From assembly GCA_963817235.1 (NCBI GenBank), contig CAWFNS010000001.1, positions 8,595-72,594 of the forward strand: a stretch of 64,000 nt of DNA, read 5' to 3'. The notes below the pieces were generated by a model. That model searched no databases. It was not told the DNA's origin and saw nothing but the letters and a program-made list of their open reading frames with translations. Below are positions 1 to 64,000 of this stretch, one piece after another. The stretch comes from an uncultured Actinomycetes bacterium. GTDB taxonomy: Bacteria > Actinomycetota > UBA4738 > HRBIN12. The position numbers and the translations under genes are program-made. Each line of letters starts with the position of its first letter. Positions within the stretch are counted from its first letter, which is position 1.

Positions 1-344
1 GCGAGCGATCGCGGCGTGAACAGGGCCCACAGCGCCAGGCCGCTCGGGATGATCTGCAGGATGAAGGTGGCGATGACGGGATCGGCTCGGCGGGATACCA
101 CCTCGAAGATCCCGATCGCGAGGTTGCCGATCGCCTCGAGCAGGGCCAGCGGCCATCCCAGCCGGCGCCCGAGCAGCAGCAGGAGACCGCCGACCACGAA
201 CACGATCGCGAGCGCCCACCACCACCCGGTCGCGGTGTCGCTGTTCCGCAGGAGCTGGACGCCGAGCAACCCCCACAGCAGCATCGCGCCGCCGAGGACG
301 CGCAGGTAGACCGGGATCCCGGGCCGGTCTCCCGTCGCGCTCAT
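1..344 (-). CDS. hypothetical multi-pass membrane protein (3' end runs off window)
   Basis: ATG at 344 on the minus strand; translation [28 protein letters not shown]...[24 protein letters not shown] has several hydrophobic segments; no stop before base 1. Confidence 0.6.
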
Positions 345-351
345 CGTCGCC

Positions 352-594
352 TCAGTTCACGTAGCCCTCGACCGTGCTCGCGTCGCGCACCTCGGCGTCG
401 TCGGGATCGAGGCCCGCGCTCCGGCGCGCCCGCCGCTGGTGCAGCAGGTCCCAGCACTGATCCAGCGTGACCTGGAGCTGCTCGATCCGCTCCCGCTCGG
501 CGTCATCCACTTCGCCGCGCGACTCCTTCTGGAACAGCTCGTGCTCCTCGGCGGCCAGCTCGTTGATCCGCTCGATCACGTCCTTGTCGTCCAC
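352..594 (-). CDS. DUF2630-family small protein
   Basis: [22 protein letters not shown]....VEGY motif typical of actinobacterial DUF2630; GAGGGAGG RBS upstream. Confidence 0.8.
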
Positions 595-732
595 GGTCCC
601 TCCCTCGGGTTCCGGCCTTCCACCATCTGGCCACTATCCGACCTCTCGCGGCGAGCCGCCACCCCGAACCGGCCCAGGTCGGTGGCGATACACTGGGCTT
701 TTCCCGGCAGATCCTTCGAGGAGGAGATACCC

Positions 733-1614
733 GTGCAGCGCGAAACCGGCACCTTCACCGTGAAGTCCGGGTTGGCCGAGATGCTCAAGGGCGGCGTGAT
801 CATGGACGTCACGAACGCCGAGCAGGCCAAGATCGCCGAAGACGCCGGCGCCTGCGCCGTGATGGCGCTCGAGCGCGTGCCCGCCGACATCCGCAAGGAG
901 GGCGGCGTCGCCCGGATGGCCGACCCGACGAAGATCGAGGAGATCAAGGCCGTCGTGTCGATCCCGGTGATGGCGAAGGCCCGGATCGGGCACTTCGTGG
1001 AGGCGCAGATCCTCCAGTCGCTCGGTGTCGACTACATCGACGAGTCCGAGGTCCTCACGCCCGCCGACGAGGAGTTCCACATCGACAAGTGGGCGTTCAC
1101 GGTGCCGTTCGTGTGCGGCTGCCGGAACCTGGGCGAGGCGCTCCGGAGGATCGCCGAGGGCGCCGCGATGATCCGCACGAAGGGCGAGGCCGGGACCGGC
1201 AACGTCGTCGAGGCGGTCCGGCACGAGCGGACGCTCCTGGGCGAGATCGCCGCGTGCACGCAGCTGCGGCCCGAGCAGTTCGTCTCGAAGGCGAAGGAGC
1301 TGGGCGCGCCGGTCGAGCTGGTGCGGATGGTTGCGGAGCAAGGGAAGCTGCCGGTCGTGAACTTCTCCGCGGGCGGCCTGTCCACCCCCGCGGACGCCGC
1401 GCTGATGATGCAGCTCGGCGTCGACGGCGTGTTCGTCGGCTCCGGCATCTTCAAGTCCGAGGATCCCGCCACGATGGCGCGCGCGATCGTCGAGGCCACC
1501 ACGCACTATCAGGACGCCGACGTGCTCGCGAAGGTCTCGCGCGGCCTCGGTGAGCCGATGGCCGGCCTCGAGATCGGCACGCTGGAGACGCGGCTCCAGG
1601 ACCGCGGCTGGTAA
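733..1614 (+). CDS. pdxS: pyridoxal 5'-phosphate synthase lyase subunit
   Basis: [29 protein letters not shown] motifs; GAGGAG RBS before GTG 733; TACACT -10 at 689-694. Confidence 0.97.
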
Positions 1615-1651
1615 CCCGATCCGTCGGGGTTCGTCAGGGAGGTTGACCATC

Positions 1652-2210
1652 GTGAAGGCAGGGGTCCTCGCGCTCCAGGGAGACTTCCGCGAGCACGCAC
1701 GCGCGTTCGCCGACGCCGGCGCGACGCCGGTCGAGGTCCGTGTGCCCGCCGACCTGGACGGCGTCGACTGCCTCGCGATCCCCGGCGGCGAGTCCACGAC
1801 GATCGCGAAGCTGGCTCGCGCGTACGACCTGGTCGAGCCGATCCGCGAGCGCGCGGCCGAACGGCATGCCGATCCTCGGGACGTGCGCGGGGATGATCGT
1901 GCTGGCGCGCGAGGTGCACGGCGGCGAGCCGCTGTTCGAGCTGATGGATATCGCCGTGCGCCGCAACGCGTACGGCCGGCAGGTCGATTCGTTCGAGGCG
2001 GACCTCGACGTGCGCGGCATCGCGCACCCGGTGCGCGGGGTGTTCATCCGCGCGCCGTGGATCGAGCAGGTCGGCGACGACGTCGAGGTGCTCGCGACGT
2101 TCGAGGACCGGCCGGTCGTCCTGCAGCAGGGCGCGCTGCTCGCGGCCTCGTTCCATCCCGAGCTGATCGGCGAGACGGGCCTGCACCGCTACCTCCTGGG
2201 GAAGGTGTAG
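1652..2210 (+). CDS. pdxT: PLP synthase glutaminase subunit (one frameshift near 1858)
   Basis: GVLALQGDF, PGGESTT, GTCAGMI, RNAYGRQ, FIRAP, FHPE motifs split over two frames. Confidence 0.93.
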
Positions 2211-2213
2211 GCG

Positions 2214-2965
2214 ATGTCCGGACACTCGAAGTGGGCGACGATCCGCCGCAAGAAGGAGGCCACCGACTCGAAGCGCTCGAACATGTACGCGAAGCTGCTG
2301 CGGGCGGTCGAGGTCGCGGCGCGCGAGGGCGGCGGCAACGTCGAGGGGAACATGACCCTCGCGTCGGCGGTCGAGAAGGCGAAGAGCTTCTCGGTGCCGA
2401 ACGACAACATCGAGCGTGCGATCAAGCGGGGGACCGGCGAGCTCGCCGACGGCGCGCGCTACGAGGAGATCGTCTACGAGGGCTACGCGGCCGGCGGCAT
2501 CGCGCTGCTGATCGAGGCGCTGACCGACAACCGGAACCGCACCGCCCAGGAGGTCCGGCACGCGTTCACCCGCAACAACGGCAACCTGGGGGAGACCGGC
2601 AGCGTCGCGTGGCAGTTCACGCGCAAGGGCGTGATCGAGGTGGAGAAGGAGCAGACGCGCCCGACGAGGAGCGGATCCTGGAGATCGCGCTCGACGGCGG
2701 CGCCGAGGACGTCCGCGACGCCGAGAGCTCCTGGGAGATCGTGACGGCGCCGGCCGACTTCCACGTCGTCCAGCGGGCGCTGGAGCAGGCCGCGGTGCCG
2801 ATCGCGTCGGCCGATCTCTCGATGCTGCCCCAGACCACGATCCCGGTGACGGGCGGCGAAGCGACGCAGGTGCTGCGCTTGATCGAGGCCCTCGAGGACC
2901 TCGACGACGTCCAGGCCGTCTACGCGAACTTCGACATCCCCGAAGAGGTCATGGCCGCGCTGTAG
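2214..2965 (+). CDS. yebC: YebC/PmpR-family protein (frameshift near 2660)
   Basis: [11 protein letters not shown]-terminus, YEGY, TDNRNRT; C-terminus [14 protein letters not shown] in a second frame. Confidence 0.95.
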
Positions 2966-3020
2966 CGGCCGCGACCTGCGCCGACGCCTCCGCTCGATGG
3001 TGTAGCGTCGAGAGGGAACC

Positions 3021-4159
3021 ATGCGACGGTTCGCGATCCTCACCATCACCGCGCTCTGCGCCGCGACCGCATGCACGTCGACGTCCTCATCGAGCACGCC
3101 GGCCCCGACGTCGAGCAGCCCGGAGCCGGTCGCGACGCTCGCGAACGGCCAGCCACTGCCGGCCGGATGCACCGGCACGCGCGCGAACCGCCCAGACGGT
3201 GGCCTTCGTGGCCGAGGGCCGTGCGTGGGCGATGAACCCGTCGACCCACCGCCTGACGTGCCTGTTCACGACGAGCGACCCGGGTCCGTTCGCGTGGGGG
3301 CCCCAGGGCGACCGCGTGCTGCTCGGCGACTTCGAGATCCAGGGCCTCGACCCGGCGGCGCCGACGCTGGGCGCGCTGAGCCCGCCGCCGGTGACGTTCG
3401 GCTGGGGGCACCCGATCGGCCTCGCGGTCGTGCTACACGAGCACGACGTCGGGTGAGCCCGAGAAACGGTTCACCGACGACGGCCACGTCGAGGCGCTCC
3501 CCGGGCTCCCGGCCGGCCGGTACGTCCAGATCGCGTACCACCCGAGCGGGCTGGCGCTCGGCTTCATCCTGGAGCGCAACGACAGGGGATCGATCTGGAT
3601 CTCGACGAACGAGGGGCAGCACCCGCAGCGGCTCGTCTTCGCCCAGCCGGGAACCACGTTCACCTCGATCGCGTTCAGCCCCGACGGCAAGCAGCTGTGG
3701 TGGACCGCGGAACACAGCGGGGTCCCCGTGCTGCACCGGATGGACCTCGGGAACCGGACCACGTTCACGGACGTGTGGCAGGGGTCGAAGGGGACGTCGG
3801 CGCAGGACCTCCAGATCGCGCCCGACGGGATCTTGAAGTCGGTGAACGAGGGGACGACCTGTGCGGACCGGCACGCGCTCGTGATCAGCGGGGGATCGGC
3901 CACCCGCGCGATGCCGTTCGAGGCGAGGCCGACGTGGGCGCTCGGGTGGCTGGACGACTCGACGCTCCTCGTCGGTGCGGGGGACTGCGATCAGCCGACC
4001 GAGCTGTTCGCGGTGAACGCGCACGTCGGCGGCACCGCCGTCGCCCTCGTCACGGGCGTCGAGCAGGCCTCGCCGCGGACCGTCGTGGAGAACGCGCCGA
4101 CCTCCGTGCCCGCACCGGGCTCCGCCGATATCCAGGCGCCGCCCGGCGGCGTGGGGTGA
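3021..4159 (+). CDS. putative lipoprotein, possibly TolB/WD40-like beta-propeller (frameshifts near 3190 and 3450)
   Basis: signal peptide MRRFAILTITALCAATAC then an S/T/P linker; repeats such as AWGPQGD, AYHPSG, AFSPDGKQL, IAPDG, LGWLDD resemble propeller blades. Confidence 0.6.
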
Positions 4160-4186
4160 TAAGCCCACGCGGGCGGCCGGTCGGCC

Positions 4187-4222
4187 GCCACGAGGTGCGC
4201 CACGAGGTGCGCCACGAGGTGC
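4187..4222. repeat. perfect tandem repeat (GCCACGAGGTGC)x3
   Basis: read directly from the sequence, in the intergenic region upstream of the ruvC promoter. Confidence 0.95.
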
Positions 4223-4257
4223 GAGGGAGCGTCGTTGCCCGGGGGACCCCTCCCGCC

Positions 4258-4280
4258 TAGACTGCGCGAACAGATGTTCG
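4258..4280 (+). promoter_or_regulatory. -10 element TAGACT (4258-4263) and LexA/SOS box CGAAC-AGAT-GTTCG (4267-4280)
   Basis: perfect CGAAC-N4-GTTCG palindrome matching the Gram-positive/actinobacterial LexA consensus, directly at ruvCAB. Confidence 0.8.
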
Positions 4281-4783
4281 ATGCGTGTGTCCTGGGCGTG
4301 GACCCCGGTGTGGCGAAGGTCGGGCTCGCGGTGGTTCGCGGCCACGACCGCACGGCCGAGCTCGTCTGGGCGGGAACGGTCCGCACGGCGGCCGATGTGC
4401 CGGAGGCCGGCCGGCTCCGGGTGGTCGCCGAGGCGGTGCGCGCCGCGATCGCCGAGCACCGTCCGGCCGCGGTGTCGATCGAGCGGGTCGCCTGGAACCG
4501 GAACCAGGTGAGCGCGCTCCAGGTCGCGAGGGCGACCGGCGCCGTGATGGTCGTGGCGGCGGAGGCCGGCCTGCCGGTCGAGGAGTACGGTCCGAACGAG
4601 GTGAAGATCGCGGTCACGGGCGCCGGCAACGCGGGCAAGCGGGAGGTGCAGTCGGCGCTCGTTCGCCTCCACGGGCTCCGCGGCGTGCCGTCCCAGCCCG
4701 ACGCGGCCGACGCGGTCGCGGTCGCGCTCACCCACCTGGTGGGGGCCCGCATGCGGGCGCTGTCGCGCGTGGGCGCGCGATGA
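4274..4783 (+). CDS. ruvC: Holliday junction resolvase
   Basis: [36 protein letters not shown]; start could instead be ATG 4281 if a GT dinucleotide is a sequencing insertion. Confidence 0.93.
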
Positions 4784-5346
4784 TCGCGTTCCTCGAAGGC
4801 GAGGTCGTCGACAAGGGCGCCGCCCGCGTCGTCATCGCGGTCGACGGGGTGGGTTACGAGCTGGCGGTGCCGAGCTCGGTGCTGACGGCGCTGCCGGCGG
4901 CGGGGGAGACCGCGCGCGTGCACACGCGGATGGTCGTGCGGGAGGACGCGATCACGCTGTTCGGGTTCGCGACGACCGACGAACGCGAGCTCTTCGACCG
5001 CCTGATCGGCGTCACCGGCGTCGGCCCGAAGGTCGCGCTCGCGTTCCTGTCCGCCCTGAAGCCCGACGCGATCCGGCGCGCGGTCGTCTCGGGCGATGCG
5101 GCCGCGTTGACCGTGGTGCCCGGGGTCGGCAAGAAGGTGGCGCAGCGCGTGGTGCTCGACCTCCGCGACGCGCTGGGCGGCGAGGCGGAGCTCACCGTGG
5201 AAGGGCCGCTGGCCGACGTGCGCGACGCGCTCGTGGCGCTCGGGCTGACCCCGGTCGAGGCATCCGAGGCGATGCGCGAGCTGGACGCGGACGGCAAGCC
5301 GGCCGACGAGCTGCTGCGCGAGGCGCTGCAGCGGGTGGGCCGATGA
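4780..5346 (+). CDS. ruvA: Holliday junction branch migration protein
   Basis: [34 protein letters not shown]; ATGA overlap with ruvC. Confidence 0.95.
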
Positions 5347-6366
5347 GCGACGAGCTCGAGCGGTTGACCGAGGGCGAGGCGATCTCGCCGGAGGATCGCG
5401 AGCTGGACGTCGCCCTGCGGCCGCGCTCGCTCGAGGAGTTCGTCGGGCAGGACAGGGTGAAGGAACAGCTCGCGGTCCTGCTGGAAGGGGCGCGCAACCG
5501 CGGCGAGCCGGTGGATCACCTGCTGTTCAGCGGGCCGCCGGGCCTCGGCAAGACGACGCTCGCGCAGATCGTCGCGCACGAGATGCGGGCCGGGTTCCAG
5601 CCGACGTCGGGGCCGGCGCTCGAGCGCCCGAGCGATCTCGCCGCGATCCTCACGAACCTCGGCGAGGGCGACGTGCTGTTCGTCGACGAGATCCACCGCA
5701 TGCCGAAGTCGGTCGAGGAGGTGCTGTATCCGGCGCTCGAGGACTTCACGCTCGACATCGTGCTCGGCAAGGGTGCGACCGCGCGGTCGATCCGGCTCGA
5801 CCTGCCGCGGTTCACGTTCGTCGGCGCCACCACCAGGCCCGGGCGGATCACGCGGCCGCTCCGCGAGCGCTTCGGGTTCTCCCCGCGCCTGGACTACTAC
5901 GTCGTCGAGGACCTGACCTCGATCGTGCGCCGCTCGGCCAGGCATCCTCGGCGTGGAGACCGACGCCGACGGCGCCCACGAGATCGCGCGCCGCTCGCGC
6001 GGCACGCCGCGCATCGCGAACCGCCTCCTGCGCCGGGTGCGCGACGTGGCGGAGGTCCGGCACGACGGGCGCGTGACCGGCGACGTCGCGCGCGCCGGGC
6101 TCGAGGTGTTCGAGGTCGACGAGGAGGGTCTGGACCGGTTGGACCACGCCGTGCTGCACGTGATCATCGAGAAGTTCGCCGGCGGACCGGTGGGCCTGTC
6201 GACGCTCAGCGCCGCGGTGGGGGAGGAGCCGGACACGATCGAGGACGTCGTCGAGCCGTACCTGCTGCAGCTGGGGTTCCTGCAGCGGACGCCGCGGGGC
6301 CGCGTTGCCACGGAACGCGCCTATCGGCACCTCGGCGCGACGGTGCCCGGCCGGCTCCCGCTGTAG
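5343..6366 (+). CDS. ruvB: Holliday junction branch migration helicase (frameshift near 5940)
   Basis: [49 protein letters not shown]. Confidence 0.96.
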
Positions 6367-6459
6367 AGCGGCGCCCGGGGCCCGCGGCGCGTTGCCGCAG
6401 GTAGACTCGGGTGCCGTTCCCACGAACCCGGAAGAACCGAGAAGGAAGGACGCACGCCC

Positions 6460-6861
6460 GTGATCGCCCAGCTCCTCGCCGCCTCGTCCGGCTCGGCGGC
6501 AGCCTCATCACCCTGCTGGTGTTCATGCTGCCCCTCGGCCTGCTGTTCGTGTTCATGCGGAACCAGCAGAAGCGCGTGAAGCAGCAGCAATCGAACCAGC
6601 AGGCCGCCCAGGTCGGCGAGGACATCCTCACGACCTCGGGCATCTTCGGCACGATCGTCGACGAGGACGAGGAGGAGGGCATCGTCACCGTCGAGATCGC
6701 CCCCGGCACCCAGATCAGGATGGTGCGTGCCGGCATCGCCCGCCGGATCACCGAGGATGCCTACGACGACGACGACGGGCTACGCCGCCGACGACGAGGA
6801 CGACACCGACGTCTCCGACGACGAGCCCGACGAGAACGCCCAGGGCCCCATCCGGTCGTGA
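6460..6861 (+). CDS. yajC: preprotein translocase subunit YajC (frameshifts near 6495 and 6780)
   Basis: TM helix, then QQKRVKQQQ and VGEDILTTSGIFGTI; acidic tail; TAGACT -10 at 6402-6407; position before secDF. Confidence 0.85.
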
Positions 6862-7601
6862 GCGAGGAAGGCGCGATCGGCACGCCCGAGGGCGCGCCCG
6901 TCCCCGAGGTACCGATCGTCGAGCCCCCCGCGGCTGAGGCCGCCAGCATCGCGCTCCTCGACGTCCAGGAGGATCCCGAGCTCTCGCTGTACATCGCCTC
7001 GGCGGACCGGGTGATGGACGCGATGGGCTACACCGAGCACGGCTTCCGGCACGCGAACCTCGTCGCGAAGATCGCGTACCAGGTGCTGCACCGGCTCGGC
7101 TACTCCGAGCGCGAGGCCGAGCTGGCGTGCGTGGCCGGCTACCTGCACGACGTCGGGAACGCGCTGGCCCGCGACGCGCACGGCCAGACCGGCGCCGTGA
7201 TGGTCTACCAGGCCCTGAAGGACCGCGCGAGCGGCCCCGACCTGATGCCGATCGTCGCCGCGATCGCGAACCACGAGGAGGCGGAGGGCACCGCGGTCTC
7301 GCCGATCTCGGCCGCCGTGATCCTCGCGGACAAATCCGACGTGCACCGCAGCCGCGTACGCAAAGCGGTGACCCTCGATCGCGACATCCACGACCGCGTG
7401 AACTACGCCGTTGAGCAGAGTTTCCTCCGGGTAGACTCCGACGCTCGAACGGTCAGCCTCGAGCTGACGATCGACACGACCATCAGCAAGGTCATGGAGT
7501 ACTTCGAGATCTTCCTGGGCAGGATGCAGCTGTGCCGCTTCGCGGCCGAAGCCGTGGACGCGCGCTTCCGCCTGGTGATCAACGGGCAGGAGCTGGCATG
7601 A
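6858..7601 (+). CDS. HD-domain metal-dependent phosphohydrolase
   Basis: GYTEHGFRH, LHDVGN, ANHEE, ADKSDVHRSRV, HDRVNYAV motifs. Confidence 0.88.
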   Translation: MSEEGAIGTPEGAPVPEVPIVEPPAAEAASIALLDVQEDPELSLYIASADRVMDAMGYTEHGFRHANLVAKIAYQVLHRLGYSEREAELACVAGYLHDVGNALARDAHGQTGAVMVYQALKDRASGPDLMPIVAAIANHEEAEGTAVSPISAAVILADKSDVHRSRVRKAVTLDRDIHDRVNYAVEQSFLRVDSDARTVSLELTIDTTISKVMEYFEIFLGRMQLCRFAAEAVDARFRLVINGQELA

Positions 7602-9776
7602 AGAAGACGCGCGGCCTGTGGATCTCGGTGATCCTGGTCGCCGTCCTCGTGGTGGTCTCCGTCGTCGGGTTCGCGGTCGGCAGCCTGAAGCCGGTCCTCG
7701 GCCTCGACCTGGAGGGCGGCGTCTCCGTGATCCTGTCCGCGCCGGAGGGCACGCCGCGCGACGTGATGAACCAGGCGCTGGAGAACATCCGCAACCGCGT
7801 CGACGCGTTCGGCGTGGGCGAGCCCGACATCGTGCTGGCCGGCAACACGATCGAGATCCAGATCCCGGGTCTGTCCAACAGCACCGTGCAGCAGCGGAGC
7901 TCCGACGTCTACTGCATCACGGATCCGTCGGGGACCAGCTACGGCTGCTCGGCCGATCAGGCGCCGCCGAAGGAGGCGCTCGGCGGGTTCCAGGTGACCT
8001 CGGAGCCCACGAAGGTCTGCCTCGTCACCACGGATGCCGATCCACTGAAGTGCTACTCCACGGCGGCCGAGGCCGCGGCCGCGAAGGGCGGGATCACCGT
8101 GCAGCCCAAGCAGAGCGCCACGCCGACCCCGTCGGTCTCGGCCTCGGCCGTCCCGAGCGCCTCGCCGACGGCGGGTCCGCCGCCGCAGGCGTCGTCGTAC
8201 TGCCTCACCGACTTCGCCGAGAACGAACTGCACTGCTACCCGACGCAGGCGCAGGCGGAGGCCGCCCGCAAGGCGATCACCACGACGACCACCCAGACCA
8301 CCTGGTGCATCGAGCCGGCGACGCCGCCGAGCGCGACCGCGAGCGCCACGCCGACGCCGAGCGCCTCGGCCTCGTTGTCGCCGTCGGCGTCGGCCTCGCC
8401 CACGCCCGACGCGGCCGCGGCGTTCGATCAGCTGGACCGCGGTTCTGCGCAGCCCCTGCCGTGCGACTTCGCGACGAAGCAGACCGCCCAGGCCGCGCTG
8501 GACGGGTTCGCGGTGAACCACGTGACGACGCAGTACTGCGTCGTGAGCTCGCAGAACGAGGAGCTCGGCTGCTTCACGACGCAGGCCGCCGCCGCCGAGA
8601 AGCAGCGAGAGACCGGCCAGCAGCACCTGCTGGACATCATCGGGAAGACCGCGCGTCTGGAGGAACGGGCGACGATCCAGATCGTCACGCCGGCCGATCC
8701 GCAGTACGACTCGATCCAGCTGACGTGTCAGACCGCGGCCGAGCAGGCCACGAGGTCGTGCCTCGCCGCCGCGCAGGACAAGAACCCCGTCTGGTACCCG
8801 GACCAACAGAAGGACAAGGTCAACCTGGGGCCGGTCATCATCACCGGCAGCGACATCACGAAGGCCTCCGCGCAGCTGAGCAGCGACCCGAACACCGGGG
8901 TCACGCAATGGGTGGTGGCGTTCCAGCTGAACGGCACGGGCTCCGCGAAGTTCGAGCAGGCGACGCGGGCGGCCCTGAACGCGCCGCCGCCGCAGAACCA
9001 GATCGCGATCGCCGTGGACCGCACGATCATCTCGAACCCGGTCGTGAACGGCGTGATCACCGGCAACGGCGAGATCAGCGGCAACTTCACCGAGCAGGAG
9101 GCGAAGGACCTCGCCACGGTGTTGAACGCCGGCGCCCTGCCGGTGGAGCTGACGCGGCAGTCGGTGCAGACCGTGAGCCCGACCCTCGGTGCGCAGTCGC
9201 TGCGCCAGGGCATCATCGCCGGGATCGCGGGTCTGATCCTGCTGTTCGTCTACCTGCTCCTGTACTACCGCCTGCTCGGCATCGTCGCGTGGGTCGGCAT
9301 GACGATCTGGGCGATCCTCGCGCTCGCGCTCGTGTCCGTTCGCCGGCAAGAGCTTCGGCTACGCGCTGTCGCTGGCCGGCGTGGCGGGTCTGGTGATCTC
9401 CCTCGGGGTCACGGCCGACTCCTACATCGTGTTCTTCGAACGATTGAAGGACGAGGTCCGGTCGGGGCGGTCGCCGCGGACGGCGACCCAACCGGCGTTC
9501 AAGCGGGCGTTCCGCACGATCGTGGCGGCCGACACCGTCACCGGCATCGCCGCCGCGGTCCTGTACCTGACGGCCGTCAGCTCCGTCCGCGGGTTCGCGC
9601 TCACGCTGGGCGTGGCCACCCTGCTCGACCTGTTCGTCGTCTACTTCTTCAAGCGGCCGACGGTGTACCTCATCTCGCGGAACCCGAGGCTGGTCGAGAT
9701 GCCCGGCTTCGGGCTGGGCTCGGCGGCCGCGGCCGACCACGAGGCGCTCGACACCTCGGGGGAGCCGGCGTCGTGA
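7598..9776 (+). CDS. secD: protein translocase subunit SecD with a large Cys-repeat insertion (frameshift near 9340)
   Basis: LGLDLEGG, RNRVDAFGVGEP, VLNAGALP, VSPTLG, DSYIVFFERLKDE, VRGFALTL. Confidence 0.93.
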
Positions 9777-10966
9777 ACACCCGCGAGTTCTTCGACGTCT
9801 ACCGCGGGTACCGCATCCCGCACTTCAAGCTGATCGAGCACCGGAACTGGTGGTTCGCGTTCTCGTCGGTGCTCATCGTGCTCTCGCTGCTGGGGATCTT
9901 CGTGCGGGGCTTCAACTTCTCGATCGACTTCGAGGGCGGGGCGCGGATCAGCTATCCCGTGCGGACGCAGATCACGGTGCAGGACGTCGAGGCGACGATG
10001 GCGCGGTTCGGCTACACGGACGCCGAGGTGCAGATCGTCGGCGGCGACACGGTGCAGATCCGGTCGACGTCGCTGTCGGGCAGCGGCGCATCGTCGTCGC
10101 CGACGGCGTCCACGACCGCCTCCCCGGGCGCGTCCGCGTCGGCGAGCCCGAGCGCGACGGAGGGCTCGGGGACCTCCGACGCGACGACCGGGCTGCTGAC
10201 CTCGCTCGCGAAGCAGGCCGGCGTCGCCTACACGGATGTGAACGTCGAGACCATCGGGCCGACGTGGGGGCAGGAGATCTCGAAGAAGGCGCTCCGGGGA
10301 CTGATCGTGGTCCTCGTGGCGATCACGCTGTACATCGCGTTCCGGTTCGAGTGGACGATGGCCGCCGGCGCGATGATCGCCCTCGTCCACGACGTCACGA
10401 TCACGGCCGGCGTGTACGCCCTCACCGGCAGGGAGGTCACCCCCGAGACGGTGATCGCGATCCTCACGATCCTCGGGTTCTCCCTGTACGACACCGTGGT
10501 GATCTACGACAAGATCAAGGAGAACACCGAGTCGCCGGCGCTGCTGGCGCGCATGGGCTACACGAAGGTCGTCGACCTCTCGCTGAACCAGACCGTGATG
10601 CGCTCGGTGAACACGTCGCTCGTCGTGCTGCTGCCGATCCTGTCGCTCCTGCTCTTCGGCGGCGAGACGCTGAAGAACTTCGCGTTCGCGATGTTCATCG
10701 GGGTCGCGATCGGCGCCTACTCGTCGATCTTCATCGCCGCGCCGATGCTCACCGTGATGAAGGAGCGGCAGCAGGGCCGCCAGCCTGTGCAGCGCGCGCG
10801 CGGCGGGGTCCAGCGGCCGAGGGCGGCGGCGGTGCCGGCCTCGGGCACCGAGATGGCGGCGACGTCGGACGCCGCGGCGAAGAACGCCACGGCGAAGCAG
10901 GGGCCCGGCGCGCGCTCGCGCCCGGCGAAGAAGCGGCGCCCGCCGGCGAAGCGCAAACGGAGGTAA
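9773..10966 (+). CDS. secF: protein translocase subunit SecF
   Basis: SIDFEGG, IGPTWG, ALVHDV, LTILGFSLYDTVVIYDKIKEN, RSVNTS; GTGA overlap with the secD stop. Confidence 0.95.
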   Translation: MNTREFFDVYRGYRIPHFKLIEHRNWWFAFSSVLIVLSLLGIFVRGFNFSIDFEGGARISYPVRTQITVQDVEATMARFGYTDAEVQIVGGDTVQIRSTSLSGSGASSSPTASTTASPGASASASPSATEGSGTSDATTGLLTSLAKQAGVAYTDVNVETIGPTWGQEISKKALRGLIVVLVAITLYIAFRFEWTMAAGAMIALVHDVTITAGVYALTGREVTPETVIAILTILGFSLYDTVVIYDKIKENTESPALLARMGYTKVVDLSLNQTVMRSVNTSLVVLLPILSLLLFGGETLKNFAFAMFIGVAIGAYSSIFIAAPMLTVMKERQQGRQPVQRARGGVQRPRAAAVPASGTEMAATSDAAAKNATAKQGPGARSRPAKKRRPPAKRKRR

Positions 10967-10968
10967 GC

Positions 10969-11492
10969 GTGCGGATCGAGCAGATCAAGGACCTGATCAG
11001 GGACGTGCCGGACTTCCCCGAGCCGGGGATCGTCTTCAAGGACATCACGCCGGTCCTCGCCGACCCGATGGCGTTCTCCACGATCGTCGACCTGATCGTC
11101 GTGCACTTCGGCCGCGGGAACGTCGACAAGGTCGTCGGCATCGAGGCGCGCGGGTTCATCCTGGGCGCGACCGGTCGCGTACCACTTCGGCGCCGGGCTC
11201 GTGCCCGTCCGCAAGGCCGGGAAGCTCCCCGCCGAGACCCTCGATGAGGAGTACGCGCTCGAGTACGGCACGGCCTCCCTCGAGATCCACAAGGACGCGG
11301 TCAAGCCCGGCGAGCGGGCGCTGATCGTGGACGACGTGCTTGCCACCGGGGGGACGGCGCACGCCGCGACCTCGCTGGTCGAACGGATCGGCGGCGACCG
11401 TGTGCGGCATCGCCTGCCTGATCGAGCTCGACTTCCTGAACGGCCGCTCGAAGCTGGAGGGGCACGACCTCTTCACGCTGATCCACTACTGA
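10969..11492 (+). CDS. apt: adenine phosphoribosyltransferase (frameshifts near 11170 and 11400)
   Basis: [51 protein letters not shown]. Confidence 0.95.
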
Positions 11493-11544
11493 GCCGCCGT
11501 TCGTGACGGCCGGCGCGAGGGCCGGACGTACACTGGCTCTACCG

Positions 11545-13802
11545 ATGGACAGCAAGGAAGAGCTGCAGGTCGAACCGCCCCCGCCGCCCCGACGCGGTGG
11601 CCGGCTCCCGCTGCCGCGCCGGCGCCGGCCGGATCCCCAGGGGCTGGCGCTCGCGCCGCTCCTCAAGAAGGTCCGGAGCTACAACCCGAAGGGCGACATG
11701 CGCCTGCTGGAGCGGGCCTATCGGTTCTCCGAGGAGGCCCACGACGGCCAGTCGCGCCTGTCGGGAGCTCCGTTCATCGAGCACCCGCTCGCGGTCGCCG
11801 AGATCCTCGCCGACCTGCGGCTCGACACCACGACCCTGACCGCCGCGCTCCTGCACGACACGGTCGAGGACACCGACGTCACGCTCGAGGTGATCACCGA
11901 AGCGGTTCGGCGACGACGTCACGCGGATCGTCGACGGCCTCACGAAGCTCGACCGGCTCCAGTTCCGCACCCGCGAGCTGGCGCAGGCCGAGAACGTCCG
12001 CAAGATGATCGTGGCGATGGCCGGCGACATCCGCGTGCTGTTGATCAAGCTGGCCGACCGGCTCCACAACATGCGGACGGTCTCGGCGCTCGCGCCGGCG
12101 AAGCAGACGCGCATGGCCACCGAGACGCTCGAGATCTACGCGCCCCTGGCGAACCGGCTCGGCGTCCAGGAGGTGAAGTGGGAGCTCGAGGACCTGTCGT
12201 TCAAGACGCTCCATCCGGGCCCCTACAAGGAGATCGCGCAGCTGGTCGAGACCCGCCGCGGTGAGCGCCAGAAGCTGATCGAGGAGCTCACGTCGTCGCT
12301 GCGCCAGAAGCTGAAGGAGCTCGGCGTGAAGGCCGAGGTCGAGGGCCGCCCGAAGCACCTGTATTCGATCTACGAGAAGATGGTGATCGGCGGCAAGGAG
12401 TTCGACGAGATCCACGACCTCGTCGGCATCCGCATCCTCGTCGAGTCGACGCGGGACTGTTACGCGGCGCTCGGCGCCGTGCACGCGCTGTGGAAGCCGG
12501 TGCCCGGCCGCTTCAAGGATTACGTGGCGATGCCCAAGTCGAACATGTACCAGTCGCTGCACACCACCGCGGTCGGGCCGCAGGGCAAGCCGCTCGAGAT
12601 CCAGATCCGCACGCGCGACATGCATCGCACGGCCCAGTTCGGCATCGCGGCGCACTGGCGCTACAAGGAAGGCAAGCAGTCGAAGGACGCCGCCGACCTC
12701 GCGTGGCTGGGCCAGATGATGGATTGGCTCAAGGACATGGCCGATCCGCGGGAGTTCATGGAGGGCCTGCGGATCGACCTGTCGGGCGGCCGCGTGTTCG
12801 TGTTCACGCCGAAGGGCGACGTCACGAACCTGCCGCAGGGCGCGACACCCGTCGACTTCGCGTACACGATCCACACGGAGGTCGGGCACCGCACGATCGG
12901 CGCGAAGGTGAACGGCAAGCTCGTCCCGCTCGACTACGAGCTCCGCACCGGTGACTCGGTCGAGGTGCTGACCTCGAAGGCGCAGGGCGAGGGTCCCAGC
13001 CAGGACTGGCTGCAGTTCGTCGCCACGCCGCGCGCGCGCAACAAGATCCGGCAGTGGTTCGCCAGGGGACGGCGCGAGGATGCGCTCGATCAGGGCAAGG
13101 ACCTGCTGCAGCGGCAGATGCGCAAGCAGAACCTGCCGATCAAGCGCTTGGCGACCGAGGAGGCGCTGGAGCAGGTCGCGCAGGACCTGAAGATCCCCGA
13201 CCTCGACGCGCTCTACGTGGCGGTGGGGGAGGGGCACGTGTCGCCGCAGTCCGTGGTCGCCCGCCTCTCGCGGAACGTCTCGGGGACGGAGGGCGGGGAC
13301 GTGACCGACGTGCCGCTCGCGCGGCCGGTCCGGATCCAGCAGACCGACGTCTCGAAGGGCGTCATGGTCAAGGGATCGCCCGATGTCTGGGTCCGGCTCG
13401 GACGCTGCTGCACGCCGGTGCCGGGCGACGCGATCGTCGGGTTCGTGACCCGAGGGCCTCGGCGTCTCGGTCCACCGCGCCGACTGCCCGAACGTGAAGA
13501 CCCTCCGGCGCGAGCCCGAGCGGATGATCGACGTCTCCTGGTCCGAGGGCAAGCCGACGTCGTTCGTGGTGGCGATGCAGGTCGAGGCGCTCGACCGGAC
13601 CCGGCTGCTCTCGGACATCGCGACGGCGCTGTCGGATCAGCACGTGAACATCCTGGCGGCGAACTCCACGACCGGGCGGGACCGCCTCACGCGGCTCCGC
13701 TTCACGTTCGAGCTGGCCGACATCACGCACCTGTCGTCGATCCTGGCGGCGGTCAAGCGCGTCGAGAGCGTGTTCGACGCGTACCGCGTCGTGCCCAGCT
13801 AG
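11545..13802 (+). CDS. relA: bifunctional (p)ppGpp synthetase/hydrolase, long RSH (frameshifts near 11905 and 13455)
   Basis: HD hydrolase motifs (HPLAV, LLHDTVEDT, KLADRLHNMRT), synthetase (GRPKH, YQSLHT, EIQIRT), TGS, CC and ACT domains. Confidence 0.95.
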
Positions 13803-14249
13803 GTGCGGGTCCTCCTGCAGCGCGTCTCGCGCGCGCGGGTGAGCGTGCAGGAGCAGGTCGTCGCCGAGATCGGGCAGGGCTACCTGCTCCTGGTCGGGGT
13901 CGGCCGCGGGGATCCGGATGCGCACGTCGCGAAGCTCGCGGACAAGGTCGCCGGCCTCCGGGTCTTCCCCGACGACGAGGGGAAGGTGAACCGCTCGCTC
14001 GCGGACGTCGGCGGCGAGGCGCTCGTGGTGTCGCAGTTCACGCTGTACGGCGACGTCCGGAAGGGTCGGCGCCCGTCGTGGATCGGCGCCGAGGATCCCG
14101 AGCGCGCCGACGCGATGGTCGAGGCGTTCGCGGTCGCGCTCGAGGGTCACGGGTTCCGGGTCGGCCGGGGCCGCTTCGGCGCACACATGGAGGTGGAGCT
14201 CGTGAACGACGGCCCGTTGACGATGCTGCTCGACGCCGAGGCGATCTGA
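13803..14249 (+). CDS. dtd: D-aminoacyl-tRNA deacylase
   Basis: MRVLLQRV, LRVF, VSQFTL, KGRRPS, NDGP. Confidence 0.96.
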   Translation: MRVLLQRVSRARVSVQEQVVAEIGQGYLLLVGVGRGDPDAHVAKLADKVAGLRVFPDDEGKVNRSLADVGGEALVVSQFTLYGDVRKGRRPSWIGAEDPERADAMVEAFAVALEGHGFRVGRGRFGAHMEVELVNDGPLTMLLDAEAI

Positions 14250-14251
14250 AG

Positions 14252-14632
14252 ATGCGGCGGCGCAGGATCGCCTCGGGCTCGCCGTTCGAGCCGACGATCG
14301 GCTTCAGCCGGGCGCTCCGGGTCGGCGAGCGGGTCCTCGTCTCCGGCACGGCGCCGATCAGCGAGGACGGGTCGGTGGACCCCGACGCCGGCGCGCAGAT
14401 GCGGCGCTGCCTGCAGATCGCCCTCGCGGCGCTGGCCGAGGCCGGCGGTGGCCCCGGAGACGTCGTGCGGACCCGGACCTACCTGGTGGACCGCGCGGAC
14501 GCCGAGGCGGTCGGCGCCGTCCACGGCGAGGTCTTCGGCGCGATCCGCCCGGCCTCGACGATGATCGTCGTCGCGGGACTGCTGGACCCGCGGTGGAAGG
14601 TCGAGATCGAGCTGGAGGCCGAGCTGGGCTGA
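14252..14632 (+). CDS. RidA/YjgF-family protein
   Basis: GFSRALRVG, VSGTAP, DVVRTR, RPAST, VEIELEA. Confidence 0.85.
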   Translation: MRRRRIASGSPFEPTIGFSRALRVGERVLVSGTAPISEDGSVDPDAGAQMRRCLQIALAALAEAGGGPGDVVRTRTYLVDRADAEAVGAVHGEVFGAIRPASTMIVVAGLLDPRWKVEIELEAELG

Positions 14633-14684
14633 GGCGAACGGCCCGGGAAAGCCGCCGGAAGGCGTCCGGTAGCATGGCGCTCCC

Positions 14685-15308
14685 ATGTACCTCGACGTCT
14701 TCGACGCGAACCCCTACGGCACGAACTGCTGGCTGCTGGCCGCCGAGGACGCCGAGGAGGCGGTGGTCGTCGATCCCGGGTTCGCGCCCGCCGCCGTGCA
14801 CGCGCTCCTGGACGCCGCCGGCAAGATCCCCGTCGCCGTCCTGCTGACCCACGCGCACGTCGACCACGCCGGCACGGCGGGCACGTTCGCGGGCGACCTG
14901 CCGATCTACGTCCACCCCGACGACGCCGTGGCGTTCGACGATCCGGTCGCGTGGGGCGGACCGTCCGCCTCGTCCCTCGAGCCGGCGAAGGACGTGCGGC
15001 CGATCGCGGACGGCGAGATCCTCCGGGTCGCGGGCTTCGGCGTCGAGGTCCTGCACACCCCCGGCCACACGCCCGGCCACTGCTGTTTCCGCATCGACGA
15101 CGACGTGCTCGTGTTCTCCGGCGACCTCGTCTTCGCCGGGACGATCGGGCGTTCGGACTTCGCGAACTCCGATCCCCGGGCGATGCGCGAGAGCCTCCTG
15201 CGGTTCCTGCGGCTCCCGGACGAGCTGCGGACCCTGCCGGGGCACGGCCCGGAGACCACGGTGGGCATCGAGCGGCGATCGAACCCGTTCCTCGTGGAGC
15301 TCGGCTGA
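14685..15308 (+). CDS. metallo-beta-lactamase-fold hydrolase (glyoxalase II-like)
   Basis: THAHVDH, HTPGHTPGH, FSGD, PGHG; usual neighbour of hisS. Confidence 0.92.
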   Translation: MYLDVFDANPYGTNCWLLAAEDAEEAVVVDPGFAPAAVHALLDAAGKIPVAVLLTHAHVDHAGTAGTFAGDLPIYVHPDDAVAFDDPVAWGGPSASSLEPAKDVRPIADGEILRVAGFGVEVLHTPGHTPGHCCFRIDDDVLVFSGDLVFAGTIGRSDFANSDPRAMRESLLRFLRLPDELRTLPGHGPETTVGIERRSNPFLVELG

Positions 15309-16585
15309 TGGACCTCGCGCCGCCGCGCGGCACGCATGACCTCCTCCCGCCGGCCGGGGGGCAGATGCGCGCGCTCTACGACCGTGCGGCGGCGATCGCC
15401 CGCCTGTACGGCTACCGCTACGTCGAGACGCCCGGCTTCGAGTCCTCGGAGCTCTTCGAGCGGACCTCCGGGGCGACGAGCGACGTGGTCTCGAAGGAGA
15501 TGTACTCGTTCCGCGATCGCGGGCGATCGGCCGTTGACGCTGCGTCCGGAGGGGACGGCGCCCCTCATGCGCGCGTACCTGCACCGGATCCACGACCTCG
15601 GCTCCCCGCTCAAGGCCTACTACCTGGGCCGGATGTACCGGTACGCGCGACCGCAGGCCGGCCGCTTGCGGGAGCACCGGCAGTTCGGCGTCGAGGTCTT
15701 CGGCGAGGCCGAACCGGCCGCCGACGTCGAGGTGATCGTGCTCGGCGACCGCTTCCTCCGCGATCTGGGGCTGCGGCGCTACGAGATCCAGATCAACTCG
15801 ATCGGGGACGACACGTGCCGGCCGGCCTACCGCGAGGAGCTGGTGGCCTTCCTCGAGGCGAACCGCGACCGGCTCCGCGACGAGCACAAGGACCGGTTCC
15901 GCGAGAACCCCCTGCGGGTCCTCGACTGCAAGGACGAGGCGTGCCGGGCGGTCGCGGCCGAGGCGCCGCGCATCATCGACCGGCTCTGCGAACCGTGCCG
16001 CGAGCACTTCGCGCAGGTGCTCGCGGGGCTGGAGGAGGCGGGGCTGAAGCCGGTCGTGACGCCGACCCTCGTGCGCGGCCTCGACTACTACACGCGCACC
16101 GCCTTCGAGTTCGTGAGCGACGCGCTCGCGGAGGGCGCCTCCGCGCAGCAGTCGACGCTGTTCGGCGGCGGCCGCTACGACGGGCTGGCCGAGGCGCTCG
16201 GCGGACCGCGCGTGCCGGGCATCGGGTTCGGCATGGGCCTGGAGCGCGTCGCGCTCGCGATCCGCGACGAGGGGCTCTCGGCGCCGGAGGAGCCCGGCCT
16301 GCGGGCGTTCGTCGTGACGATCGGTGAGCCCGCGCGCGAGCTCGGCCGCCGGCTCGTCGGCGACCTGCGTGCCGCCGGGGTGTCGGCGCGGAGATGCCGT
16401 TCGCCGAGCGGCCGTTGAAGGCGCAGCTGAAGATGGCCGACCGCGCCGGGGCGGCGTACGCGGCGATCATCGGCGAGCGCGAGGCCGCGGACGGCACCGT
16501 GACGCTGAAGCGGCTCGACGACGGAGAACAGGACACGGTGCCGATCGGCGAGGCGGGCGCACGCTTGCGGGAGGGCGCGGCATGA
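15308..16585 (+). CDS. hisS: histidine--tRNA ligase (frameshifts near 15530 and 16390)
   Basis: PRGTHD, KEMY, LRPEGTA, RPQAGR.REHRQFG, VRGLDYYTRT, GGGRYDGL. Confidence 0.95.
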
Positions 16586-18376
16586 CCGCGGGCTCACCGA
16601 TGCGCACCGCGATGCGCTCGCACACGTGCGGCGAGCTCCGCGCGTCCGACGTCGGCGAGCGCGGTCGCGCTCTGCGGCTGGATCGCGCACCGCCGCGACC
16701 ACGGCGGGGTGACGTTCATCGACCTCCGCGACCGGGAGGGGGTGACCCAGGTCGTGTTCCACCCGGAGGACGCCCCGACGGCACACGCTGCGGCGCAAGA
16801 ACTCCGGGGTGAATGGGTCGTGCGGATCCAGGGGGCCGTCCGCGCGAGGCCCGACGGGATGGCGAACCCGGCGCTGGCCACCGGCGAGATCGAGGTGGCC
16901 GCCGCCGCGCTCGAGGTGCTGAACCGCGCCGAGACGCCACCGTTCGTGATCGAGGATCGGATCGAGGCCGACGAGCAGCTGCGCTTGCAGTACCGCTACC
17001 TCGACCTGCGCCGTCCCGAGATGACGCGGATCCTGCGGCTGCGCGCCGACGTGAACCGGATCATGCGCGAGCACATGGACGCGCCTCGGCTTCCTCGAGG
17101 TGGAGACGCCGATCCTCACGCGCTCGACGCCGGAGGGGGCGCGCGACTTCCTCGTGCCCTCACGGATGTTCCCCGGCACCTTCTACGCGCTGCCGCAGTC
17201 GCCGCAGCAGCTGAAACAGCTGCTTGATGGTCGGCGGCCAGGACCGCTACTACCAGATCGTGCGGTGCCTGCGCGACGAGACGGACGACCGCCGACCGGG
17301 GCCTCGAGTTCACGCAGCTCGACGTCGAGATGTCCTTCGCCGACGAGGACGATCTCTTCGCCGTGATCGAGCCCCTGTACGCGCGGATCATCGCGGAGAC
17401 CCAGGGCGTCGAGGTGCCCACGCCCTTCCGGCGCATGACGTTCGACGAGATGCTCGACCGCTTCGGCTCGGACAAGCCCGACCTCCGCTACGGCATGGAG
17501 CTCGTCACGCTGACCGACCTGTTCGTCGGATCCGGCTTCAACGCGTTCGCGGCGGTCGCGGACGGCGACGGCGCGATCAAGGCGCTCTCGGCGCCCGGCG
17601 GCGCGGGGCTGTCCCGCAAGGAGCTCGACAAGCTCGTCGAGGACGCGAAGGGGCGCGGCGCGGCTGGGCTCGTGTGGATCGCGGTGGAGGAGGACGGCCT
17701 GCTTCGCTCACCGGTCGAGAAGTTCCTCGGCGACGAGGAGAAGGCCGGCATCCTCGCGCGGACCGGGGCAGGGCCCGGCGATCTGATCTGCATCGTGGCC
17801 GACCGCGTCGACCGCGTGCACGTCGCGCTCGACGGGCTGCGGCGCGAGCTCGCGGTCCGGCTCGACCAGATCCCCGAGGGCCGGTGGGAGTACTGCTGGT
17901 ACGTCGAGCCGCCGCTGTTCGAGTGGAGCGACGACGAGGGGAAGTGGGTCTCGAACCACCATCCGTTCACCGAGCCGCTCACCGACGACCTCGATCCGGC
18001 GACCGCGAAGGCCCGGGCCTTCGACCTGGTCCTCAATGGGTTCGAGGTGGGCGGCGGCTCGATGAGGATCCATCGCCCCGACGTGCAGGAGCGCGTCTTC
18101 GAGGTGCTGGGCCTGACGCACGAGGAGATCGAGGAGAAGTTCGGGCACCTGCTCCGGGCGTTCCGGTACGGGGCGCCGCCCCACGGCGGCATCGCGATGG
18201 GCGTGGACCGGCTGGTCATGCTGCTCGCAGGGAAGGACGCGATCCGCGACGTGACGGCGTTCCCGAAGGCGCAGTCGGGGGCGGATCCGTTGACGGGCGG
18301 GCCGGCGCCGGTCGATGCGCGGCAGCTCGCCGAGCTGGGGATCCGTGTGGTCACGCCACCGAAGGAGGACGCATGA
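16582..18376 (+). CDS. aspS: aspartate--tRNA ligase, probably non-discriminating Asp/Asn type (about 4 frameshifts)
   Basis: [15 protein letters not shown] (His typical of non-discriminating AspRS), [45 protein letters not shown]. Confidence 0.93.
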
Positions 18377-18771
18377 GCGACGGGCTGAGCGCAGAGGACA
18401 TCGCGCTGCTGCGAGGCGAGAACTACGGCTACCTCGTGACGCTGAACGCGGACGGCACGCCCCAGGTGACCGTCACGTGGGTCGACGCGTCCGACGACGG
18501 CCACGTCCTGATCAACTCGGCCGCGGGCAGGCGCAAGGACCGGAACATGCGACGCGACCCGCGCGTGGCGGTCTCGGTGCCGCGCGGGGGGGACCCCTAC
18601 GACTGGACCTCGATCAACGGCACGGTCGAGGAGCTGATCGAGGGGGACGAGGCGCTCGCGCACATCGATACGCTCAGCCGCCGCTACGACCACGAGCCGT
18701 GGACCCCCACCGAGGGCCAGGTGCGCGTGATCTACCGGATCCGGCCCGACCGCGTCCACCGGTACCGATGA
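18373..18771 (+). CDS. PPOX-class F420-dependent (split-barrel) oxidoreductase
   Basis: LVTLNADGTPQ..TW, K.RNMRRDPRVAVS motifs. Confidence 0.85.
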   Translation: MSDGLSAEDIALLRGENYGYLVTLNADGTPQVTVTWVDASDDGHVLINSAAGRRKDRNMRRDPRVAVSVPRGGDPYDWTSINGTVEELIEGDEALAHIDTLSRRYDHEPWTPTEGQVRVIYRIRPDRVHRYR

Positions 18772-18775
18772 GCGG

Positions 18776-20053
18776 ATGAGCGAGCAGCCGCTCGCCGCGC
18801 GGATGCGCCCGCGCGAGCCCGCGGAGTTCGTCGGGCAGACGCACCTCGTCGGTCCCGGCCGCGCACTCACGAAGCTGATCGAACGAGGCGCCCTGCCGTC
18901 GCTGATCCTCTGGGGGCCGGCCGGCACGGGGAAGACCACCCTCGCGCACCTGCTGGCCGATGCGGTCGGCGCGCAGTTCACGCAGCTGTCCGCGGTCAAC
19001 AGCGGCGTCGCCGACGCCCGCAAGGTGATGGACGGCGCGCGCGGCGGCCTGTTCAAGACGATCCTGTTCGTCGACGAGGTGCATCGCTGGTCGAAAGCGC
19101 AGCAGGACGTGCTGCTGCCGGCGGTCGAGGACGGCACCGTCACGCTGATCGGCGCCACCACCGAGAACCCGTACTTCTCGTTGAACACGCCGCTGCTGTC
19201 CCGGTGCATCCTGATGCGCCTCGAGCCGCTCGCGCCCGAGGACCTGGCCGCGCTGATCCACCGGGCGCTCGCCGACGAGGACCGCGGGCTGGGCGCGCTG
19301 CATCTGGAGATCGACGCCGACGCGCTGCGAGCACCTCGTGACGGTCGCCGGCGGCGACGCCCGGATCGCGTTGACCGGCCTCGAGGCCTCGGCCCTGGCG
19401 GCGGAGGCCGCGGGCGAGACGACGATCACGCTCGCATCGGTGTCCGACGCCGTGCAGCGGACGGCCGTCGTCTACGACCGGCAGGGCGACGCGCACTACG
19501 ACGTGATCAGCGCGTTCATCAAGTCGATCCGGGGCTCCGACGCCGACGCGGCGTTGTTCTGGTTGGCGAGGATGGTGGAGGCGGGCGAGGATCCGCGCTT
19601 CATCGCCCGGCGGCTGATCGTCCACGCGTCCGAGGACGTCGGGATGGCGGACAGCCGCGCGCTGCTCGTCGCGGTCGCGGCCGCGCAGGCCGTCGAGCAC
19701 GTCGGGCTCCCCGAAGCGAGGATCAACCTCGCACACGCCACGATCTACCTGGCGCGCGCGCCGAAGTCGAACAGCGTGATCGCGGCGATCGGCGCCGCGC
19801 AGGCAGGACGCGGTCTCGGCCGATCCGGTGCCGACGCACCTGCGCGACGCCTCCTACCCGGGGGCGAAGCGCCTGGGGCACGGGAAGGGCTACGTCTACC
19901 CGCACGACCGGCCCGGGCACTGGGCCGAGCAGGAGTACCGGCCTGCCCGCTACGAGGGCACGCGCTACTACACAGCCGAGCGGCATGGGCGAGGACACCG
20001 AGGCATGGGCCCCCGGGGCGGGCCCTTCCCGGCCGGAGGCCGGGACCCGGTAG
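18776..20053 (+). CDS. rarA: replication-associated recombination protein A (about 3 frameshifts)
   Basis: [59 protein letters not shown]. Confidence 0.93.
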
Positions 20054-20113
20054 GCTAGCGACGCCGGCTGTTCCGGACCTCGACACCGTTCGACCCTGGG
20101 AGGGGCTTCGATC

Positions 20114-20536
20114 ATGACCGTTCTCGCGACCACCGGCGGCGACTGGGCGCTGATCGTCCTCGCCGCCTTCTGGGGTCTGCTCGTGTGCTTCCTCTGCATC
20201 GTGCTGTTCCGGACCTCGAGCGTCCTGGAGAGCACGAAGATGACGATCGACGAGCTCCGCGCCGAGACCGTGCCGCTGCTGCGGGAGGTCAAGTCCTCCG
20301 TCGAGCGCCTGAACCGCGAGATCGACCGCGTGGACGTGGTGCTCGAGTCCACCGGGACGATCGTGGGTCGCGTCGAGAAGCTCTCGGGCCTGATGGAGGA
20401 GGCCGCGGGGAGCCCGCTCGTGAAGCTCATCAGCTTCGGGGCGGGGCTGCGCCAGGGCGTCTCGAAGGCCGGCAAGGGCAGGGGCAAAGGCTCCGGCGGC
20501 GGGCGCTCCGGCAAGAGGTCCGGGAAGCGACGCTAG
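20114..20536 (+). CDS. DUF948 (YoxC-like) membrane-anchored coiled-coil protein
   Basis: N-terminal TM followed by a heptad-rich region; conserved position before alaS in actinobacteria. Confidence 0.7.
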
Positions 20537-20785
20537 GTGCGCCGGCTCTTCTGGCTCGCGGTCGGCGTCGGGTTCGGCGCGATGAGCGCGGTGCTGGCGT
20601 CCCGATGGACCCGCAAGCAGGTGCACCGAGCCTCGCCGCAGGCGATCGCCCGGGAGGCGCGCGGCGGCATCCTCGACCTCACGAAACTCGTCAGCGAGTC
20701 GGTCGACGAGGGCAAGCGCGCGATGGACGCGCGCGAACGCGAGCTGCGCTCGAAGCACGACGTGCCCGGCCCGGGCGCCGCCTGA
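20537..20785 (+). CDS. small membrane-anchored protein (DUF6167-like)
   Basis: MRRLFWLAVG..G N-terminus and REREL C-terminus, as in the small gene that follows DUF948. Confidence 0.65.
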   Translation: MRRLFWLAVGVGFGAMSAVLASRWTRKQVHRASPQAIAREARGGILDLTKLVSESVDEGKRAMDARERELRSKHDVPGPGAA

Positions 20786-20806
20786 CCCGCCGGTAGACTC
20801 CTCGCC

Positions 20807-23441
20807 GTGGAGGGCAGCCGGATCCGCGAAGCGTTCCTCGCGTTCTTCGAAGCGCGCGATCACGCACGCGTGCGGTCCTCGTCGTTGATCCCGCCGCCGG
20901 AGTCGGGCCTGCTCCTGACGAACGCCGGGATGAACCAGTTCATCCCGTACTTCCTCGGCCAGGCCGAGCCGCCGTACCGTCGCGCGGTCACGTCGCAGAA
21001 GGTGATGCGGACCAACGACATCGAGAACGTCGGGCGGGACGCCCGCCACCTCACGTTCTTCGAGATGCTCGGCAACTTCTCGTTCGCGGACTACTTCAAG
21101 GCCGACGCGATCGCCTGGGCGCACGAGCTCATCACCGAGGTCTACGGCATCGAGCACGACCGGCTGTGGGTGACCGTCTACGAGGACGACGACGAGGCCG
21201 CGGACGCCTGGGTCGACGGGGTCGGGGTCGCGCCCGGGCGGATCGTCCGGCGCGGCAAGCTCGACGCCCAGGGCGAGCCGGCGAACTACTGGCACACGCA
21301 CGCGGCCGGACCAGCGGGGCCGTGCAGCGAGATCTTCGTCGATCGCGGGGCCGCCCTCGGGCCCGAGGGCGGCCCGGACGTAGACGAAGAGCGGTTCATG
21401 GAGATCTGGAACCTCGTGTTCATCCAGGACCGGATCGACGGCGACCTGCGGTTCGTCGAACCGCTCCCGGCGAAGAACGTGGACACGGGGTCCTGCCTGG
21501 AGCGCGTCGCGATGCTGCTCCAGGGGGTCGACAACGTCTTCGAGACGGACCTGCTCCGGCCGGTCCTCGAGGTGGGCGAGCGCCGGTCGGGGCGGACGCA
21601 CGGCGCCGACCCGCGCGACGACGCCTCGCTGAAGATCATCGCCGAGCACGGCCGCGCAGCCACGTTCCTGATCGCCGACGGGGTGCAGCCGGCGAACGAG
21701 GGTCGTGGCTACATCCTGCGCCGCATGCTCCGGCGCGTGGTCTCGCACGCCCGACGGCTGGGGATCGAGGGCGGGATCCTCGACGACGTGATCACGACCG
21801 TCACCGATCTGTTCGGCGAGACGTACCCCGAACTCCGGGAGAACGAGGCCTTCATCCGCCAGGTCGCGGACTCGGAGGAGGCCCGGTTCTCGGCGACGCT
21901 CAAGCAGGGCCTCGTCCAGTTCGAGCGTGCGAGGGATCGCGCCGTCGATCGCCGGATCTCGGGTGAGGACGCGTTCAAGCTGCACGACACGCACGGGTTC
22001 CCGATCGAGCTGCTCGAGGAGATCGCGGCCGGCGAAGGGCTGACGGTCGACACCGACGGGTTCGCGGCGCTGCTCCAGGAGCAGCGGGAGCGCGCGCGCA
22101 AGGCCGCGAAGAAGATCGCGATCGGCCTCGACGCGGGCGCGGTCCCGCCGAGCGAGTTCGTTGGCTACACCGACCTCGAGGCCGGCTCGCCGGTCGCCCT
22201 GCTGCTCGGCGACGACGATGCGGTCCTCGACGCGGCGGAGGAGGGCGAGCCGGTCCGCGTCGTCCTGGACCGGACGCCGTTCTACGCCGAGGGCGGCGGA
22301 CAGGTCGGCGACCGGGGCACGATCCGCACCGACACCGGATCGATCCGGGTCCTCGACACGCAGCCGGCCGGCGAGCACGCGATCGTGCACGCCGGCGTGG
22401 TCGAGACCGGCGAGGTCCGGGCCGGGCAGGACGCGTTCGCGCAGGTCGACGGCGAACGTCGCGAGGCGACGGCGCGCGCGCACACCTCGACCCACGTCGT
22501 GCACTGGACGTTGAAGCACCTGCTCGGCGAGCACGCGCGGCAGGCGGGCTCGCTCGTGGAGCCGGGCCGGCTCCGCTTCGACTTCCCGAACCCGGGGCCG
22601 GTGCCGCCCGAGACGCTGGAGGCGGCGGAGCTCGAGGCGAACCGACACCTGGCCGACGACGACGCCGTGACCGCGTTCGAGACGACGCTGGACGAGGCGC
22701 GGTCGCTCGGGGCGGTGGCGCTGTTCGGCGAGAAGTACGGAACCATCGTGCGCGTCGTCGAGATCGGGGACTACTCGCGGGAGCTGTGCGGCGGGACGCA
22801 CGTGCACCGCACCGGCAGCGTCGCGGTCCTGCGGTTGCTGCACGAGGGCTCGATCGGCGCCGGCATGCGGCGCGTGGAGGCGGTCGTCGGGCCGGACGCG
22901 CTCCGCGAGATCAACGCCGAGCGCGCGCTGCTGCGCGACCTCGTGACGGCGCTCGAGTCGAAGGATCCCCGCGGCGCGCTCGACCGCGCGCGCCGGGTGG
23001 TCGAGGAGAACAAGCGGCTCCGAAGCCAGCTCGGGAAGCTCCGCGCCGGCGACCGCGACTCGCTGATCGCGTCGCTCGCCGAGGGAGCCCACGACGTCGA
23101 CGGGGTCGCGCTCGTCGTCTCGGAGGTGCCCGGCGAGGATCCGAGCGGGTTGCGGGAGCTCGCCCAGAAGGTCCGGGACAAGCTCGCGGCGCGGCCCGCC
23201 GCGGTCGTGGTCGGCAACGGTGACGGCGGCAAAGCGATGCTGGTCGCCGCGGCGACCCAGGGTGCCGTGGCGCTGGGCGTGACCGCGCCGGCGTTGCTGG
23301 AGCCCGCCGCGAAGGCGATCGGCGGCGGCGCAGGGGGCAAGGACATCCTGGCGAACGCCGGTGGGAAGGATCCCGCGGCCGTCGGCCGCGCGCTCGGGCT
23401 GGTGCCGGCGCGCCTGCGCGAGCTGCTCGGCGCGCGCATGA
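20807..23441 (+). CDS. alaS: alanine--tRNA ligase (3' end uncertain; as sequenced it reads in frame into ruvX)
   Basis: LLTNAGMNQF, HLTFFEMLGNFS, EIWNLVF, NVDTG, GRGYILRR, TPFYAEGGGQVGD, HTSTH, ELCGGTH, GGGAGG. Confidence 0.96.
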
Positions 23442-23860
23442 CCGAACGGGGCCGCGTGCTCGGCCTCGACCTCGGGGACGCGCGGATCGGCGTCGCGATC
23501 TCCGACGACGACCGGCGACTCGCCGTGCCGATCGGCACCGTGCACGTCGGCCAGCCGCCCGGCGAGCTCGTCGCGGTCGCCGAGCTCGTCCGGGAGCACG
23601 CCGCGACGCGGGTCGTGATCGGGCTGCCGCTGTCGATGCGGGGGGAGCGGGGCGATCGGGCCGGGCACGCCGAGGCGTTCGGCCACGCGCTCGGCGCGGT
23701 GCTGTCCGTGCCGATCGACTACCAGGACGAGCGCCTGAGCACGGTGGAGGCCGACCGGCGCCTCCGCGAGGCCGGCGCCGACGGCCGGCAGCGGCGGCGG
23801 GCGGTGGACGCCGCCGCGGCCCAGGTCCTGCTCCAGGCGTGGCTCGACGCCCGGCGGTGA
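23438..23860 (+). CDS. ruvX: RuvX/YqgF pre-16S rRNA nuclease
   Basis: VLGLDLGDARIGVAISD, VIGLP, DERLST, VDAAAA..LLQ.WL. Confidence 0.92.
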   Translation: MTERGRVLGLDLGDARIGVAISDDDRRLAVPIGTVHVGQPPGELVAVAELVREHAATRVVIGLPLSMRGERGDRAGHAEAFGHALGAVLSVPIDYQDERLSTVEADRRLREAGADGRQRRRAVDAAAAQVLLQAWLDARR

Positions 23861-23886
23861 GCGCGCCCGGGTATCCTCCACGGCCG

Positions 23887-24969
23887 ATGGACCGACCCAC
23901 GCCGAGCACCCGATCCGAACGCCGACGGCGGGGGGTCGGCCTGGTCGCCATCTTGGTGGTCTTCTCCCTCGTGATCGGCGGCGTCGTCACGGCGGTCGGG
24001 CGCTACCGCGGGTGCAAGCAGCCGCCCGCCTCGGGGGGCTCGGTCACGCTCGAGGTGCCCTCCGGCGCAACCGGCCGCGACGTCGCCGCGGCGTTGAAGG
24101 AGCAGGGCCTGGTTCGCTGTGGCGGCTTCCTCGGCAACCTGCTGCTGCGCGGCACCGGCAAGGCGAACGCGATCTTGGCCGGGACGTACACGCTGACGGT
24201 CGGGATGCCGCTGGAGCAGATCGTCACGGTCATCACGACGCCGCCCGCGGCGGTGCCGACCGTCCGGCTCACCGTCCCCGAGGGGCTGCGGATCACCACG
24301 ACGTTCAAGGGCGAACGGAGCATCTCGAGCGAGGTCCAGGAACAGACCGGCGTCCCGGCGGCCGTGTTCTCGAAGCTCGCCGAGAGCGGCCGATACACGC
24401 TGCCGCCGTACCTGCCGAAGGGAGCCTCGACCGAGGGGTTCCTGTTCCCCGACACGTACCAGCTCGTGAAGAAGGGCCTCACGGCCGACGTCGTGATCCG
24501 CCGGATGCTCCAGCAGTTCGACACGGAGGCCGCCGCGATCGATCTGTCGGCCGGCGCGAAGCGCCTCGGCCTCACGCCGTACGAGGTGGTGATCGTCGCC
24601 TCGATGATCGAGCGCGAAGCCCAGGTGGACGAGGAACGGCCCCTCGTCGCCAGCGTGATCTACAACCGGATCGCGCAGCACATGACGCTGGGCATCGACG
24701 CGACGCTCCTGTACGACGATCCGACGCCGGACGGCAAGCTGTCGACCGCCGATCTGAAGACGGACACGCCGTACAACACGCGGATCAATGCCGGGTTGCC
24801 GCCGACGCCGATCGCGAGCCCGGGGCGCGCGTCGCTCGAGGCCGCCCTGCACCCGGCGGACACCCGATACCTCTATTACGTGCTGTGCCCGAAGGACGGC
24901 GCCGGCGTGCAGCGGTTCGCCACCACCTATGCGCAGCACCTGCGCAACGTGCAGGAATGTCTTGGTTGA
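23887..24969 (+). CDS. mltG: endolytic transglycosylase
   Basis: N-terminal TM, TVPEG, EGFLFPDTY, ASMIERE, YNR, PYNTR...GLPPTPI.SPG. Confidence 0.93.
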   Translation: MDRPTPSTRSERRRRGVGLVAILVVFSLVIGGVVTAVGRYRGCKQPPASGGSVTLEVPSGATGRDVAAALKEQGLVRCGGFLGNLLLRGTGKANAILAGTYTLTVGMPLEQIVTVITTPPAAVPTVRLTVPEGLRITTTFKGERSISSEVQEQTGVPAAVFSKLAESGRYTLPPYLPKGASTEGFLFPDTYQLVKKGLTADVVIRRMLQQFDTEAAAIDLSAGAKRLGLTPYEVVIVASMIEREAQVDEERPLVASVIYNRIAQHMTLGIDATLLYDDPTPDGKLSTADLKTDTPYNTRINAGLPPTPIASPGRASLEAALHPADTRYLYYVLCPKDGAGVQRFATTYAQHLRNVQECLG

Positions 24970-25815
24970 CGCGATCGGCCCGGCGCCGGTCTCGGGCGGC
25001 ACGCGCACGGTCGGGCATCATCGGGTGGCCGGTCGAGCACAGCCTGTCCCCGGCGATCCACAACGCGGCGTTCTCGGCCCTGGCGCTCGATTGGATCTAC
25101 GTGCCGCTGCCGGTCCCGCCGGGATCGGCGTCGGCCGCGCTCGCGGGTCTCCGCGCGCTCGGCTTCGCCGGGGCGAACGTCACGATGCCGCACAAGGATG
25201 CCGCCGCCGAGGCGATGGACCAGCTCTCCGATGACGCGCGGCGCCTGCGCGCCGTCAACACCGTGGTGCTCGGCGCCGACGGGATGACCGGACACAACAC
25301 CGACGCGCCCGGGTTCGATCGGTTCCTGCGAGCGCGACGCGGGGTTCGAACCGGCGGGCAGGACCGCGCTGCTCTTCGGCGCGGGCGGCGCGGCGCGGGC
25401 GTGCGCGCTGGCGCTCGCGCGGGCCGAGCTCGCGCGCCTGACCGTGGCGGTGCGCGAGCCGGCGCGAGCGGACGCGCTCCGCGCGGCGCTCGACGGTCTC
25501 GCGACGGCCGTCGACGTCGTGCCGATCGAGGAGGCGCCCGGCCGTCCGGCCGACCTGATCGTGAACGCCACGCCCGTCGAGGTCGTCGCGAGCCTGCCGC
25601 CGGTCGGCGAGGACACCCTCGTGATCGACGTGCGCTACGACCCGCCGGAAACCGCGTTGCACACGGCGGCGCGCGCGGCCGGCGCGACGGCGTTCGGCGG
25701 CCTCGGCATGCTGTTGCACCAGGCGGCCCTCTCGTTCGAGCTCTGGACCGGCAGGCCGGCTCCGCTGGAAGTCATGTCGGCCGCCGCGCTGGCGGCCTCC
25801 GCCGGGCGCGGCTGA
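24962..25815 (+). CDS. aroE: shikimate dehydrogenase (frameshifts near 25015 and 25330; start approximate)
   Basis: IGWPVEHSLSP.IHN, NVTMPHK, AVNTV, NTD, GAGGAARA, VNATP, GMLLHQA. Confidence 0.92.
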
Positions 25816-25836
25816 ACGCACGGCAGCGCGCGTTCC

Positions 25837-25862
25837 CTCAAGCACGTGCGGCCTCCGCCGAT
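25837..25862 (+). promoter_or_regulatory. WhiG/FliA-type promoter CTCAAG-N14-GCCGAT
   Basis: matches the sigma28-family TAAA/CTCA...GCCGA pattern, 15 nt before ATG 25878; similar motifs at 31297 and 33919. Confidence 0.7.
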
Positions 25863-25877
25863 GCCTCGGGAAGAGGA

Positions 25878-26973
25878 ATGGACGAATATGCCGCGCTCGC
25901 TCAGCGCGTCGTCCTCACCATGGACGACGTGCGAGGTTGTTTGGTGCTGTCGAGGGACGGCATGGTCCTGGGCGCCTATCCGGAGGAGGACGAGCAGGCG
26001 TTCAAGCCGGCCTGGCTGAAGTTCGTCAACGTCGGCGAGGCTCGCCGAGGCTTCGTCGAGTTCTCCGATCAGATGTGGGCCTACGTCCATCGCGGGCCGT
26101 ACGCCGCGTTCGTCGTGTCGGGCACGGCGGTGCGTCCGGGCGTCCTGCTCGATCAGCTCGAGCAGGCGGTCCTCGCCGCCGAGGAGAGCCGCGCGAAGAA
26201 GGGTGACACCCTGAAGGTCCCCGACGCGCCCGGCGCACCGTCCGGGCGGCCGCGCACCTCACTGCATCCGCCGGCGGACCGGCCACAGGTCGCGCCGGCG
26301 ACCGCCGGGACGGCGCCGCCGCCGCAGGAACGCGCATGGGCCGGGGACCAGGCGGACATCGCCGGCGCACCGCCCCAGCGTCCGCTCGCGGACGTGGGCG
26401 CGGGTGGCGGCTCCGATCGTGCCGAGCCGCCGGAGCAACTGTCGGGGTGGCGCAGGCAGGCGCTGGCCGCCGAGCAAGGGCAGCGCGCCCCCGATCCCGT
26501 CCTGCCCCCGCCCGAGCAGCGGCCCCATCCGGACGAGATCCCGCCCCCGGACGTGACGCCCGCCGAGGCCGCCCGGATGGCCGCCCGCGAGACCGAGGAC
26601 GCAACGGCCGGCGGCCGTCCGACCGCGTTCGGGTCGGAGTCCTCGCCGTTCGCTCGCCTGGAAGCCGAATCCGCCGCCGCGGCGCTCGGGAGCGCCGGTC
26701 CGGCGGCCGTCGCCCCGCCCCCCGTCGCGCCCGCGCCGATCCGCGAGGCGCCGCCGGTCGAGATCGTGGCTCCGGCATATGCGGAGGAGCCCGCCGTCGA
26801 GGTCGAGATCCGGCGCGAGCCGCATCGAGCTCGTGTCCCCCGATCGGACGATGGACGAAGGACCCGGGGGCGACGACGAGGACGAGCTCGGCGAGGTCGA
26901 CCGCGTGATGCTGGCCAAAGAGTTCTCGGGATTGCTACAGGCAGATGGGGACGGTGACGAAGAAATCACCTGA
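25878..26973 (+). CDS. Roadblock/LC7 (MglB-like) domain protein with Pro/Ala-rich linker and acidic C-terminal motif (frameshift near 26820)
   Basis: N-terminal VRGCLVLSRDGMVLG resembles the Roadblock core; AAGAGG RBS; C-terminus DELGEVDRVMLAKEFSGLL in the shifted frame. Confidence 0.6.
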
Positions 26974-27018
26974 AGACCCCAGCCAACGGCCTAGCCCGAA
27001 CGGAACCTCGAGGGCGAG

Positions 27019-28710
27019 ATGACGACGGTCAAGCGGAAGTCGAAACAGCTCGGCCAGATCCTCATCGAGCTCGGGTACATCACGCCCGAGCAACTCGAGT
27101 CTGCGCTCGAAGAACACCGCAAGACGCCGAAGTCGCTCGGCCGCGTGCTGATCGACCTGGGGATGATCAAGGAGTCGGATCTGGTCCGCGCGCTCGCGGA
27201 GCAGGTCGGGCTCGAGTTCGTCGATCTGAGCGAGTTCCCGGTCGACGCGACCGCGACCGTGCTCCTGCCGGAATCGCTCGCCCGCCGGTACCGCGCGCTG
27301 CCGATCGGCGAACGCGACGGCCGTCTCCTGGTGGCGATGTCGGATCCCGCGAACGTCTACGCGCTGGACGACATCCGCACGATCACCGGCCGCGACGTCC
27401 AGCCGGTGGTGGCGACCGCGAACGACGTCGAACACGCGATCCAGAAGTTCGCCGGCCTCGACTCGCAGGTCGAGGCGATGGCCGACATCCTCGCCGAAGT
27501 CGGGCGACACCGAGAGCACGGAGGATCTCGAGGCGGCGCTCGAGGACGCGCCGATCGTGAAGCTCGTGAACGCGATCATGACGCAGGCGGTCGGCGACCG
27601 CGCCTCGGACGTGCACCTCGAGCCGGCGGAGCGGAACGTGCGTATCCGGTTCCGCGTCGACGGCGTCCTGCACGAGCCGATGCCGCCGGCGCCGAAGAAC
27701 ATCCAGGGCGGCCTCATCAGCCGCTTGAAGGTCATGGCCGACATGAACATCGCCGAGAAGCGCGTGCCCCAGGACGGCCGGATCTCGATGAAGGTCGGCG
27801 GAACCGCGCTGGACCTGCGTGTCGCGACGCTGCCGACCGTCTACGGCGAGAAGGTCGTGATCCGCGTGTTGGACAAGTCGAACGCGCTGCTGCGGCTGGA
27901 GGACCTCGGCTTCCTCGAAGACTCGTACAAGCGGTTCTCGGTGTCCTTCAAGAAGCCGTACGGGGCGATCCTCGTCACCGGGCCGACCGGGTCGGGGAAG
28001 TCGACCACGATGTATTCGACGCTCAACATCCTGAACGAGGAGTCGAAGAACATCATCACCGTCGAGGACCCGGTCGAGTACCGGCTGGCCGGCGTCAACC
28101 AGGTCCAGGTCAACCCGAAGGCCGGGCTCACGTTCGCCTCGGCGCTCCGCTCGATCCTGCGCGCCGACCCCGACATCGTGCTGATCGGTGAGATCCGGGA
28201 CAAGGAGACGGCCACGATCGCGATCGAGGCCGCCCTCACCGGCCACCTCGTGCTGTCCTCGCTGCACACGAACGACGCCGCCTCGGCCATCACGCGCCTG
28301 GTCGAGATGGACGTCGAGACGTTCCTGGTGGCCTCCGCGATCGACGCGGTGGTCGCGCAACGGCTCGCGCGCATGCTGTGTGAGCGCTGCAAGCAAGGCT
28401 ACGCAGCCGGAGCAGGCCGAGCTCCAGGCGGCCGGCTACCCCGAATGGCTGTGGAACGAGGTGCCCGCAGCTGTGGAAGTCGCAGGGGTGCCCGGCCTGC
28501 TCGAACACCGGCTACCGGGGCCGGATCGGCCTCTACGAGGTGATGCAGATGAGCGAAGAGATCGAACGGCTCACGGTGGAGCGTTCCTCTGCCGATGCAG
28601 TCAGAGAGGTCGCCATCCAGCAGGGCATGATGACGCTCCGCGAGGACGGCCTCGAGAAGGCACGGATGGGGATCACATCATTGGACGAGGTCGCAAGGGT
28701 GGTGAAGTGA
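27019..28710 (+). CDS. pilB: type IV pilus assembly ATPase with MshEN-like N-terminus (about 3 frameshifts)
   Basis: ASDVHLEP, RVPQDGR, GPTGSGKSTT, EDPVEY, LRADPD..LIGEIRD, CxxC...CxxC Zn motif, GYRGRIG. Confidence 0.94.
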
Positions 28711-28712
28711 GG

Positions 28713-29942
<1,230 letters not shown>

Positions 29943-29956
29943 GGGGGTGAACGGGG

Positions 29957-31163
29957 ATGGCTGAAACCTACGCCTACAAGGTCCGCGACAAGGGCGGCCA
30001 CGTCGTCACGGGCACGCTCGTGGCGGACAACGAGGCCCTCGTCCTGCAGCGCCTCCGCGAGCAGGGCTACACGCCGCTCGAGGTCGGCCGGCAGAAGCGC
30101 GGGATGAACATCGAGCTGACCAAGAAGAAGGTCAAGCTCAAGGAGATCGCCGTCTTCTCGCGGCAGTTCGCGACGATGGTCAACTCCGGCCTGCCGATCC
30201 TGCGGGCCCTCGCGATCCTGTCCGAGCAGACCGAGAACAAGGAGCTCGCCCGGGTCCTCACGGTCGTTCGGGCCAGCGTCGAGCAGGGGTCGTCGCTGTC
30301 CGCCGCCCTCGCGAAGCACCCGAAGATCTTCAACGACCTCTACGTCTCGATGGTGAAGTCCGGTGAGACCGGCGGCTCGCTCGACAGCGTCCTGCTCCGG
30401 CTCGCCGACATGATCGAGACCGAGGTCAAGCTGCGCGGCAAGATCAAGGCGGCCATGACGTATCCGGTCGCGGTCGTCGCGCTGGTCAGCTTGATCCTGA
30501 CCGCGATGCTCCTGTTCGTGGTGCCGCAGTTCAAGAACATCTACGCCGGGCTCGGCGGCAGCCTGCCGCTGCCGACGCGGATGCTGATCGGCGTGTCCGA
30601 CATCTTCAAGAACTTCTGGTACATCGTGCTGATCGGGCTGATCGTCGGCCGGTTCATGTTCCGGCGCTGGCGCAAGACGCCCGCCGGCCGCGAGGCGGTC
30701 GACGGCATGAAGCTGCGCGTGCCGATCTTCGGACAGCTGTTCCACAAGAGCGCGCTCGCCCGGTTCGCCTCGACCCTGTCGATGCTGCTGCGCTCGGGCG
30801 TGCCGATCCTCCAGTCGCTCGACATCGTGAGCGACACCGTGAACAACAAGGTCATCTCGAAGGCGATCACGGACGTGCAGGCGAGCGTCCGCGACGGTGA
30901 GTCGATGGCGAAGCCGCTCGCGCGCTACCGGGTCTTCCCGCCGATGGTCGTGCAGATGCTCGCGGTCGGGTGAGGAGACCGGCCAGGTCGACGTGATGCT
31001 CGAGAAGGTGGCCACGTTCTACAACGACGAGGTCGAGGCCTCCGTGGACTCCCTGACCTCCTTGATCGAACCGCTCTTGATCGCGGTCATCGGTGGCGCC
31101 GTGGGCGCCGCGGTGGTCGCCCTCTACATGCCGATGTTCAACATCATCAAGCTGATCCAGTAG
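29957..31163 (+). CDS. pilC: type IV pilus platform protein, GspF family (frameshift near 30970)
   Basis: FSRQFATMVNSGLP, GETGGSLD, VGEETG, EPLLI, LYMPMF. Confidence 0.94.
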
Positions 31164-31187
31164 GGCTACGGTCAGGTGGGGTCTTCG

Positions 31188-31216
31188 GGGCCCGGGGCGT
31201 CACGCGCCCCGGGCCC
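31188..31216 (+). terminator. GC-rich hairpin after pilC (12-bp stem, 5-nt loop)
   Basis: GGGCCCGGGGCG / CGCCCCGGGCCC perfect inverted repeat; no long U tract. Confidence 0.6.
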
Positions 31217-31296
31217 TTCCCACGTCCGCCCTGCGGCGGAACGCGTCCGCCCTCATCGCCACCTTCCGCCTTCTCCCCTCTTCTTCCTCGGGGGAG

Positions 31297-31323
31297 CTAC
31301 AGGTGGGGGCACCTTCGACCGAA
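31297..31323 (+). promoter_or_regulatory. WhiG/FliA-type promoter CTACAG-N15-ACCGAA
   Basis: same geometry as the 25837 and 33919 motifs with mismatches, upstream of the major pilin. Confidence 0.5.
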
Positions 31324-31383
31324 ACCTCCTTGGAACGCGCACCACGGGGGTGCGCCAAGCTCCAGGAAAGGAGGCGAAGGCAG

Positions 31384-31875
31384 ATGCTCAAGGGACTCAT
31401 GAAGCGCGTCCATGAGGACGAAGGCTTCACCCTCATCGAGCTGATGGTGGTCGTTCTGATCATCGGCATCCTGATCGCCATCGCTCTGCCGACGTTCCTC
31501 GGCGCCCGGACGCGTGCGCAGAACCGTGCCGCGCAGTCGGATCTTCGCAACACGCTCGTTGCTGCGAAGACCATCTACACGGACGCCAGTTCGTACACCT
31601 GTGCCACGGGCGCGGCCGCGGTCGCTCCGTGCACGCAGAACCTGCAGAGCGTCGAGCCGTCGCTGAACTACGTGGCCGGCGCCGCAGGCAGCGTCACCAC
31701 GCAGGTGGGCGTCTCGGTGGTCTCCGCCACGCAGTGGGCGGCGGGTCGCTGGTCCGCATCGAACAACTGCTTCTACATCTCCGATGACTCGGCGGTGGGC
31801 ACGAAGTACGGCCAGGCCGCAGGCGCCTGCGTCGCGCCGACCATGGCGCTCGCAGCCGCGGCGAGCTGGAGCTAG
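31384..31875 (+). CDS. pilA: major type IV pilin 1
   Basis: class III signal EDEG|FTLIELMVVVLIIGIL with Glu5; strong AAGGAGG RBS; 4 Cys. Confidence 0.9.
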   Translation: MLKGLMKRVHEDEGFTLIELMVVVLIIGILIAIALPTFLGARTRAQNRAAQSDLRNTLVAAKTIYTDASSYTCATGAAAVAPCTQNLQSVEPSLNYVAGAAGSVTTQVGVSVVSATQWAAGRWSASNNCFYISDDSAVGTKYGQAAGACVAPTMALAAAASWS

Positions 31876-31887
31876 ACGGCGAACGCC

Positions 31888-31948
31888 CGGCTCCTTCGGG
31901 GGCCGTGGTTCACCGAGAACGAGGGGGCGGCCTTCGGGCCGCCCCTTC
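31888..31948 (+). terminator. two tandem cUUCGg hairpins between the pilin genes
   Basis: CGGCTCC-TTCG-GGGGCCG (31888-31905) and GAGGGGGCGGCC-TTCG-GGCCGCCCCTTC (31921-31948). Confidence 0.7.
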
Positions 31949-32000
31949 GCTCATCAGGCTCCGATCACCGAGCGAGGCGATGGAAGGAGGCGATGGCAGC

Positions 32001-32486
32001 ATGCTCACGGCGTTCCGGAAGCGCGTCCGGCAGGACGACGGCTTCACCCTGATCGAGCTGATGGTCGTCGTCCTGATCATCGGCATCCTCATGGCGATCG
32101 CGCTGCCGACGTTCCTCGGCGCCCGGACCCGGGCGCAGGACCGGGCGGCGCAGTCGGACCTGCGGCACGCCCTCGTCGCCGCGAAGATCCTCTTCGCGGA
32201 CGGCAGCTCCTACGCGTGCGCGACGGCTCCTCCGGCCACGGCTCCGTGCGTCCAGAACCTGAAGGACGTCGAGTCGTCCCTGACGTACCAGGCGGCCGCG
32301 GTCGGGAGCACGCCGAACCGCGTCGGCGTGGCGGTCCTGTCGACGACGCAGTGGGCCGCCGCCCGCTGGTCGACGTCGAACACCTGCTTCTACATCTCCG
32401 ACGACTCGGCGGCCGGCACCCGCTACGGGCAGGCCGCCGGCGCCTGTGCCGTTCCCGCCGCCCAGGTGGCTTCCAGCTGGTCGTAG
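32001..32486 (+). CDS. pilA: type IV pilin 2, paralog of the upstream pilin
   Basis: QDDG|FTLIELMVVVLIIG; aligns end to end with pilin 1, including all 4 Cys; AAGGAGG RBS. Confidence 0.88.
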   Translation: MLTAFRKRVRQDDGFTLIELMVVVLIIGILMAIALPTFLGARTRAQDRAAQSDLRHALVAAKILFADGSSYACATAPPATAPCVQNLKDVESSLTYQAAAVGSTPNRVGVAVLSTTQWAAARWSTSNTCFYISDDSAAGTRYGQAAGACAVPAAQVASSWS

Positions 32487-32502
32487 CGCCCGGCCGCCAT
32501 CC

Positions 32503-33825
32503 CTAGAGCGGCCACCGAGGGAGCAGCCGGAGCCCGTCCGCCCACGTGCGCGGGATCCACACCCCGGTCCACACCGGCGCGTACGCCAGCCCGACGACGA
32601 TGGTCGCGGCCGCGAACGCCATCCCCACGCCGCGGCTCCATCCTCCCGGCAGCCGACGGAGCGTGGCCGCCAGGCACAGGCACATGAACGGGACGGCGGG
32701 CAGCATGTAGAAGATGAACTGACTCCGGGAGACGAGGAGCCAGGGCAGGAACATCGCCGCGTACCCGCCGAACGCCACCGCCTCCTGCCAGCGAGGGCGC
32801 CGGAGCGCCGTGAACGCCGCGACCGGCAGCGACAGCAGGAACCCCCACCAGAGCACCGGGTTGCCGAGCGCGACGATCTTGCTGACCGACGTGCCCCGGG
32901 TCTCGGCGAAGTACTGGATCGGATGCAGCAGCAGCGGCCAGGTCCACGGGCGCGAGTTCTCCGGCTGCACCTTCAGGTGGTGCTCCTGGTACTGGAGCAT
33001 CCGGATCTGCAACGTCACGAAGTCGTGCACGGCGAACCCGTGCTGGGAGAAGAAGGCGCCGTAGCTGACGAGGTAGACCAGCAGCGGCACGACCGCCAGC
33101 GACAGCACGATCGTCGCGACCTCTCGCGCGCGCGACCGATCCCGGGGTCCGTCGCGCCGGAGGCTCCACACGGCGCACAGCAGCACCGCCAGCGCCAGCG
33201 CGTAGAAGCCCGACCACTTCGTCGCGATCGCCGCCCCGAAGGCGACGCCCGCCCACAGGCGCCACGGTGAGCCGAAGGCCCGCGTGGTCCGGGGCCACCG
33301 CGTCGCGGCGGCCCGACCGAGCCGCTCGCGGTCCAGGACGAGGAACAGGAACCCGGCGATGATGAAGGTCGACAGGAAGATGTCGAGCATCGCCAGCCGG
33401 CTCTGGACGATGTGCAGGCCGTCGAACGCGAGCAGGACCGCCGCGAAGGCCGCCCACCCAGGGGATCCCCACAGGCGCAGGGCCAGCAGGTAGAGCAGGG
33501 CGACGCCCGCGATCCCGAACAGCGCCGAGGGGAGCCGCCAGCCGAACGCGTGCAGGCCGAGCGGCCCCACCCCCAACAGCGCGATGATCCATTTCCCCAT
33601 CGGCGGGTGGATCCACGTCCCCTCGTCGTCGATCTTGACCGGCGGCGGGTTGCCGACCGGCTGGCCGAACCCGCCATGCAGGTAGACCTCCGCGTCGAAC
33701 ACGTAGTACTGCTCGTCCCAGTACAGGCTCGGCGGGGACGGCAGCGACCACAGCCGCAGGACGGCCGCCGCCAGCAGGATCAGGCACGGGAGGGCGAGCC
33801 GCCGCCAGCCTCGGTCCTCGCCCAT
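32503..33825 (-). CDS. pmt: PMT-type (GT39, GT-C fold) lipid-linked-sugar protein O-glycosyltransferase
   Basis: YWDEQYY, HPPMGKW, GWR, DGLHIVQSRLAMLDIF, ATKWSG, S.PW.WP, GNP.LWW, QFIFY.LP; many TM helices. Confidence 0.85.
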   Translation of the reverse strand: MGEDRGWRRLALPCLILLAAAVLRLWSLPSPPSLYWDEQYYVFDAEVYLHGGFGQPVGNPPPVKIDDEGTWIHPPMGKWIIALLGVGPLGLHAFGWRLPSALFGIAGVALLYLLALRLWGSPGWAAFAAVLLAFDGLHIVQSRLAMLDIFLSTFIIAGFLFLVLDRERLGRAAATRWPRTTRAFGSPWRLWAGVAFGAAIATKWSGFYALALAVLLCAVWSLRRDGPRDRSRAREVATIVLSLAVVPLLVYLVSYGAFFSQHGFAVHDFVTLQIRMLQYQEHHLKVQPENSRPWTWPLLLHPIQYFAETRGTSVSKIVALGNPVLWWGFLLSLPVAAFTALRRPRWQEAVAFGGYAAMFLPWLLVSRSQFIFYMLPAVPFMCLCLAATLRRLPGGWSRGVGMAFAAATIVVGLAYAPVWTGVWIPRTWADGLRLLPRWPL

Positions 33826-33918
33826 GGCGACATCCTGGCATGGGCGCCCGCGCCGCCTCGGAGGTCTCGCGTCCCTCGGACGCGGTCCGGCGGCCCGTCG
33901 CAGGACCTCGGTCGACCC

Positions 33919-33945
33919 CTCAAGGGGACCCCCCGGCCTGCCGAC
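33919..33945 (+). promoter_or_regulatory. WhiG/FliA-type promoter CTCAAG-N15-GCCGAC
   Basis: near-identical to the 25837 motif, ahead of the minor pilin operon. Confidence 0.7.
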
Positions 33946-33978
33946 CACTAAGTGACGGACAGTGACAGGCGGGCCCAG

Positions 33979-35337
33979 ATGACGCGCGTACTCCAACAGC
34001 TGCGTTCCGCCTCGCGCCGCTCGGGCGACGAGGCGGGCTTCACGATGGTCGAGATGATGATGGCCATCTTCATCTTCGGCCTCGTCATCACGGGCCTCGC
34101 GGTCGGCATGGCGAGCTCGCTGAACCTGACCCGCCAGAACCGGAACCGGTCGATCGCCGCGAACCTGGCGTCCCAGCAGATGGACACGGTCCGGAGCATG
34201 GACTTCGACGACCTCAACAACGTCACGCAGCAGGCGCAGCCGACCACCTCGAGCACGAGCGTCGACGGCGTCCCCTACACGCTTCTCGCAGTACACGCGG
34301 TGGGTCTACAAGAGCGAGACCGGCGCGACCCCGGGGCCGTGCCAGGCGCCGCCCAGCACCGCGAACCCGCTCGCGTACATCTCCGTCGTGACCTCGGTCA
34401 GCTGGAACGACATGCGCGGCGTGCCGCCGGTGACGTCGAGCACGGTCGTGACGCCGCCGGTCGGGATCTACGACCAGACCGACGGACACATCGCGGCGAC
34501 GGTCCTGACCCGCGACGGTGCGCCGGCCCCCGGCGTCACGGTGTCGATCGCGTCGACCGGGGTCTCCGACGCCGCCATCACCTCGAGCGACGGCTGCGCG
34601 TTCTTCGCGTTCGAGCCGATCGGGACCTACGTGGTCACCCTGTCCGGGCGCGGGCATGGTCGACGGGCAGGGGCAACGCGGCGCCGCCCCAGACGGTCAC
34701 CGTGAAGGCCGGCTCGACGAGCACCGTCCAGTTCCAGTACGACTCCGCCTCCTCGCTCGTCCTCACGCTGCAGGGGAACGGGGGCTTCTCCGTGCCGAAC
34801 GCGGTGCCGATCTCGCTCGGCAACACGCACCTGCTGCCGCTCGGCGTGATGCCGGCCACCGGCTCCGGGAACCCGCGGACGATCACCGGCCTGTTCCCGT
34901 ACGCGGACGGCTACCAGACCTGGGCGGGCGCCTGTTCCGACGCCGATCCGCAGGGCGTGAGCCCTCTGGGCAGCGCCTACTACCCGGGCGCGACCCGCTC
35001 CGCCGCGATCGTCATGACGCCGGGCCAGAGCAGCACCGGCACCGTGCAGCTGCCGGCCCTCCAGGTCACGGTCAAGAAGAGCGGCGTCTTGAAGTCGGGC
35101 TACGCGGTGACGGCGACGCACGTCGTGCCTTCGGGCGCGACGAGCGACCCGGGGTGTCCGACCGCGGAGGCGTACACGCTCGGCACGAGCAACGGGAGCG
35201 GCCTGGTCTCGATGGCGCTGCCCTACGGCACGTGGAAGATCACGGCGACGAGCGGCGCGAGCACCGGCAACGCGAACGTGACCCTCAGCCCGCTGAACGC
35301 GAACAACCCGGCCGCACTCACGGTGAACGTCTCGTGA
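33979..35337 (+). CDS. minor pilin (PilV-like) with C-terminal Ig/carboxypeptidase-regulatory-like beta domains (frameshifts near 34280 and 34645-34675)
   Basis: DEAG|FTMVEMMMAIFIFG class III signal; downstream G.P.PGVTV and T...GCAFF...GTY.V beta-sandwich-like motifs; start could be GTG 33952. Confidence 0.75.
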   Translation: MTRVLQQLRSASRRSGDEAGFTMVEMMMAIFIFGLVITGLAVGMASSLNLTRQNRNRSIAANLASQQMDTVRSMDFDDLNNVTQQAQPTTSSTSVDGVPYTLLAVHAVGLQERDRRDPGAVPGAAQHREPARVHLRRDLGQLERHARRAAGDVEHGRDAAGRDLRPDRRTHRGDGPDPRRCAGPRRHGVDRVDRGLRRRHHLERRLRVLRVRADRDLRGHPVRARAWSTGRGNAAPPQTVTVKAGSTSTVQFQYDSASSLVLTLQGNGGFSVPNAVPISLGNTHLLPLGVMPATGSGNPRTITGLFPYADGYQTWAGACSDADPQGVSPLGSAYYPGATRSAAIVMTPGQSSTGTVQLPALQVTVKKSGVLKSGYAVTATHVVPSGATSDPGCPTAEAYTLGTSNGSGLVSMALPYGTWKITATSGASTGNANVTLSPLNANNPAALTVNVS

Positions 35338-36170
35338 AGCGCCTCGCGCAGCTCTTGCATCGGGCCGACGCCCAGGACGGCGTCACGCTCGTCGAGCTCG
35401 TGGTCGTCATCTCGATCATGTCGGTGGTGCTCACGTTCGTCACCAAGACGTTCATCGTCATGGAGAACGCCTCGGCCGGCGAGAACCTCCGCCTGCAGAA
35501 CCTCGACGAGGCGCGGACGCTGATGGACGACGTGTCGAAGGACGTCCGCACGGCGGCCCGGATGACGCCGACGACCTCGCCCTTCGACGTGACGGCCTGC
35601 ACGGCGACGTCGCCGGCACAGACGCAGCCGTGCGCGCCCACCGGATGGGTCAACGGGAACGCGGCGCCGTACACCGCGAACCAGGAGATGTGGTTCTACG
35701 CGAACCTCACGCTGACCGAGAACGCCACGGCGACCGCGTGCCCCGACATCATCCACCTGTTCGTCGACACGTCCCAGACCCCGCCGATCCTTCGCGAGCA
35801 GGTGATCTCCGACGCGAACCCCGCGACCGACGCGCCACCGAACTGCGTGTACGGCACGCTCTCCGGCGGGGTCTACAGCGGCACGTACGCGACCCGGATC
35901 GTCGGCAAGTACATCGCGAACGCGACCACGAACTGCCCGTCGAGCAGCCAGGTCTTCACGTACTGGTACGACGACGCGAACGGGGTCCCGACCGCGTTCC
36001 TGGCCACGGACACGCCGCTGGATGCCGGTGAGCGGATCCAGGTGAACGCGGTCGGCATCGCGTTCTCGGTGCGCCAGCAGACGAACTACACGGTGCCCTG
36101 CACGACGCTCGTCAACCGCGTCCGGCTGGCGAACGTCGAATACAACCCGATCCCGAGCCCGAGCCCATGA
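35334..36170 (+). CDS. minor pilin (PilW-like)
   Basis: AQDG|VTLVELVVVISIM with Glu5; DVSKDVRTA helix; GTGA overlap with the previous gene. Confidence 0.8.
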   Translation: MKRLAQLLHRADAQDGVTLVELVVVISIMSVVLTFVTKTFIVMENASAGENLRLQNLDEARTLMDDVSKDVRTAARMTPTTSPFDVTACTATSPAQTQPCAPTGWVNGNAAPYTANQEMWFYANLTLTENATATACPDIIHLFVDTSQTPPILREQVISDANPATDAPPNCVYGTLSGGVYSGTYATRIVGKYIANATTNCPSSSQVFTYWYDDANGVPTAFLATDTPLDAGERIQVNAVGIAFSVRQQTNYTVPCTTLVNRVRLANVEYNPIPSPSP

Positions 36171-37953
36171 CCGCGCCATCCCTGCACCGGCTGCACCGGC
36201 GACTTCGCGCCGACGGCGAGGAGGGCGTCGCCCTCATCACGGTGCTGCTCGTCACGTTCGTGCTGCTGATCCTCGTGGCCAGCACGATGGCCTACGCGAT
36301 CGGCTCGATGCCGATCTCGCGCCGCGACCAGGACTGGAACGCGGCGCTCACGGCGGCCGAAGCCGGCCTGGACGACTACCTGTACCGCCTGAACCAGAAC
36401 GACCAGTACTACCTCTACGGACAGCACCCGCCGCCCGCCACGGGCACCTGCGGCGCCTACCCGACGCTGGCGGCGCCGCCCGGACGGCAACCCCGCCTTC
36501 ATCGAGCTGGGTGCCGGTCCCCGGCTCCTCGACGGGCGCCACGTTCCGCTACAGCGTGGACACGTCCTGCCTGGTGACCCAGGGCGCGATCGTCGTGTGG
36601 GCGACCGGGAAGTCCGGGACCTCGACGCGGACCGTCCAGGCCACGTTCCGCCGGCGCTCGTTCATCGACTACCTGTACTTCACCGACTACGAGACGACCG
36701 ATCCCGCGGCCTATCCGGTGGGGTCCTTCAACTCGAACAACTCGGCCTGGGCCCAGGCCAACTGCGCGCAGCACTGGTACGAGGGCCGGCCCGGCGGGCC
36801 CCCCTACGACAACAGCCACTGCGTCGACATCAACTTCTCCTCGGGCGACGTGATCAACGGCCCGTTGCACTCGAACGACGCGATCCTCGTCTGCGGGAAC
36901 CCCACGTTCAACGGCAACGTGACCACGAGCTGGCAGGGAGCCGGGACGCCCGTGAAGCGGTACCGCACGAACTCCGGCTGCTCGAACAACAACCCGACGT
37001 TCGCCCGGGCGGGGGACCCGAAGTACGCCGACCCGCTCACGATGCCGCCGAGCAACCTGTCGATGAAGTCGAGCGCGGACGCGACCCTGGCCGGCGCCGG
37101 CTGCCTGTTCACCGGGCCGACCTCGATCACGCTGAACTCGACCGGCACGATGACGGTCGTGAGCCCGTTCACGAAGTGGCCGGCGGCCCCGAACAACTGC
37201 CAGCCGGGCACGAACATCCCGCTCCCGTCCAACGGCGTGATCTACGTCCAGAACGTCCCGGCCTCCTCGAGCGATCCGAACTACACCGCGAGCTGCATCA
37301 CCTCCACGCAGCTCGGCGGGACCGCGACGGTCCAGCACCCGCTCGGGTACCCGCAGAAGTACGACATCTCGCAGTACGGGTGCATGAACGGCGACGTCTT
37401 CCTGAAGGGCACGCTGAAGGGACGGCTGTCGATCGCGGCCGACAACAACATCGACATCATCGGCAACGTGACGTACCAGGGCGGCACGGGCGGCAGCGAC
37501 CTGCTCGGCCTGGTGGCGAACAACTACGTCGAGATCTACCACCCGGTCGGCGACTGTGGCTCCGGGAGCGCACCGTGCGACAACGGGAGCAAGAACAACG
37601 GGTACTACAACCTCGACGACGTCGCCGGCGGCCTGACGACCTCCTTCAACAACCCCACGATCCAGGCGGCGATGCTGTCGGTGAGCCACTCGTTCCGGGT
37701 GCAGAACTACCAGTACGGAGACGACACGCCGCTCGGGACGATCACCGCCTACGGCGCGATCGCGCAGAAGTACCGCGGCACGGTCGGCACGAGCGGGTCG
37801 TCCGGGTACACGAAGAGCTACTCCTACGACCAGCGCATGAAGTACCAGTCGCCGCCGTACTTCCTGAACCCCGTCGCGGCGGCGTGGCAGATCGTCACGT
37901 GGATCGAGTGCAAGGGATCGAGCTCCGGCAGCGTCCCCACGACGTGCCAGTGA
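36167..37953 (+). CDS. large PilX/GspK-like minor pilin (frameshift near 36480-36505)
   Basis: EEG|VALITVLLV lacking Glu5, A..AAEAGL motif of the PilX N-terminus; ~590 aa with a Cys/Gly/Asn/Thr-rich C-terminal region. Confidence 0.8.
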
Positions 37954-38001
37954 TGCCGGGCTCCCGGAACCCCGCCTGAGCGCGCGTACGATCGGCCGGC
38001 C

Positions 38002-38778
38002 GTGGAGACCGCCTTCCGAGCGTTCGTCGCCGCCCTGTTCGGCTTCGCGTTCGGCAGCTTCCTGACCGTCGTCGTCGACCGCGTCCCGAACAAGGAGTCG
38101 ATCGTCCGGCCCCGGTCCCGGTGCCCGGGCTGCGGCACGCCGATCGCGCCGCGCGACAACATCCCGGTCCTGTCGTACCTGCTCCTGCGGGGCCGGTGCC
38201 GGACGTGCGGGATGCGGATCCCGGTGCGATACCCGTTGCTGGAGCTCGCCACCGCGGCCGCGTTCGCCGGCACCGCCGCGGTCTGGACCTCGCCCTACCT
38301 CATCGTGCTCCTGTGCGCGTTCTGCGCGGTGATGCTGGCCGTGGCCGCGATCGACCTCGAGCGACGGATCATCCCGAACCGGATCACGTACCCGTCGTTC
38401 GTCGCGTTCGCCGCCCTGATCGCGCTCGGCTGGGCGCTCGGCCAGGAGCTGAACCCGGCAGGCGCGGCGATCGGCGCGCTCGCCTACGGCGGCTTCTTCC
38501 TCGTGATCGCGCTGATCGCTCCCGGCGGCATGGGCATGGGGGACGTGAAGCTGACCGGCCTGATCGGGCTCGTGCTCGGCGCGCTCGGCCTTCGGTACGT
38601 GGCGGTCGCCGCCGGCATCGCGATCCTCCTCGGCGGGATCGCGGGCCTCGGCGCGCTGGCCGCCGGACGCGGCCGCAAGGGTGCGATCCCGTTCGGCCCG
38701 TCCCTCGCGGCCGGCGCGATCGCGGCGGTGCTGGTGGGGGAGCGGCTCGCCTCGTGGTACCTGGGCTCCGTCACCTGA
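38002..38778 (+). CDS. pilD: prepilin peptidase/N-methyltransferase (A24)
   Basis: FGSFL.VV..R, RSRCPGC, DNIPVLSYLLLRGRCRTC, IDL..RIIPN, GMGDVKL, IPFGP. Confidence 0.95.
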   Translation: METAFRAFVAALFGFAFGSFLTVVVDRVPNKESIVRPRSRCPGCGTPIAPRDNIPVLSYLLLRGRCRTCGMRIPVRYPLLELATAAAFAGTAAVWTSPYLIVLLCAFCAVMLAVAAIDLERRIIPNRITYPSFVAFAALIALGWALGQELNPAGAAIGALAYGGFFLVIALIAPGGMGMGDVKLTGLIGLVLGALGLRYVAVAAGIAILLGGIAGLGALAAGRGRKGAIPFGPSLAAGAIAAVLVGERLASWYLGSVT

Positions 38779-38844
38779 GCGCCCTGCTCCGCGTTCTCCG
38801 GCCGCCCCCTCGGAAGCCCCGAAACTCGTTGCCCCAGATGTTTG

Positions 38845-38863
38845 ACTAGGTCTGCCCCCTAGT
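38845..38863. promoter_or_regulatory. dyad ACTAGG-N7-CCTAGT, putative operator
   Basis: perfect 6-bp inverted repeat containing CTAG, in a relatively AT-rich intergenic stretch. Confidence 0.4.
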
Positions 38864-38890
38864 GTTTCGTAGGCACGCTCGCTGAGCTCT

Positions 38891-38952
38891 ATGTGGCTCA
38901 TGAGTACGGATGTGGCACATGTGGCACATGAGGAACATGTGCCATGTGGAGC
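38891..38952 (+). repeat. array of seven ~9-bp direct repeats, consensus ATG(T/A)GGCAC
   Basis: ATG-initiated units at 38891, 38900, 38910, 38919, 38928, 38937, 38944. Confidence 0.75.
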
Positions 38953-38974
38953 ACGGCAGCAGGACGGTGAGAGG

Positions 38975-39184
38975 GTGAGCGAACCGCAGGCGTTCGTGAC
39001 CGGTGGCGGCCTCCTGACGGTGGCCGAGGTCGCGGCGGCGATGCGCGTGTCGAACATGACGGTGTACCGGCTGATCAAGAACGGCGAGCTCCCCGCGGTA
39101 CGGGTCGGGAAGAACTACCGGCTGCGTGACGCGGACCTCCATCGCTTCCTCGAGGAGCGCTCGGTCCACGTGGAGGATCGGTAG
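38975..39184 (+). CDS. small excisionase/MerR-like HTH DNA-binding protein (BdtA/Rv0500A-like)
   Basis: LLTVAEVAAAMRVSNMTVYRLIKNGELPAVRVGKNYR; GAGAGG RBS before GTG 38975; stop abuts pilM. Confidence 0.85.
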   Translation: MSEPQAFVTGGGLLTVAEVAAAMRVSNMTVYRLIKNGELPAVRVGKNYRLRDADLHRFLEERSVHVEDR

Positions 39185-40231
39185 ATGGCGAAAGGCCGCA
39201 TCGGGCTCGACATCGGGTCCACCGCCGTGCGCGCCGCCGAGCTGTCGGTCAGCCGGCAGCCCTCCGTCGTGCGCGCCGGTCAGGTCCCCCTCCCGCCCGA
39301 CGCCGTCGAGAACGGCGAGGTCCGCGATCCCCTGGCCGTCACCGACGCGATCCGCCAGCTCTGGAGCGACGTCGGCTTCAAGAACCGGCAGGTCTGGCTC
39401 GGGGTGGGCAACCAGCGGGTCGTCGTCCGCGAGATCGCGCTGCCGTTCCTGCCCGAGAAGGAGCTGCGCGCCTCGCTCGGCCTGCAGGTGCAGGAGTTCA
39501 TCCCGATGTCCGTCGACGAAGCGGTCCTGGACTACGACCCCATCGGCGAGTTCGAACAGGACGACCGCAAGATGCTCCGGATGCTGCTCGTCGCGGCGCA
39601 ACGCGTCATGGTCGATCAGGTCGTGCAGGTCGTGACGGACGCGAAGCTGGAGCCGCTCGGCCTGGACCTGATCCCGTTCGCGCTCGTGCGCGCGATCGGC
39701 ACCCCGGACGTCTCGATGGACCTCGAGGACACGGGCGAGGAAGCCATCATCGACGTCGGCGCCCACGTGACGAACATCGTGGTGCACAGCCGGGGAGCCA
39801 CGCGGTTCGTCCGGATCCTCCCGAGCGGCGGCCGCGACGTGACCGTCGCGATCGCTCGCTCGATCGGCGTCGACGACGACGTGGCGGAGCGACTCAAGCG
39901 CGGCGAACCGGTCGAGGGCGCGCCCGCGCCGCAGCAGGTTCGCCAGGTCGCCCTGCAGCGCGCCGCGGCGTTCGTCGATGAGATCCGGTCGTCGCTCGAG
40001 TTCTACACGGCGCAGGCGCGCGAGGCCCGGATCTCGAAGGTGCTCGTCACCGGCGGCGGCTCGCGTCTCGAGGGCCTCCTCGAGCTGATGCGGCAACGCA
40101 TCCCGGTGCCGGTCGAGCCCGGCCGTGTCTTCCAGCAGCTCCCCTCCGAGTTGCCGGAGGACGCCGCGGCGGACGCCGAGCCGGTGCTCGCCGTCGCCGT
40201 GGGTCTGGCGATCCCGGGGGTCGACCGGTGA
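39185..40231 (+). CDS. pilM: type IV pilus alignment protein, actin-like
   Basis: IGLDIGSTAVR, QVQEFIP, IIDVGA..TN, VTGGGSRL.GL. Confidence 0.93.
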   Translation: MAKGRIGLDIGSTAVRAAELSVSRQPSVVRAGQVPLPPDAVENGEVRDPLAVTDAIRQLWSDVGFKNRQVWLGVGNQRVVVREIALPFLPEKELRASLGLQVQEFIPMSVDEAVLDYDPIGEFEQDDRKMLRMLLVAAQRVMVDQVVQVVTDAKLEPLGLDLIPFALVRAIGTPDVSMDLEDTGEEAIIDVGAHVTNIVVHSRGATRFVRILPSGGRDVTVAIARSIGVDDDVAERLKRGEPVEGAPAPQQVRQVALQRAAAFVDEIRSSLEFYTAQAREARISKVLVTGGGSRLEGLLELMRQRIPVPVEPGRVFQQLPSELPEDAAADAEPVLAVAVGLAIPGVDR

Positions 40232-40864
40232 GCCAGGTCAACCTCCTTCCCCCCGATATCCTGCAGGGGCAGCGCTACCGCCGGGTGACCGGCCTCGTGG
40301 TGCTGGCCGGGCTGGCGATCATCGGGCTGATCATCCTGTTCTACCTGCTCCAGGTGGGACGGCTCGCCTCGGTGAACAGCGATATCGACGCGCAGCAGGC
40401 GACGAACGCCCAGTTGAACACCGAGATCTCCGACCTGTCGAAGTACGAGAACCTGCAGGCGGAGGCCCAGCAGCAGCAGCAGCTCTTGAACGACGCGTAC
40501 GCGGGCGAGGTGTCGTACTCGGGACTCATGATGGACATGTCGCGCGTGATCCCGAGCGACTCCTTCCTGTCCGCCCTCTCGGTCACGACGCCCGGCGCCA
40601 CCGCGTCCACGACGACGACGCCGACGACGACCACCACGCAGTTCATCGGCTCGATGACCTCGAGCGGCGAGGCGATCGGCTTCGACACCCTGAGCCAGTA
40701 CCTGACGAACCTCGCCGGCGTCACCGGGATGGGAGAACCCGTGGATGCCGACGATCACCGCCGACACCGACATCAAGAACGCCTACCAGTACACGACCAG
40801 CGTCGATCTGAGCACGGCGGCCGAGACCGCCCGCGGACGGGGTGGGGTGACGACCGGTGGGTAG
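40228..40864 (+). CDS. pilN: PilN-family protein (frameshift near 40730)
   Basis: VNLLPP N-terminal motif, TM helix, coiled coil, IP...L..L core. Confidence 0.85.
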
Positions 40865-41492
40865 CCGCCGCGCCCCGATCATCGCCGCGGTCGGCGTGGT
40901 GATCGTCGCGATCCTGTTCTTCCTGATCCTCGTCCTGCCGAAGATGCACTCGGTCTCGGACGCGCAGGACCAGCTCGACCAGGCGCACCAGCAGCAGACG
41001 ACGCTGGAGGTCCGCAAGGCCGCCCTCGAGCAGGCGAAGCTCGACGCCCCGAAGAACCAGCACGTGATCAACAACGTCCACAAGCGGATCCCGCCGATCG
41101 CGGACGAGCCCGGCTTGATCCAGCTGCTGAACGGCGCGGCGGTGAGCGCCGGCATCGAGCTCGTGTCGCTGACGCCGAGCAACCCCGTGTTCGACGCGAC
41201 CACCGGCCTGTCGACGATCACGGTCGCCGTGAGTGCGACCGGGTCGTACTTCGACATCACGCAGTTCATGTTCAACATCGAGACGCTGCCGCGGGCCGCC
41301 GTGGTCACCACGCTGACGCTCGCGCCGGTGGATCAGACGTCCGCCGAGCCGGTCCTGACGATGTCCGCGACCGTCAACACGTTCACCAGCGACTCGAGCG
41401 CGGGCCCCGGGTCGGAGCCGGGACCGACCCAGAGCACGGGCGGTACCTCGACGGGCTCCACGACCACCGGGACCACCGGGGTGGCGACCTAG
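40857..41492 (+). CDS. pilO: PilO-family protein
   Basis: TM helix, coiled coil, IP..ADEP.LI..L, GSYFDI.QF...IE.LPR. Confidence 0.85.
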   Translation: MGSRRAPIIAAVGVVIVAILFFLILVLPKMHSVSDAQDQLDQAHQQQTTLEVRKAALEQAKLDAPKNQHVINNVHKRIPPIADEPGLIQLLNGAAVSAGIELVSLTPSNPVFDATTGLSTITVAVSATGSYFDITQFMFNIETLPRAAVVTTLTLAPVDQTSAEPVLTMSATVNTFTSDSSAGPGSEPGPTQSTGGTSTGSTTTGTTGVAT

Positions 41493-42086
41493 ATGCCGTT
41501 GGCCGACCGCGATCGACGCACCCTGATCATCGGAGGCGTGATCGTCGGCGTGCTCCTGGTCGGGCTGCTGCTGTTCACGCTCTTGAGCGGGGGAGGCGGC
41601 AACGAGGCGCTCCCGTCGTTCCCGCCGCCCGGCTCGCCGCCGCCGAGCGCCGCGCCGAGCACGACCCCGACGACCGTGCCGCACCCGGTCGCGCCGTTCT
41701 CCGGCAGGGATCCCTTCTCGAAGCCGGGCGCGTTCCTCACGGCTTCCTCGAGCAGCGGGTCGCCGACCGGCTCACCCACGAGCGGCTCGGGGAGCGGCTC
41801 CGGGACCGGCACCCCGTCGTCGTCCAGCTCGAGCCCACCACCCACGCAGCCGGGCAACGGGTCCTCCGAGTCGGTCGGCGGGCATCAGGTCGTCCTGCTC
41901 GACACGTTCCGGGTGAACGGACAGACGCGCGCACAGGTCGAGATCGACGGGACGGTCTACAACGTTTCGGTCGGGGAGAGCTTCGGGCCGGGCAACCGGT
42001 ACGAGCTCCGATCGGTCTCGGGCGACTGCGCCACGTTCTTGTTCGGGGACGAGTCCTTCACGCTCTGCACCACGCCCCAGAAGTAG
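41493..42086 (+). CDS. PilP-like membrane-anchored protein
   Basis: position after pilO; TM anchor, Pro/Ser linker with GRDPF motif, short C-terminal beta domain (AQVEIDG..Y.V..GE.F). Confidence 0.55.
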
Positions 42087-42144
42087 GAGACGTTCGCGGA
42101 GCGGAGCTCCGGCGGCCCGCCCACGGGGGGAGCGGTCGCCGGCC

Positions 42145-42176
42145 GCGAGGGCGGTCCCGACAGGGGCCGCCCTCGC
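42145..42176 (+). terminator. 14-bp hairpin closing the pil operon
   Basis: GCGAGGGCGGTCCC-GACA-GGGGCCGCCCTCGC (one G-U pair). Confidence 0.65.
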
Positions 42177-42252
42177 ATCGTCCGCGCTTGCCCGTGCTCG
42201 CCGGCGCTCGCCGGCCCCGGGGCGGCGGGTGCCGGTGCCTAGAATGGGCCGC

Positions 42253-43401
42253 ATGCTGCGCCTGCTGACCGCCGGGGAATCGCACGGCAGGGGATTGGCG
42301 GCGGTGCTGGAGGGACTCCCCGCGGACGTTCCGATCACGGCGGACGCGATCGCGCACGAGCTCGCCCGCCGGCGGCAGGGGTACGGCCGCGGCGGCCGGC
42401 AGAAGATCGAGGCGGACAGCTTCGAGATCCTGGCGGGGGTGCGCCACGGGCGCACGCTGGGCTCGCCGGTCGCCGTGACGATCGGCAACGTCGAGTTCGA
42501 GCAGAAGTACCGGACGCTGATGAGCGCCGAGGGTGAGGTCGACCCCGCGGCCCGGCTGACCCGCCCGCGTCCCGGCCACGCGGACCTGGTCGGTGCGCAG
42601 AAGTACGGCTTCGACGACGTGCGCAACGTCCTGGAGCGGGCGAGCGCCCGGGAGACCGCCGCCCGCGTCGCCGCCGGCGCGTTCTGCAAGGCGTTCCTCG
42701 GGGGGCTCGGGATCGAGGTCCTGTCCCACGTGGTGCGGATCGGGAAGGTCAGAGCGCCGGCGCGGATCCCGACGCCGGCCGACCGCCCGGCCGTCGACCG
42801 CTCGCCCGTACGATGCGCGGACGACGAGGCGTCCCGCGCGATGGTCGCCGAGATCGACCGGGTCCGGAAGGCGAAGGACACCCTCGGCGGCGTGTTCGAG
42901 GTCCTGGCCTACGGCCTGCCGCCGGGGCTCGGCTCCTACGTGCACTGGGACCGCAAGCTGGACGCGCGTCTCGCCGCGGCGTTGATGTCGATCCAGTCGG
43001 TCAAAGGCGTGGAGGTGGGGGACGGGTTCGCGTCGGCCGCGCGCGTGGGGTCGAAGGCCCACGACGAGATCGTGCTGCGCGGCGGGCGGCTGGCTCGCTC
43101 GTCGGCGCGGGCGGGCGGGATCGAGGGCGGGATGTCGACGGGGCAGCCGATCCGGCTGCGCGCGGCGATGAAGCCGTTCTCGACCGTGCCGAAGCCGCTG
43201 CGGACCGTCGACCTGCGCACGCGGGAGCCGGCGGTGGCCATCAAGCAGCGGACGGACGTCTGCGCCGTCCCCGCGGGCGGCGTCGTCGGGGAGGCGGTCG
43301 TCGCGTTCGTGCTGGCCGACGCCGTGCTCGAGAAGTTCGGCGGCGATTCGCTGCCCGAGACGCGGGGCAACCTGGATCGCTACCTCGAGGGGCTCGGGTG
43401 A
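42253..43401 (+). CDS. aroC: chorismate synthase
   Basis: [44 protein letters not shown]. Confidence 0.97.
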
Positions 43402-43895
43402 TCGTCTACCTGGTCGGCATGCCCGGATCGGGCAAGACCACCGTCGGTCGCGAGGTCGCCGGGCGGCTCGGCGTGCCGTTCGTCGATCTGGACGCGGAGG
43501 TCGAACGCACCGCGGGGCGATCGGTGCCGCAACTGTTCGAGGAACGCGGCGAGGATGCGTTCCGGGCGCTCGAGGCGCGAGCGCTCCTGGACGTCTCGCG
43601 GCACGATCCCTCGGTCGTCGCGTGCGGCGGCGGCGTGGTGCTGGAGCCGGCCAATCGGGTCACCCTTCGGAACACGGGCGTCTGCGTGTTCGTCGATGTG
43701 CCGCTCGAGCAGCTCCGCGAGCGCGTCCGCCCTGCCGCCGACCGGCCGCTGATCCGCGCCGACGGGGATCTGGAGCGGCTCCTCGCGGCCCGCGAGCCGC
43801 TGTACCGGGAGTTCGCGGCACACGTGGTGGACGGGAGCGGCTCGCCGAAGGGGGTCGCCGACGCGATCCTCGAGGAGCTGCGGTGGAGCGCGTGA
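43398..43895 (+). CDS. aroK: shikimate kinase
   Basis: [31 protein letters not shown]. Confidence 0.94.
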
Positions 43896-44971
43896 CGGTC
43901 GAGGTGCCGGGGAGGGCCTACGACGTCGTGATCGGGGCGGGGATGCTGGATCGAGCGGACGAGCTCGTGCCGGCGTTCCCCTCGGCCACGCACGCGTTCG
44001 TCCTGTCCGACCGGGTCGTGGGGGAGCGGTGGTTCCCCGTGCTCGCCGAGGCGCTTCAGCGCTGCGGGTTGCACTGCGTGCCGTTGACCGTGCCGGCGGG
44101 CGAGGCCGCGAAGTCCCTCGACGTCTACGGAACGCTGCTGCACCAGCTCGCCACGCAGGAGGCCCACCGGGCCGATCCCGTGATCGCGCTCGGTGGCGGA
44201 TCCACCGGGGACGTGGCCGGCTTCGTCGCGTCGACCTACATGCGGGGCATGCCGTTCGTGCAGGTGCCGACGACGCTGACCGCCCAGGTGGACGCGGCGA
44301 TCGGCGGCAAGACCGCGGTGAACCTGCCCGAGGGCAAGAACCTCGTCGGGACGTTCCACCAGCCGGTGGCGGTGCTGTGCGACGTCGACGTGCTCGCGAC
44401 GCTCGCGGACCGTGACCTCCGCAGCGGCCTCGCAGAGGTGGCGAAGGTCGCGCTCACCCTCGATCCGGAGCTCCTCGAGATGCTCGAGCGCGATCCGGGG
44501 CCGCTGCTCGCGCGGGTGCCGGAGGCGCTCGAGCCGGTCGTGACGCGATGCGTGCGCGCGAAGGCGCGCGCGGTGGGCAGCGACGAGCGCGACACCGGCG
44601 ACCGGCTGATCCTCAACTACGGGCACACGCTCGGGCACGCGCTGGAGCGCCTCGATGCGTTCGCCGGGAGGAGCCATGGCGAGGCGATCGCGGTGGGCAT
44701 GGTGTTCGCCGCGCGCCTCGCGGAGGTCCGAGGGCTCTGTGCGGAGGGACTGGCGGCGCGGACGACGCGGCTGCTGCGCTCGCTCGGTCTGGAGACCACG
44801 GGTCCGCTGCCGCCGGCCGCCGACGTGCTCGCCGCATTCCGGATGGACAAGAAGTTCGCCGGCGGCGTTCGGTTCGTGTTGTTGGAGGACGTGGGACGGC
44901 CGGTCGTGGTGCAGGACGTGCCGGCTGAGGAGCTGCGGCGCGTGCTCGAGGAGATGGGGGCGGTCGGATGA
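43883..44971 (+). CDS. aroB: 3-dehydroquinate synthase
   Basis: GEAAKS, GGGSTGD, PTTL.AQVDAAIGGKT, GKNLVG.F, LNYGHT.GHA, HGEA. Confidence 0.96.
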   Translation: MERVTVEVPGRAYDVVIGAGMLDRADELVPAFPSATHAFVLSDRVVGERWFPVLAEALQRCGLHCVPLTVPAGEAAKSLDVYGTLLHQLATQEAHRADPVIALGGGSTGDVAGFVASTYMRGMPFVQVPTTLTAQVDAAIGGKTAVNLPEGKNLVGTFHQPVAVLCDVDVLATLADRDLRSGLAEVAKVALTLDPELLEMLERDPGPLLARVPEALEPVVTRCVRAKARAVGSDERDTGDRLILNYGHTLGHALERLDAFAGRSHGEAIAVGMVFAARLAEVRGLCAEGLAARTTRLLRSLGLETTGPLPPAADVLAAFRMDKKFAGGVRFVLLEDVGRPVVVQDVPAEELRRVLEEMGAVG

Positions 44972-45402
44972 ACGTCGTGTTCCTGTTCGGTCCGAACCTC
45001 GGCGCGCTCGGGCGGCGCGACCCCGAGCTGTACGGGTCGCAGACGCTGCAGGAGATCATGGAGGAGGTCGGCGCCCGGGCGACCGAGCTCGGCCATACGG
45101 TGCGGTGGGAGCGCTCGGATCACGAGGGCGATCTGATCGGGTGGCTGCTGTCGGCCGCCGAGGATGGCGCCGAGGCCGTGGTGATGAACCCGGGGGCGCT
45201 GTCGCACTACTCCTACGCGTTGCGCGACGCGGTCGAGGCCTGCGGACTGCCCGTGATCGAGGTGCACATGTCGAACATCTACGCACGCGAGGGGTTCCGT
45301 CGGACCTCCGTCATCTCGCCGGTGTGCCGGGCCTCGATCTGTGGCCTCGGAGCCGGTGGCTATCATCTCGCGCTGGAGGCGATGCCGTGGATCACCACCT
45401 GA
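44968..45402 (+). CDS. aroQ: type II 3-dehydroquinate dehydratase
   Basis: GPNL..LG.R.P..YG, NPGA..HYS..LRDA, EVHMSN. Confidence 0.95.
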   Translation: MNVVFLFGPNLGALGRRDPELYGSQTLQEIMEEVGARATELGHTVRWERSDHEGDLIGWLLSAAEDGAEAVVMNPGALSHYSYALRDAVEACGLPVIEVHMSNIYAREGFRRTSVISPVCRASICGLGAGGYHLALEAMPWITT

Positions 45403-46463
45403 GGAGGCGGGCGCTCGCCGCTCGCCTCGATGCGCTCGACGTGGACGCGATGCTGGTGACGCGTCTGCCGAACACCCGCTACCTGACCGGCTTCACCGGC
45501 TCGAACGGGGCCGTCTTGGTCGCGCGAGACGCGGCCGTGTTCCTCACCGACGGGCGGTACACGGAGCAGTCGCGCCGTGAGGTGCCCGACGTCGAGCGGG
45601 TCACGTTCACGCGCTCCTACCGACCTGATGTCGCTGAACGCTGTGCGGCGCTGGGCATCTCGAGGCTCGGGGTGGAGGCCCAGGATCTGACCATGACGGA
45701 GCACCGGCAGCTCGTCGAGGCGATCGGCGAGGACGTGACCCCGATCCCGCTCGAGGACGTCGTCGAGGAGGCGCGCGTCATCAAGGATGCGGACGAACGC
45801 GACCTGGTCCGCGCCGCCCAGGCGAGCACCGACGCCGCGTTCGACGCCGTGCTCGAGCTCTTCGTGGTCGGGATCACCGAGGAGCGGGTCGCCCAGGAAC
45901 TCGGGCGCCTGCTGCGGGAGGCGGGCGCCGACGACCTCGCGTTCGCGCCGATCGTCGCGTTCGGCGAGAACGCCGCGGAGCCGCACCACGAGCCGGGGCA
46001 CCGGGTCCTCGAGGAGGGCGACGTGATCAAGCTCGACTTCGGCGGGCGCGTGGGCGGCTACCACGCCGACATGACGCGGACGATCGCGTTCGGCGCACCC
46101 GCCGCGGAGCTCTCGAAGATCCACGACGTGGTGCGGGAGGCCCAGCAGGCGGGTATCGACGCCGTGCGGGCGGGCGTGAGCGGTTCGGCGGTCGACACCG
46201 CGGCGCGTGCGCCGATCGAGGATGCGGGCTACGGCGAGCGGTTCGTGCACGGGCTGGGGCACGGCGTGGGGTTGGAGATCCACGAGCGGCCGTGGCTCGG
46301 CGTCGACCACGACGCCGAGTTGCCCGCCGGCGCGATCGTAACCGTGGAGCCGGGGATCTACGTCCCGGGCCTCGGCGGTGTGCGGATCGAGGACATGGTC
46401 GAGGTGACCGAGGACGGCGGCGTGGTCGTCGGCACCTCCGCGCGCGATCTCATCGAGTTGTAG
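45387..46463 (+). CDS. pepQ: Xaa-Pro aminopeptidase (M24)
   Basis: YLTGFTGS, TDGRY..Q, PHH, DFG, DMTRT, HGLGHGVGLEIHE, TVEPG.Y, GGVRIED. Confidence 0.92.
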   Translation: MDHHLRRRALAARLDALDVDAMLVTRLPNTRYLTGFTGSNGAVLVARDAAVFLTDGRYTEQSRREVPDVERVTFTRSYRPDVAERCAALGISRLGVEAQDLTMTEHRQLVEAIGEDVTPIPLEDVVEEARVIKDADERDLVRAAQASTDAAFDAVLELFVVGITEERVAQELGRLLREAGADDLAFAPIVAFGENAAEPHHEPGHRVLEEGDVIKLDFGGRVGGYHADMTRTIAFGAPAAELSKIHDVVREAQQAGIDAVRAGVSGSAVDTAARAPIEDAGYGERFVHGLGHGVGLEIHERPWLGVDHDAELPAGAIVTVEPGIYVPGLGGVRIEDMVEVTEDGGVVVGTSARDLIEL

Positions 46464-46472
46464 GGAGCCCGG

Positions 46473-47039
46473 GTGAGCGTTTCCACGAACGACCTGAAGA
46501 ACGGCATGACCCTGGATCTGGACGGCACGCTGTTCCAGGTGGTCGAGTTCCAGCACGTGAAGCCCGGCAAGGGCGGGGCGTTCGTCCGAACGAAGCTGCG
46601 CAACGTGAAGTCGGGGGCGGTGCTGGAGAAGACGTTCAACGCCGGCGTGAAGGTCGGGCTCGCGATCGTCGAACGCAAGCAGATGCAGTACCTCTACGGG
46701 GACGGCGAGGACGCCGTCTTCATGGATCTGGACAGCTACGAACAGGTGCACGTCCCCACGTCGTTGCTCGGGGACGCGGGCCGTTTCCTGGGGGAGAGCG
46801 CGGAGGCGCAGGTCGCCATGCACGAGGGCGTGCCGATCGCCGTGGATCTGCCGGCCTCGGTCGTCCTGACGATCACGAAGACCGATCCCGGTGCGAAGGG
46901 CGACACGCGCACCGGCGCGATGAAGCCGGCGACGCTCGACACCGGCGCCATCGTGAACGTCCCGCTGTTCGTCGAGGAGGGCGAGCGGATCAAGGTCGAC
47001 ACGCGCTCCGGGGAGTACGTCGAACGCGTGAAGGGCTGA
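46473..47039 (+). CDS. efp: elongation factor P
   Basis: [34 protein letters not shown]. Confidence 0.97.
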
Positions 47040-47041
47040 GC

Positions 47042-47440
47042 GTGACGAGCCGCCGAGAGGCTCGCCGCATCGCGATCGACGTCCTGTACCAGGCGGATCT
47101 CACCGACCGGCGGACATCCGACGTCGTCGCCGATTGGCTCGACGCGGGGCGCGAGGTGCCGGCGTTCTCGGTCGGGTTGATCGACGGGGTCACCGAGCAT
47201 CTGCCCTCGATCGACCTGCTGCTCGAGCAGCAGGCGGAGGGCTGGAGCGTGGCGCGGATGACGGCGCTGGACCGCACGATCCTGCGGGTCGGTATCGAGG
47301 AGCTGCTCTACCGCGAGGACGTGCCACCATCGGTCGCGATCAGCGAGGCGGTGGAGGCCGCGGCCGAGCTGTCGGCCGACGAGTCGAAGCGCTTCGTGAA
47401 CGGGATCCTCGGCCGGATCGCCGAGGACGCGCCGCGCTGA
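47042..47440 (+). CDS. nusB: transcription antitermination factor
   Basis: RREARR.A..VLYQ, W...RM..LDR.ILR, VAISEAVE, FVNGILG. Confidence 0.93.
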   Translation: MTSRREARRIAIDVLYQADLTDRRTSDVVADWLDAGREVPAFSVGLIDGVTEHLPSIDLLLEQQAEGWSVARMTALDRTILRVGIEELLYREDVPPSVAISEAVEAAAELSADESKRFVNGILGRIAEDAPR

Positions 47441-47444
47441 GGGA

Positions 47445-47630
47445 TCAGGTGGTGGGCGGCTTCTCCGCCGGCTTGGGGCTCTCCGCCGCCGCGTCGCCCT
47501 CCGAGCCTTCCTTGAGGCCCTGCTTGAACTCGTTCTGCGCCTTCCCGAGGTTCCGAGCGATCTGCGGGAGCTTGTTCACGCCGAAGATCACGACCACGGC
47601 GACGATCGCCACGATGACCCACTCGTTCAC
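47445..47630 (-). CDS. tatA: twin-arginine translocase TatA/E subunit
   Basis: short TM, IFG..KLPQIARNLGK...EFK.GL amphipathic helix. Confidence 0.9.
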   Translation of the reverse strand: MNEWVIVAIVAVVVIFGVNKLPQIARNLGKAQNEFKQGLKEGSEGDAAAESPKPAEKPPTT

Positions 47631-47695
47631 GGGCGCTCACCTTCCTGTGTCCGGCTCCATCCGGAGCCTGGTCTGGAGATCCGCATCAAGGATAG

Positions 47696-49394
<1,699 letters not shown>

Positions 49395-49398
<4 letters not shown>

Positions 49399-50690
49399 GC
49401 GCCCGCCTGGTCTTCGCGGGGGTCAGGGTCGTCGATCCGGCGGCCGGCACCGACGAGGTCCGGGACGTCGTGATCGCCGACGGCGTCGTCGCCGGGCCCG
49501 AGGCCGCCGAGGGCGCCGAACGCATCGACGCGCGCGGCCTGGTGCTCGCGCCGGGCCTGGTCGATCTGCACGCGCACCTGCGCGAGCCGGGCGAGGAGCA
49601 CAAGGAGACCGTCGAGACGGGGACGCGGGCCGCGGCGGCCGGCGGCTACACGGCGATCGCGGCGATGGCGAACACCCATCCGGTGACCGACCACGCCGCG
49701 ATCGTGCACGAGGTGCGCGACCTGGCGAGGGCGTGCGGCCTGTGCGACGTCTTCCCGGTCGGCGCGATCACGAAGGGCCTCGAGGGGGAGTCCCTCGCCG
49801 AGATGGGCGAGATGGTCGAGGCCGGCGTCCGGATGTTCTCCGACGACGGCCACTGCGTCCCCTCCGCGCGGCTCCTGCGCAACGCGCTCCTGTACGCGAA
49901 GGCGTTCCCACAGGAGATCGTCCTGGCCGAGCACGCGGAGGACCCGACCCTCGTGGAGGGAGGGCAGATGCACGAGGGACTGCACGCGTCCACGCTCGGC
50001 CTCGCCGGGCGGCCGGCGGAGGCCGAGGAGATCATCGTGGCTCGCGATCTGGCCCTGGCGGCCGCGACCGGCGGCCGGCTGCACCTGTGCCACATCTCCG
50101 CGGCCCGGTCCGTCGGGTTGATCCGGCGCGCGAAGGCCGAGGGCGTCCGCGTGAGCGCGGAGGTGACGCCGCATCACCTCACGTTCACCGACGCCGATCT
50201 GGCCACGTACGACACGAACCGCAAGATGCATCCGCCGCTGCGGAGCGAGGAGGATCGCGAGGCGCTGCGGGAGGGCCTGGCCGACGGCACGCTCGATGCC
50301 GTCGCCACCGACCACGCGCCGCACGCCGTCGAGGAGAAGGAGGCCGAGTTCGATCAGGCGCCGCCGGGCACGATCGGACTGGAGACGGCGCTCGCGGTGG
50401 TCCTGACCGAGGTGGTCGCCACCGGCCGCGTGCCGCTGGCGCGCGCGCTCGACGCGATGTCGACCGCGCCCGCGCGGATCCTCGGCGCGGCCGACCACGG
50501 CGGACCGATCGAGATCGGCCGGCCGGCCAACCTCGTGGTGTTCGACCCGGATGAGGACTGGACGGTCGAGCCGCCGTTCGCGTCGAAGGCCAGGAACAGC
50601 GCCTTCCTCGGCCGGCGCCTGACCGGGCGCGTCCGGTACACGGTGCTCGCCGGCTCGCTGACCGTCGCCGAGGGGAAGCCGACGCGGTGA
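49395..50690 (+). CDS. pyrC: dihydroorotase
   Basis: [43 protein letters not shown]. Confidence 0.95.
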
Positions 50691-51832
50691 CGTCCCACCC
50701 GCCCGCGCTGCTCGCGCTGGAGGACGGCACCGTGTTCGCGGGCACGTCCTTCGGCGCGGAGGGCGAGGCGTTCGGCGAGGCCGTCTTCAACACGGGCATG
50801 GCCGGCTACCAGGAGGTGCTCACCGATCCCTCGTACGCCCGGCAGATCGTGGCGATGACGTCGCCGCACCAGGGCAACTACGGGGTCAACGGGGAGGATC
50901 CGGAGAGCTGGCGCCTGCAGGTCGCGGGGTTCGCGGTCCGGGAGGCCTCCCGGCGCGCGAGCTCGTGGCGCGCCGAGGGATCGCTGGGCGAGCTCCTGGC
51001 GGCCGACGGCGTGCCGGGCATCGAGGGGATCGACACGCGGAAGCTGACCCGTCGCCTGCGGGAGCACGGCGCGATGCGCGCCGCGATCTCCACGGTGGAC
51101 CTCGATCCGGCGTCGCTCGTCGAGCGGGTCCGCGGCATCGCCGGCATGGCCGGGGCGGATCTGGCGCGGTCGGTCAGCACGGCAGAGCCCTACGACGCCT
51201 CGGCGCTCGTGGGGGCCCCCTCCGCCGAGAACGGGCCGGTGTTCCGGGTCGCGGCGTACGACTTCGGCTTGAAGCGGAACATCCTGCGGCTGCTGCGGGA
51301 CCACGGGATCGGCTGCACGGTCGTGCCCGCGGACACCCCTGCGGCCGAGGTGGCGCGCGGCGGCTACGACGGCGTCTTCCTGTCCAACGGCCCCGGCGAT
51401 CCGGCCGCGACGGCGTACGGCATCACCGCGACGCGGGAGCTGCTCGGGAAGGTGCCGATCTTCGGGATCTGCCTCGGCCACCAGTTGCTCGGGCTCGCCC
51501 TCGGCGGGCGGACGTACAAGATGACGTTCGGTCATCGGGGCGTGAACCAACCCGTGCAGAACCTCCGCAGCGGCGCCGTGGAGATCACGAGCCACAACCA
51601 CGGTTTCGCGGTCGATCCCGACGCGTGGCGCTTCGACGGCGACGGCGTCGCGCAGACCGACGTCGGCGGTGTGGTCGCGAGCCACCGGAACCTGAACGAC
51701 GGCACCCTCGAGGGCCTGCGATGCCTCGACGTGCCGGCGTTCGGGGTCCAGTACCACCCGGAGGCCGCTCCCGGGCCGCACGACTCCCGGTACCTGTTCG
51801 AGGAGTTCCGCGAACTGATGGCGAGCAGCTGA
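50687..51832 (+). CDS. carA: carbamoyl-phosphate synthase small subunit
   Basis: [46 protein letters not shown]. Confidence 0.97.
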
Positions 51833-54800
51833 TGCCCAAGCGCACCGATCTGCACCGCATCATGGTGATCGGCTCGGGCCCGATCGTGATCGGCCAGGCG
51901 TGCGAGTTCGACTACTCCGGCACGCAGGCCTGCAAGGTCCTGCGCGCGGAGGGCTTCGAGGTCTCGCTGGTCAACTCGAACCCGGCGACGATCATGACCG
52001 ACCCGGCGTTCGCGGACCGGACCTACATCGAACCCCTCACGCCCGCGTCCGTCCTGCAGATCCTCGAGCGCGAGAAGCCGGACGCCCTGCTGCCCACCCT
52101 CGGGGGCCAGACCGGACTGAACGTCAGCGTCGCCCTCGCGGAATCCGGCGACCTGGAGCGGCTCGGGATCTCGCTGCTGGGCGCGTCGCTCGAGGCGATC
52201 CACACCGCCGAGGATCGCAGCGGGTTCGCACGCGCGATGCGCGAGGCCGGCCTGGACGTGCCGCGCGCCGGCACCGCACGGACGCTGGAGGACGCGCTCG
52301 CGGTGGGGGAGCGGCTCGGCTTCCCGGTGATCGTCCGGCCGTCGTTCACGCTCGGCGGCGGCGGGAGCGGGTTCGCACGCAGCGCCGAGGAGCTCGCGAC
52401 CGTCGCCGGGCGGGCGCTCGCGGTCTCGCCGGTGCACGAGGCGCTGATCGAGGAGTCGGTCGCCGGGTGGAAGGAGTTCGAGCTCGAGGTGATGCGCGAC
52501 GGCGCCGACAACGCGGTGATCGTCTGCTCGATCGAGAACGTCGATCCGATGGGCGTGCACACGGGCGACTCGATCACGGTGGCGCCGCAGCAGACGCTGA
52601 CCGACCGTGAGTACCAGCGGATGCGCGACGCCGCGATCCAGGTCCTGCGGGTCGTGGGCGTCGAGACCGGCGGCTCGAACGTCCAGTTCGCCGTGGACCC
52701 CCGGACCGGTCGGCAGGTGCTGATCGAGATGAACCCGCGCGTCTCCCGCTCGAGCGCGCTCGCCTCGAAGGCGACCGGCTTCCCCATCGCGAAGATCGCG
52801 GCGCTGCTCGCGGTGGGCTACCGGCTGGACGAGATCCGCAACGACATCACCGGGGAGACGCCCGCGGCGTTCGAGCCGACGCTGGACTACGTCGTCGTGA
52901 AGATCCCGCGGTTCGCGTTCGAGAAGTTCCCCGAGGCGGACCCGGTCCTGACGTCCACGATGAAGTCGGTCGGCGAGGTGATGGCGATCGGCAGGACGTT
53001 CAAGGAAGCGCTCGGCAAGGCGTGGCGCGGCCTCGAGAAGTCGATGGACGCCGGCTGGCCGTTGGGAGAAGGAGGAGCCCGCTCGAGGCGCTCGGCACGC
53101 CGACCGAGGGCCGGCTGCACCAGGTCGCCGGCGCCCTCGCGCGCGGCGAGGGCGTGGACGCGGTCGCGGCCGCCTCCTCGATCGACCCCTGGTTCGTCGA
53201 TCAGATCGCCGAGGTCGTCGAGGAGGGGTTCGCGCTGCGCGGGCGGCCCCTGCACGCCCTCGGCGCCCGCGAGCTGCGCTCGGCCAAGCGCCTGGGCCTG
53301 TCGGATGCCTCCGTCGCGTCCCTCACCGGGCGCGACGGAGGCCGCGGTCCGCCGGCATCGCGACGCGCTCGGGGTCGAGCCCGTCTTCAAGACGGTGGAC
53401 ACCTGCGGCGGCGAGTTCCCGGCGCGCACGCCGTACCACTACTCCACCTACGAGGACGAGTCCGAGGTCGAGCCCGCGGCGCGCCCGCGCGTCGTGATCC
53501 TCGGCGCCGGTCCGAACCGGATCGGCCAGGGCATCGAGTTCGACTACGCCTGCGTCCACGCCGCGTTCGCGTTGGAGGAGGCCGGCTTCGAATCGGTCAT
53601 GATCAACTCGAACCCCGAAACGGTCTCGACGGACTACGACACCTCGAGCCGGTTGTACTTCGAGCCGCTGACCCCCGAGGACGTGCTGGCCGTCTGCCGC
53701 GCGGAGCGGCCGGTCGGCGTGATCGCGCAGTTCGGCGGGCAGACGCCGCTGCGCCTCGCGCGGATCCTCCAGGAGGAGGGCTTCGCGATCATGGGCACCA
53801 GCCCGGACGCGATCGACCTGGCCGAGGACCGTGGGAAGTTCGCCGCGATCCTCGAGGAGCTCGAGATCTCGGCGCCGCCGCACGGCCAGGCGCGCACGAT
53901 GACCGAGGCGCGCGACGTGGCCACGCGGATCGGCTATCCCGTCGTCGTCCGCCCGAGCTACGTGCTGGGCGGCCGGGCGATGGAGATCGTCTACGACGAC
54001 GCGGAGCTCGAGGGGTTCGTGCGGACCGCGGCCGCCGCCTCGCCGGATCATCCGGTGCTGATCGACCGGTTCCTCGAAGGCGCCATCGAGGTCGACGTCG
54101 ACGCGGTCTGCGACGCGACCGGGGATCTGTTCGTCGGCGCGGTGATGGAGCACATCGAGGAGGCCGGCGTGCACTCCGGCGATTCGTCGTGCCAGATCCC
54201 GCCGGCGACGCTCGGCGACGACGAGCTCGACGCGATCGAGGACATCACGCGCCGGCTCGCGCGGCGCCTCGGCGTGGTCGGACTGCTGAACCTCCAGCTC
54301 GCCGTGAAGGACGAGCGGCTGTGGGTCCTCGAAGCGAACCCGCGCGCCTCCCGCACCGTGCCGTTCGTGAGCAAGGTGACCGGGGTGTCGCTCGCGCGGA
54401 TCGCCACGCTGGTCCTCGCCGGCGGCCGCCTCGCGGATCTTCGCGCCGCGGGCTCGCTGCCGGGCGACGCGCGGCACTACCGGCACCTGCCCTCCACGAG
54501 CGTGAAGGCGGCCGTGCTGCCGTTCGGTCGGTTCCCGGGGGTCGACACCGTGCTCGGACCGGAGATGCGTTCGACCGGGGAGGTCATGGGGATCGACACC
54601 GATCCCGGCATGGCGCTCGCGAAGGCGATGGTCGCGGCGGGGCACGCGCTGCCGAGCGCCGGGCACGGTCTTCGTGTCCGTCGCGAACCGCGACAAGCGC
54701 GCGATCGCGTTCCCGGCGAAGCGCCTGGTCGACATGGGGTTCCGGCTCGTCGCGACGCGCGGGACGGCCGGCGTGCTCGAGCGGGCCGGCATCGCCGTCG

Positions 54801-55126
54801 ACACCGTGGCGAAGGTCTCGGAGGGTCCCGACAACGTCGCCGAGCTGATCCGGTCGGGTGGGATCGACCTGGTCATCAACACGCCCTTCGGACGCGCCCC
54901 CCGCTCGGACGGGTCGCTGATCCGCACCGCCGCCGCCTCGGTCGGGGTGCCGTGCTTCACGACGCTCCCCGGCGCCCTGGCGGCGGTCCGGGGGATCGAG
55001 GCGCTCCGCAGCGACCCGACCGAACCGCGCTCGCTCCAGGAGCATCACGACGCGGCGAGGGCGGCGCCGGTGCAGGCGCGCCTCACGTTCGATGAGGCGG
55101 CGAGGAACGCGGAGGCGAGCGCGTGA
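51832..55126 (+). CDS. carB: carbamoyl-phosphate synthase large subunit (frameshifts near 53080, 53325 and 54665)
   Basis: [15 protein letters not shown], two ATP-grasp halves ([10 protein letters not shown]; EANPRASRT), C-terminal MGS-like domain. Confidence 0.96.
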
Positions 55127-55996
55127 AACGGGCGCGGTCCGAGATCCTGTCGACGCGGAAACTCGGTGCGTACCAGTCCATCACGCTCGTCGCGCCGGAG
55201 ATCGCCGACCGGGCGAGGCCCGGGCAGTTCCTTGCCGTCGCGATGCCCGAAGGGCGGGATTTCGTCCTGCGGCGGCACTTCTCGATCCATCAGGCCTCCC
55301 GGCGGGGGCGGATGGGCCGGAACGCTGGAGTTCGTCGTGGATCCGGCGTCGGGGCCCGGGACCGGCTGGCTCTCGCGCGTCGCGGCGCATCAGTTCCTCG
55401 ACGTGATCGGCCCGCTCGGCAAGTCGTTCTCGTATCCGAAGCGACTCACCAGTTGCATGCTGGTCGCGGAGGGGCGCGGCGCGGCCGGCCTGTACTTCCT
55501 GGCGCAGGAGCTGGTCGCCCGCCACAAGCGGGTCGACATGGTGATCGGCGCGCCGACGCTCGATGCCGTCTTCAAGCCGATCGAAGCCAAGCGCCTGTCG
55601 CAGACGGTGTCGATCGTGACGGCGGACGGCTCGCTCGGGGAGAAGGGCGGCGTGCTCGACGTGCTGCCGGAGGCCGTCGCGCGCGCGAGCACCGAGGTGC
55701 TCTACGCGGCCGCGGATCCGCGGACGCTCCGCGACGTCGCGGAGTTCTGCGCGGTGCAGCGGATCCCCGCGCAGGTCGCCGTCGAGGAACGGATGGGATG
55801 CGGCTTCGGCCTGTGCGGCACGTGCGTCGTGCCGGTCGCGCGGAAGGATGGGAGCGGCTCGGACAACCTGCGCGCGTGCATCGACGGTCCCGTCTTCAAC
55901 CCCGCGCGCGTCGTGTGGGACCGGTGGATCGCCGATCCCTCGTCGTTCGAGGAGATGCGGCGCTCGACCGGTACGGGGAGCCGTGATGCCCGCTAG
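55123..55996 (+). CDS. pyrK: dihydroorotate dehydrogenase electron-transfer subunit-like protein (frameshift near 55310)
   Basis: PGQF, LRR.FSI, GPLG, EERMGCGFGLCGTC...C.DGPVF [2Fe-2S] motif. Confidence 0.85.
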
Positions 55997-56945
55997 GGAA
56001 CGCACACTCGCGGTCGACCTGGGCGGCGTGGTCCTGCCGACGCCCGCGATGATCGCCGCCGGGTGCGCGGGGACCGGGCGCGAGCTCAGCGGACTCGTCG
56101 ACCTGCGCCGCGTCGGCGGGCTCGTGTCGAGGACGATCACCGTGCGGCCGCGCGCGGGGTCGACGACCCCGCGCATCACCGAGTCGCCGGCCGGCGTCGT
56201 GTGGGACACGGGACTGCAGAACGCCGGGGTGGACGCGTTCACGGCCGAGGAGCTGCCGCGGTTGGCGCGCGGCGGGGCGCCGACGTTCGTCTCGATCGGC
56301 GGCGGCACGCTCGAGGAGTACGTCCGCCTGACGAGCGCGCTGCAGGCGCGCCCGGAGGTGGCGGCGATCGAGGTCTACCTGTCCGGCCGCGACGAGACGA
56401 TGGATCACGACGTCCTGGGCGCGCACGTCGAGCGGCTCGTGGAGATCGTCGGCGCCGTCGCCCGGACCTCGCTCGTGCCGGTCTTCGCCAAGCTCCCGGG
56501 CGGCTCCGTCGATCCGGTGACGCTCGCGCGGGCGGCGGTGCGGGCGGGCGCCACCGGCCTGACCCTGTCCGGCTCCCCGCCTGCGCTCAGCGTCGAGGCC
56601 GCGCAGCTCCGGCCGGCGCTCGGCGGCGTCACCGGATGGCTCTCGGGTCCGGCCCTGAAGCCCTTGACGCTCCGGACGGTCTTCGAGGTGTCGGCCGCGC
56701 TGCCCGACGTGCCGCTGATCGCGAGCGGCGGCGTCCGCACCGGCCTCGACGCGGTGGAGTGCCTGCTCGCCGGCGCGTGGGCCGTCCAGATCGGCACCGG
56801 GACCCTGATCGATCCGGCGGCGCCGGTCGAGGTCGCCCGCGAGATCGCCCGGTACCTCAAGGCCCTTCGGCTCCGGTCGCCCGCCGAGCTCCGCGGACGT
56901 CTGCGGCTCCCGGTCGCGCCCTCCACCGAGGTCGCGGGCGCGTGA
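55986..56945 (+). CDS. pyrD: dihydroorotate dehydrogenase family 1B homolog with a degenerate active site
   Basis: PR..E...G...GLQN.G, KL, G.LSGPA.KP, GGV, A.AVQIGT; position between pyrK and pyrF; catalytic SCPN motif absent. Confidence 0.8.
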   Translation: MPARERTLAVDLGGVVLPTPAMIAAGCAGTGRELSGLVDLRRVGGLVSRTITVRPRAGSTTPRITESPAGVVWDTGLQNAGVDAFTAEELPRLARGGAPTFVSIGGGTLEEYVRLTSALQARPEVAAIEVYLSGRDETMDHDVLGAHVERLVEIVGAVARTSLVPVFAKLPGGSVDPVTLARAAVRAGATGLTLSGSPPALSVEAAQLRPALGGVTGWLSGPALKPLTLRTVFEVSAALPDVPLIASGGVRTGLDAVECLLAGAWAVQIGTGTLIDPAAPVEVAREIARYLKALRLRSPAELRGRLRLPVAPSTEVAGA

Positions 56946-57634
56946 TCCCGCCGCCGGCGAACCCGCTCATCGCGGCGCTCGACGTGTCCGATCCGGAGGA
57001 GGTCGAGCGCCTCGGCGCCCTCCTCGGGCCGCACGTCGGGATGCTGAAGGTCGGCCTCGAGCTGGCGTGGGCGATGGGCCCCGACGCCGTGCGGCGTGTC
57101 GGGGCCTACGGGCCGGTGTTCGTCGACGCGAAGCTCCACGACATCCCGAACACGGTCGAACGGGCGAGCGCGAACATCGCGCGCCTCGGCGTGGCGATGC
57201 TCAACGTGCACGCGTTGGGGGGTGACGCGATGATGCGGGCGGCTCGCGAGGGCGCGGCGCGCGGCGCCGAGGCCGCGGGCGTGCCGATGCCACTCGTGAT
57301 CGCCGTGACGGTGCTGTCGTCGCAGAGCGGCGAAGGGCTCGCGTCGCCGGCGTCGCTCGCCTGGGAGGCGAAGGAGGCCGGCCTCGACGGCGTCGTCGTG
57401 TCGGGTGAGGACGTCCGCGACGTCCGCGACGCGTGCGGTGACGCGTTCTGTCTCGCGGTGCCCGGCATCCGCCCGCCGGGTTCGAACGGCGACGATCAGG
57501 TGCGCGTGCTCACGCCGCGCGCGGCGATCGAGCGCGGCGCCGACTACCTCATCGTCGGACGACCGGTCACGGCGTCGGCCGATCCCGTGGGTGTGGTGCG
57601 CGGCATGCTGCATGACGTCGGCCGCTCCGGCTGA
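56942..57634 (+). CDS. pyrF: orotidine-5'-phosphate decarboxylase
   Basis: ALD, LKVG, D.KLHDIPNTV, VHALGG, AVTVLSS, PGIR, DQ.R..TP, VGRP. Confidence 0.95.
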   Translation: MIPPPANPLIAALDVSDPEEVERLGALLGPHVGMLKVGLELAWAMGPDAVRRVGAYGPVFVDAKLHDIPNTVERASANIARLGVAMLNVHALGGDAMMRAAREGAARGAEAAGVPMPLVIAVTVLSSQSGEGLASPASLAWEAKEAGLDGVVVSGEDVRDVRDACGDAFCLAVPGIRPPGSNGDDQVRVLTPRAAIERGADYLIVGRPVTASADPVGVVRGMLHDVGRSG

Positions 57635-57672
57635 GCCGTCGCGAAATCCGCAGGCCAGGACCTACGACGCGT

Positions 57673-57701
57673 TTGTCCCCCCAAGGAGCCGTGCGTATAC
57701 T
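57673..57701 (+). promoter_or_regulatory. housekeeping sigma70/HrdB promoter TTGTCC-N17-TATACT
   Basis: near-consensus -35 and -10 with 17-nt spacer upstream of mIHF. Confidence 0.8.
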
Positions 57702-57743
57702 CGCCGGGTTCCTGCACCTTCCGTCTACCGAAGGAGTACGTCG

Positions 57744-58061
57744 ATGGCTCTGCCTACGCTCACCCCGGAGCAGCGCACACAAGCGCTCGCGAAAGCCGCC
57801 GAGGCTCGCAAGAAGCGTGCCGAAGTCAAAGGCGAGCTGAAATCGGGGAAGCGCACGCTCGCCGATGTGTTGAAGCGGGCGAGCGGCGACGACACGCTCG
57901 GCAAGATGAAGGTCTCGACCGTCCTCGAGTCCCTCCCCGGTGTCGGCAAGGTCCGCGCGCAGAAGATCATGGAGGAGCTCGACATCTCCGCCAGTCGTCG
58001 CGTGCGCGGGCTCGGGTCGAAGCAGCGCGCGCTGCTGCTCGAGCGGTTCGGCAAGAAGTAG
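57744..58061 (+). CDS. mihF: actinobacterial integration host factor (mIHF/sIHF)
   Basis: MALP.LTPEQR..AL.KAA.ARK.RAE, KMKVS.VLESLPGVGKVRA..IM, RRVRGLG; AAGGAG RBS. Confidence 0.96.
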   Translation: MALPTLTPEQRTQALAKAAEARKKRAEVKGELKSGKRTLADVLKRASGDDTLGKMKVSTVLESLPGVGKVRAQKIMEELDISASRRVRGLGSKQRALLLERFGKK

Positions 58062-58074
58062 GCGCCGCCGCCTC

Positions 58075-58642
58075 GTGCACCGGGGCAGGCTGATCGTGAT
58101 CGCCGGTCCCTCGGGGGTCGGCAAGGGCACCATCGTTCGGCGGCTCCTCGCACGCGACCCACGCCGACTCGCCCTGTCCGTGTCGGCGACCACCCGTGCG
58201 CCGCGGCCGGCCGAGGTCGACGGCATCGACTACCGGTTCGTCTCCGAGGAGGACTTCGACCGGATGATCGCGGACGGCGAGCTCCTGGAGTGGGCCGAGA
58301 TCGTCGGGCACCGTTCCGGGACCCCCCGTGCCTTCGTCGACGAACAGCTCGGCGCCGGTCGGGACGTGGTGCTGGAGATCGACCCGAACGGCGCGGCCCA
58401 GATCCGCGACCGGGTCCCGGACCCGCTTGCTGATCTTCCTCATGCCCCCGTCGATGGACGAGCTCGAACGGCGCCTCCGCGGCCGGGGCACGGAGGACGA
58501 GGAGGCGATCCGCGGCCGCCTCGCGGCCGCCGAGCGCGAGCTCGAGGAGGCCTCCTGGTTCGATCGGGTCGTCGTGAACGACGATGCCGGACGGGCGGCC
58601 GACGAGGTCGCTGCTATCATCGAGGCGTCCCGCACCACCTGA
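58075..58642 (+). CDS. gmk: guanylate kinase (frameshift near 58425)
   Basis: GPSGVGKGT, SATTR.PR..E.DG..Y.F, LLEWA, LEID, PPS..EL..RL.GRG. Confidence 0.95.
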
Positions 58643-58663
58643 CCTGCAGGGAGTGCTGTCCGC

Positions 58664-58912
58664 ATGATCGAACCCAAGATCGATGACCTGCTCGCGACCG
58701 TCGACTCCAAGTACACACTGGTGATCTTGGCGGCGAAGCGCGCGCGGGAGATCAACTCGTACTACAACCAGCTCGGGGAAGGCCGCGGCGAGTTCGTTCC
58801 GCCGCTCGTCGAGACCGGCCTGCGCAACAAGCCGCTCTCGATCGCCCTCGAGGAGATCGCCGAGGGGAAGATCGACTACGAGCGCCCCGAGGAGCCCATC
58901 GTCATCGGATAG
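58664..58912 (+). CDS. rpoZ: RNA polymerase omega subunit
   Basis: P.IDDLL...[26 protein letters not shown]. Confidence 0.95.
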
Positions 58913-58916
58913 CCCC

Positions 58917-60122
58917 GTGGCCGGGCGGCGCGTGCTGCTCGGGATCACCGGGGGCATCGCCGCCTACAAGGCCGCGATCCTCGCGCGCGCGCTCGTCGTC
59001 GCTGAGGCCGAGGTCACCTGTGTCCTGACCGAGTCGGCGACCCGGTTCGTCGGCGCCGCGACGTTCGCCGCGTTGACCGGGCGGGAGGCGTTCACCTCCC
59101 TGTGGGAGCGCCCGGGCGAGGTCCTGCACGTCCGGCTCGCGCACGACGCCGACCTCGTCGTCATCGCGCCGTGCACGGCGAACGTCCTGGCGAAGCTCGC
59201 GCACGGCGCGGCCGACGACCTGCTGAGCGCGACCCTCCTCGAGTACGACGGCCCCGTCCTGCTCGCGCCCGCGATGCACACCGGCATGTGGAAGGCCGAT
59301 GGCGACGCGGGCCAACGTCGCGACGCTCGAGGCGCGCGGCGTCCGCTTCGTCGGACCGACGGAAGGTCCCCTCGCGCACGGCGACGAAGGCATCGGCCGC
59401 ATGAGCGAGCCGGACGACATCGTGCGGGCCGTGCTCGGCTCGCTCCGTCCTCGCGACCTCGACGGCCGCCGCATCCTGATCACGGCGGGCCCGACGCACG
59501 AGCCGATCGATCCGGTTCGGTTCGTCGGCAATCGGTCGAGCGGCCGGATGGGCGTTGCGCTCGCCGCCGAAGCGGCGGCACGGGGCGCGGCGGTGACCCT
59601 CGTCCTCGGCCCTGGCACGGTCGCGCCGCCGCCCGACGTCGACGTCGTGCGGATCGAGACGGCGGAGCAGCTGCGCGACGCCGTCCTCGAGCGCGCGAGG
59701 AGACGGCCGACGCCGTGGTGATGGCCGCCGCCGTCGCGGACTTCCGGCCGAAGATCGTCGCGCACACGAAGCTGAAGAAGGACCAGGGAGTGCCGGACAT
59801 CGTCCTGGAGCCGACGCCCGATGTGCTCGCGGAGCTGGGTGAACGGCGTCGCCCCGGTCAGATCCTGGTGGGGTTCGCGGCCGAGACCGGCGACGTGCTC
59901 GAGGCCGGGCGCGCGAAGCTCCGCCGCAAGCATCTCGATCTCCTGGTCGCGAACCTCGTCGGCCGGGAGGGGACCGGCTTCGGCAGCGACACGAACGAGG
60001 CCGCGATCCTCGACGCGGGGGGCGACGACGAGCCGATGCGCACGTGGACGAAGGCGCACCTGGCCGCGGCGATCTGCGATCGCCTCGCGCACGCGTTCGC
60101 CGACGCGCCCGGGCCCGGATGA
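58917..60122 (+). CDS. coaBC: bifunctional phosphopantothenoylcysteine decarboxylase/ligase (frameshifts near 59295 and 59700)
   Basis: GITGGIAAYKA, APCTAN, APAMH..MW, TAGPT.E.IDPVRF..N.SSG.MG, AAVADF, GFAAET. Confidence 0.95.
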   Translation: MAGRRVLLGITGGIAAYKAAILARALVVAEAEVTCVLTESATRFVGAATFAALTGREAFTSLWERPGEVLHVRLAHDADLVVIAPCTANVLAKLAHGAADDLLSATLLEYDGPVLLAPAMHTGMWKADGDAGQRRDARGARRPLRRTDGRSPRARRRRHRPHERAGRHRAGRARLAPSSRPRRPPHPDHGGPDARADRSGSVRRQSVERPDGRCARRRSGGTGRGGDPRPRPWHGRAAARRRRRADRDGGAAARRRPRAREETADAVVMAAAVADFRPKIVAHTKLKKDQGVPDIVLEPTPDVLAELGERRRPGQILVGFAAETGDVLEAGRAKLRRKHLDLLVANLVGREGTGFGSDTNEAAILDAGGDDEPMRTWTKAHLAAAICDRLAHAFADAPGPG

Positions 60123-60760
60123 GCGATCCGCGGGCGGCGAAGGACCTCGTCCGCGCTGGCTACGACGCGATCTCCGAGACCTATCGGGCCGACGCGTTCA
60201 CCCTCGAAGGCTCCGGCTACGAACGCGCGGTGCTCGCCGTGGAGCGCCGGACGCCGACCGGGGGTCGCGTGCTCGATCTGGGCTGCGGGTGCGGCGTCCC
60301 GGTCGCGCTGCGTCTCGCCCCGAGCTACGACGTCACCGGCGTGGACTTCAGTGCGCGGCAGATCGAGCGTGCGCGGGCGCTCGTGCCGGCGGCGACGTTC
60401 GTCCACGCCGACCTCACCGAGGTGGAGCTGCCGGCGGCGTCGTTCGACGCGGTGGTCTCGTTCTACGCGATCATCCACGTTCCCTTGGAGGAGCAACCGG
60501 CGGTCTTCGATCGGATCGCCCGCTGGCTGAAGCCGGGCGGGATCGTCTGCGCGAGCCTCGGGCACCGGGCATGGACCGGAACCGAGGACGACTGGCACGG
60601 AGCGCCGATGCGCTGGAGCCACGCCGACCGGGCGACGTACGCCTCGTGGCTCCTCGAGCGCGGCTTCCGGATCGACGACGAGTGGTTCATCCCGGAGGAC
60701 GACGGGGGCCATGCGGCGTTCCTCGCCACCCTCCTGACGGGCGTCGGCGAGCGCCGGTAG
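60119..60760 (+). CDS. class I SAM-dependent methyltransferase
   Basis: VLDLGCG.G, GVDFS..QI..A, ASFDAV.SFYAI.H, L.PGG. Confidence 0.88.
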   Translation: MSDPRAAKDLVRAGYDAISETYRADAFTLEGSGYERAVLAVERRTPTGGRVLDLGCGCGVPVALRLAPSYDVTGVDFSARQIERARALVPAATFVHADLTEVELPAASFDAVVSFYAIIHVPLEEQPAVFDRIARWLKPGGIVCASLGHRAWTGTEDDWHGAPMRWSHADRATYASWLLERGFRIDDEWFIPEDDGGHAAFLATLLTGVGERR

Positions 60761-60772
60761 ACTCGGCGGATC

Positions 60773-61972
60773 ATGAGCGAAGGCCACCTGTTCTCGTCCG
60801 AATCCGTCACCGAGGGCCACCCCGACAAGCTGGCCGACCAGATCAGCGACGCCGTCCTGGACGCGATGCTCGCGAAGGACCCGAACAGCCGCGTCGCGTG
60901 CGAGACCCTCGTCACCACGGGGGTCGTCGTCGTTTCCGGGGAGATCACCACGGACGGCTACGTCGACATCCCGTCGGTCGTGCGCCGGACCGTGACCGAC
61001 GTCGGCTACACGGACGCGAAGTTCGGGCTCGACGGGGAGACGTGCGGCGTCATCACCGCGATCCAGGAACAGTCGGCCGACATCGCGCTCGGCGTCGACC
61101 ACGCGCTCGAGTCGCGCGGCGCAGGCGCCGGCAGCGGGGATGAGCTCGATGTGCTCGGCGCCGGCGACCAGGGCATGATGTTCGGCTACGCGTGCCGCGA
61201 GACCGACGAGCTGATGCCGGTGCCGATCGCGGTGGCGCACCGCCTGTCGCATCGCCTGTCCGACGTTCGGAAGGCCGGCGTGATCCCGTACCTGCGGCCC
61301 GACGGCAAGAGCCAGGTCTCGGTGCGGTACGTGGACGGCAAGCCGACGCGCATCGACACCGTCCTGATCAGCGCCCAGCATCGCGAGGAGGTGGACGTCG
61401 AGACGCTGCTGCGACCCGACGTCGAGGCCGAGGTGATCGACCCCGTGCTCCGGGAGTTCCCCGATCTCGCGAGCGACGGGGTCAAGGTCCTCGTGAACCC
61501 CACCGGCCGGTTCGAGATCGGAGGCCCGAAGGCGGACACCGGACTGACCGGGCGCAAGATCATCGTCGACACCTACGGTGGGATGGCGCCGCACGGCGGC
61601 GGCGCGTTCAGCGGCAAGGACCCGACGAAGGTCGACCGCTCGGGCGCCTACATGACGCGGTACGTCGCGAAGAACGTCGTCGCCGCGGGCCTCGCCGACC
61701 GGTGCCTGCTCCAGGTCGCCTATGCGATCGGCACGGCGCACCCCATGTCGCTGATGGTCGACACCTACGGCACCGAACAGGTCGATCCCGCGAAGCTCGA
61801 AGCGGCGATCTGGGAGATCTTCGACTTCCGGCCGGCCGCGATCATCCGCGATCTCGACCTGCGCCGGCCGATCTACCTCGAGACCGCGGCGTACGGGCAT
61901 TTCGGTCGCAAGGAGTTCCCGTGGGAAGCGACCGACCGTGTCGACGCGCTCCGGAGCGCCTGCGGCGCCTGA
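60773..61972 (+). CDS. metK: S-adenosylmethionine synthetase
   Basis: [57 protein letters not shown]. Confidence 0.98.
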
Positions 61973-63748
61973 GGTCCTCGCCGGTCCGGTCGCGATCTGC
62001 GTCGATCGGCCGATCCTCGCGCTCGACCGGCCGTTCACGTACGAGCTGCCGCGCGAGCTCGACGCGGGCGTCGGGTCCCTCGTCCGGTTCCGCTTCCACG
62101 GGAAGCTGACGAAGGGCTGGGTCCTCGGCGCCACCACCGACGTGCCGGCCCGGATGCTGCCGGTGCTCGGCGCGGTCTCGAACGTCCGCTCCTTCGACGA
62201 GGACGGGTTGTCGCTGGCGCGTTGGGTGAGCGAGCGGTACGTCGCGCCGCTCGCCACCGTCCTCGGCGCGATGGCGCCGCCGAGGGTCGCCGGCGAGGAG
62301 GACGCCCCGGTCCCGGTCCCGGCCCCGTTCGGAACGGTCGCGTCCGCACCGGACGCGGCTCTCGTCGTACGACCGGGGGCCCGAGCTGCTCGATGCGATC
62401 GATCGAGGCTCGGGCGCGTTCCTGGTGCGACCGGCGCCGGAGGATGAGCAGGCCGTCGCGGTGGAGGCCGTCGGCGCGTGCCTCGCGTCGGGACGCGGCG
62501 CCATCGTCGTGCTCCCGGAAGCCGCGCCGCTGCCCGCGACCGCGGTCGCGCTGCGGGAGGCGTTCGGTGAGCGGGTGTGCGTGTTCGCCGGGGGCGACCG
62601 GCGGCGACGCTACCGGAACTGGCTGGACCTGCACGCGGGGCGTCTTCGACGTGGTGGTCGGCACACGACCGGCCGTCTTCGCGCCGGTCGCCGACCTCGG
62701 GCTGCTGTTCATCTCCCGCGAATCGCATCCGGCGCACCACGAGGATCGGGCGCCGTACTACCACGTCCGCGACGTCGCGCTCCGCCGCGCACAGCTGCGC
62801 GGCGCGGCGGTCGTGCTGGAGGCGTTCTGTCCCTCCTCGGAGGCCGCGGGGCTCGGGCTCCCGATCGCCGCACCGCGCGAGCGCCGCTGGCCGAAGGTCG
62901 AGGTCGTCCGTCCCGGCACGGAAGGGCGCGCGCCGCGGCTGGTCGCGGCATTGAAGGAGGCTCGGCGCGCGTTCGTGTACGCGCCCGTGCCGGGCGCCGG
63001 CGTCGCCCAGGTCTGCCGATCGTGCGGCGCCCCCGCGGCCTGCGCGTCGTGCGGCGGCCTGCTGCGGCTCGAGGAGGGCGTGATCAGGTGCGTCGTCTGC
63101 GAGGCGCCGGGCCGCTGCGCCGTCTGCGGCGGGACGGACCTGGGGATCCGCCGTGGCGGCGCCGAGCGCGTCGAGGCGTGGGTCGGGCGCGTGGCGTCGG
63201 TGCCGGTGGCGCGGCCGAGGCAGCCCCGGCTCCCCAAGCGGACGGGCGAGATCGTGATCGGGGGCGCCGAGGACGTCCGGGACCTCGGGGTGGGCGACCT
63301 CGACCTGGTCGCCGTCCTCGATGCCGACGCGGCCGAGCGTCGCCCCGGGCTCGCCGGGCCCGAGCGCGCGCTCTCGATCTGGATGGAGGCGGTGGCGTGG
63401 GCGCGCCCGTCGGGACACGCGATCGTGCAGAGCTCGAACGCGTCGGATCCCGCCGTGCAGGCGCTCGTCCGCGGGAACCCCGATCGCTTCTGGCTGCGCG
63501 AACGCGAACGCCGCGCCGCCGCCGGGTTCCCGGTGGGAGCGTGCGTCTTCCGCGTGGTCGGCGCGCCCGCGCTCGAGGACGCCCTCGCCGAGCATGCACC
63601 GCTCACCGCGTTGATCACGACCCTCGGGGACCGGACGGTATGCTTGCTCGCGCTCGAGCCCGGCCGTGTCCCCGCGTTCGGTCGCGCGATGCGCGATCTC
63701 GCCGGCAAGGGTGTCGTGGAGCGCGTCGAAGCCGAACCGCATCTGTGA
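61938..63748 (+). CDS. priA: primosomal protein N' (PriA) with degenerate helicase motifs (frameshifts near 62370 and 62640; start approximate)
   Basis: LDRPFTY, V.VRF.G, VVGTR.AVFAP, YHVRDVA..RA, four CxxC Zn ligands, GAERV. Confidence 0.85.
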
Positions 63749-63757
63749 GGGAACGCC

Positions 63758-64000
63758 GTGATCCTGCCCATCCGAACGCTCGGAGATCCCGTCCTGCGCG
63801 AGCCGACGAAACCGGTCGAGCACGTCGATCGTCGCCTCCGGCAACTCGTGAAGGACATGGGCGAGACGATGTACGCGGCGCCGGGCGTCGGCCTCGCCGG
63901 TCCGCAGGTCGGGATGTCGATCCGGCTGTTCGTGTTCGACGATGGGCAGACCGGCCCGCTCTGCGTCGTGAACCCCGAGCTCGACGACGGCGAGGGCGAG
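63758..64000 (+). CDS. def: peptide deformylase (partial, runs off window)
   Basis: I...GDPVLR, DM.ETMYAAPGVGLA.PQVG, NPE. Confidence 0.92.
   Translation, partial: MILPIRTLGDPVLREPTKPVEHVDRRLRQLVKDMGETMYAAPGVGLAGPQVGMSIRLFVFDDGQTGPLCVVNPELDDGEGE

What the first reader, a model, noticed from the sequence alone, without database searches (positions are those of the whole stretch)
32503..33825. PMT-type glycosyltransferase embedded antisense between major and minor pilins: dedicated pilin O-glycosylation?
A GT39/PMT with the catalytic DE motif intact converges on the pilin genes and diverges from the minor-pilin operon. Known actinobacterial Pmt enzymes (e.g. Rv1002c, SCO3154) are general protein O-mannosyltransferases not tied to pili. 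Pilin-adjacent GT-C enzymes in Pseudomonas (TfpO, TfpW) glycosylate pilin and block pilus-specific phages. The pilins here are Ser/Thr-rich. This may be an undescribed polyprenol-phosphate-sugar-dependent pilin glycosylation and phage-evasion module.
Basis: partly seen in the sequence, partly recalled or inferred. Interest (0 to 1): 0.75.

Follow-up and report, generated by a model that had tools for sequence, protein, structure and literature searches.

The report
Pilin-linked second PMT glycosyltransferase
An uncultured soil actinobacterium carries, besides its ordinary protein O-mannosyltransferase, a second shorter copy wedged against its type IV pilin genes; it always travels with one pilin type that has extra Ser/Thr sites, so it is probably a pilin-dedicated glycosylating enzyme of a family not known to do this.

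Summary
Window 32503-33825 (-) encodes an intact 440-aa GT39/PMT enzyme. It has PMT and PMT_4TMC domains, the DE motif and a Pmt1/2/4-like fold. It converges on pilA2, with 16 nt between the stop codons, and diverges from the minor-pilin operon.

It is not the housekeeping pmt. A 501-aa paralog, 32% identical, sits elsewhere in the genome in the canonical pmt...metG-tatD-rpfB-ksgA neighbourhood.

Every ortholog at 55% identity or more whose flanks are readable (about 15 distinct loci, four different local gene orders) abuts a major-type pilin gene. These orthologs form one well-supported clade, separate from the housekeeping Pmt. The sister clade is not pilin-linked.

About 17 contiguous pil loci of the same genus lack the gene. 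Carrier genomes are scattered on a species-proxy tree.

Pilins next to the PMT form one clade and share two Ser/Thr positions absent from 36 PMT-less pilins. One is an added C-terminal Ser/Thr after the otherwise terminal Trp. The other is Ser55 in the alpha-beta loop.

Best reading (about 0.6): a pilin-dedicated, polyprenyl-phosphate-sugar-dependent O-glycosyltransferase. It is analogous to TfpO/TfpM/TfpW but from a different enzyme family.

The correlation reflects essentially one evolutionary origin. No biochemistry exists, and phage evasion is untested.

The parts
32503..33825 (-). Pilin-linked short PMT (GT39) gene, 440 aa (P0001)
   Evidence: Translation. Pfam PMT + PMT_4TMC. AF2 pLDDT 81, pTM 0.87. 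Foldseek top hits are Pmt4 and Pmt1-Pmt2, TMq 0.77-0.79.
33712..33717 (-). Codons for D37-E38, the catalytic DE motif in the first external loop, just before helix 38-48
   Evidence: D37/E38 are conserved in at least 93% of 80 PMT homologs. The corresponding residue D74 is essential in M. tuberculosis PMT (PMC12331936).
31384..31875 (+). pilA1, major-type type IV pilin (163 aa prepilin) ending ...AASWS
   Evidence: N_methyl motif; sequence.
32001..32486 (+). pilA2, major-type type IV pilin (161 aa prepilin) ending ...SSWS. Its stop lies 16 nt from the PMT stop.
   Evidence: AF2 model has a pilin-type fold, pLDDT 85.
32481..32483 (+). Codon of the C-terminal Ser of PilA2, a candidate acceptor. 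The equivalent PilA1 codon is 31870-31872.
   Evidence: All 15 alignable pilins of the W-[S/T] group end W-S or W-T. None of 36 pilins from PMT-less loci does; most end in Trp.
32205..32207 (+). Codon of Ser55 (mature numbering) of PilA2 at the start of the alpha-beta loop, a second candidate acceptor. The equivalent PilA1 codon is 31588-31590.
   Evidence: Ser in all 15 W-[S/T] pilins and in both pilins of the L077 locus. PMT-less pilins have no Ser/Thr there (Asp in 24 and Glu in 7 of 36). The position lies just after helix alpha1 in the model.
33826..33951 (.). Divergent intergenic region between the PMT and the minor-pilin operon
   Evidence: No sigma-70-type promoter match in this interval.
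33952..37953 (+). Three minor-pilin genes (33952-35337, 35334-36170, 36167-37953), with apparent frameshifts
   Evidence: N_methyl motifs, frame plot, 1-nt insertions versus G004.
27019..31163 (+). pilB (MshEN + T2SSE), pilT and pilC (T2SSF), upstream of the pilins
   Evidence: Frameshifts at about 27500, 28403, 28467 and 30971 relative to G004.
38002..38778 (+). pilD prepilin peptidase
   Evidence: A24_N_bact + Peptidase_A24.

Best explanation
The gene encodes a catalytically competent GT39 protein O-glycosyltransferase that is a dedicated accessory enzyme of the type IV pilus. After the prepilin is inserted in the membrane (N-in, globular domain outside), the enzyme would transfer a hexose, most likely mannose from polyprenyl-phosphate-mannose, onto Ser/Thr of the major pilin(s) encoded next to it. 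This happens at the outer face of the membrane. The best candidate acceptors are the added C-terminal Ser/Thr after the normally terminal Trp, and Ser55 at the start of the alpha-beta loop. Enzyme and cognate pilin allele are inherited, lost or exchanged together as a cassette in the variable part of the pil locus. The housekeeping Pmt elsewhere in the genome handles general secreted proteins. Shown here: gene, fold, conserved catalytic residues, paralogy, conserved adjacency, and co-occurrence with a pilin type. Inferred: the substrate, the site, the sugar, and any benefit such as masking of the pilus surface.
For: Enzyme identity and competence:
- PMT + PMT_4TMC domains and a Pmt-like fold.
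- D37, E38, D148 and R367-x2-F370 are conserved across 80 PMTs. They match, by motif, the essential D74, D176 and R441-x2-Y444 of M. tuberculosis PMT (PMC12331936).
- P293-x2-W296-x8-Y305 matches the acceptor-binding P-x2-W-x8-Y motif of that enzyme.

Second copy:
- A housekeeping paralog lies at C2:83928-85433 and is 32% identical.
- It aligns end to end with the NCBIfam Pmt model and lies near metG-tatD-rpfB-like-ksgA.

Linkage:
- All orthologs at 55% identity or more with readable flanks abut a major-type pilin: L052-56, L058-60, L077-79, L125, L127-129, L137, L197.
- The adjacency holds across four local arrangements.
- In the tree, a 97% SH-aLRT clade of 26 rows holds all 11 pilin-adjacent PMTs and none of the non-adjacent ones.
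- Of about 75 more distant PMT loci, only one has a pilin within 4 kb.

Presence/absence:
- About 17 contiguous pil loci of the same genus run pilin -> minor pilin with no PMT.
- Carriers fall in two separate supported subclades of a housekeeping-Pmt species proxy.

Pilin covariation:
- Pilins of PMT loci form one clade at 95% support.
- They uniquely carry a C-terminal S/T and Ser55.

Donor and precedent:
- A Dpm1/Ppm1-like polyprenyl-phosphate hexose synthase lies next to an lnt-like ORF in the genome.
- TfpO and TfpM glycosylate the C-terminal Ser/Thr of pilins, and their genes sit next to pilA (PMC9829042).
Against: - There are no protein, glycan or expression data.
- The PMT clade and the pilin clade each have about one origin. 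The co-occurrence is therefore one or two evolutionary events, and the independent-pairs test had only 2 pairs.
- Conserved synteny within a genus-level lineage can be plain vertical inheritance.
- The basal pil-linked lineage (L077/78) has pilins ending S-F-P rather than W-S/T, so the C-terminal-residue idea does not hold throughout.
- The sister clade of short PMTs is not pilin-adjacent (relA-dtd slot). The short PMT therefore had some other or broader role before it moved.
- The gene is on the opposite strand to all pil genes, so it is not co-transcribed with them.
Confidence: 0.6

Rival explanations
1. It is a second general or other-substrate protein O-mannosyltransferase, for example for a set of envelope proteins. 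It merely landed in the recombination-prone variable segment of the pil locus and is inherited there by descent. The pilin features are then lineage markers, not acceptor sites.
For: The PMT clade and the pilin clade each have a single origin. The sister short PMTs sit in a housekeeping relA-dtd-MBL-hisS slot only about 18 kb upstream of the pil locus in this chromosomal region, so a local relocation is plausible. The gene is transcribed from the opposite strand.
Against: Adjacency to a major-type pilin survives four different local gene orders and divergence down to 55% identity. The PMT is lost or gained together with the pilin type on the species proxy tree. No member of the clade was found away from a pilin.
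Confidence: 0.22
2. The enzyme glycosylates the minor pilins or tip proteins encoded by the divergently transcribed operon, rather than the major pilin.
For: In most loci the PMT shares a 126-nt divergent intergenic region with the minor-pilin operon. The minor pilins are large and Ser/Thr/Asn-rich.
Against: In L077/78 the PMT lies between the pilins and pilD with no minor-pilin operon beside it. In L128 the divergent neighbour is a major-type pilin. G001 has the same minor-pilin type but no PMT. The constant neighbour is the major pilin.
Confidence: 0.1
3. The protein is a GT-C enzyme acting on a lipid or polysaccharide acceptor (ArnT-like), or a non-catalytic pilin chaperone, and not a protein glycosyltransferase.
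For: Weak NCBIfam similarity to ArnT (3e-05). The GT-C fold is shared with ArnT and AglB.
Against: The best sequence and fold matches are PMTs by a wide margin. The PMT_4TMC module and the peptide-binding P-x2-W-x8-Y motif are retained. The catalytic residues are invariant in the clade.
Confidence: 0.05

Closest known systems
Actinobacterial housekeeping Pmt (M. tuberculosis Rv1002c, S. coelicolor SCO3154; GT39)
   Same: Same Pfam domains, the same GT-C/PMT fold, the same catalytic DE, second Asp and R-x2-aromatic motifs, and a WW-like acceptor motif. The donor is presumably polyprenyl-phosphate-mannose made by a Ppm1-like synthase present in the genome.
   Different: Only 32% identical to this genome's own housekeeping Pmt. 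About 60 aa shorter: it lacks insertions in EL1 and EL4 and a loop of about 30 aa before the last helix. It scores 118 bits against the NCBIfam equivalog cut-off of 800. It forms a separate clade and is located in the pilin locus instead of the pmt...metG-tatD-rpfB-ksgA neighbourhood.
TfpW of Pseudomonas aeruginosa group IV pilin strains (GT-C arabinosyltransferase encoded beside pilA)
   Same: A GT-C superfamily membrane enzyme encoded next to the major pilin gene. It uses a polyprenyl-phosphate monosaccharide donor, modifies pilin Ser/Thr (alpha-beta loop) at the outer face of the membrane, and is present only with a particular pilin allele.
   Different: Different GT family and sugar (D-arabinofuranose oligomers). 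Diderm host. Homology to TfpW beyond the GT-C fold was not tested here.
TfpO/PilO and TfpM pilin-specific O-oligosaccharyltransferases (Pseudomonas, Acinetobacter, Moraxellaceae)
   Same: Pilin-dedicated enzyme genes lying directly beside pilA. They coexist with a separate general glycosylation enzyme. The cognate pilins are marked by a C-terminal Ser/Thr that is the acceptor (PMC9829042).
   Different: Those are Wzy_C-type OTases that transfer preassembled undecaprenyl-pyrophosphate-linked glycans en bloc. This protein has no such domain and belongs to GT39, which transfers single sugars from polyprenyl-monophosphate donors.
Substrate-specific eukaryotic O-mannosyltransferases (TMTC1-4, TMEM260)
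   Same: GT-C/PMT-clan enzymes devoted to a narrow class of acceptor proteins, alongside the general POMT/PMT system.
   Different: Eukaryotic ER enzymes with TPR domains. There is no genomic linkage to the substrate, and they are only distantly related.

Membership tests
GT39 / PMT protein O-mannosyltransferases | Pfam PMT (PF02366) N-terminal domain plus PMT_4TMC (PF16192), both above gathering score | tested here: met
   87.3 bits (cut-off 22.7) and 70.3 bits (cut-off 32.4).
GT39 / PMT protein O-mannosyltransferases | Acidic DE motif in the first external loop, upstream of helix HH1 | tested here: met
   D37-E38 lie directly before model helix 38-48. They are conserved in at least 93% of 80 homologs.
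GT39 / PMT protein O-mannosyltransferases | Second essential Asp (EL2) and R-x2-Y/F (EL5), as in MtPMT D176 and R441/Y444 | tested here: met
   D148 and R367-x2-F370 are conserved family-wide. The mapping to MtPMT residues is by motif, not by direct alignment with the MtPMT sequence (PMC12331936).
GT39 / PMT protein O-mannosyltransferases | GT-C fold matching solved PMT structures | tested here: met
   Foldseek: 9i5k_A (Pmt4) at E 8.6e-13, TMq 0.77; 6p25 (Pmt1-Pmt2) at TMq 0.78-0.79.
GT39 / PMT protein O-mannosyltransferases | Transfers mannose from polyprenyl-phosphate-mannose to protein Ser/Thr | not testable with these tools
   Only the presence of a Dpm1/Ppm1-like synthase beside an lnt-like ORF could be shown.
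Orthologous housekeeping actinobacterial Pmt (NCBIfam NF058602 equivalog) | Score at or above the equivalog cut-off, full-length match, and the conserved pmt...metG-tatD-rpfB-ksgA neighbourhood | tested here: not met
   117.9 bits against a cut-off of 800, and the match comes in two stretches. The C2 paralog matches end to end (also below cut-off, 137 bits) and holds that neighbourhood. The two proteins fall in separate clades.
Pilin-specific O-OTases TfpO/TfpM | Wzy_C / O-antigen-ligase-type domain | tested here: not met
   Only PMT-family domains were found.
Pilin-specific O-OTases TfpO/TfpM | Gene adjacent to pilA, and a cognate pilin with a C-terminal Ser/Thr | tested here: met
   Adjacent in all loci of the clade. 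The proximal pilin ends W-S/T in 13 of 14 distinct loci. This is a functional analogy only.
TfpW-type pilin GT-C glycosyltransferase | Sequence homology to TfpW / arabinosyltransferase family | not tested
EmbB appears only as a weak fold match (E 1e-2).

The most novel reading that the evidence does not exclude
This would be the first substrate-dedicated bacterial GT39 enzyme: a pilin-specific O-mannosyltransferase of monoderm type IV pili. It moves as a cassette with its cognate pilin allele and marks it at a C-terminal Ser/Thr and/or alpha-beta-loop Ser55. That would be a convergent reinvention, with a different enzyme family, of the TfpO/TfpM/TfpW pilin-glycosylation logic of proteobacteria. 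It would also provide a natural one-enzyme, one-substrate pair for studying PMT acceptor recognition.
Probability: 0.5. Interest if true: 0.72.

Novelty: new variant of a known kind. Interest (0 to 1): 0.6.

Why it matters
Bacterial PMTs are regarded as general enzymes that act on many Sec-exported proteins, and how they choose acceptors is still poorly understood. A PMT paralog genetically tied to one substrate would give a defined enzyme-acceptor pair for that question.

It would also extend pilin-specific glycosylation to Actinomycetota and to the GT39 family. That modification is so far known from Wzy_C-type OTases and TfpW in proteobacteria, and from AglB in archaea.

Finally, it would show that allele-linked pilin-modification cassettes, which affect phage and predator recognition in Pseudomonas, also occur in abundant uncultured soil actinobacteria. 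More than 100 protein clusters of this clade are present in public metagenomes.

Tried and rejected
- **Promoter/terminator scan.** The scan of 31100-34100 gave one intragenic sigma-70-like match and no terminator. It says nothing about regulation.
- **Independent-pairs test.** The test of PMT presence against a pilin C-terminal S/T yielded only 2 independent pairs, so no significance can be claimed.
- **Metagenome scan.** The metagenome-contig scan returned few close relatives. Only about 8 of 80 loci belonged to the clade.
- **PMT remnant in the relA-dtd slot.** A tblastn search of the window's relA-dtd-MBL slot found none. The gap holds a RidA-like small ORF.
- **NCBIfam on the Ppm1 candidate.** It gave only below-cut-off matches to polyprenyl-phosphate hexose transferases, so 'Ppm1' is a family-level call.
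- **Taxonomy.** Nothing below 'Actinomycetota/Actinomycetes bacterium' could be obtained from the record titles.
- **Literature.** Searches found no report of a PMT/GT39 enzyme acting on type IV pilins. The library lacks most subscription journals, so this is not proof of absence.
- **'The pilins are unusually Ser/Thr-rich'.** Rejected as evidence: 17.6-18.7% here against a mean of 17.2% in PMT-less loci.
- **Frameshifts as pseudogenisation.** I considered that the frameshifts in pilB, pilC and the minor pilins meant a decaying locus. I judged them assembly errors. They are single-base insertions relative to the 98%-identical G004 locus, whose genes are intact. The MAG has only 13 contigs yet scores only 76% complete.

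Full report
**1. What is at the coordinates**

The window is high-GC DNA (about 71%). It comes from a 2.99-Mb, 13-contig MAG rated 76% complete.

The minus-strand ORF 32503-33825 translates to a 440-aa protein, P0001.
- Third-position GC is uniformly about 0.95 in this frame across the whole gene.
- The gene has no indel relative to a 98%-identical ortholog in a sister genome.
- Pfam finds PMT (1.5e-24) followed by PMT_4TMC (2e-19).
- NCBIfam's best hit is the protein O-mannosyltransferase model, but at 118 bits against an equivalog cut-off of 800.

The flanking genes were confirmed by Pfam:
- pilB (MshEN + T2SSE), pilT and pilC (T2SSF);
- two major-type pilins, 31384-31875 and 32001-32486;
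- then the PMT on the opposite strand;
- three minor-pilin genes from 33952;
- pilD at 38002-38778.

The pilA2 and PMT stop codons are 16 nt apart. The PMT start and the first minor-pilin start are 126 nt apart.

**2. The enzyme looks catalytically intact**

An AlphaFold2 model built on 23 clade members has mean pLDDT 81 and pTM 0.87. Its best PDB matches are fungal Pmt4 and the yeast Pmt1-Pmt2 complex (TMq 0.77-0.79). AglB, ArnT and DPY19 follow far behind.

In an alignment of 80 diverse PMT homologs, these residues are conserved in at least 93% of sequences: D37, E38, R97, R143, D148, K203, W296, R367, F370 and Y373.

A 2025 mutagenesis study of M. tuberculosis PMT found D74 (DE motif, EL1), D176 (EL2) and R441/Y444 (R-x2-Y, EL5) essential. 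It also found the P359-x2-W362-x8-Y371 'WW-like' acceptor-binding motif in EL4 essential (PMC12331936).

P0001 has the matching motifs:
- D37-E38 immediately before the first loop helix;
- D148;
- R367-x2-F370;
- P293-x2-W296-x8-Y305.

The residue-to-residue mapping is by motif and family-wide conservation, not by direct alignment to the M. tuberculosis sequence.

A donor pathway is plausible. A Dpm1/Ppm1-like polyprenyl-phosphate hexose synthase lies beside an lnt-like ORF at C1:133709-136390. From my own knowledge, this is the arrangement known from mycobacteria.

**3. It is a second copy, not the housekeeping pmt**

Whole-genome searches with both Pfam models find exactly two full PMT genes. 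The other is at C2:83928-85433 and encodes 501 aa.
- It is 32% identical to P0001.
- It aligns end to end with the NCBIfam Pmt model.
- It lies a few genes from metG, tatD, an rpfB-like DUF348-G5-DPBB gene, and ksgA.

By my own knowledge of the M. tuberculosis map, that is the order Rv1002c(pmt)...Rv1007c-Rv1010. The C2 gene is therefore the ortholog of the general Pmt.

P0001 is about 60 aa shorter. It lacks insertions in EL1 and EL4 and a loop of about 30 residues before the last helix.

**4. Linkage survey**

Among 60 related genomes:
- nearly all have the housekeeping type, at 33-40% identity to P0001;
- only G004 (98%), G012 (84%) and G035 (63%) of 36 same-genus genomes have a close ortholog;
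- in all of these the ortholog lies within about 2 kb of pilC.

Scans of species-representative genomes, metagenome contigs and the protein collection added more orthologs at 55-98% identity. These come from soil MAGs labelled only 'Actinomycetota bacterium'.

Every ortholog with readable flanks abuts a major-type pilin: L052-56, L058-60, L077-79, L125, L127-129, L137 and L197.

The adjacency persists through four gene orders:
- the window's order;
- pilA-pilA / PMT / pilD-pilM, with no minor-pilin operon (L077/78, 55% identity);
- a major-type pilin divergent from the PMT (L128);
- a locus with an extra pilin and a different minor-pilin set on the other side (L060).

At 52% identity and below the link disappears. 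L075, L076, L130 and G038 lie elsewhere, several in a relA-dtd-[PMT]-MBL-hisS slot. Of about 75 more distant PMT loci with flanks, only one has any pilin-like gene within 4 kb.

**5. Phylogeny**

In a maximum-likelihood tree of 80 PMTs:
- the 11 rows flagged pilin-adjacent fall in one clade of 26 rows (SH-aLRT 97);
- that clade contains no row flagged non-adjacent; its other 15 rows lack usable flanks or had none examined;
- its sister is the non-pil 'short PMT' clade;
- the two together (support 99) are separate from the clade holding this order's housekeeping Pmts (support 99) and from the Streptomyces-type Pmts.

In the window itself the relA-dtd-MBL-hisS slot (about 11400-16418) holds no PMT or remnant. 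The slot lies about 18 kb upstream of the pil-linked copy. A local relocation of a pre-existing short paralog into the pilin locus is therefore a plausible origin. This is inference.

**6. Presence/absence polymorphism**

In about 17 same-genus assemblies where pilC, the pilin and the first minor pilin are contiguous, the pilin is followed directly by the minor pilin, with no PMT.

A tree of the housekeeping Pmt, used as a species proxy, places the carriers in two places:
- G000, G004 and G012 fall in one supported subclade;
- G035 falls in another;
- each is surrounded by non-carriers.

The cassette has therefore been gained, lost or exchanged more than once. This rests on a single marker and on incomplete MAGs.

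**7.

I compared 61 distinct major-type pilins.

Pilins from loci without the PMT (38 sequences, two of them frameshifted):
- none ends in Ser or Thr;
- about 30 end in Trp, and several of the rest in Phe.

Pilins from loci with the PMT:
- the PMT-proximal pilin ends W-S or W-T in 13 of 14 distinct loci, after correcting two frameshifted genes and one partial gene;
- the exception is the basal L077/78 lineage, which ends S-F-P;
- where a second, PMT-distal pilin paralog exists (L054-56), it ends ...AGW.

A column-by-column comparison found only two non-helical positions where Ser/Thr is fixed in the PMT-associated pilins and absent in the others:
- the extra C-terminal residue: 15/15 against 0/36;
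- Ser55 in mature numbering, motif [AN]-S-[STV]-Y: 15/15, plus both L077 pilins, against no Ser/Thr (Asp in 24 and Glu in 7) in the 36 others.

An AF2 model of mature PilA2 (pLDDT 85) shows helix alpha1 (residues 3-50), a loop and a beta-sheet, which I read as the classic type IVa pilin fold.
- Ser55 sits at the start of the alpha-beta loop.
- Residues 133-147 form a lower-confidence flexible tail.

From my own knowledge and PMC9829042, these are the two regions glycosylated in known pilins. The alpha-beta loop is modified in Neisseria PilE and in P. aeruginosa group IV pilin. The C-terminal Ser/Thr is modified by TfpO and TfpM.

Caveat: in a pilin tree, all pilins from PMT loci except one extra pilin in L060 form one clade (support 95). 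The association therefore reflects about one origin, and the independent-pairs test had no power.

**8. Interpretation**

The most economical reading is a pilin-dedicated O-glycosyltransferase cassette: a cognate pilin allele plus a short PMT. The housekeeping Pmt serves the general secretome. This parallels Acinetobacter and Pseudomonas, which carry one pilin-specific enzyme and one general one.

The rivals are listed with odds in the structured fields:
- a hitch-hiking general enzyme;
- a minor-pilin-specific enzyme;
- a non-protein acceptor.

The phage-evasion idea remains pure analogy. Nothing here bears on it.

Literature searches found no report of a GT39/PMT enzyme acting on type IV pilins or encoded in a pil locus. 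A 2026 preprint on WhiG-controlled pili in Actinomycetota does not mention glycosylation.

**9. Verdict**

The comparative evidence, including the new pilin-site covariation, favours a dedicated role. It amounts to one evolutionary event, however, and there is no biochemistry.

- Novelty: a new variant of a known kind. Pilin-adjacent accessory glycosyltransferases are known; a GT39 enzyme in this role, in a monoderm, is not.
- Interest: 0.6.

Noticed in passing
window 27500, 28403, 28467 (pilB); 30971 (pilC); 34281, 34645 (minor pilin 1); 36482, 36502 (minor pilin 3): There are single-base insertions relative to the 98%-identical G004 locus, where these genes are intact (pilB 562 aa, pilC 401 aa). 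They break the reading frames in the window. Together with 13 contigs but only 76% completeness, this points to long-read assembly indel errors rather than pseudogenes. The PMT has none.
   Followed up: partly
window 11400-16418; L040 (G038), L075, L130: The sister clade of non-pil 'short PMTs' sits in a conserved relA-dtd-[PMT, opposite strand]-MBL hydrolase-hisS slot in other families of the order. In the window that slot (14250-14672) holds a RidA-like small ORF and no PMT remnant. The pil-linked copy lies about 18 kb downstream in the same chromosomal region. The function of the relA-linked short PMT is unknown.
   Followed up: partly
G000 C1:133709-136390 (outside the window): A Dpm1/Ppm1-like polyprenyl-phosphate hexose synthase lies directly after an lnt-like (apolipoprotein N-acyltransferase) N-terminal membrane region in one long open frame with garbled middle. 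It resembles the fused or adjacent Lnt-Ppm1 arrangement of mycobacteria. The middle is probably frameshifted by assembly errors.
   Followed up: partly
L054 3927-4418, L055 2431-2910, L056 about 12030-12516: Some PMT-bearing loci carry a second, divergent pilin paralog upstream (GFTLIELMVVVMI[IL]AILIVMGLP..., 44-46% identical to PilA2). It lacks Ser55 and ends ...AAGW. It may be an unmodified alternative pilin within the same locus.
   Followed up: no
L085 (G001), L119 (G054) versus L080-L105: At least two unrelated sets of minor pilins occur in the genus. One has a first minor pilin GFT[MI]VE..NLTRxNRNR of about 415-432 aa. The other has GFTLVEAMVSITILAVGAF.. of about 480-490 aa. The first type occurs both with the PMT (window) and without it (G001). 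The segment from pilin to minor pilins behaves as a variable island.
   Followed up: no
L076 3749-8419: One non-pil short PMT (P0113, 52% identical) lies directly after two tandem sulfatase-family (PF00884) genes. This hints that short PMTs may be tied to other specific envelope proteins.
   Followed up: no
L087, L089, L092, L097, L099, L103 (second pilC loci in G002, G005, G008, G021, G022, G030): Several genus members have a second type IV filament locus with short pilins of a different type (GFTLIELMIVIVILG.., ending in Cys-containing tails). It was not seen in the window.
   Followed up: no

What the first reader, a model, noticed from the sequence alone, without database searches (positions are those of the whole stretch)
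38891..39184. BldC/Xis-type HTH protein preceded by a seven-unit ~9-bp direct-repeat array, abutting pilM
The array ATGTGGCTC-ATGAGTACG(G)-ATGTGGCAC-ATGTGGCAC-ATGAGGAAC-ATGTGCC-ATGTGGAGC ends ~20 nt before the GTG of a 69-aa winged-HTH protein resembling Streptomyces BdtA and Rv0500A. Related MerR/Xis-like proteins such as BldC oligomerise head-to-tail on short direct repeats. This suggests an autoregulatory nucleoprotein filament controlling pilMNOP. I know of no described Xis-like regulator inside a T4P locus, and no integrase or att site is nearby.
Basis: partly seen in the sequence, partly recalled or inferred. Interest (0 to 1): 0.75.

Follow-up and report, generated by a model that had tools for sequence, protein, structure and literature searches.

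The report
BldC-like regulator with 9-bp repeat array
A tiny DNA-binding protein gene at the head of the pilus-assembly genes pilMNO is preceded by a conserved row of 9-base repeats, and this most likely forms a self-regulating switch in which protein copies line up head-to-tail on the DNA, as the Streptomyces regulator BldC does.

Summary
At 38891-38954 lie seven ATG-headed units. Five of them (38910-38954) are in exact 9-nt phase. They sit 21 nt upstream of the GTG (38975) of a 69-aa HTH_17/excisionase-family protein whose stop abuts the pilM ATG.

This is the only array of four or more units in the 3.0-Mb genome. The array is not coding. No known RNA family and no sigma-54 promoter accounts for it.

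Comparative evidence is strong:
- In 109 related loci the HTH gene sits directly before pilM.
- In 73 of 86 non-redundant upstream regions, period 9 is the dominant self-match period. Arrays have 3-12 units, with consensus (A/G)TG(T/A)G(G/A)CA(C/G).
- Two genomes with pilM but no HTH also lack the array.

BldC bound to DNA (6AMA/6AMK) is the only PDB sequence hit and the top fold match. Each BldC protomer covers exactly 9 bp of a direct repeat. The BldC head-to-tail interface residues and Arg30 are conserved here.

The protein fails NCBI's BldC family cut-off, and its repeat unit differs from BldC's AATTxxxxC. I therefore read it as a BldC-like local autoregulator of the HTH-pilMNO(P) operon: a new variant of a known kind. 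I found no description of it in the literature searched. Binding and the sign of regulation are inferred, not shown.

The parts
38002..38778 (+). pilD, the prepilin peptidase (A24) and upstream neighbour. Its stop leaves a 196-nt intergenic region before the HTH gene.
   Evidence: Pfam A24_N_bact 1.3e-32 and Peptidase_A24 2.1e-15
38842..38870 (+). Predicted promoter TTGACT (38842-38847) - N17 - TTTCGT (38865-38870). Inferred, and weak at the -10 element.
   Evidence: gATGTTTGAC is conserved in 57 of 79 orthologous upstream regions. Other families have TTGACa-N17-TAnnnT at the same place. The generic sigma-70 scan found nothing here.
38891..38954 (+). Direct-repeat array. Five units (38910-38954: ATGTGGCAC ATGTGGCAC ATGAGGAAC ATGTGCCAT GTGGAGCAC) are in exact 9-nt phase. 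This is the predicted operator for head-to-tail binding.
   Evidence: TRF; the repeat finder D1; unique in the genome; period 9 conserved in 73 of 86 orthologous regions
38913..38944 (.). Inverted repeat TGGCACATGT / ACATGTGCCA inside the array. It arises from the palindromic junction CACATGTG between units, and it lets the leader RNA fold into a long hairpin.
   Evidence: the repeat finder I4 and I6. RNA fold of 38877-38990: -47.9 kcal/mol, z -3.3. Leaders of other families are unstructured.
38961..38974 (+). Ribosome-binding region (AGGA ... GAGAGG) between the array and the start codon.
   Evidence: Read directly from the sequence. GGTGAGAGGGTGAGC is conserved in the closest relatives L001 and L003.
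38975..39184 (+). 69-aa BldC-like winged-HTH protein (excisionase family / HTH_17), the first gene of the pilMNO(P) operon.
   Evidence: PF12728 1.3e-15; TIGR01764 66.9 bits; PDB hits 6AMA/6AMK only; AF2 model pLDDT 79.8; Foldseek top hits are BldC, rmsd 1.0 A over 50 residues; start fixed by homologues
39185..40231 (+). pilM. Its ATG directly follows the HTH stop (TAGATG), so the two genes are probably transcribed and translated together.
   Evidence: PilM_2 6.3e-46. The junction is conserved in about all of 109 loci.
40228..42086 (+). pilN-like (40228-40902), pilO (40857-41492) and a PilP-position gene (41493-42086). These are the rest of the presumed operon. aroC follows at 42229.
   Evidence: PilO 4.3e-13; no Pfam hit for the other two. 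The ORF at 40228 begins MSQVNLLP. aroC.

Best explanation
The 69-aa protein is a BldC-like winged-HTH regulator dedicated to its own operon.

Proposed mechanism: several protomers bind cooperatively, head-to-tail, one per 9-bp unit, to the direct-repeat array that lies between the promoter and the start codon of its gene. The resulting short nucleoprotein filament hinders RNA polymerase, either by occluding the promoter region or by blocking early elongation. This gives cooperative negative feedback on the HTH-pilM-pilN-pilO-(pilP-like) transcript. It would hold the pilus alignment complex at a set level, or make its expression switch-like.

Shown here:
- the array, its uniqueness in the genome and its conservation;
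- the gene order and the stop/start junction;
- the fold and the conserved interface residues;
- the joint absence of HTH and array in two genomes that keep pilM.

Inferred:
- that this protein, and not another, binds the array;
- the one-protomer-per-unit stoichiometry;
- that the effect is repression.
For: (1) Period match. BldC protomers each cover a 9-bp direct repeat, and 2-4 or more line up head-to-tail (PMC5859096). The array period here is exactly 9. Period 9 is the top self-match period in 73 of 86 non-redundant orthologous upstream regions, and 71 of 86 exceed the 99th percentile of shuffles. Periods 3, 6 and 12 are not raised.

(2) Turnover with a preserved core. Units change in number (3-12) and in sequence, but keep a core of (A/G)TG(T/A)G(G/A)CA(C/G) and a single orientation.

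(3) Nearest structure. The only PDB sequence hits are 6AMA/6AMK. The Foldseek top 7 are BldC-DNA chains: TM 0.80-0.89 normalised to the target, rmsd 1.0 A, 40-42% identity.

(4) Interface conserved. The BldC head-to-tail interface (L11, E16, F21, R22, V23, W31, I40, L43, G44) maps to L13, E18, M23, R24, V25, L33, V42, V44, G45. All are invariant or conservatively hydrophobic in 36 orthologues. The position of Leu43, which is charged or polar in classical MerR proteins, is Val. Arg30, which reads a 5'-TG-3' step in BldC, is the invariant R32, and TG heads nearly every unit of the arrays found here (the unit search was anchored on TG).

(5) One site only. No other array of four or more units exists in the genome. 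The one 3-unit hit lies antisense inside a permease gene. The paralogous HTH on contig C9 has no array.

(6) Co-occurrence. Genomes of the class without pilM lack this HTH. G036 and G145 keep pilM but have neither the HTH nor the array. G147 has a diverged recognition helix and no array.

(7) DNA-level placement. In other families and classes, units lie in or upstream of the promoter, which is non-transcribed DNA. Examples: L015, L021 and L023 in the spacer; L133 with CTGTGGCAC GTGTTATCC CTGTGGCGC; and L140.

(8) The stop/start junction TAGATG or ATGA with pilM is conserved.
Against: - No binding, footprint or expression data exist.
- The protein scores 25.2 bits against NCBI's BldC model, whose cut-off is 77.
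- BldC's DNA contacts Lys26, Lys36 and His46 are replaced by Met, Glu/Gln and Asn. The unit is not AATTxxxxC.
- In this genome the array lies downstream of the predicted promoter, in the leader. In several families it overlaps the Shine-Dalgarno sequence and the start codon. That would also suit an RNA-level mechanism.
- The promoter in this genus is weak by consensus (-10 TTTCGT; one search found none), so the transcription start is uncertain.
- About 15% of lineages with the HTH show no clear array.
- Outside the class, long 9-bp arrays are mostly absent.
Confidence: 0.6

Rival explanations
1. The repeats act in the mRNA leader, not in DNA. The tandem AUGUGGCAC units, or the hairpin they form, are bound by a protein (the HTH or another) or fold so as to control translation initiation or transcript stability of the HTH-pilMNO message.
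For: The array lies downstream of every plausible promoter. In some families it runs in phase into the Shine-Dalgarno sequence and the start codon. All arrays are in the sense orientation. The leader of this genome folds into a long hairpin (z -3.3), and same-genus loci have perfect palindromes (z -5.4).
Against: Leaders of other families (L015, L016) have the array but little or no excess structure (z -2.3 and -0.3), so structure is not the conserved feature. HTH_17/BldC-type domains are double-stranded-DNA binders. In other lineages the units sit in promoter spacers or upstream of the -35, where they are not transcribed. L025 and L027 carry a unit in antisense orientation. There is no Rfam match.
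Confidence: 0.12
2. The array is a real operator, but for a different DNA-binding protein, such as a global or pilus-specific regulator encoded elsewhere. The adjacent HTH then has another target or role.
For: No direct link between protein and site has been shown. The HTH-pilM pairing extends across the phylum (22 of 40 families sampled), whereas long arrays are largely confined to this class. So the protein can exist without such an array.
Against: The 9-bp period matches the footprint of this protein's closest structural relative. The array is the only one in the genome, which is unlike a site for a global regulator. The array and the HTH are absent together in G036 and G145, and the array is missing where the recognition helix has diverged. 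The recognition helix VSNMTVYRLIK is nearly invariant, in line with the conserved TGTGG/TGTTG core.
Confidence: 0.12
3. The array is translated, either as an N-terminal extension from ATG 38891 (97 aa) or as an upstream ORF coupled to the HTH start.
For: The frame is open from 38891. Most units begin with ATG, GTG or TTG. In some families an in-phase stop lies just before the start codon (for example L098: TGC TAG ATG).
Against: The closest relative L003 (93% identical protein) reads the array in a different frame from this window. The 10-nt and 7-nt units shift the frame within the array. Many arrays contain ATG TGA. Homologues start at the position of GTG 38975 with a conserved (A/P)F motif and their own Shine-Dalgarno sequence. 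The HTH domain starts at residue 41 of the long ORF.
Confidence: 0.03

Closest known systems
BldC of Streptomyces (PDB 6AMA, 6AMK; Schumacher et al. 2018, PMC5859096)
   Same: Both are proteins of about 68 aa made only of a MerR-like winged HTH. BldC is the best sequence and fold match in the PDB. The head-to-tail interface residues and Arg30 are conserved. The cognate-looking DNA is an array of 9-bp direct repeats of variable number.
   Different: The protein is below NCBI's BldC family cut-off (25 vs 77 bits). Lys26, Lys36 and His46 are replaced. The repeat unit is ATGTGGCAC-like, not AATTxxxxC. BldC is a pleiotropic developmental regulator with many targets. This protein has one array in the genome, in front of its own gene, and is fused into a type IV pilus operon.
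Excisionases / recombination directionality factors (lambda Xis, mycobacteriophage Pukovnik Xis 4J2N, RdfS 8DGL)
   Same: They share the domain family (TIGR01764, PF12728) and the fold. Several of them oligomerise on tandem direct repeats (own knowledge; RdfS paper PMC11963761, listed).
   Different: There is no integrase, att site or mobile element here. The nearest tyrosine recombinase is about 62 kb away. The gene is in a conserved chromosomal position between pilD and pilM across a phylum.
RacA of Bacillus subtilis (PDB 5I44)
   Same: It has a MerR-like winged HTH without an effector domain, and it is the next-best fold match.
   Different: According to the BldC paper, RacA binds GC-rich sites as a symmetric dimer. 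The sites here are direct repeats.
Second small excisionase-family HTH in the same genome
   Same: It is 58% identical, with the same length and domain.
   Different: It has no repeat array upstream and is not next to pil genes.

Membership tests
Excisionase-family HTH domain (TIGR01764 / Pfam HTH_17 PF12728) | Score above the curated cut-off of the family model | tested here: met
   TIGR01764: 66.9 bits, cut-off 28.8. PF12728: 57.8 bits, cut-off 27.
BldC family (NCBIfam NF033787 HTH_BldC) | Score above the curated cut-off of the family model | tested here: not met
   25.2 bits against a cut-off of 77
BldC family (structural definition, PMC5859096) | The protein consists only of a MerR-like winged HTH, with no coiled-coil or effector domain | tested here: met
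   69 aa. The AF2 model shows strand-helix-helix-wing-helix over residues 13-62. Best fold matches are 6AMA/6AMK.
BldC family (structural definition, PMC5859096) | Hydrophobic head-to-tail interface (F21, V23, W31 against L11, I40, L43, G44) and the R22-E16 salt bridge. Position 43 must not be charged or polar. | tested here: met
   The residues map to M23, V25, L33 / L13, V42, V44, G45 / R24-E18. They are invariant or nearly so in 36 orthologues.
BldC family (structural definition, PMC5859096) | DNA-contact residues Arg30, Lys26, His46 (and Lys36) | tested here: inconclusive
   Arg30 is kept (R32, invariant). Lys26 is Met, His46 is Asn, and Lys36 is Glu/Gln/Asp. This is consistent with a different sequence specificity.
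BldC family (structural definition, PMC5859096) | Binds tandem 9-bp direct repeats (AATTxxxxC) cooperatively | not testable with these tools
   A candidate site with the right period and variable unit number is present and conserved. The unit sequence differs, and binding was not measured.
Excisionase / recombination directionality factor | Partner integrase and att sites in a mobile element | tested here: not met
   Only two PF00589 genes exist in the assembly, the nearer about 62 kb away. The pilD-HTH-pilM context is fixed across lineages.
Classical MerR regulators | C-terminal coiled-coil dimerisation and effector domain; palindromic operator in a 19-20-bp promoter spacer | tested here: not met
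   The protein ends about 7 residues after the wHTH. The Pfam MerR hit is below threshold (16.2 vs 28.2 bits). The site is a direct-repeat array.
Sigma-54 promoter (TGGCAC-N5-TTGC) | Presence of sigma-54 in the organism | tested here: not met
   No Sigma54_DBD in this genome or in 20 relatives, whereas the controls ring.
Known RNA families (Rfam 15) | Covariance-model match in the leader | tested here: not met
   No match at E <= 1 in 38700-39250

The most novel reading that the evidence does not exclude
The module may be more than a simple autorepressor.

- The array lies in the transcribed leader. In several families it runs in phase through the Shine-Dalgarno sequence into the start codon.
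- The protein is made in a fixed ratio with PilM through a stop/start junction.
- It carries a conserved C-terminal tail (RSVxVEG) beyond the DNA-binding fold.
- In about a dozen loci it is duplicated in tandem.

The boldest reading not excluded has two forms. In the first, this winged-HTH protein also reads the repeats in the single-stranded or hairpin RNA leader, acting as a periodic translational repressor. In the second, it links the cytoplasmic PilM platform physically to its own locus.
Probability: 0.08. Interest if true: 0.85.

Novelty: new variant of a known kind. Interest (0 to 1): 0.62.

Why it matters
BldC is so far the only structurally characterised regulator that forms head-to-tail filaments on 9-bp direct repeats using nothing but a winged HTH. 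Its many small homologues have no assigned function.

Here a homologue is tied to one operon (pilMNO) and one site in the genome. Hundreds of natural variants of that site (3-12 units, conserved TGTGG/TGTTG core) are available. This makes a simple system for three questions:
- how unit number sets the cooperativity and threshold of such filaments;
- how specificity is encoded in the protein;
- how type IV pilus assembly genes are controlled in monoderm Actinomycetota, where almost nothing is known.

The HTH-pilM pairing is phylum-wide: it was present in 22 of 40 sampled families outside this class. I found no description of it in the literature searched.

Tried and rejected
- **Sigma-54 promoter (TGGCAC).** Rejected. 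No sigma-54 gene in this genome or in 20 relatives, and the -12 element does not fit.
- **DnaA-box cluster** (9-mers TGTGGACAA, from my own knowledge). Rejected on context: contiguous head-to-tail units fixed upstream of one gene across lineages, matching the box at only about 6 of 9 positions. No formal test was run.
- **N-terminal extension or uORF.** Rejected on frame changes between close relatives and in-frame stops.
- **Codon periodicity artefact.** Twelve other places in the window reach the same period-9 self-match (most in known coding regions), so that statistic alone is weak. In the intergenic arrays, however, periods 3, 6 and 12 are not raised.
- **Wider regulon.** Scans for 2, 3 and 4 units found nothing above the controls except one 3-unit hit inside a permease gene. 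Single TGTGGCAC words are not enriched: 48 found, about 100 expected.
- **Conserved RNA structure.** Rejected as the common feature. No Rfam hit.
- **Generic sigma-70 scan.** Found no promoter in 38700-39250. The promoter given here rests on conservation only.
- **Link between array length and tandem HTH duplication.** Confounded by phylogeny, so not claimed.
- **Covariation of residue 38 with unit position 9.** Q goes with a final G, and E with a final C. This is suggestive but rests on two large clades.
- **A literature search on 'Rv0500A OR BldC'** returned mostly brushless-motor papers. The likeness to BdtA/Rv0500A therefore stays untested.

Full report
**1. What is there**

The window carries a complete type IV pilus cluster:
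- two T2SSE ATPases, a T2SSF platform protein, four N-methyl pilins and a PilX-like protein;
- the A24 prepilin peptidase pilD at 38002-38778.

After a 196-nt intergenic region comes a small ORF, then pilM (39185-40231), a pilN-like gene, pilO and a PilP-position gene. aroC follows.

The small ORF is open from ATG 38891 (97 aa). Its HTH_17 domain begins only at residue 41. Orthologues from 80 lineages start 10-14 residues before the conserved LLTV motif, with a conserved (A/P)F motif. The gene is therefore 38975-39184, GTG start, 69 aa. Its TAG stop abuts the pilM ATG.

**2. The array is real and beyond chance**

- TRF finds a period-9 array at 38910-38949 (score 52, unit ATGTGGCAC). The repeat finder lists five copies at 9-nt spacing.
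- Seven ATG occur in 63 nt where 0.46 are expected. The array is 52% G+C in a 71% G+C genome.
- Period-9 self-match is 0.60, and none of 5000 shuffles reached it. Periods 3, 6 and 12 are flat. This matters because coding DNA in this genome often shows period-9 self-match through codon bias.
- With a weight matrix built from all lineages, this is the only place in the 3.0-Mb assembly with four consecutive units above the reversed-sequence controls (44.8 vs 30.6).
- The one 3-unit candidate elsewhere lies antisense inside an FtsX-like permease gene.
- Single TGTGGCAC words are not enriched.

**3. Conservation**

The protein has a close orthologue in 38 of 41 genomes of the order. The 80 loci kept were all uncultured soil Actinomycetota.

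In 109 loci the gene is directly followed by pilM. In about a dozen of these, two tandem HTH genes precede pilM.

In 86 non-redundant upstream regions, period 9 is the top period in 73, and 71 exceed the 99th percentile of shuffles. Arrays have 3-8 units, and up to about 12 in one family. The consensus is (A/G)TG(T/A)G(G/A)CA(C/G), always in the sense orientation. Unit number and sequence turn over while the period and the core persist. That pattern marks a selected protein-binding array rather than a slippage relic.

**4. Not coding, not a known RNA, not sigma-54**

- The closest relative (93% identical protein) reads the array in a different frame. Many arrays contain ATG TGA. In this window the 10-nt and 7-nt units shift the frame.
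- Rfam finds nothing.
- The leader of this genome can fold into a long hairpin (z -3.3), and some same-genus loci carry perfect palindromes (z -5.4). Leaders of other families carry the array with little or no excess structure (z -2.3 and -0.3). The hairpin follows from the palindromic junction CACATGTG between ATGTGGCAC units.
- Sigma-54 is absent from the lineage.

**5. The protein**

- It meets the excisionase-family domain models.
- Its only PDB sequence hits are the two BldC-DNA complexes.
- An AlphaFold2 model (pLDDT 79.8) matches BldC chains first (rmsd 1.0 A over 50 residues, 40-42% identity). RacA, RdfS and Pukovnik Xis come next.

The BldC paper (PMC5859096) reports the following:
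- Each protomer binds a 9-bp direct repeat, and 2-4 or more protomers line up head-to-tail.
- The interface is F21/V23/W31 against L11/I40/T42/L43/G44, with an R22-E16 salt bridge.
- Arg30 reads a guanine while stacking on the 5' thymine, that is, a TG step.

Mapped through the alignment, these residues are L13, E18, M23, R24, V25, L33, V42, V44, G45 and R32. All are invariant or conservatively hydrophobic in 36 orthologues. A TG dinucleotide heads nearly every unit of the arrays found here. The unit search was anchored on TG, so this is not an independent measure of conservation.

The differences are real. Lys26 is Met, Lys36 is Glu/Gln, His46 is Asn, the unit is not AATTxxxxC, and the NCBI BldC model scores 25 against a cut-off of 77. 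I therefore say it works like BldC and do not file it as a BldC family member in the curated sense.

**6. Link between protein and site**

- Genomes of the class without pilM lack this HTH.
- Two genomes keep pilM but have neither the HTH nor the array. They show a WhiG-like CTCAAG...GTCGAA motif instead.
- One genome has a diverged recognition helix and no array.
- The second small HTH of this genome (58% identical, contig C9) has no array.
- No integrase lies within about 62 kb.

**7. Where it acts**

A conserved TTGACa-N17-TAnnnT promoter lies upstream in other families. In this genus it reads TTGACT-N17-TTTCGT at 38842-38870. That is weak, was not found by the generic scan, and has no transcript data behind it.

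Arrays begin about 46-90 nt after the -35 element and end 0-60 nt before the start codon. In several families they run in phase into the Shine-Dalgarno sequence and the ATG. That position fits a roadblock or promoter-proximal repressor. It also leaves room for an RNA-level mechanism.

In favour of DNA:
- the domain type;
- units inside promoter spacers in several families;
- in other classes, units within or upstream of the promoter (L133: CTGTGGCAC GTGTTATCC CTGTGGCGC; also L140 and L167).

**8. Breadth**

pilM occurs in 206 of 301 sampled Actinomycetota genomes. I fetched 40 pilM upstream regions from 36 families outside this class. In 22 of them the same HTH (LRVSNMTVYRL...RVGKNYRI) sits directly before pilM. 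Long 9-bp leader arrays are largely a feature of this class.

**9. Verdict**

The mechanism is cooperative head-to-tail binding of the HTH to its own 9-bp array, giving feedback on the HTH-pilMNO(P) operon. I hold this at about 0.6. The main rivals are RNA-level action (0.12), another binder (0.12) and translation of the array (0.03).

I found no paper describing such a regulator in a pilus locus. Earlier notes of this scan on other genomes reached the same reading. They are not independent evidence.

Noticed in passing
L015, L016, L018, L020, L021, L119, L128-L132, L136, L142, L144 (about 50 nt upstream of the -35 of the HTH promoter); not present in the window: A conserved palindrome AATTACA-N5-TGTAATT (variants TGTAGTT, TGTCATT) lies upstream of the HTH promoter in several families and even in other classes. 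It looks like the site of a second, dimeric regulator.
   Followed up: no
L111, L134, L135, L137, L146 (no HTH); L118, L120, L122, L124, L125, L144, L162, L167 (with HTH): A sigma-28/WhiG-type motif (CTCAAG or CTAAAG, about N15, GCCGAT[A/G]) lies directly upstream of pilM where the HTH is absent. It also lies upstream of, or overlapping, the HTH promoter in many lineages that have the HTH. In this window the matching stretch reads TTGCCCCAGATGT (about 38829-38841) and looks degenerate.
   Followed up: partly
L078, L080, L082, L085, L098, L103, L105, L106, L107, L109, L110 and others: The HTH gene is duplicated in tandem before pilM. The first copy ends right after ...ERSV and lacks the C-terminal xVEG tail. 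The second copy has a longer basic N-terminus.
   Followed up: partly
window 39158-39184 (residues 62-69): A conserved C-terminal tail RSVxVEG follows the winged-HTH fold. R62, S63, V64 and E67 are nearly invariant, and the tail has low pLDDT. It may be a contact for a partner or for the next protomer.
   Followed up: no
G000:C9:64152-64316 (minus strand), outside the window: A second 64-aa excisionase-family HTH (MKTPFTEARLLTVNEVADLLRVSRMTVYRLIKEGQ...), 58% identical. It has no repeat array and no pil neighbours. One copy is present in most genomes of the order.
   Followed up: partly
window 38877-38960: The predicted leader RNA folds into a long imperfect hairpin that pairs the first and last units of the array (-47.9 kcal/mol, z -3.3). 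Same-genus loci L004-L008 carry a perfect 16-bp palindrome there.
   Followed up: yes
L133-L172: The HTH-pilM pairing is phylum-wide in Actinomycetota, including low-G+C lineages (31-40% G+C). There, repeated GTTGAC/TGTTAAC words at 10-14 nt spacing surround the promoter in place of a 9-bp leader array.
   Followed up: partly
L113 (G145) and L111 (G036), family f7: These are natural variants that keep pilD-pilM but lack both the HTH gene and the array. They would be useful comparison strains or sequences.
   Followed up: yes

What the first reader, a model, noticed from the sequence alone, without database searches (positions are those of the whole stretch)
55986..56945. PyrD homolog lacking the catalytic Cys and orotate-binding Asn residues
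The family-1 signature ELNxSCPN reads EVYLSGRD (codons tac/ggc/cgc/gac, i.e. point substitutions, not a frameshift). The NAxGLxN first Asn is Asp (WDTGLQN), INT is SGS, and the FMN-contacting Lys of KxT is Arg. The fold and FMN-phosphate motifs remain, and the gene stays in the pyr operon with pyrK. It may be a pseudoenzyme or an FMN oxidoreductase with a new substrate, implying that real DHOD activity is encoded elsewhere or uses different chemistry.
Basis: partly seen in the sequence, partly recalled or inferred. Interest (0 to 1): 0.65.

Follow-up and report, generated by a model that had tools for sequence, protein, structure and literature searches.

The report
Conserved dead-site PyrD/PyrK enzyme pair
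An uncultured soil actinobacterium keeps in its pyrimidine operon, under strong selection, a two-subunit dihydroorotate dehydrogenase B that has lost its substrate and NAD sites but kept its flavin and iron-sulfur sites; a separate quinone-type enzyme next to pyrE almost certainly does the real reaction, so the pair must have another, unknown job.

Summary
Window 55986-56945 encodes a 319-aa PyrD class-1B homolog. Lys169 and the FMN-phosphate motifs are kept.

It is not an error. An independent short-read contig and the 120 best homologs carry the same losses.

The partner PyrK' has lost its NAD motifs (GGG to AEG, CGP to AAx) but keeps the FAD motif and all four [2Fe-2S] cysteines.

In 151 genomes of the order, families with only PyrK/PyrD have canonical sites. 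The sister clade has a class-2-like DHOD with an intact site, head-to-head with pyrE, and a degenerate pair. This points to one vertical origin.

The pair is under strong purifying selection: dN/dS is 0.09 and 0.07, and PyrK' is as conserved as active PyrK.

The lost positions are the orotate pocket. They vary between genera, which argues against a new conserved substrate.

My reading: a substrate-blind, cofactor-bearing DHODB remnant kept for a non-DHOD role that I could not identify.

Cultured Streptomycetaceae (Kitasatospora) show an independent, earlier stage of the same process. I found no description in the literature.

The parts
51832..55126 (+). carB (carbamoyl-phosphate synthase large subunit). 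Its stop overlaps the pyrK' start (GTGA). It is broken in this assembly by single-base indels at 53077, 53328 and 54661.
   Evidence: ORF translations. Indel list against L006. Coordinate map. Pfam content of the intact ortholog in L005/L006.
55123..55996 (+). pyrK' (degenerate DHODB electron-transfer subunit). The FAD motif LRRHFSIH and four [2Fe-2S] Cys are kept. The NAD motifs are lost. A 1-base insertion at 55304 splits the frame in this assembly only.
   Evidence: Alignment to PyrK 5KSW_B/1EP3_B. Motif table over 57 genomes. Lost and gained columns.
55466..55489 (+). Former NAD pyrophosphate loop of PyrK'. It reads A-E-G-R-G-A-A-G where canonical relatives read G-G-G-Y-G-A-A-P. The Glu is 96% conserved in the family.
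   Evidence: Sequence..
55799..55879 (+). [2Fe-2S] ligand region of PyrK' (CGFGLCGTC...C). All four Cys are conserved in the degenerate and canonical clades.
55986..56945 (+). pyrD' (the finding): a 319-aa DHODB-fold TIM barrel without the DHO/orotate site. It overlaps pyrK' by 11 nt, and its stop overlaps the pyrF start (GTGA).
   Evidence: AF2 model with pLDDT 82 and pTM 0.84. Foldseek top hits are DHODB 5UE9/1EP3 at TM 0.86-0.87.
56130..56132 (+). Arg49 in place of the flavin-N5/orotate Lys48. It is Arg in 100% of the family.
56202..56207 (+). Trp73-Asp74 in place of Asn72-Ala73 (first orotate Asn).
56376..56393 (+). Y-L-S-G-R-D in place of N-I-S-C-P-N (catalytic-loop signature). Asp136 is 96% conserved in the family; the other positions vary.
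56490..56492 (+). Lys169 (the FMN N1/O2 lysine by homology). It is retained and invariant in all clades.
56571..56576 (+). Gly196-Ser197 in place of Asn197-Thr198.
56637..56639 (+). Trp218 in place of the second Gly of GGLSGP. It is invariant in the 18-sequence alignment A1 of close homologs, but W in only 12 of 26 family-f1 sequences.
56942..57634 (+). pyrF (OMP decarboxylase), the last pyr gene of the operon. mihF, gmk, rpoZ, coaBC, a methyltransferase, metK and priA follow.

Best explanation
pyrK'-pyrD' encode a remnant of NAD-dependent dihydroorotate dehydrogenase B. It most likely still folds and assembles as a heterotetramer and still carries FAD, a [2Fe-2S] cluster and FMN. It can no longer bind or oxidise dihydroorotate, because the catalytic Cys, Lys48 and all four pyrimidine-binding Asn are gone. 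It also cannot use NAD, because the GGG and CGP motifs of PyrK are gone.

Dihydroorotate oxidation in this organism is done by a separate class-2-like, presumably quinone-linked PyrD that lies head-to-head with pyrE.

The replacement happened once, at the base of a clade of five families. Afterwards the old pocket drifted and was probably filled in (Arg49, Asp136, Trp73 and Trp218 in this subclade; Glu116 in the NAD loop).

The pair is kept by selection for a role that does not depend on DHOD catalysis. I think the most likely role is a flavin/iron-sulfur-dependent one, either redox sensing or electron relay to a protein partner. A purely structural role within pyrimidine synthesis is less likely.

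Shown here:
- loss of both substrate sites;
- retention of the cofactor motifs;
- presence of an intact second DHOD;
- single origin;
- purifying selection.

Inferred, not shown:
- cofactor occupancy;
- complex formation;
- plugging of the pocket;
- the actual role.
For: Site loss:
- Searches show the changes. C-to-A and K-to-A mutations abolish class-1 DHODH function in complementation tests (PMC10395836).
- PyrK' has lost the NAD motifs, while the FAD RRxFS motif and four Cys are invariant.
- FMN-side motifs are as conserved in the degenerate clade as in active enzymes: ASG, K169, GxLSGP, GG, GTA.

Second DHOD:
- It is intact in all 23 orthologs checked and adjacent to pyrE and qcrAB.

Order-wide pattern:
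- Families f5, f7 and f8 have a canonical pair and no class-2 gene. Families f1, f2, f3 and f6 have a degenerate pair plus a class-2-like gene; f4 (one genome, 83% complete) has a degenerate pair but no class-2 gene was found in it.
- On the tree the two groups are sister clades, with support 98 and 99.
- Five other actinobacterial genomes with a canonical 1B have only one PF01180 gene.

Selection:
- dN/dS is 0.09 for pyrD' and 0.07 for pyrK', against 0.22 for pyrF.
- Divergence relative to PyrF is 1.37x for PyrD' (1.10x in active families) and 1.01x for PyrK' (1.15x in active families).
- A homolog of the PyrD subunit is present in 143 of 151 genomes, and in 90 of 91 high-quality ones; stop codons inside a match are very rare in the listed rows (one TGA, G147).
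- PyrD' and PyrK' co-vary beyond phylogeny: partial r is 0.72, p 0.0005.

Fold:
- The AF2 model has the DHODB fold.
Against: - No biochemical data exist. Cofactor binding is inferred from motifs only, and some of the lost Asn residues also contact FMN in known DHODs (my own knowledge), so FMN affinity may be reduced.
- No partner, new neighbouring gene or new conserved pocket points to a specific role.
- The link between the class-2 gene and degeneration rests on one evolutionary event in this order, plus the Streptomycetaceae case. It is not many independent replicates.
- Three f1 genomes lack a detectable class-2-like gene (G149, G140, G130; completeness 84-93%), and one 97%-complete genome (G131) lacks pyrD'. 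Dispensability in some lineages is therefore possible.
- Streptomyces and mycobacteria do without the pair altogether (my own knowledge).
- I had no atomic coordinates, so the 'plugged pocket' idea is untested.
Confidence: 0.6

Rival explanations
1. The pair is a neofunctionalised oxidoreductase. It still turns over a small-molecule substrate at the FMN site, something other than a pyrimidine, and uses a hydride or electron carrier other than NAD at the FAD site.
For: Purifying selection is strong and all three cofactor sites are retained. Some residues are newly fixed: Arg49 (100%), Asp136 (96%), Pro171 and Arg114 in PyrD', and Glu116 (96%) in the old NAD loop of PyrK'. There is a precedent: fungal class-1A-like proteins that coexist with a class-2 DHODH turned out to be dihydrouracil oxidases (PMC10395836).
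Against: Apart from Arg49 and Asp136, the former pocket positions vary between genera of one family. Position 72 is W/T/S/Y, 132 is Y/H/N/R/C, 135 is G/A/E/C/T, 197 is D/G/A and 219 is W/G/Y/F/R. A conserved substrate site should not look like that. No new gene joins the operon. The fungal precedent keeps SCPNV; this protein does not.
Confidence: 0.22
2. The pair is a cryptic DHOD. It still oxidises dihydroorotate with a different catalytic base and different binding residues.
For: It sits in the pyr operon between carB and pyrF and is translationally coupled to both. Three family genomes show no class-2-like gene.
Against: All pyrimidine-contacting Asn, the Cys base and Lys48 are replaced, and the replacements are not conserved. 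The PyrK NAD site is gone too. An intact DHOD next to pyrE is present in nearly all carriers. The three exceptions are 84-93% complete, and one of them (G130) is almost identical to a genome that has the gene. C-to-A and K-to-A mutations kill class-1 DHODH.
Confidence: 0.04
3. The pair is a neutral relic. It is functionless and decaying slowly, kept only because deleting it would disturb translational coupling between carB and pyrF.
For: Start and stop codons overlap at all three junctions. Degeneration is graded across families. In Streptomycetaceae, catalytic residues are lost sporadically. Many actinobacteria lack the pair (my own knowledge). G131 may have lost it.
Against: dN/dS is 0.07-0.09, lower than for pyrF. 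PyrK' is as conserved as active PyrK, and PyrD' is only about 25% faster than active PyrD. The cofactor ligands are invariant. The ORFs are intact in nearly all of the 2-3 Mb genomes across at least five families. Coupling would preserve an open frame, not the amino-acid sequence.
Confidence: 0.08
4. The odd motifs come from sequencing or assembly errors in this window.
For: The window does carry many single-base homopolymer indels that break carB, pyrK', gmk, coaBC and priA.
Against: There is no indel inside pyrD'. The same residues occur in a short-read contig at 98% protein identity and in the 120 best homolog clusters.
Confidence: 0.01

Closest known systems
Class-1B dihydroorotate dehydrogenase of Lactococcus lactis (PyrDB/PyrK heterotetramer; PDB 1EP1-1EP3, 5UE9, 5KSW)
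   Same: The fold is the same (Foldseek TM 0.86-0.87), with 31% identity over the whole barrel. The gene order pyrK-pyrD is the same. The FMN-phosphate motifs, Lys169, the PyrK FAD motif and the four [2Fe-2S] Cys are kept.
   Different: K48R, N72W, N132Y, C135G, N137D and N197G/T198S in PyrD'. GGG to AEG and CGP to AAA/AAG in PyrK'. It scores below the NCBIfam equivalog cut-offs.
Canonical PyrK/PyrD of sister families in the same order (f5, f7, f8) and of Micrococcales-type actinobacteria (Knoellia, Pseudokineococcus)
   Same: These are orthologous genes in the same operon slot. Protein identity is 40-48%. The tree is monophyletic for the order, with support 99.
   Different: Their sites are complete (VTKSVT, MLNAIGLQNPG, IEANISCPNV, SLINTL; PyrK GGGYGAAP, YACGPN). 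Their genomes have no class-2-like DHOD.
In-operon 1B-like pair of cultured Streptomycetaceae (for example Kitasatospora cineracea GCA_003814885.1: carB, class-2 pyrD, pyrK', pyrD', pyrF)
   Same: A PyrK/PyrD-1B pair coexists with a class-2 DHOD between carB and pyrF. Many members have lost K48 and/or C135. K. cineracea PyrK' has also lost its GGG and CGP motifs.
   Different: The origin is independent; it is a separate clade next to Micrococcales-type 1B. The stage is earlier and patchy: 87 of 121 clusters keep all eight key residues and the Asn residues are mostly intact. Here the class-2 gene is inside the operon rather than beside pyrE.
Fungal class-1A DHODH-like proteins that coexist with class-2 DHODH (dihydrouracil oxidases; PMC10395836)
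   Same: A DHOD-family paralog is annotated as a DHOD but is not one, in an organism whose real DHOD is class 2.
   Different: The fungal proteins keep the SCPNV Cys loop and act on a pyrimidine (dihydrouracil). The actinobacterial pair has lost the whole pyrimidine site and has a PyrK partner.
NCBIfam NF005741 (PRK07565) 'dihydroorotate dehydrogenase-like protein'
   Same: It is a DHOD-fold protein without the catalytic Cys and of unknown function. This genome has one too, at L003:1336-2373(-).
   Different: It is a different subfamily. P0001 scores 47.9 bits against a cut-off of 303. It has no PyrK partner and is not in the pyr operon.
Catalytically dead paralogs retained as partners ('prozymes' of trypanosomatid AdoMetDC and deoxyhypusine synthase; PMC6221367, PMC3663545)
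   Same: These are dead enzyme copies kept under selection for a non-catalytic role.
   Different: Those act by heteromerising with the active paralog. Nothing here shows contact between the pair and the class-2-like DHOD. This is an analogy only.

Membership tests
Class-1B DHOD catalytic subunit PyrD (NF005574 / TIGR01037) | DHO_dh TIM-barrel fold (PF01180) | tested here: met
   PF01180 scores 144.6 bits against a cut-off of 27. The AF2 model matches 5UE9/1EP3 at TM 0.86-0.87.
Class-1B DHOD catalytic subunit PyrD (NF005574 / TIGR01037) | Score above the curated equivalog or subfamily cut-off | tested here: not met
   NF005574 scores 229.4 against 269. TIGR01037 scores 198.1 against 270.
Class-1B DHOD catalytic subunit PyrD (NF005574 / TIGR01037) | Catalytic base Cys135 in the N-x-S-C-P-N loop | tested here: not met
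   The loop reads Y-L-S-G-R-D. In the family this position is G/A/E/T, with C only in genus g6.
Class-1B DHOD catalytic subunit PyrD (NF005574 / TIGR01037) | Pyrimidine-binding Asn72, Asn132, Asn137 and Asn197 (plus Thr198) | tested here: not met
   They are W, Y, D and G (plus S).
Class-1B DHOD catalytic subunit PyrD (NF005574 / TIGR01037) | Lys48 at flavin N5 / orotate carboxylate | tested here: not met
   It is Arg49, which is Arg in 100% of the family.
Class-1B DHOD catalytic subunit PyrD (NF005574 / TIGR01037) | FMN-binding scaffold (Lys169, GxLSGP, GG, GT(A/G)) | tested here: met
   The motifs are present and as conserved as in active relatives. Actual FMN binding cannot be tested with these tools.
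Class-1B DHOD catalytic subunit PyrD (NF005574 / TIGR01037) | Dihydroorotate:NAD+ oxidoreductase activity | not testable with these tools
   This needs an enzyme assay or complementation.
DHODB electron-transfer subunit PyrK (NF000799 and relatives) | FAD motif RxxS and four Cys ligands of the [2Fe-2S] cluster | tested here: met
   LRRHFSIH and C-x4-C-x2-C...C align to 5KSW_B/1EP3_B and are invariant.
DHODB electron-transfer subunit PyrK (NF000799 and relatives) | NAD-binding GGGxGxxP loop and CGP motif | tested here: not met
   The protein has AEGRGAAG and YAAAD. Canonical relatives have GGGYGAAP and YACGPN.
DHODB electron-transfer subunit PyrK (NF000799 and relatives) | Score above the curated cut-off | tested here: not met
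   NF000799 scores 117 against 314.
Class-2 (quinone) DHOD: test for the second gene P0122, not for the finding | N-terminal helical domain, catalytic Ser, Lys, Asn and Thr set | tested here: met
   FAMDPETAH, AAGFDK, NAMGLPN, NASSPN, FAKLP, CTNT and GGLSG are all present. All 23 orthologs are intact, with Ser or Cys as base.
Class-2 (quinone) DHOD: test for the second gene P0122, not for the finding | Score above the curated equivalog cut-off | tested here: not met
   NF003652 scores 223 against 267. TIGR01036 scores 165 against 200. It is a divergent subfamily, and quinone use is inferred.
PreA / dihydropyrimidine dehydrogenase and PRK07565 DHOD-like protein | Score above the curated cut-off | tested here: not met
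   NF006183 scores 49.7 against 335. NF005741 scores 47.9 against 303.

The most novel reading that the evidence does not exclude
The PyrK'/PyrD' tetramer is a genuinely new kind of bacterial pseudoenzyme complex. It would be a substrate-less FAD / [2Fe-2S] / FMN 'wire' whose pockets have been sealed. It would work as a redox sensor, or as an electron relay to a protein partner that tunes pyrimidine synthesis. This catalysis-independent role may already exist in active DHODB, which would explain why the pair also survives catalytic death independently in Streptomycetaceae.
Probability: 0.3. Interest if true: 0.75.

Novelty: new variant of a known kind. Interest (0 to 1): 0.55.

Why it matters
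1. Annotation. Sources name these proteins 'dihydroorotate dehydrogenase (NAD+) catalytic subunit', including those from cultured Kitasatospora and Streptacidiphilus (hundreds of homolog clusters). Metabolic reconstructions of abundant soil Actinomycetota would therefore assign the wrong enzyme, the wrong electron acceptor (NAD instead of quinone) and the wrong oxygen dependence to pyrimidine synthesis.

2. Evolution. This is a clean, datable case of non-orthologous displacement. One clade shows every stage of decay, from an intact site to a partial one to a fully erased one. Both substrate sites of a two-subunit, three-cofactor enzyme are lost together.

3. Function. Purifying selection on PyrK' equals that on active PyrK. 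The complex therefore does something that is not DHOD catalysis. Bacterial pseudoenzyme complexes of this kind are, to my knowledge, hardly documented.

4. Testability. Cultured Kitasatospora strains carry both naturally dead and naturally intact versions, so the question can be tested directly.

Tried and rejected
- Sequencing artefact. Rejected: there are no gaps in pyrD' against L006, and independent assemblies carry the same residues.
- Lineage-specific pseudogene. Rejected by dN/dS and order-wide retention.
- Membership in PreA/DPD, PRK07565, IPP isomerase 2 or other FMN barrels. Scores are far below the cut-offs.
- A third real DHOD in the genome. The remaining PF01180 hits are a PRK07565-type protein (L003) and a 25-bit match that I did not examine (L004).
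- A genome that relies on the dead pair alone. G149, G140 and G130 lack the class-2-like gene but are 84-93% complete. G130's near-twin G057 has the gene. G149's second PF01180 hit is the PRK07565 type. I treat these as assembly gaps, though that is not proven.
- Pocket geometry from the AF2 model. No coordinates were available to scripts, so the 'plugged pocket' idea stays an inference.
- Literature. Four full-text searches found no description of a degenerate DHODB pair. PMC3224940 and PMC4177761 discuss only the distribution of the DHOD classes.
- A Pfam scan of the truncated pyrE fragment from the window's own genome gave nothing. The intact ortholog in G081 hits TIGR00336 pyrE at 97 bits, just below the 106.8 cut-off because I supplied a trimmed sequence.
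Full report
**What is there**

Window 55986-56945 (+) is an uninterrupted 319-codon gene (P0001). It lies in a 72% G+C actinobacterial operon.

Mapping onto two clean relatives gives the gene order pyrR-pyrB-pyrC-carA-carB-pyrK'-pyrD'-pyrF-mihF-gmk-rpoZ-coaBC-(methyltransferase)-metK-priA.

The three junctions around the pair all overlap:
- carB/pyrK': GTGA at 55123-26.
- pyrK'/pyrD': 11 nt.
- pyrD'/pyrF: GTGA at 56942-45.

P0001 is clearly a DHOD-fold protein, with PF01180 at 144.6 bits. It falls below NCBI's cut-offs for every curated DHOD family. The best is PyrD-1B PRK07259, at 229 against 269.

**Checking the observation**

- Lys48 to Arg.
- Asn132 to Tyr.
- Cys135 to Gly.
- Asn137 to Asp.
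- Asn197-Thr198 to Gly-Ser.
- Lys169 and the GxLSGP, GG and GT(G) phosphate motifs are retained.

By position Asn72 is replaced by Trp73; the Asp follows it.

The assembly of this window is poor. Against a 95.5%-identical short-read contig (L006) it shows about twenty isolated single-base indels downstream of pyrB (34 gap openings in all), many in short G or C runs. These break carB, pyrK' (55304), gmk, coaBC and priA. Several broken essential genes in 16 kb can hardly be real.

Inside pyrD' there are 37 mismatches and no gap. The 120 best homologs (65-98% identity, many assemblies) all lack the same residues.

**The partner subunit**

PyrK' was read from L006 because of the frameshift in the window. 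It aligns to L. lactis PyrK. It keeps the FAD motif (LRRHFSIH) and all four [2Fe-2S] cysteines.

The NAD loop GGGxGxxP reads AEGRGAAG, and the CGP motif reads AAA/AAG. Across 57 genomes these losses go together with the losses in PyrD.

A column-by-column comparison shows that the positions 'lost' in PyrK' lie in the NAD-binding half. Glu116 is newly fixed, at 96%.

**Where the real enzyme is**

The genome (a 2.99-Mb MAG, 13 contigs) has a better PF01180 match on another contig. It is a 323-aa protein, P0122, with these features:
- the class-2 N-terminal domain (FAMDPETAH);
- AAGFDK;
- NAMGLPN;
- NASSPN, with Ser as base;
- FAKLP;
- CTNT.

In the complete genome of a congener it lies head-to-head with pyrE and next to qcrA/qcrB. 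All 23 orthologs I fetched have a complete site.

It scores slightly below the class-2 equivalog cut-offs, so it is a divergent subfamily and quinone use is inferred.

**Evolutionary pattern**

I searched 151 genomes of the order with both proteins. I fetched 57 pyrK-pyrD loci and tabulated the key motifs.

- Families f5, f7 and f8 have a canonical pair (VTKSVT / MLNAIGLQNPG / IEANISCPNV / SLINTL; PyrK GGGYGAAP, YACGPN) and no class-2-like gene.
- Families f1, f2, f3 and f6 have the class-2-like gene and a degenerate pair.
- The single f4 genome (83% complete) has a degenerate pair, but no class-2 gene was found in it.

The decay is graded:
- Some f6 genomes have lost only Lys48 and Asn72.
- f2 keeps N-x-x-C-P-N but has lost the rest.
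- f1, the window's family, has lost everything.

On a maximum-likelihood tree the order's PyrD genes are monophyletic (support 99). They split into a canonical clade (98) and a degenerate clade (99) that follow the family taxonomy. That means one vertical origin.

Five other actinobacterial genomes with a canonical 1B have exactly one PF01180 gene.

The association therefore rests on essentially one event in this order. That is a caveat.

**Selection**

Between the window and L006:
- pyrD' has 30 synonymous and 7 non-synonymous differences (dN/dS 0.09);
- pyrK' has dN/dS 0.07;
- pyrF has dN/dS 0.22.

Scaled to PyrF divergence between the same genomes:
- PyrD' evolves at 1.37x in f1, against 1.10x for active PyrD in f5, f7 and f8;
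- PyrK' evolves at 1.01x, against 1.15x for active PyrK.

A PyrD' homolog is present in 143 of 151 genomes, and in 90 of 91 high-quality ones.

PyrD' and PyrK' distances co-vary after removing the PyrF signal: partial r is 0.72 with permutation p 0.0005. This is at least as strong as in the active families, where r is 0.46. It is consistent with a persisting complex.

**What kind of function?**

The columns that are invariant in active enzymes but not in f1 are exactly the DHO/orotate pocket: 48, 70-72, 74, 132, 135, 137, 196-198, 201 and 219. Most of them vary between genera of the family.

Only Arg49, Asp136, Pro171 and Arg114 are newly fixed. Trp73 and Trp218 are fixed only in the window's subclade.

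The FMN-side motifs are as conserved as in active enzymes.

This pattern fits loss of the substrate site with retention of the flavin better than it fits a new conserved substrate site.

I infer, without coordinates, that Arg49-Asp136 and the two Trp residues fill the old pocket and that Glu116 blocks the NAD cleft. The AF2 model confirms only the overall fold (pLDDT 82; DHODB is the top hit at TM 0.86-0.87).

**A second, independent case in cultured bacteria**

A HMMER scan of 1.84 billion representative proteins turned up further degenerate DHODB-like clusters.

On a tree, eleven of them form a separate clade (support 96) beside Micrococcales-type canonical enzymes, outside the window's order.

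Its named members are Kitasatospora, Streptacidiphilus, some Streptomyces, Embleya and Allostreptomyces.

In K. cineracea the operon is carA-carB-pyrD(class 2)-pyrK'-pyrD'-pyrF. Its PyrD' is K48R/C135A/N137G. Its PyrK' has lost GGG, CGP, the FAD-motif Ser and about 17 residues, but keeps the four Cys.

Of 121 clusters of this clade, 87 keep all eight key residues. The other 34 have lost Lys48 and/or Cys135 in scattered combinations.

This looks like an early, repeated version of what the window's clade shows at a late stage. It also provides cultured material for experiments.

**Comparison with what is known**

Mutating the Cys or the Lys abolishes class-1 DHODH function. Fungal '1A-like' proteins that coexist with class 2 turned out to be dihydrouracil oxidases, but these keep SCPNV (PMC10395836).

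Four full-text searches found no description of a PyrK/PyrD pair with both substrate sites erased.

I re-derived it here independently and added:
- the canonical sister families;
- the rate comparison;
- the co-variation test;
- the Streptomycetaceae case.

**Verdict**

My estimated odds:
- The protein is not the organism's DHOD: about 0.9.
- The real DHOD is the class-2-like gene beside pyrE: about 0.9.
- The pair is a selected, cofactor-bearing but substrate-blind remnant: about 0.6.

Its role is unknown. I favour a flavin/iron-sulfur-dependent sensing or relay role over a purely structural one, and both over a new small-molecule reaction.

Noticed in passing
window 53077, 53328, 54661, 55304, 58073, 58427, 58649, 59300, 59633-59636, 59698, 60481-60485, 61122-61126, 62354, 62642: Single-base (rarely 2-4 base) indels relative to the 95.5%-identical short-read contig L006, mostly in homopolymer runs. 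They break carB, pyrK', gmk, coaBC, priA and possibly metK. This is probably a long-read assembly error pattern and may explain the MAG's low 'completeness' of 76%.
   Followed up: partly
L001:1366-2337 (G000:C2:363727-364695) and orthologs L144-L165: The class-2-like DHOD of this clade alternates between Ser (NASSPNAG) and Cys (NASCPNVS) as catalytic base, even within one genus. It scores below all NCBIfam class-2 cut-offs. It lies head-to-head with pyrE and next to qcrA/qcrB.
   Followed up: partly
L172 (Kitasatospora cineracea GCA_003814885.1) 4769-8821: A cultured actinomycete has class-2 pyrD, a degenerate pyrK' and a degenerate pyrD-1B' side by side between carB and pyrF. Across Streptomycetaceae, 34 of 121 protein clusters of this 1B-like gene have lost Lys48 and/or Cys135 in scattered combinations.
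   Followed up: partly
L172 5866-6195: The spacer between class-2 pyrD and pyrK' contains a tandem duplication of roughly 130 bp.
   Followed up: no
L134, L137, L138, L140 (family f8 genomes G008, G024, G028, G053): Otherwise canonical PyrD-1B proteins, which are the only DHOD of their genomes, carry Ser instead of Cys as the presumed catalytic base (NISSPNF / NLSSPNx).
   Followed up: no
L003:1336-2373 (-) in the window's genome; L166 (G149:C8): A third DHOD-fold gene of the PRK07565 'DHOD-like protein' type (ALELNVYF, no Cys). In G149 it lies directly downstream of a pyruvate:ferredoxin-oxidoreductase-like gene.
   Followed up: no
P0133, P0184, P0200, P0262 (representative library): Further degenerate DHODB-like representatives branch near a Chloroflexota sequence rather than with either actinobacterial degenerate clade. 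They may be additional independent cases.
   Followed up: no
window 48406-48465: An indel-rich, poorly alignable stretch at the pyrR 3' end / pyrB start compared with L006. The window is 18 bases longer here.
   Followed up: no
window 60119-60760: A CMAS-type methyltransferase gene sits between coaBC and metK here and in L006. It is absent at this place in the congener L005 (G081).
   Followed up: no
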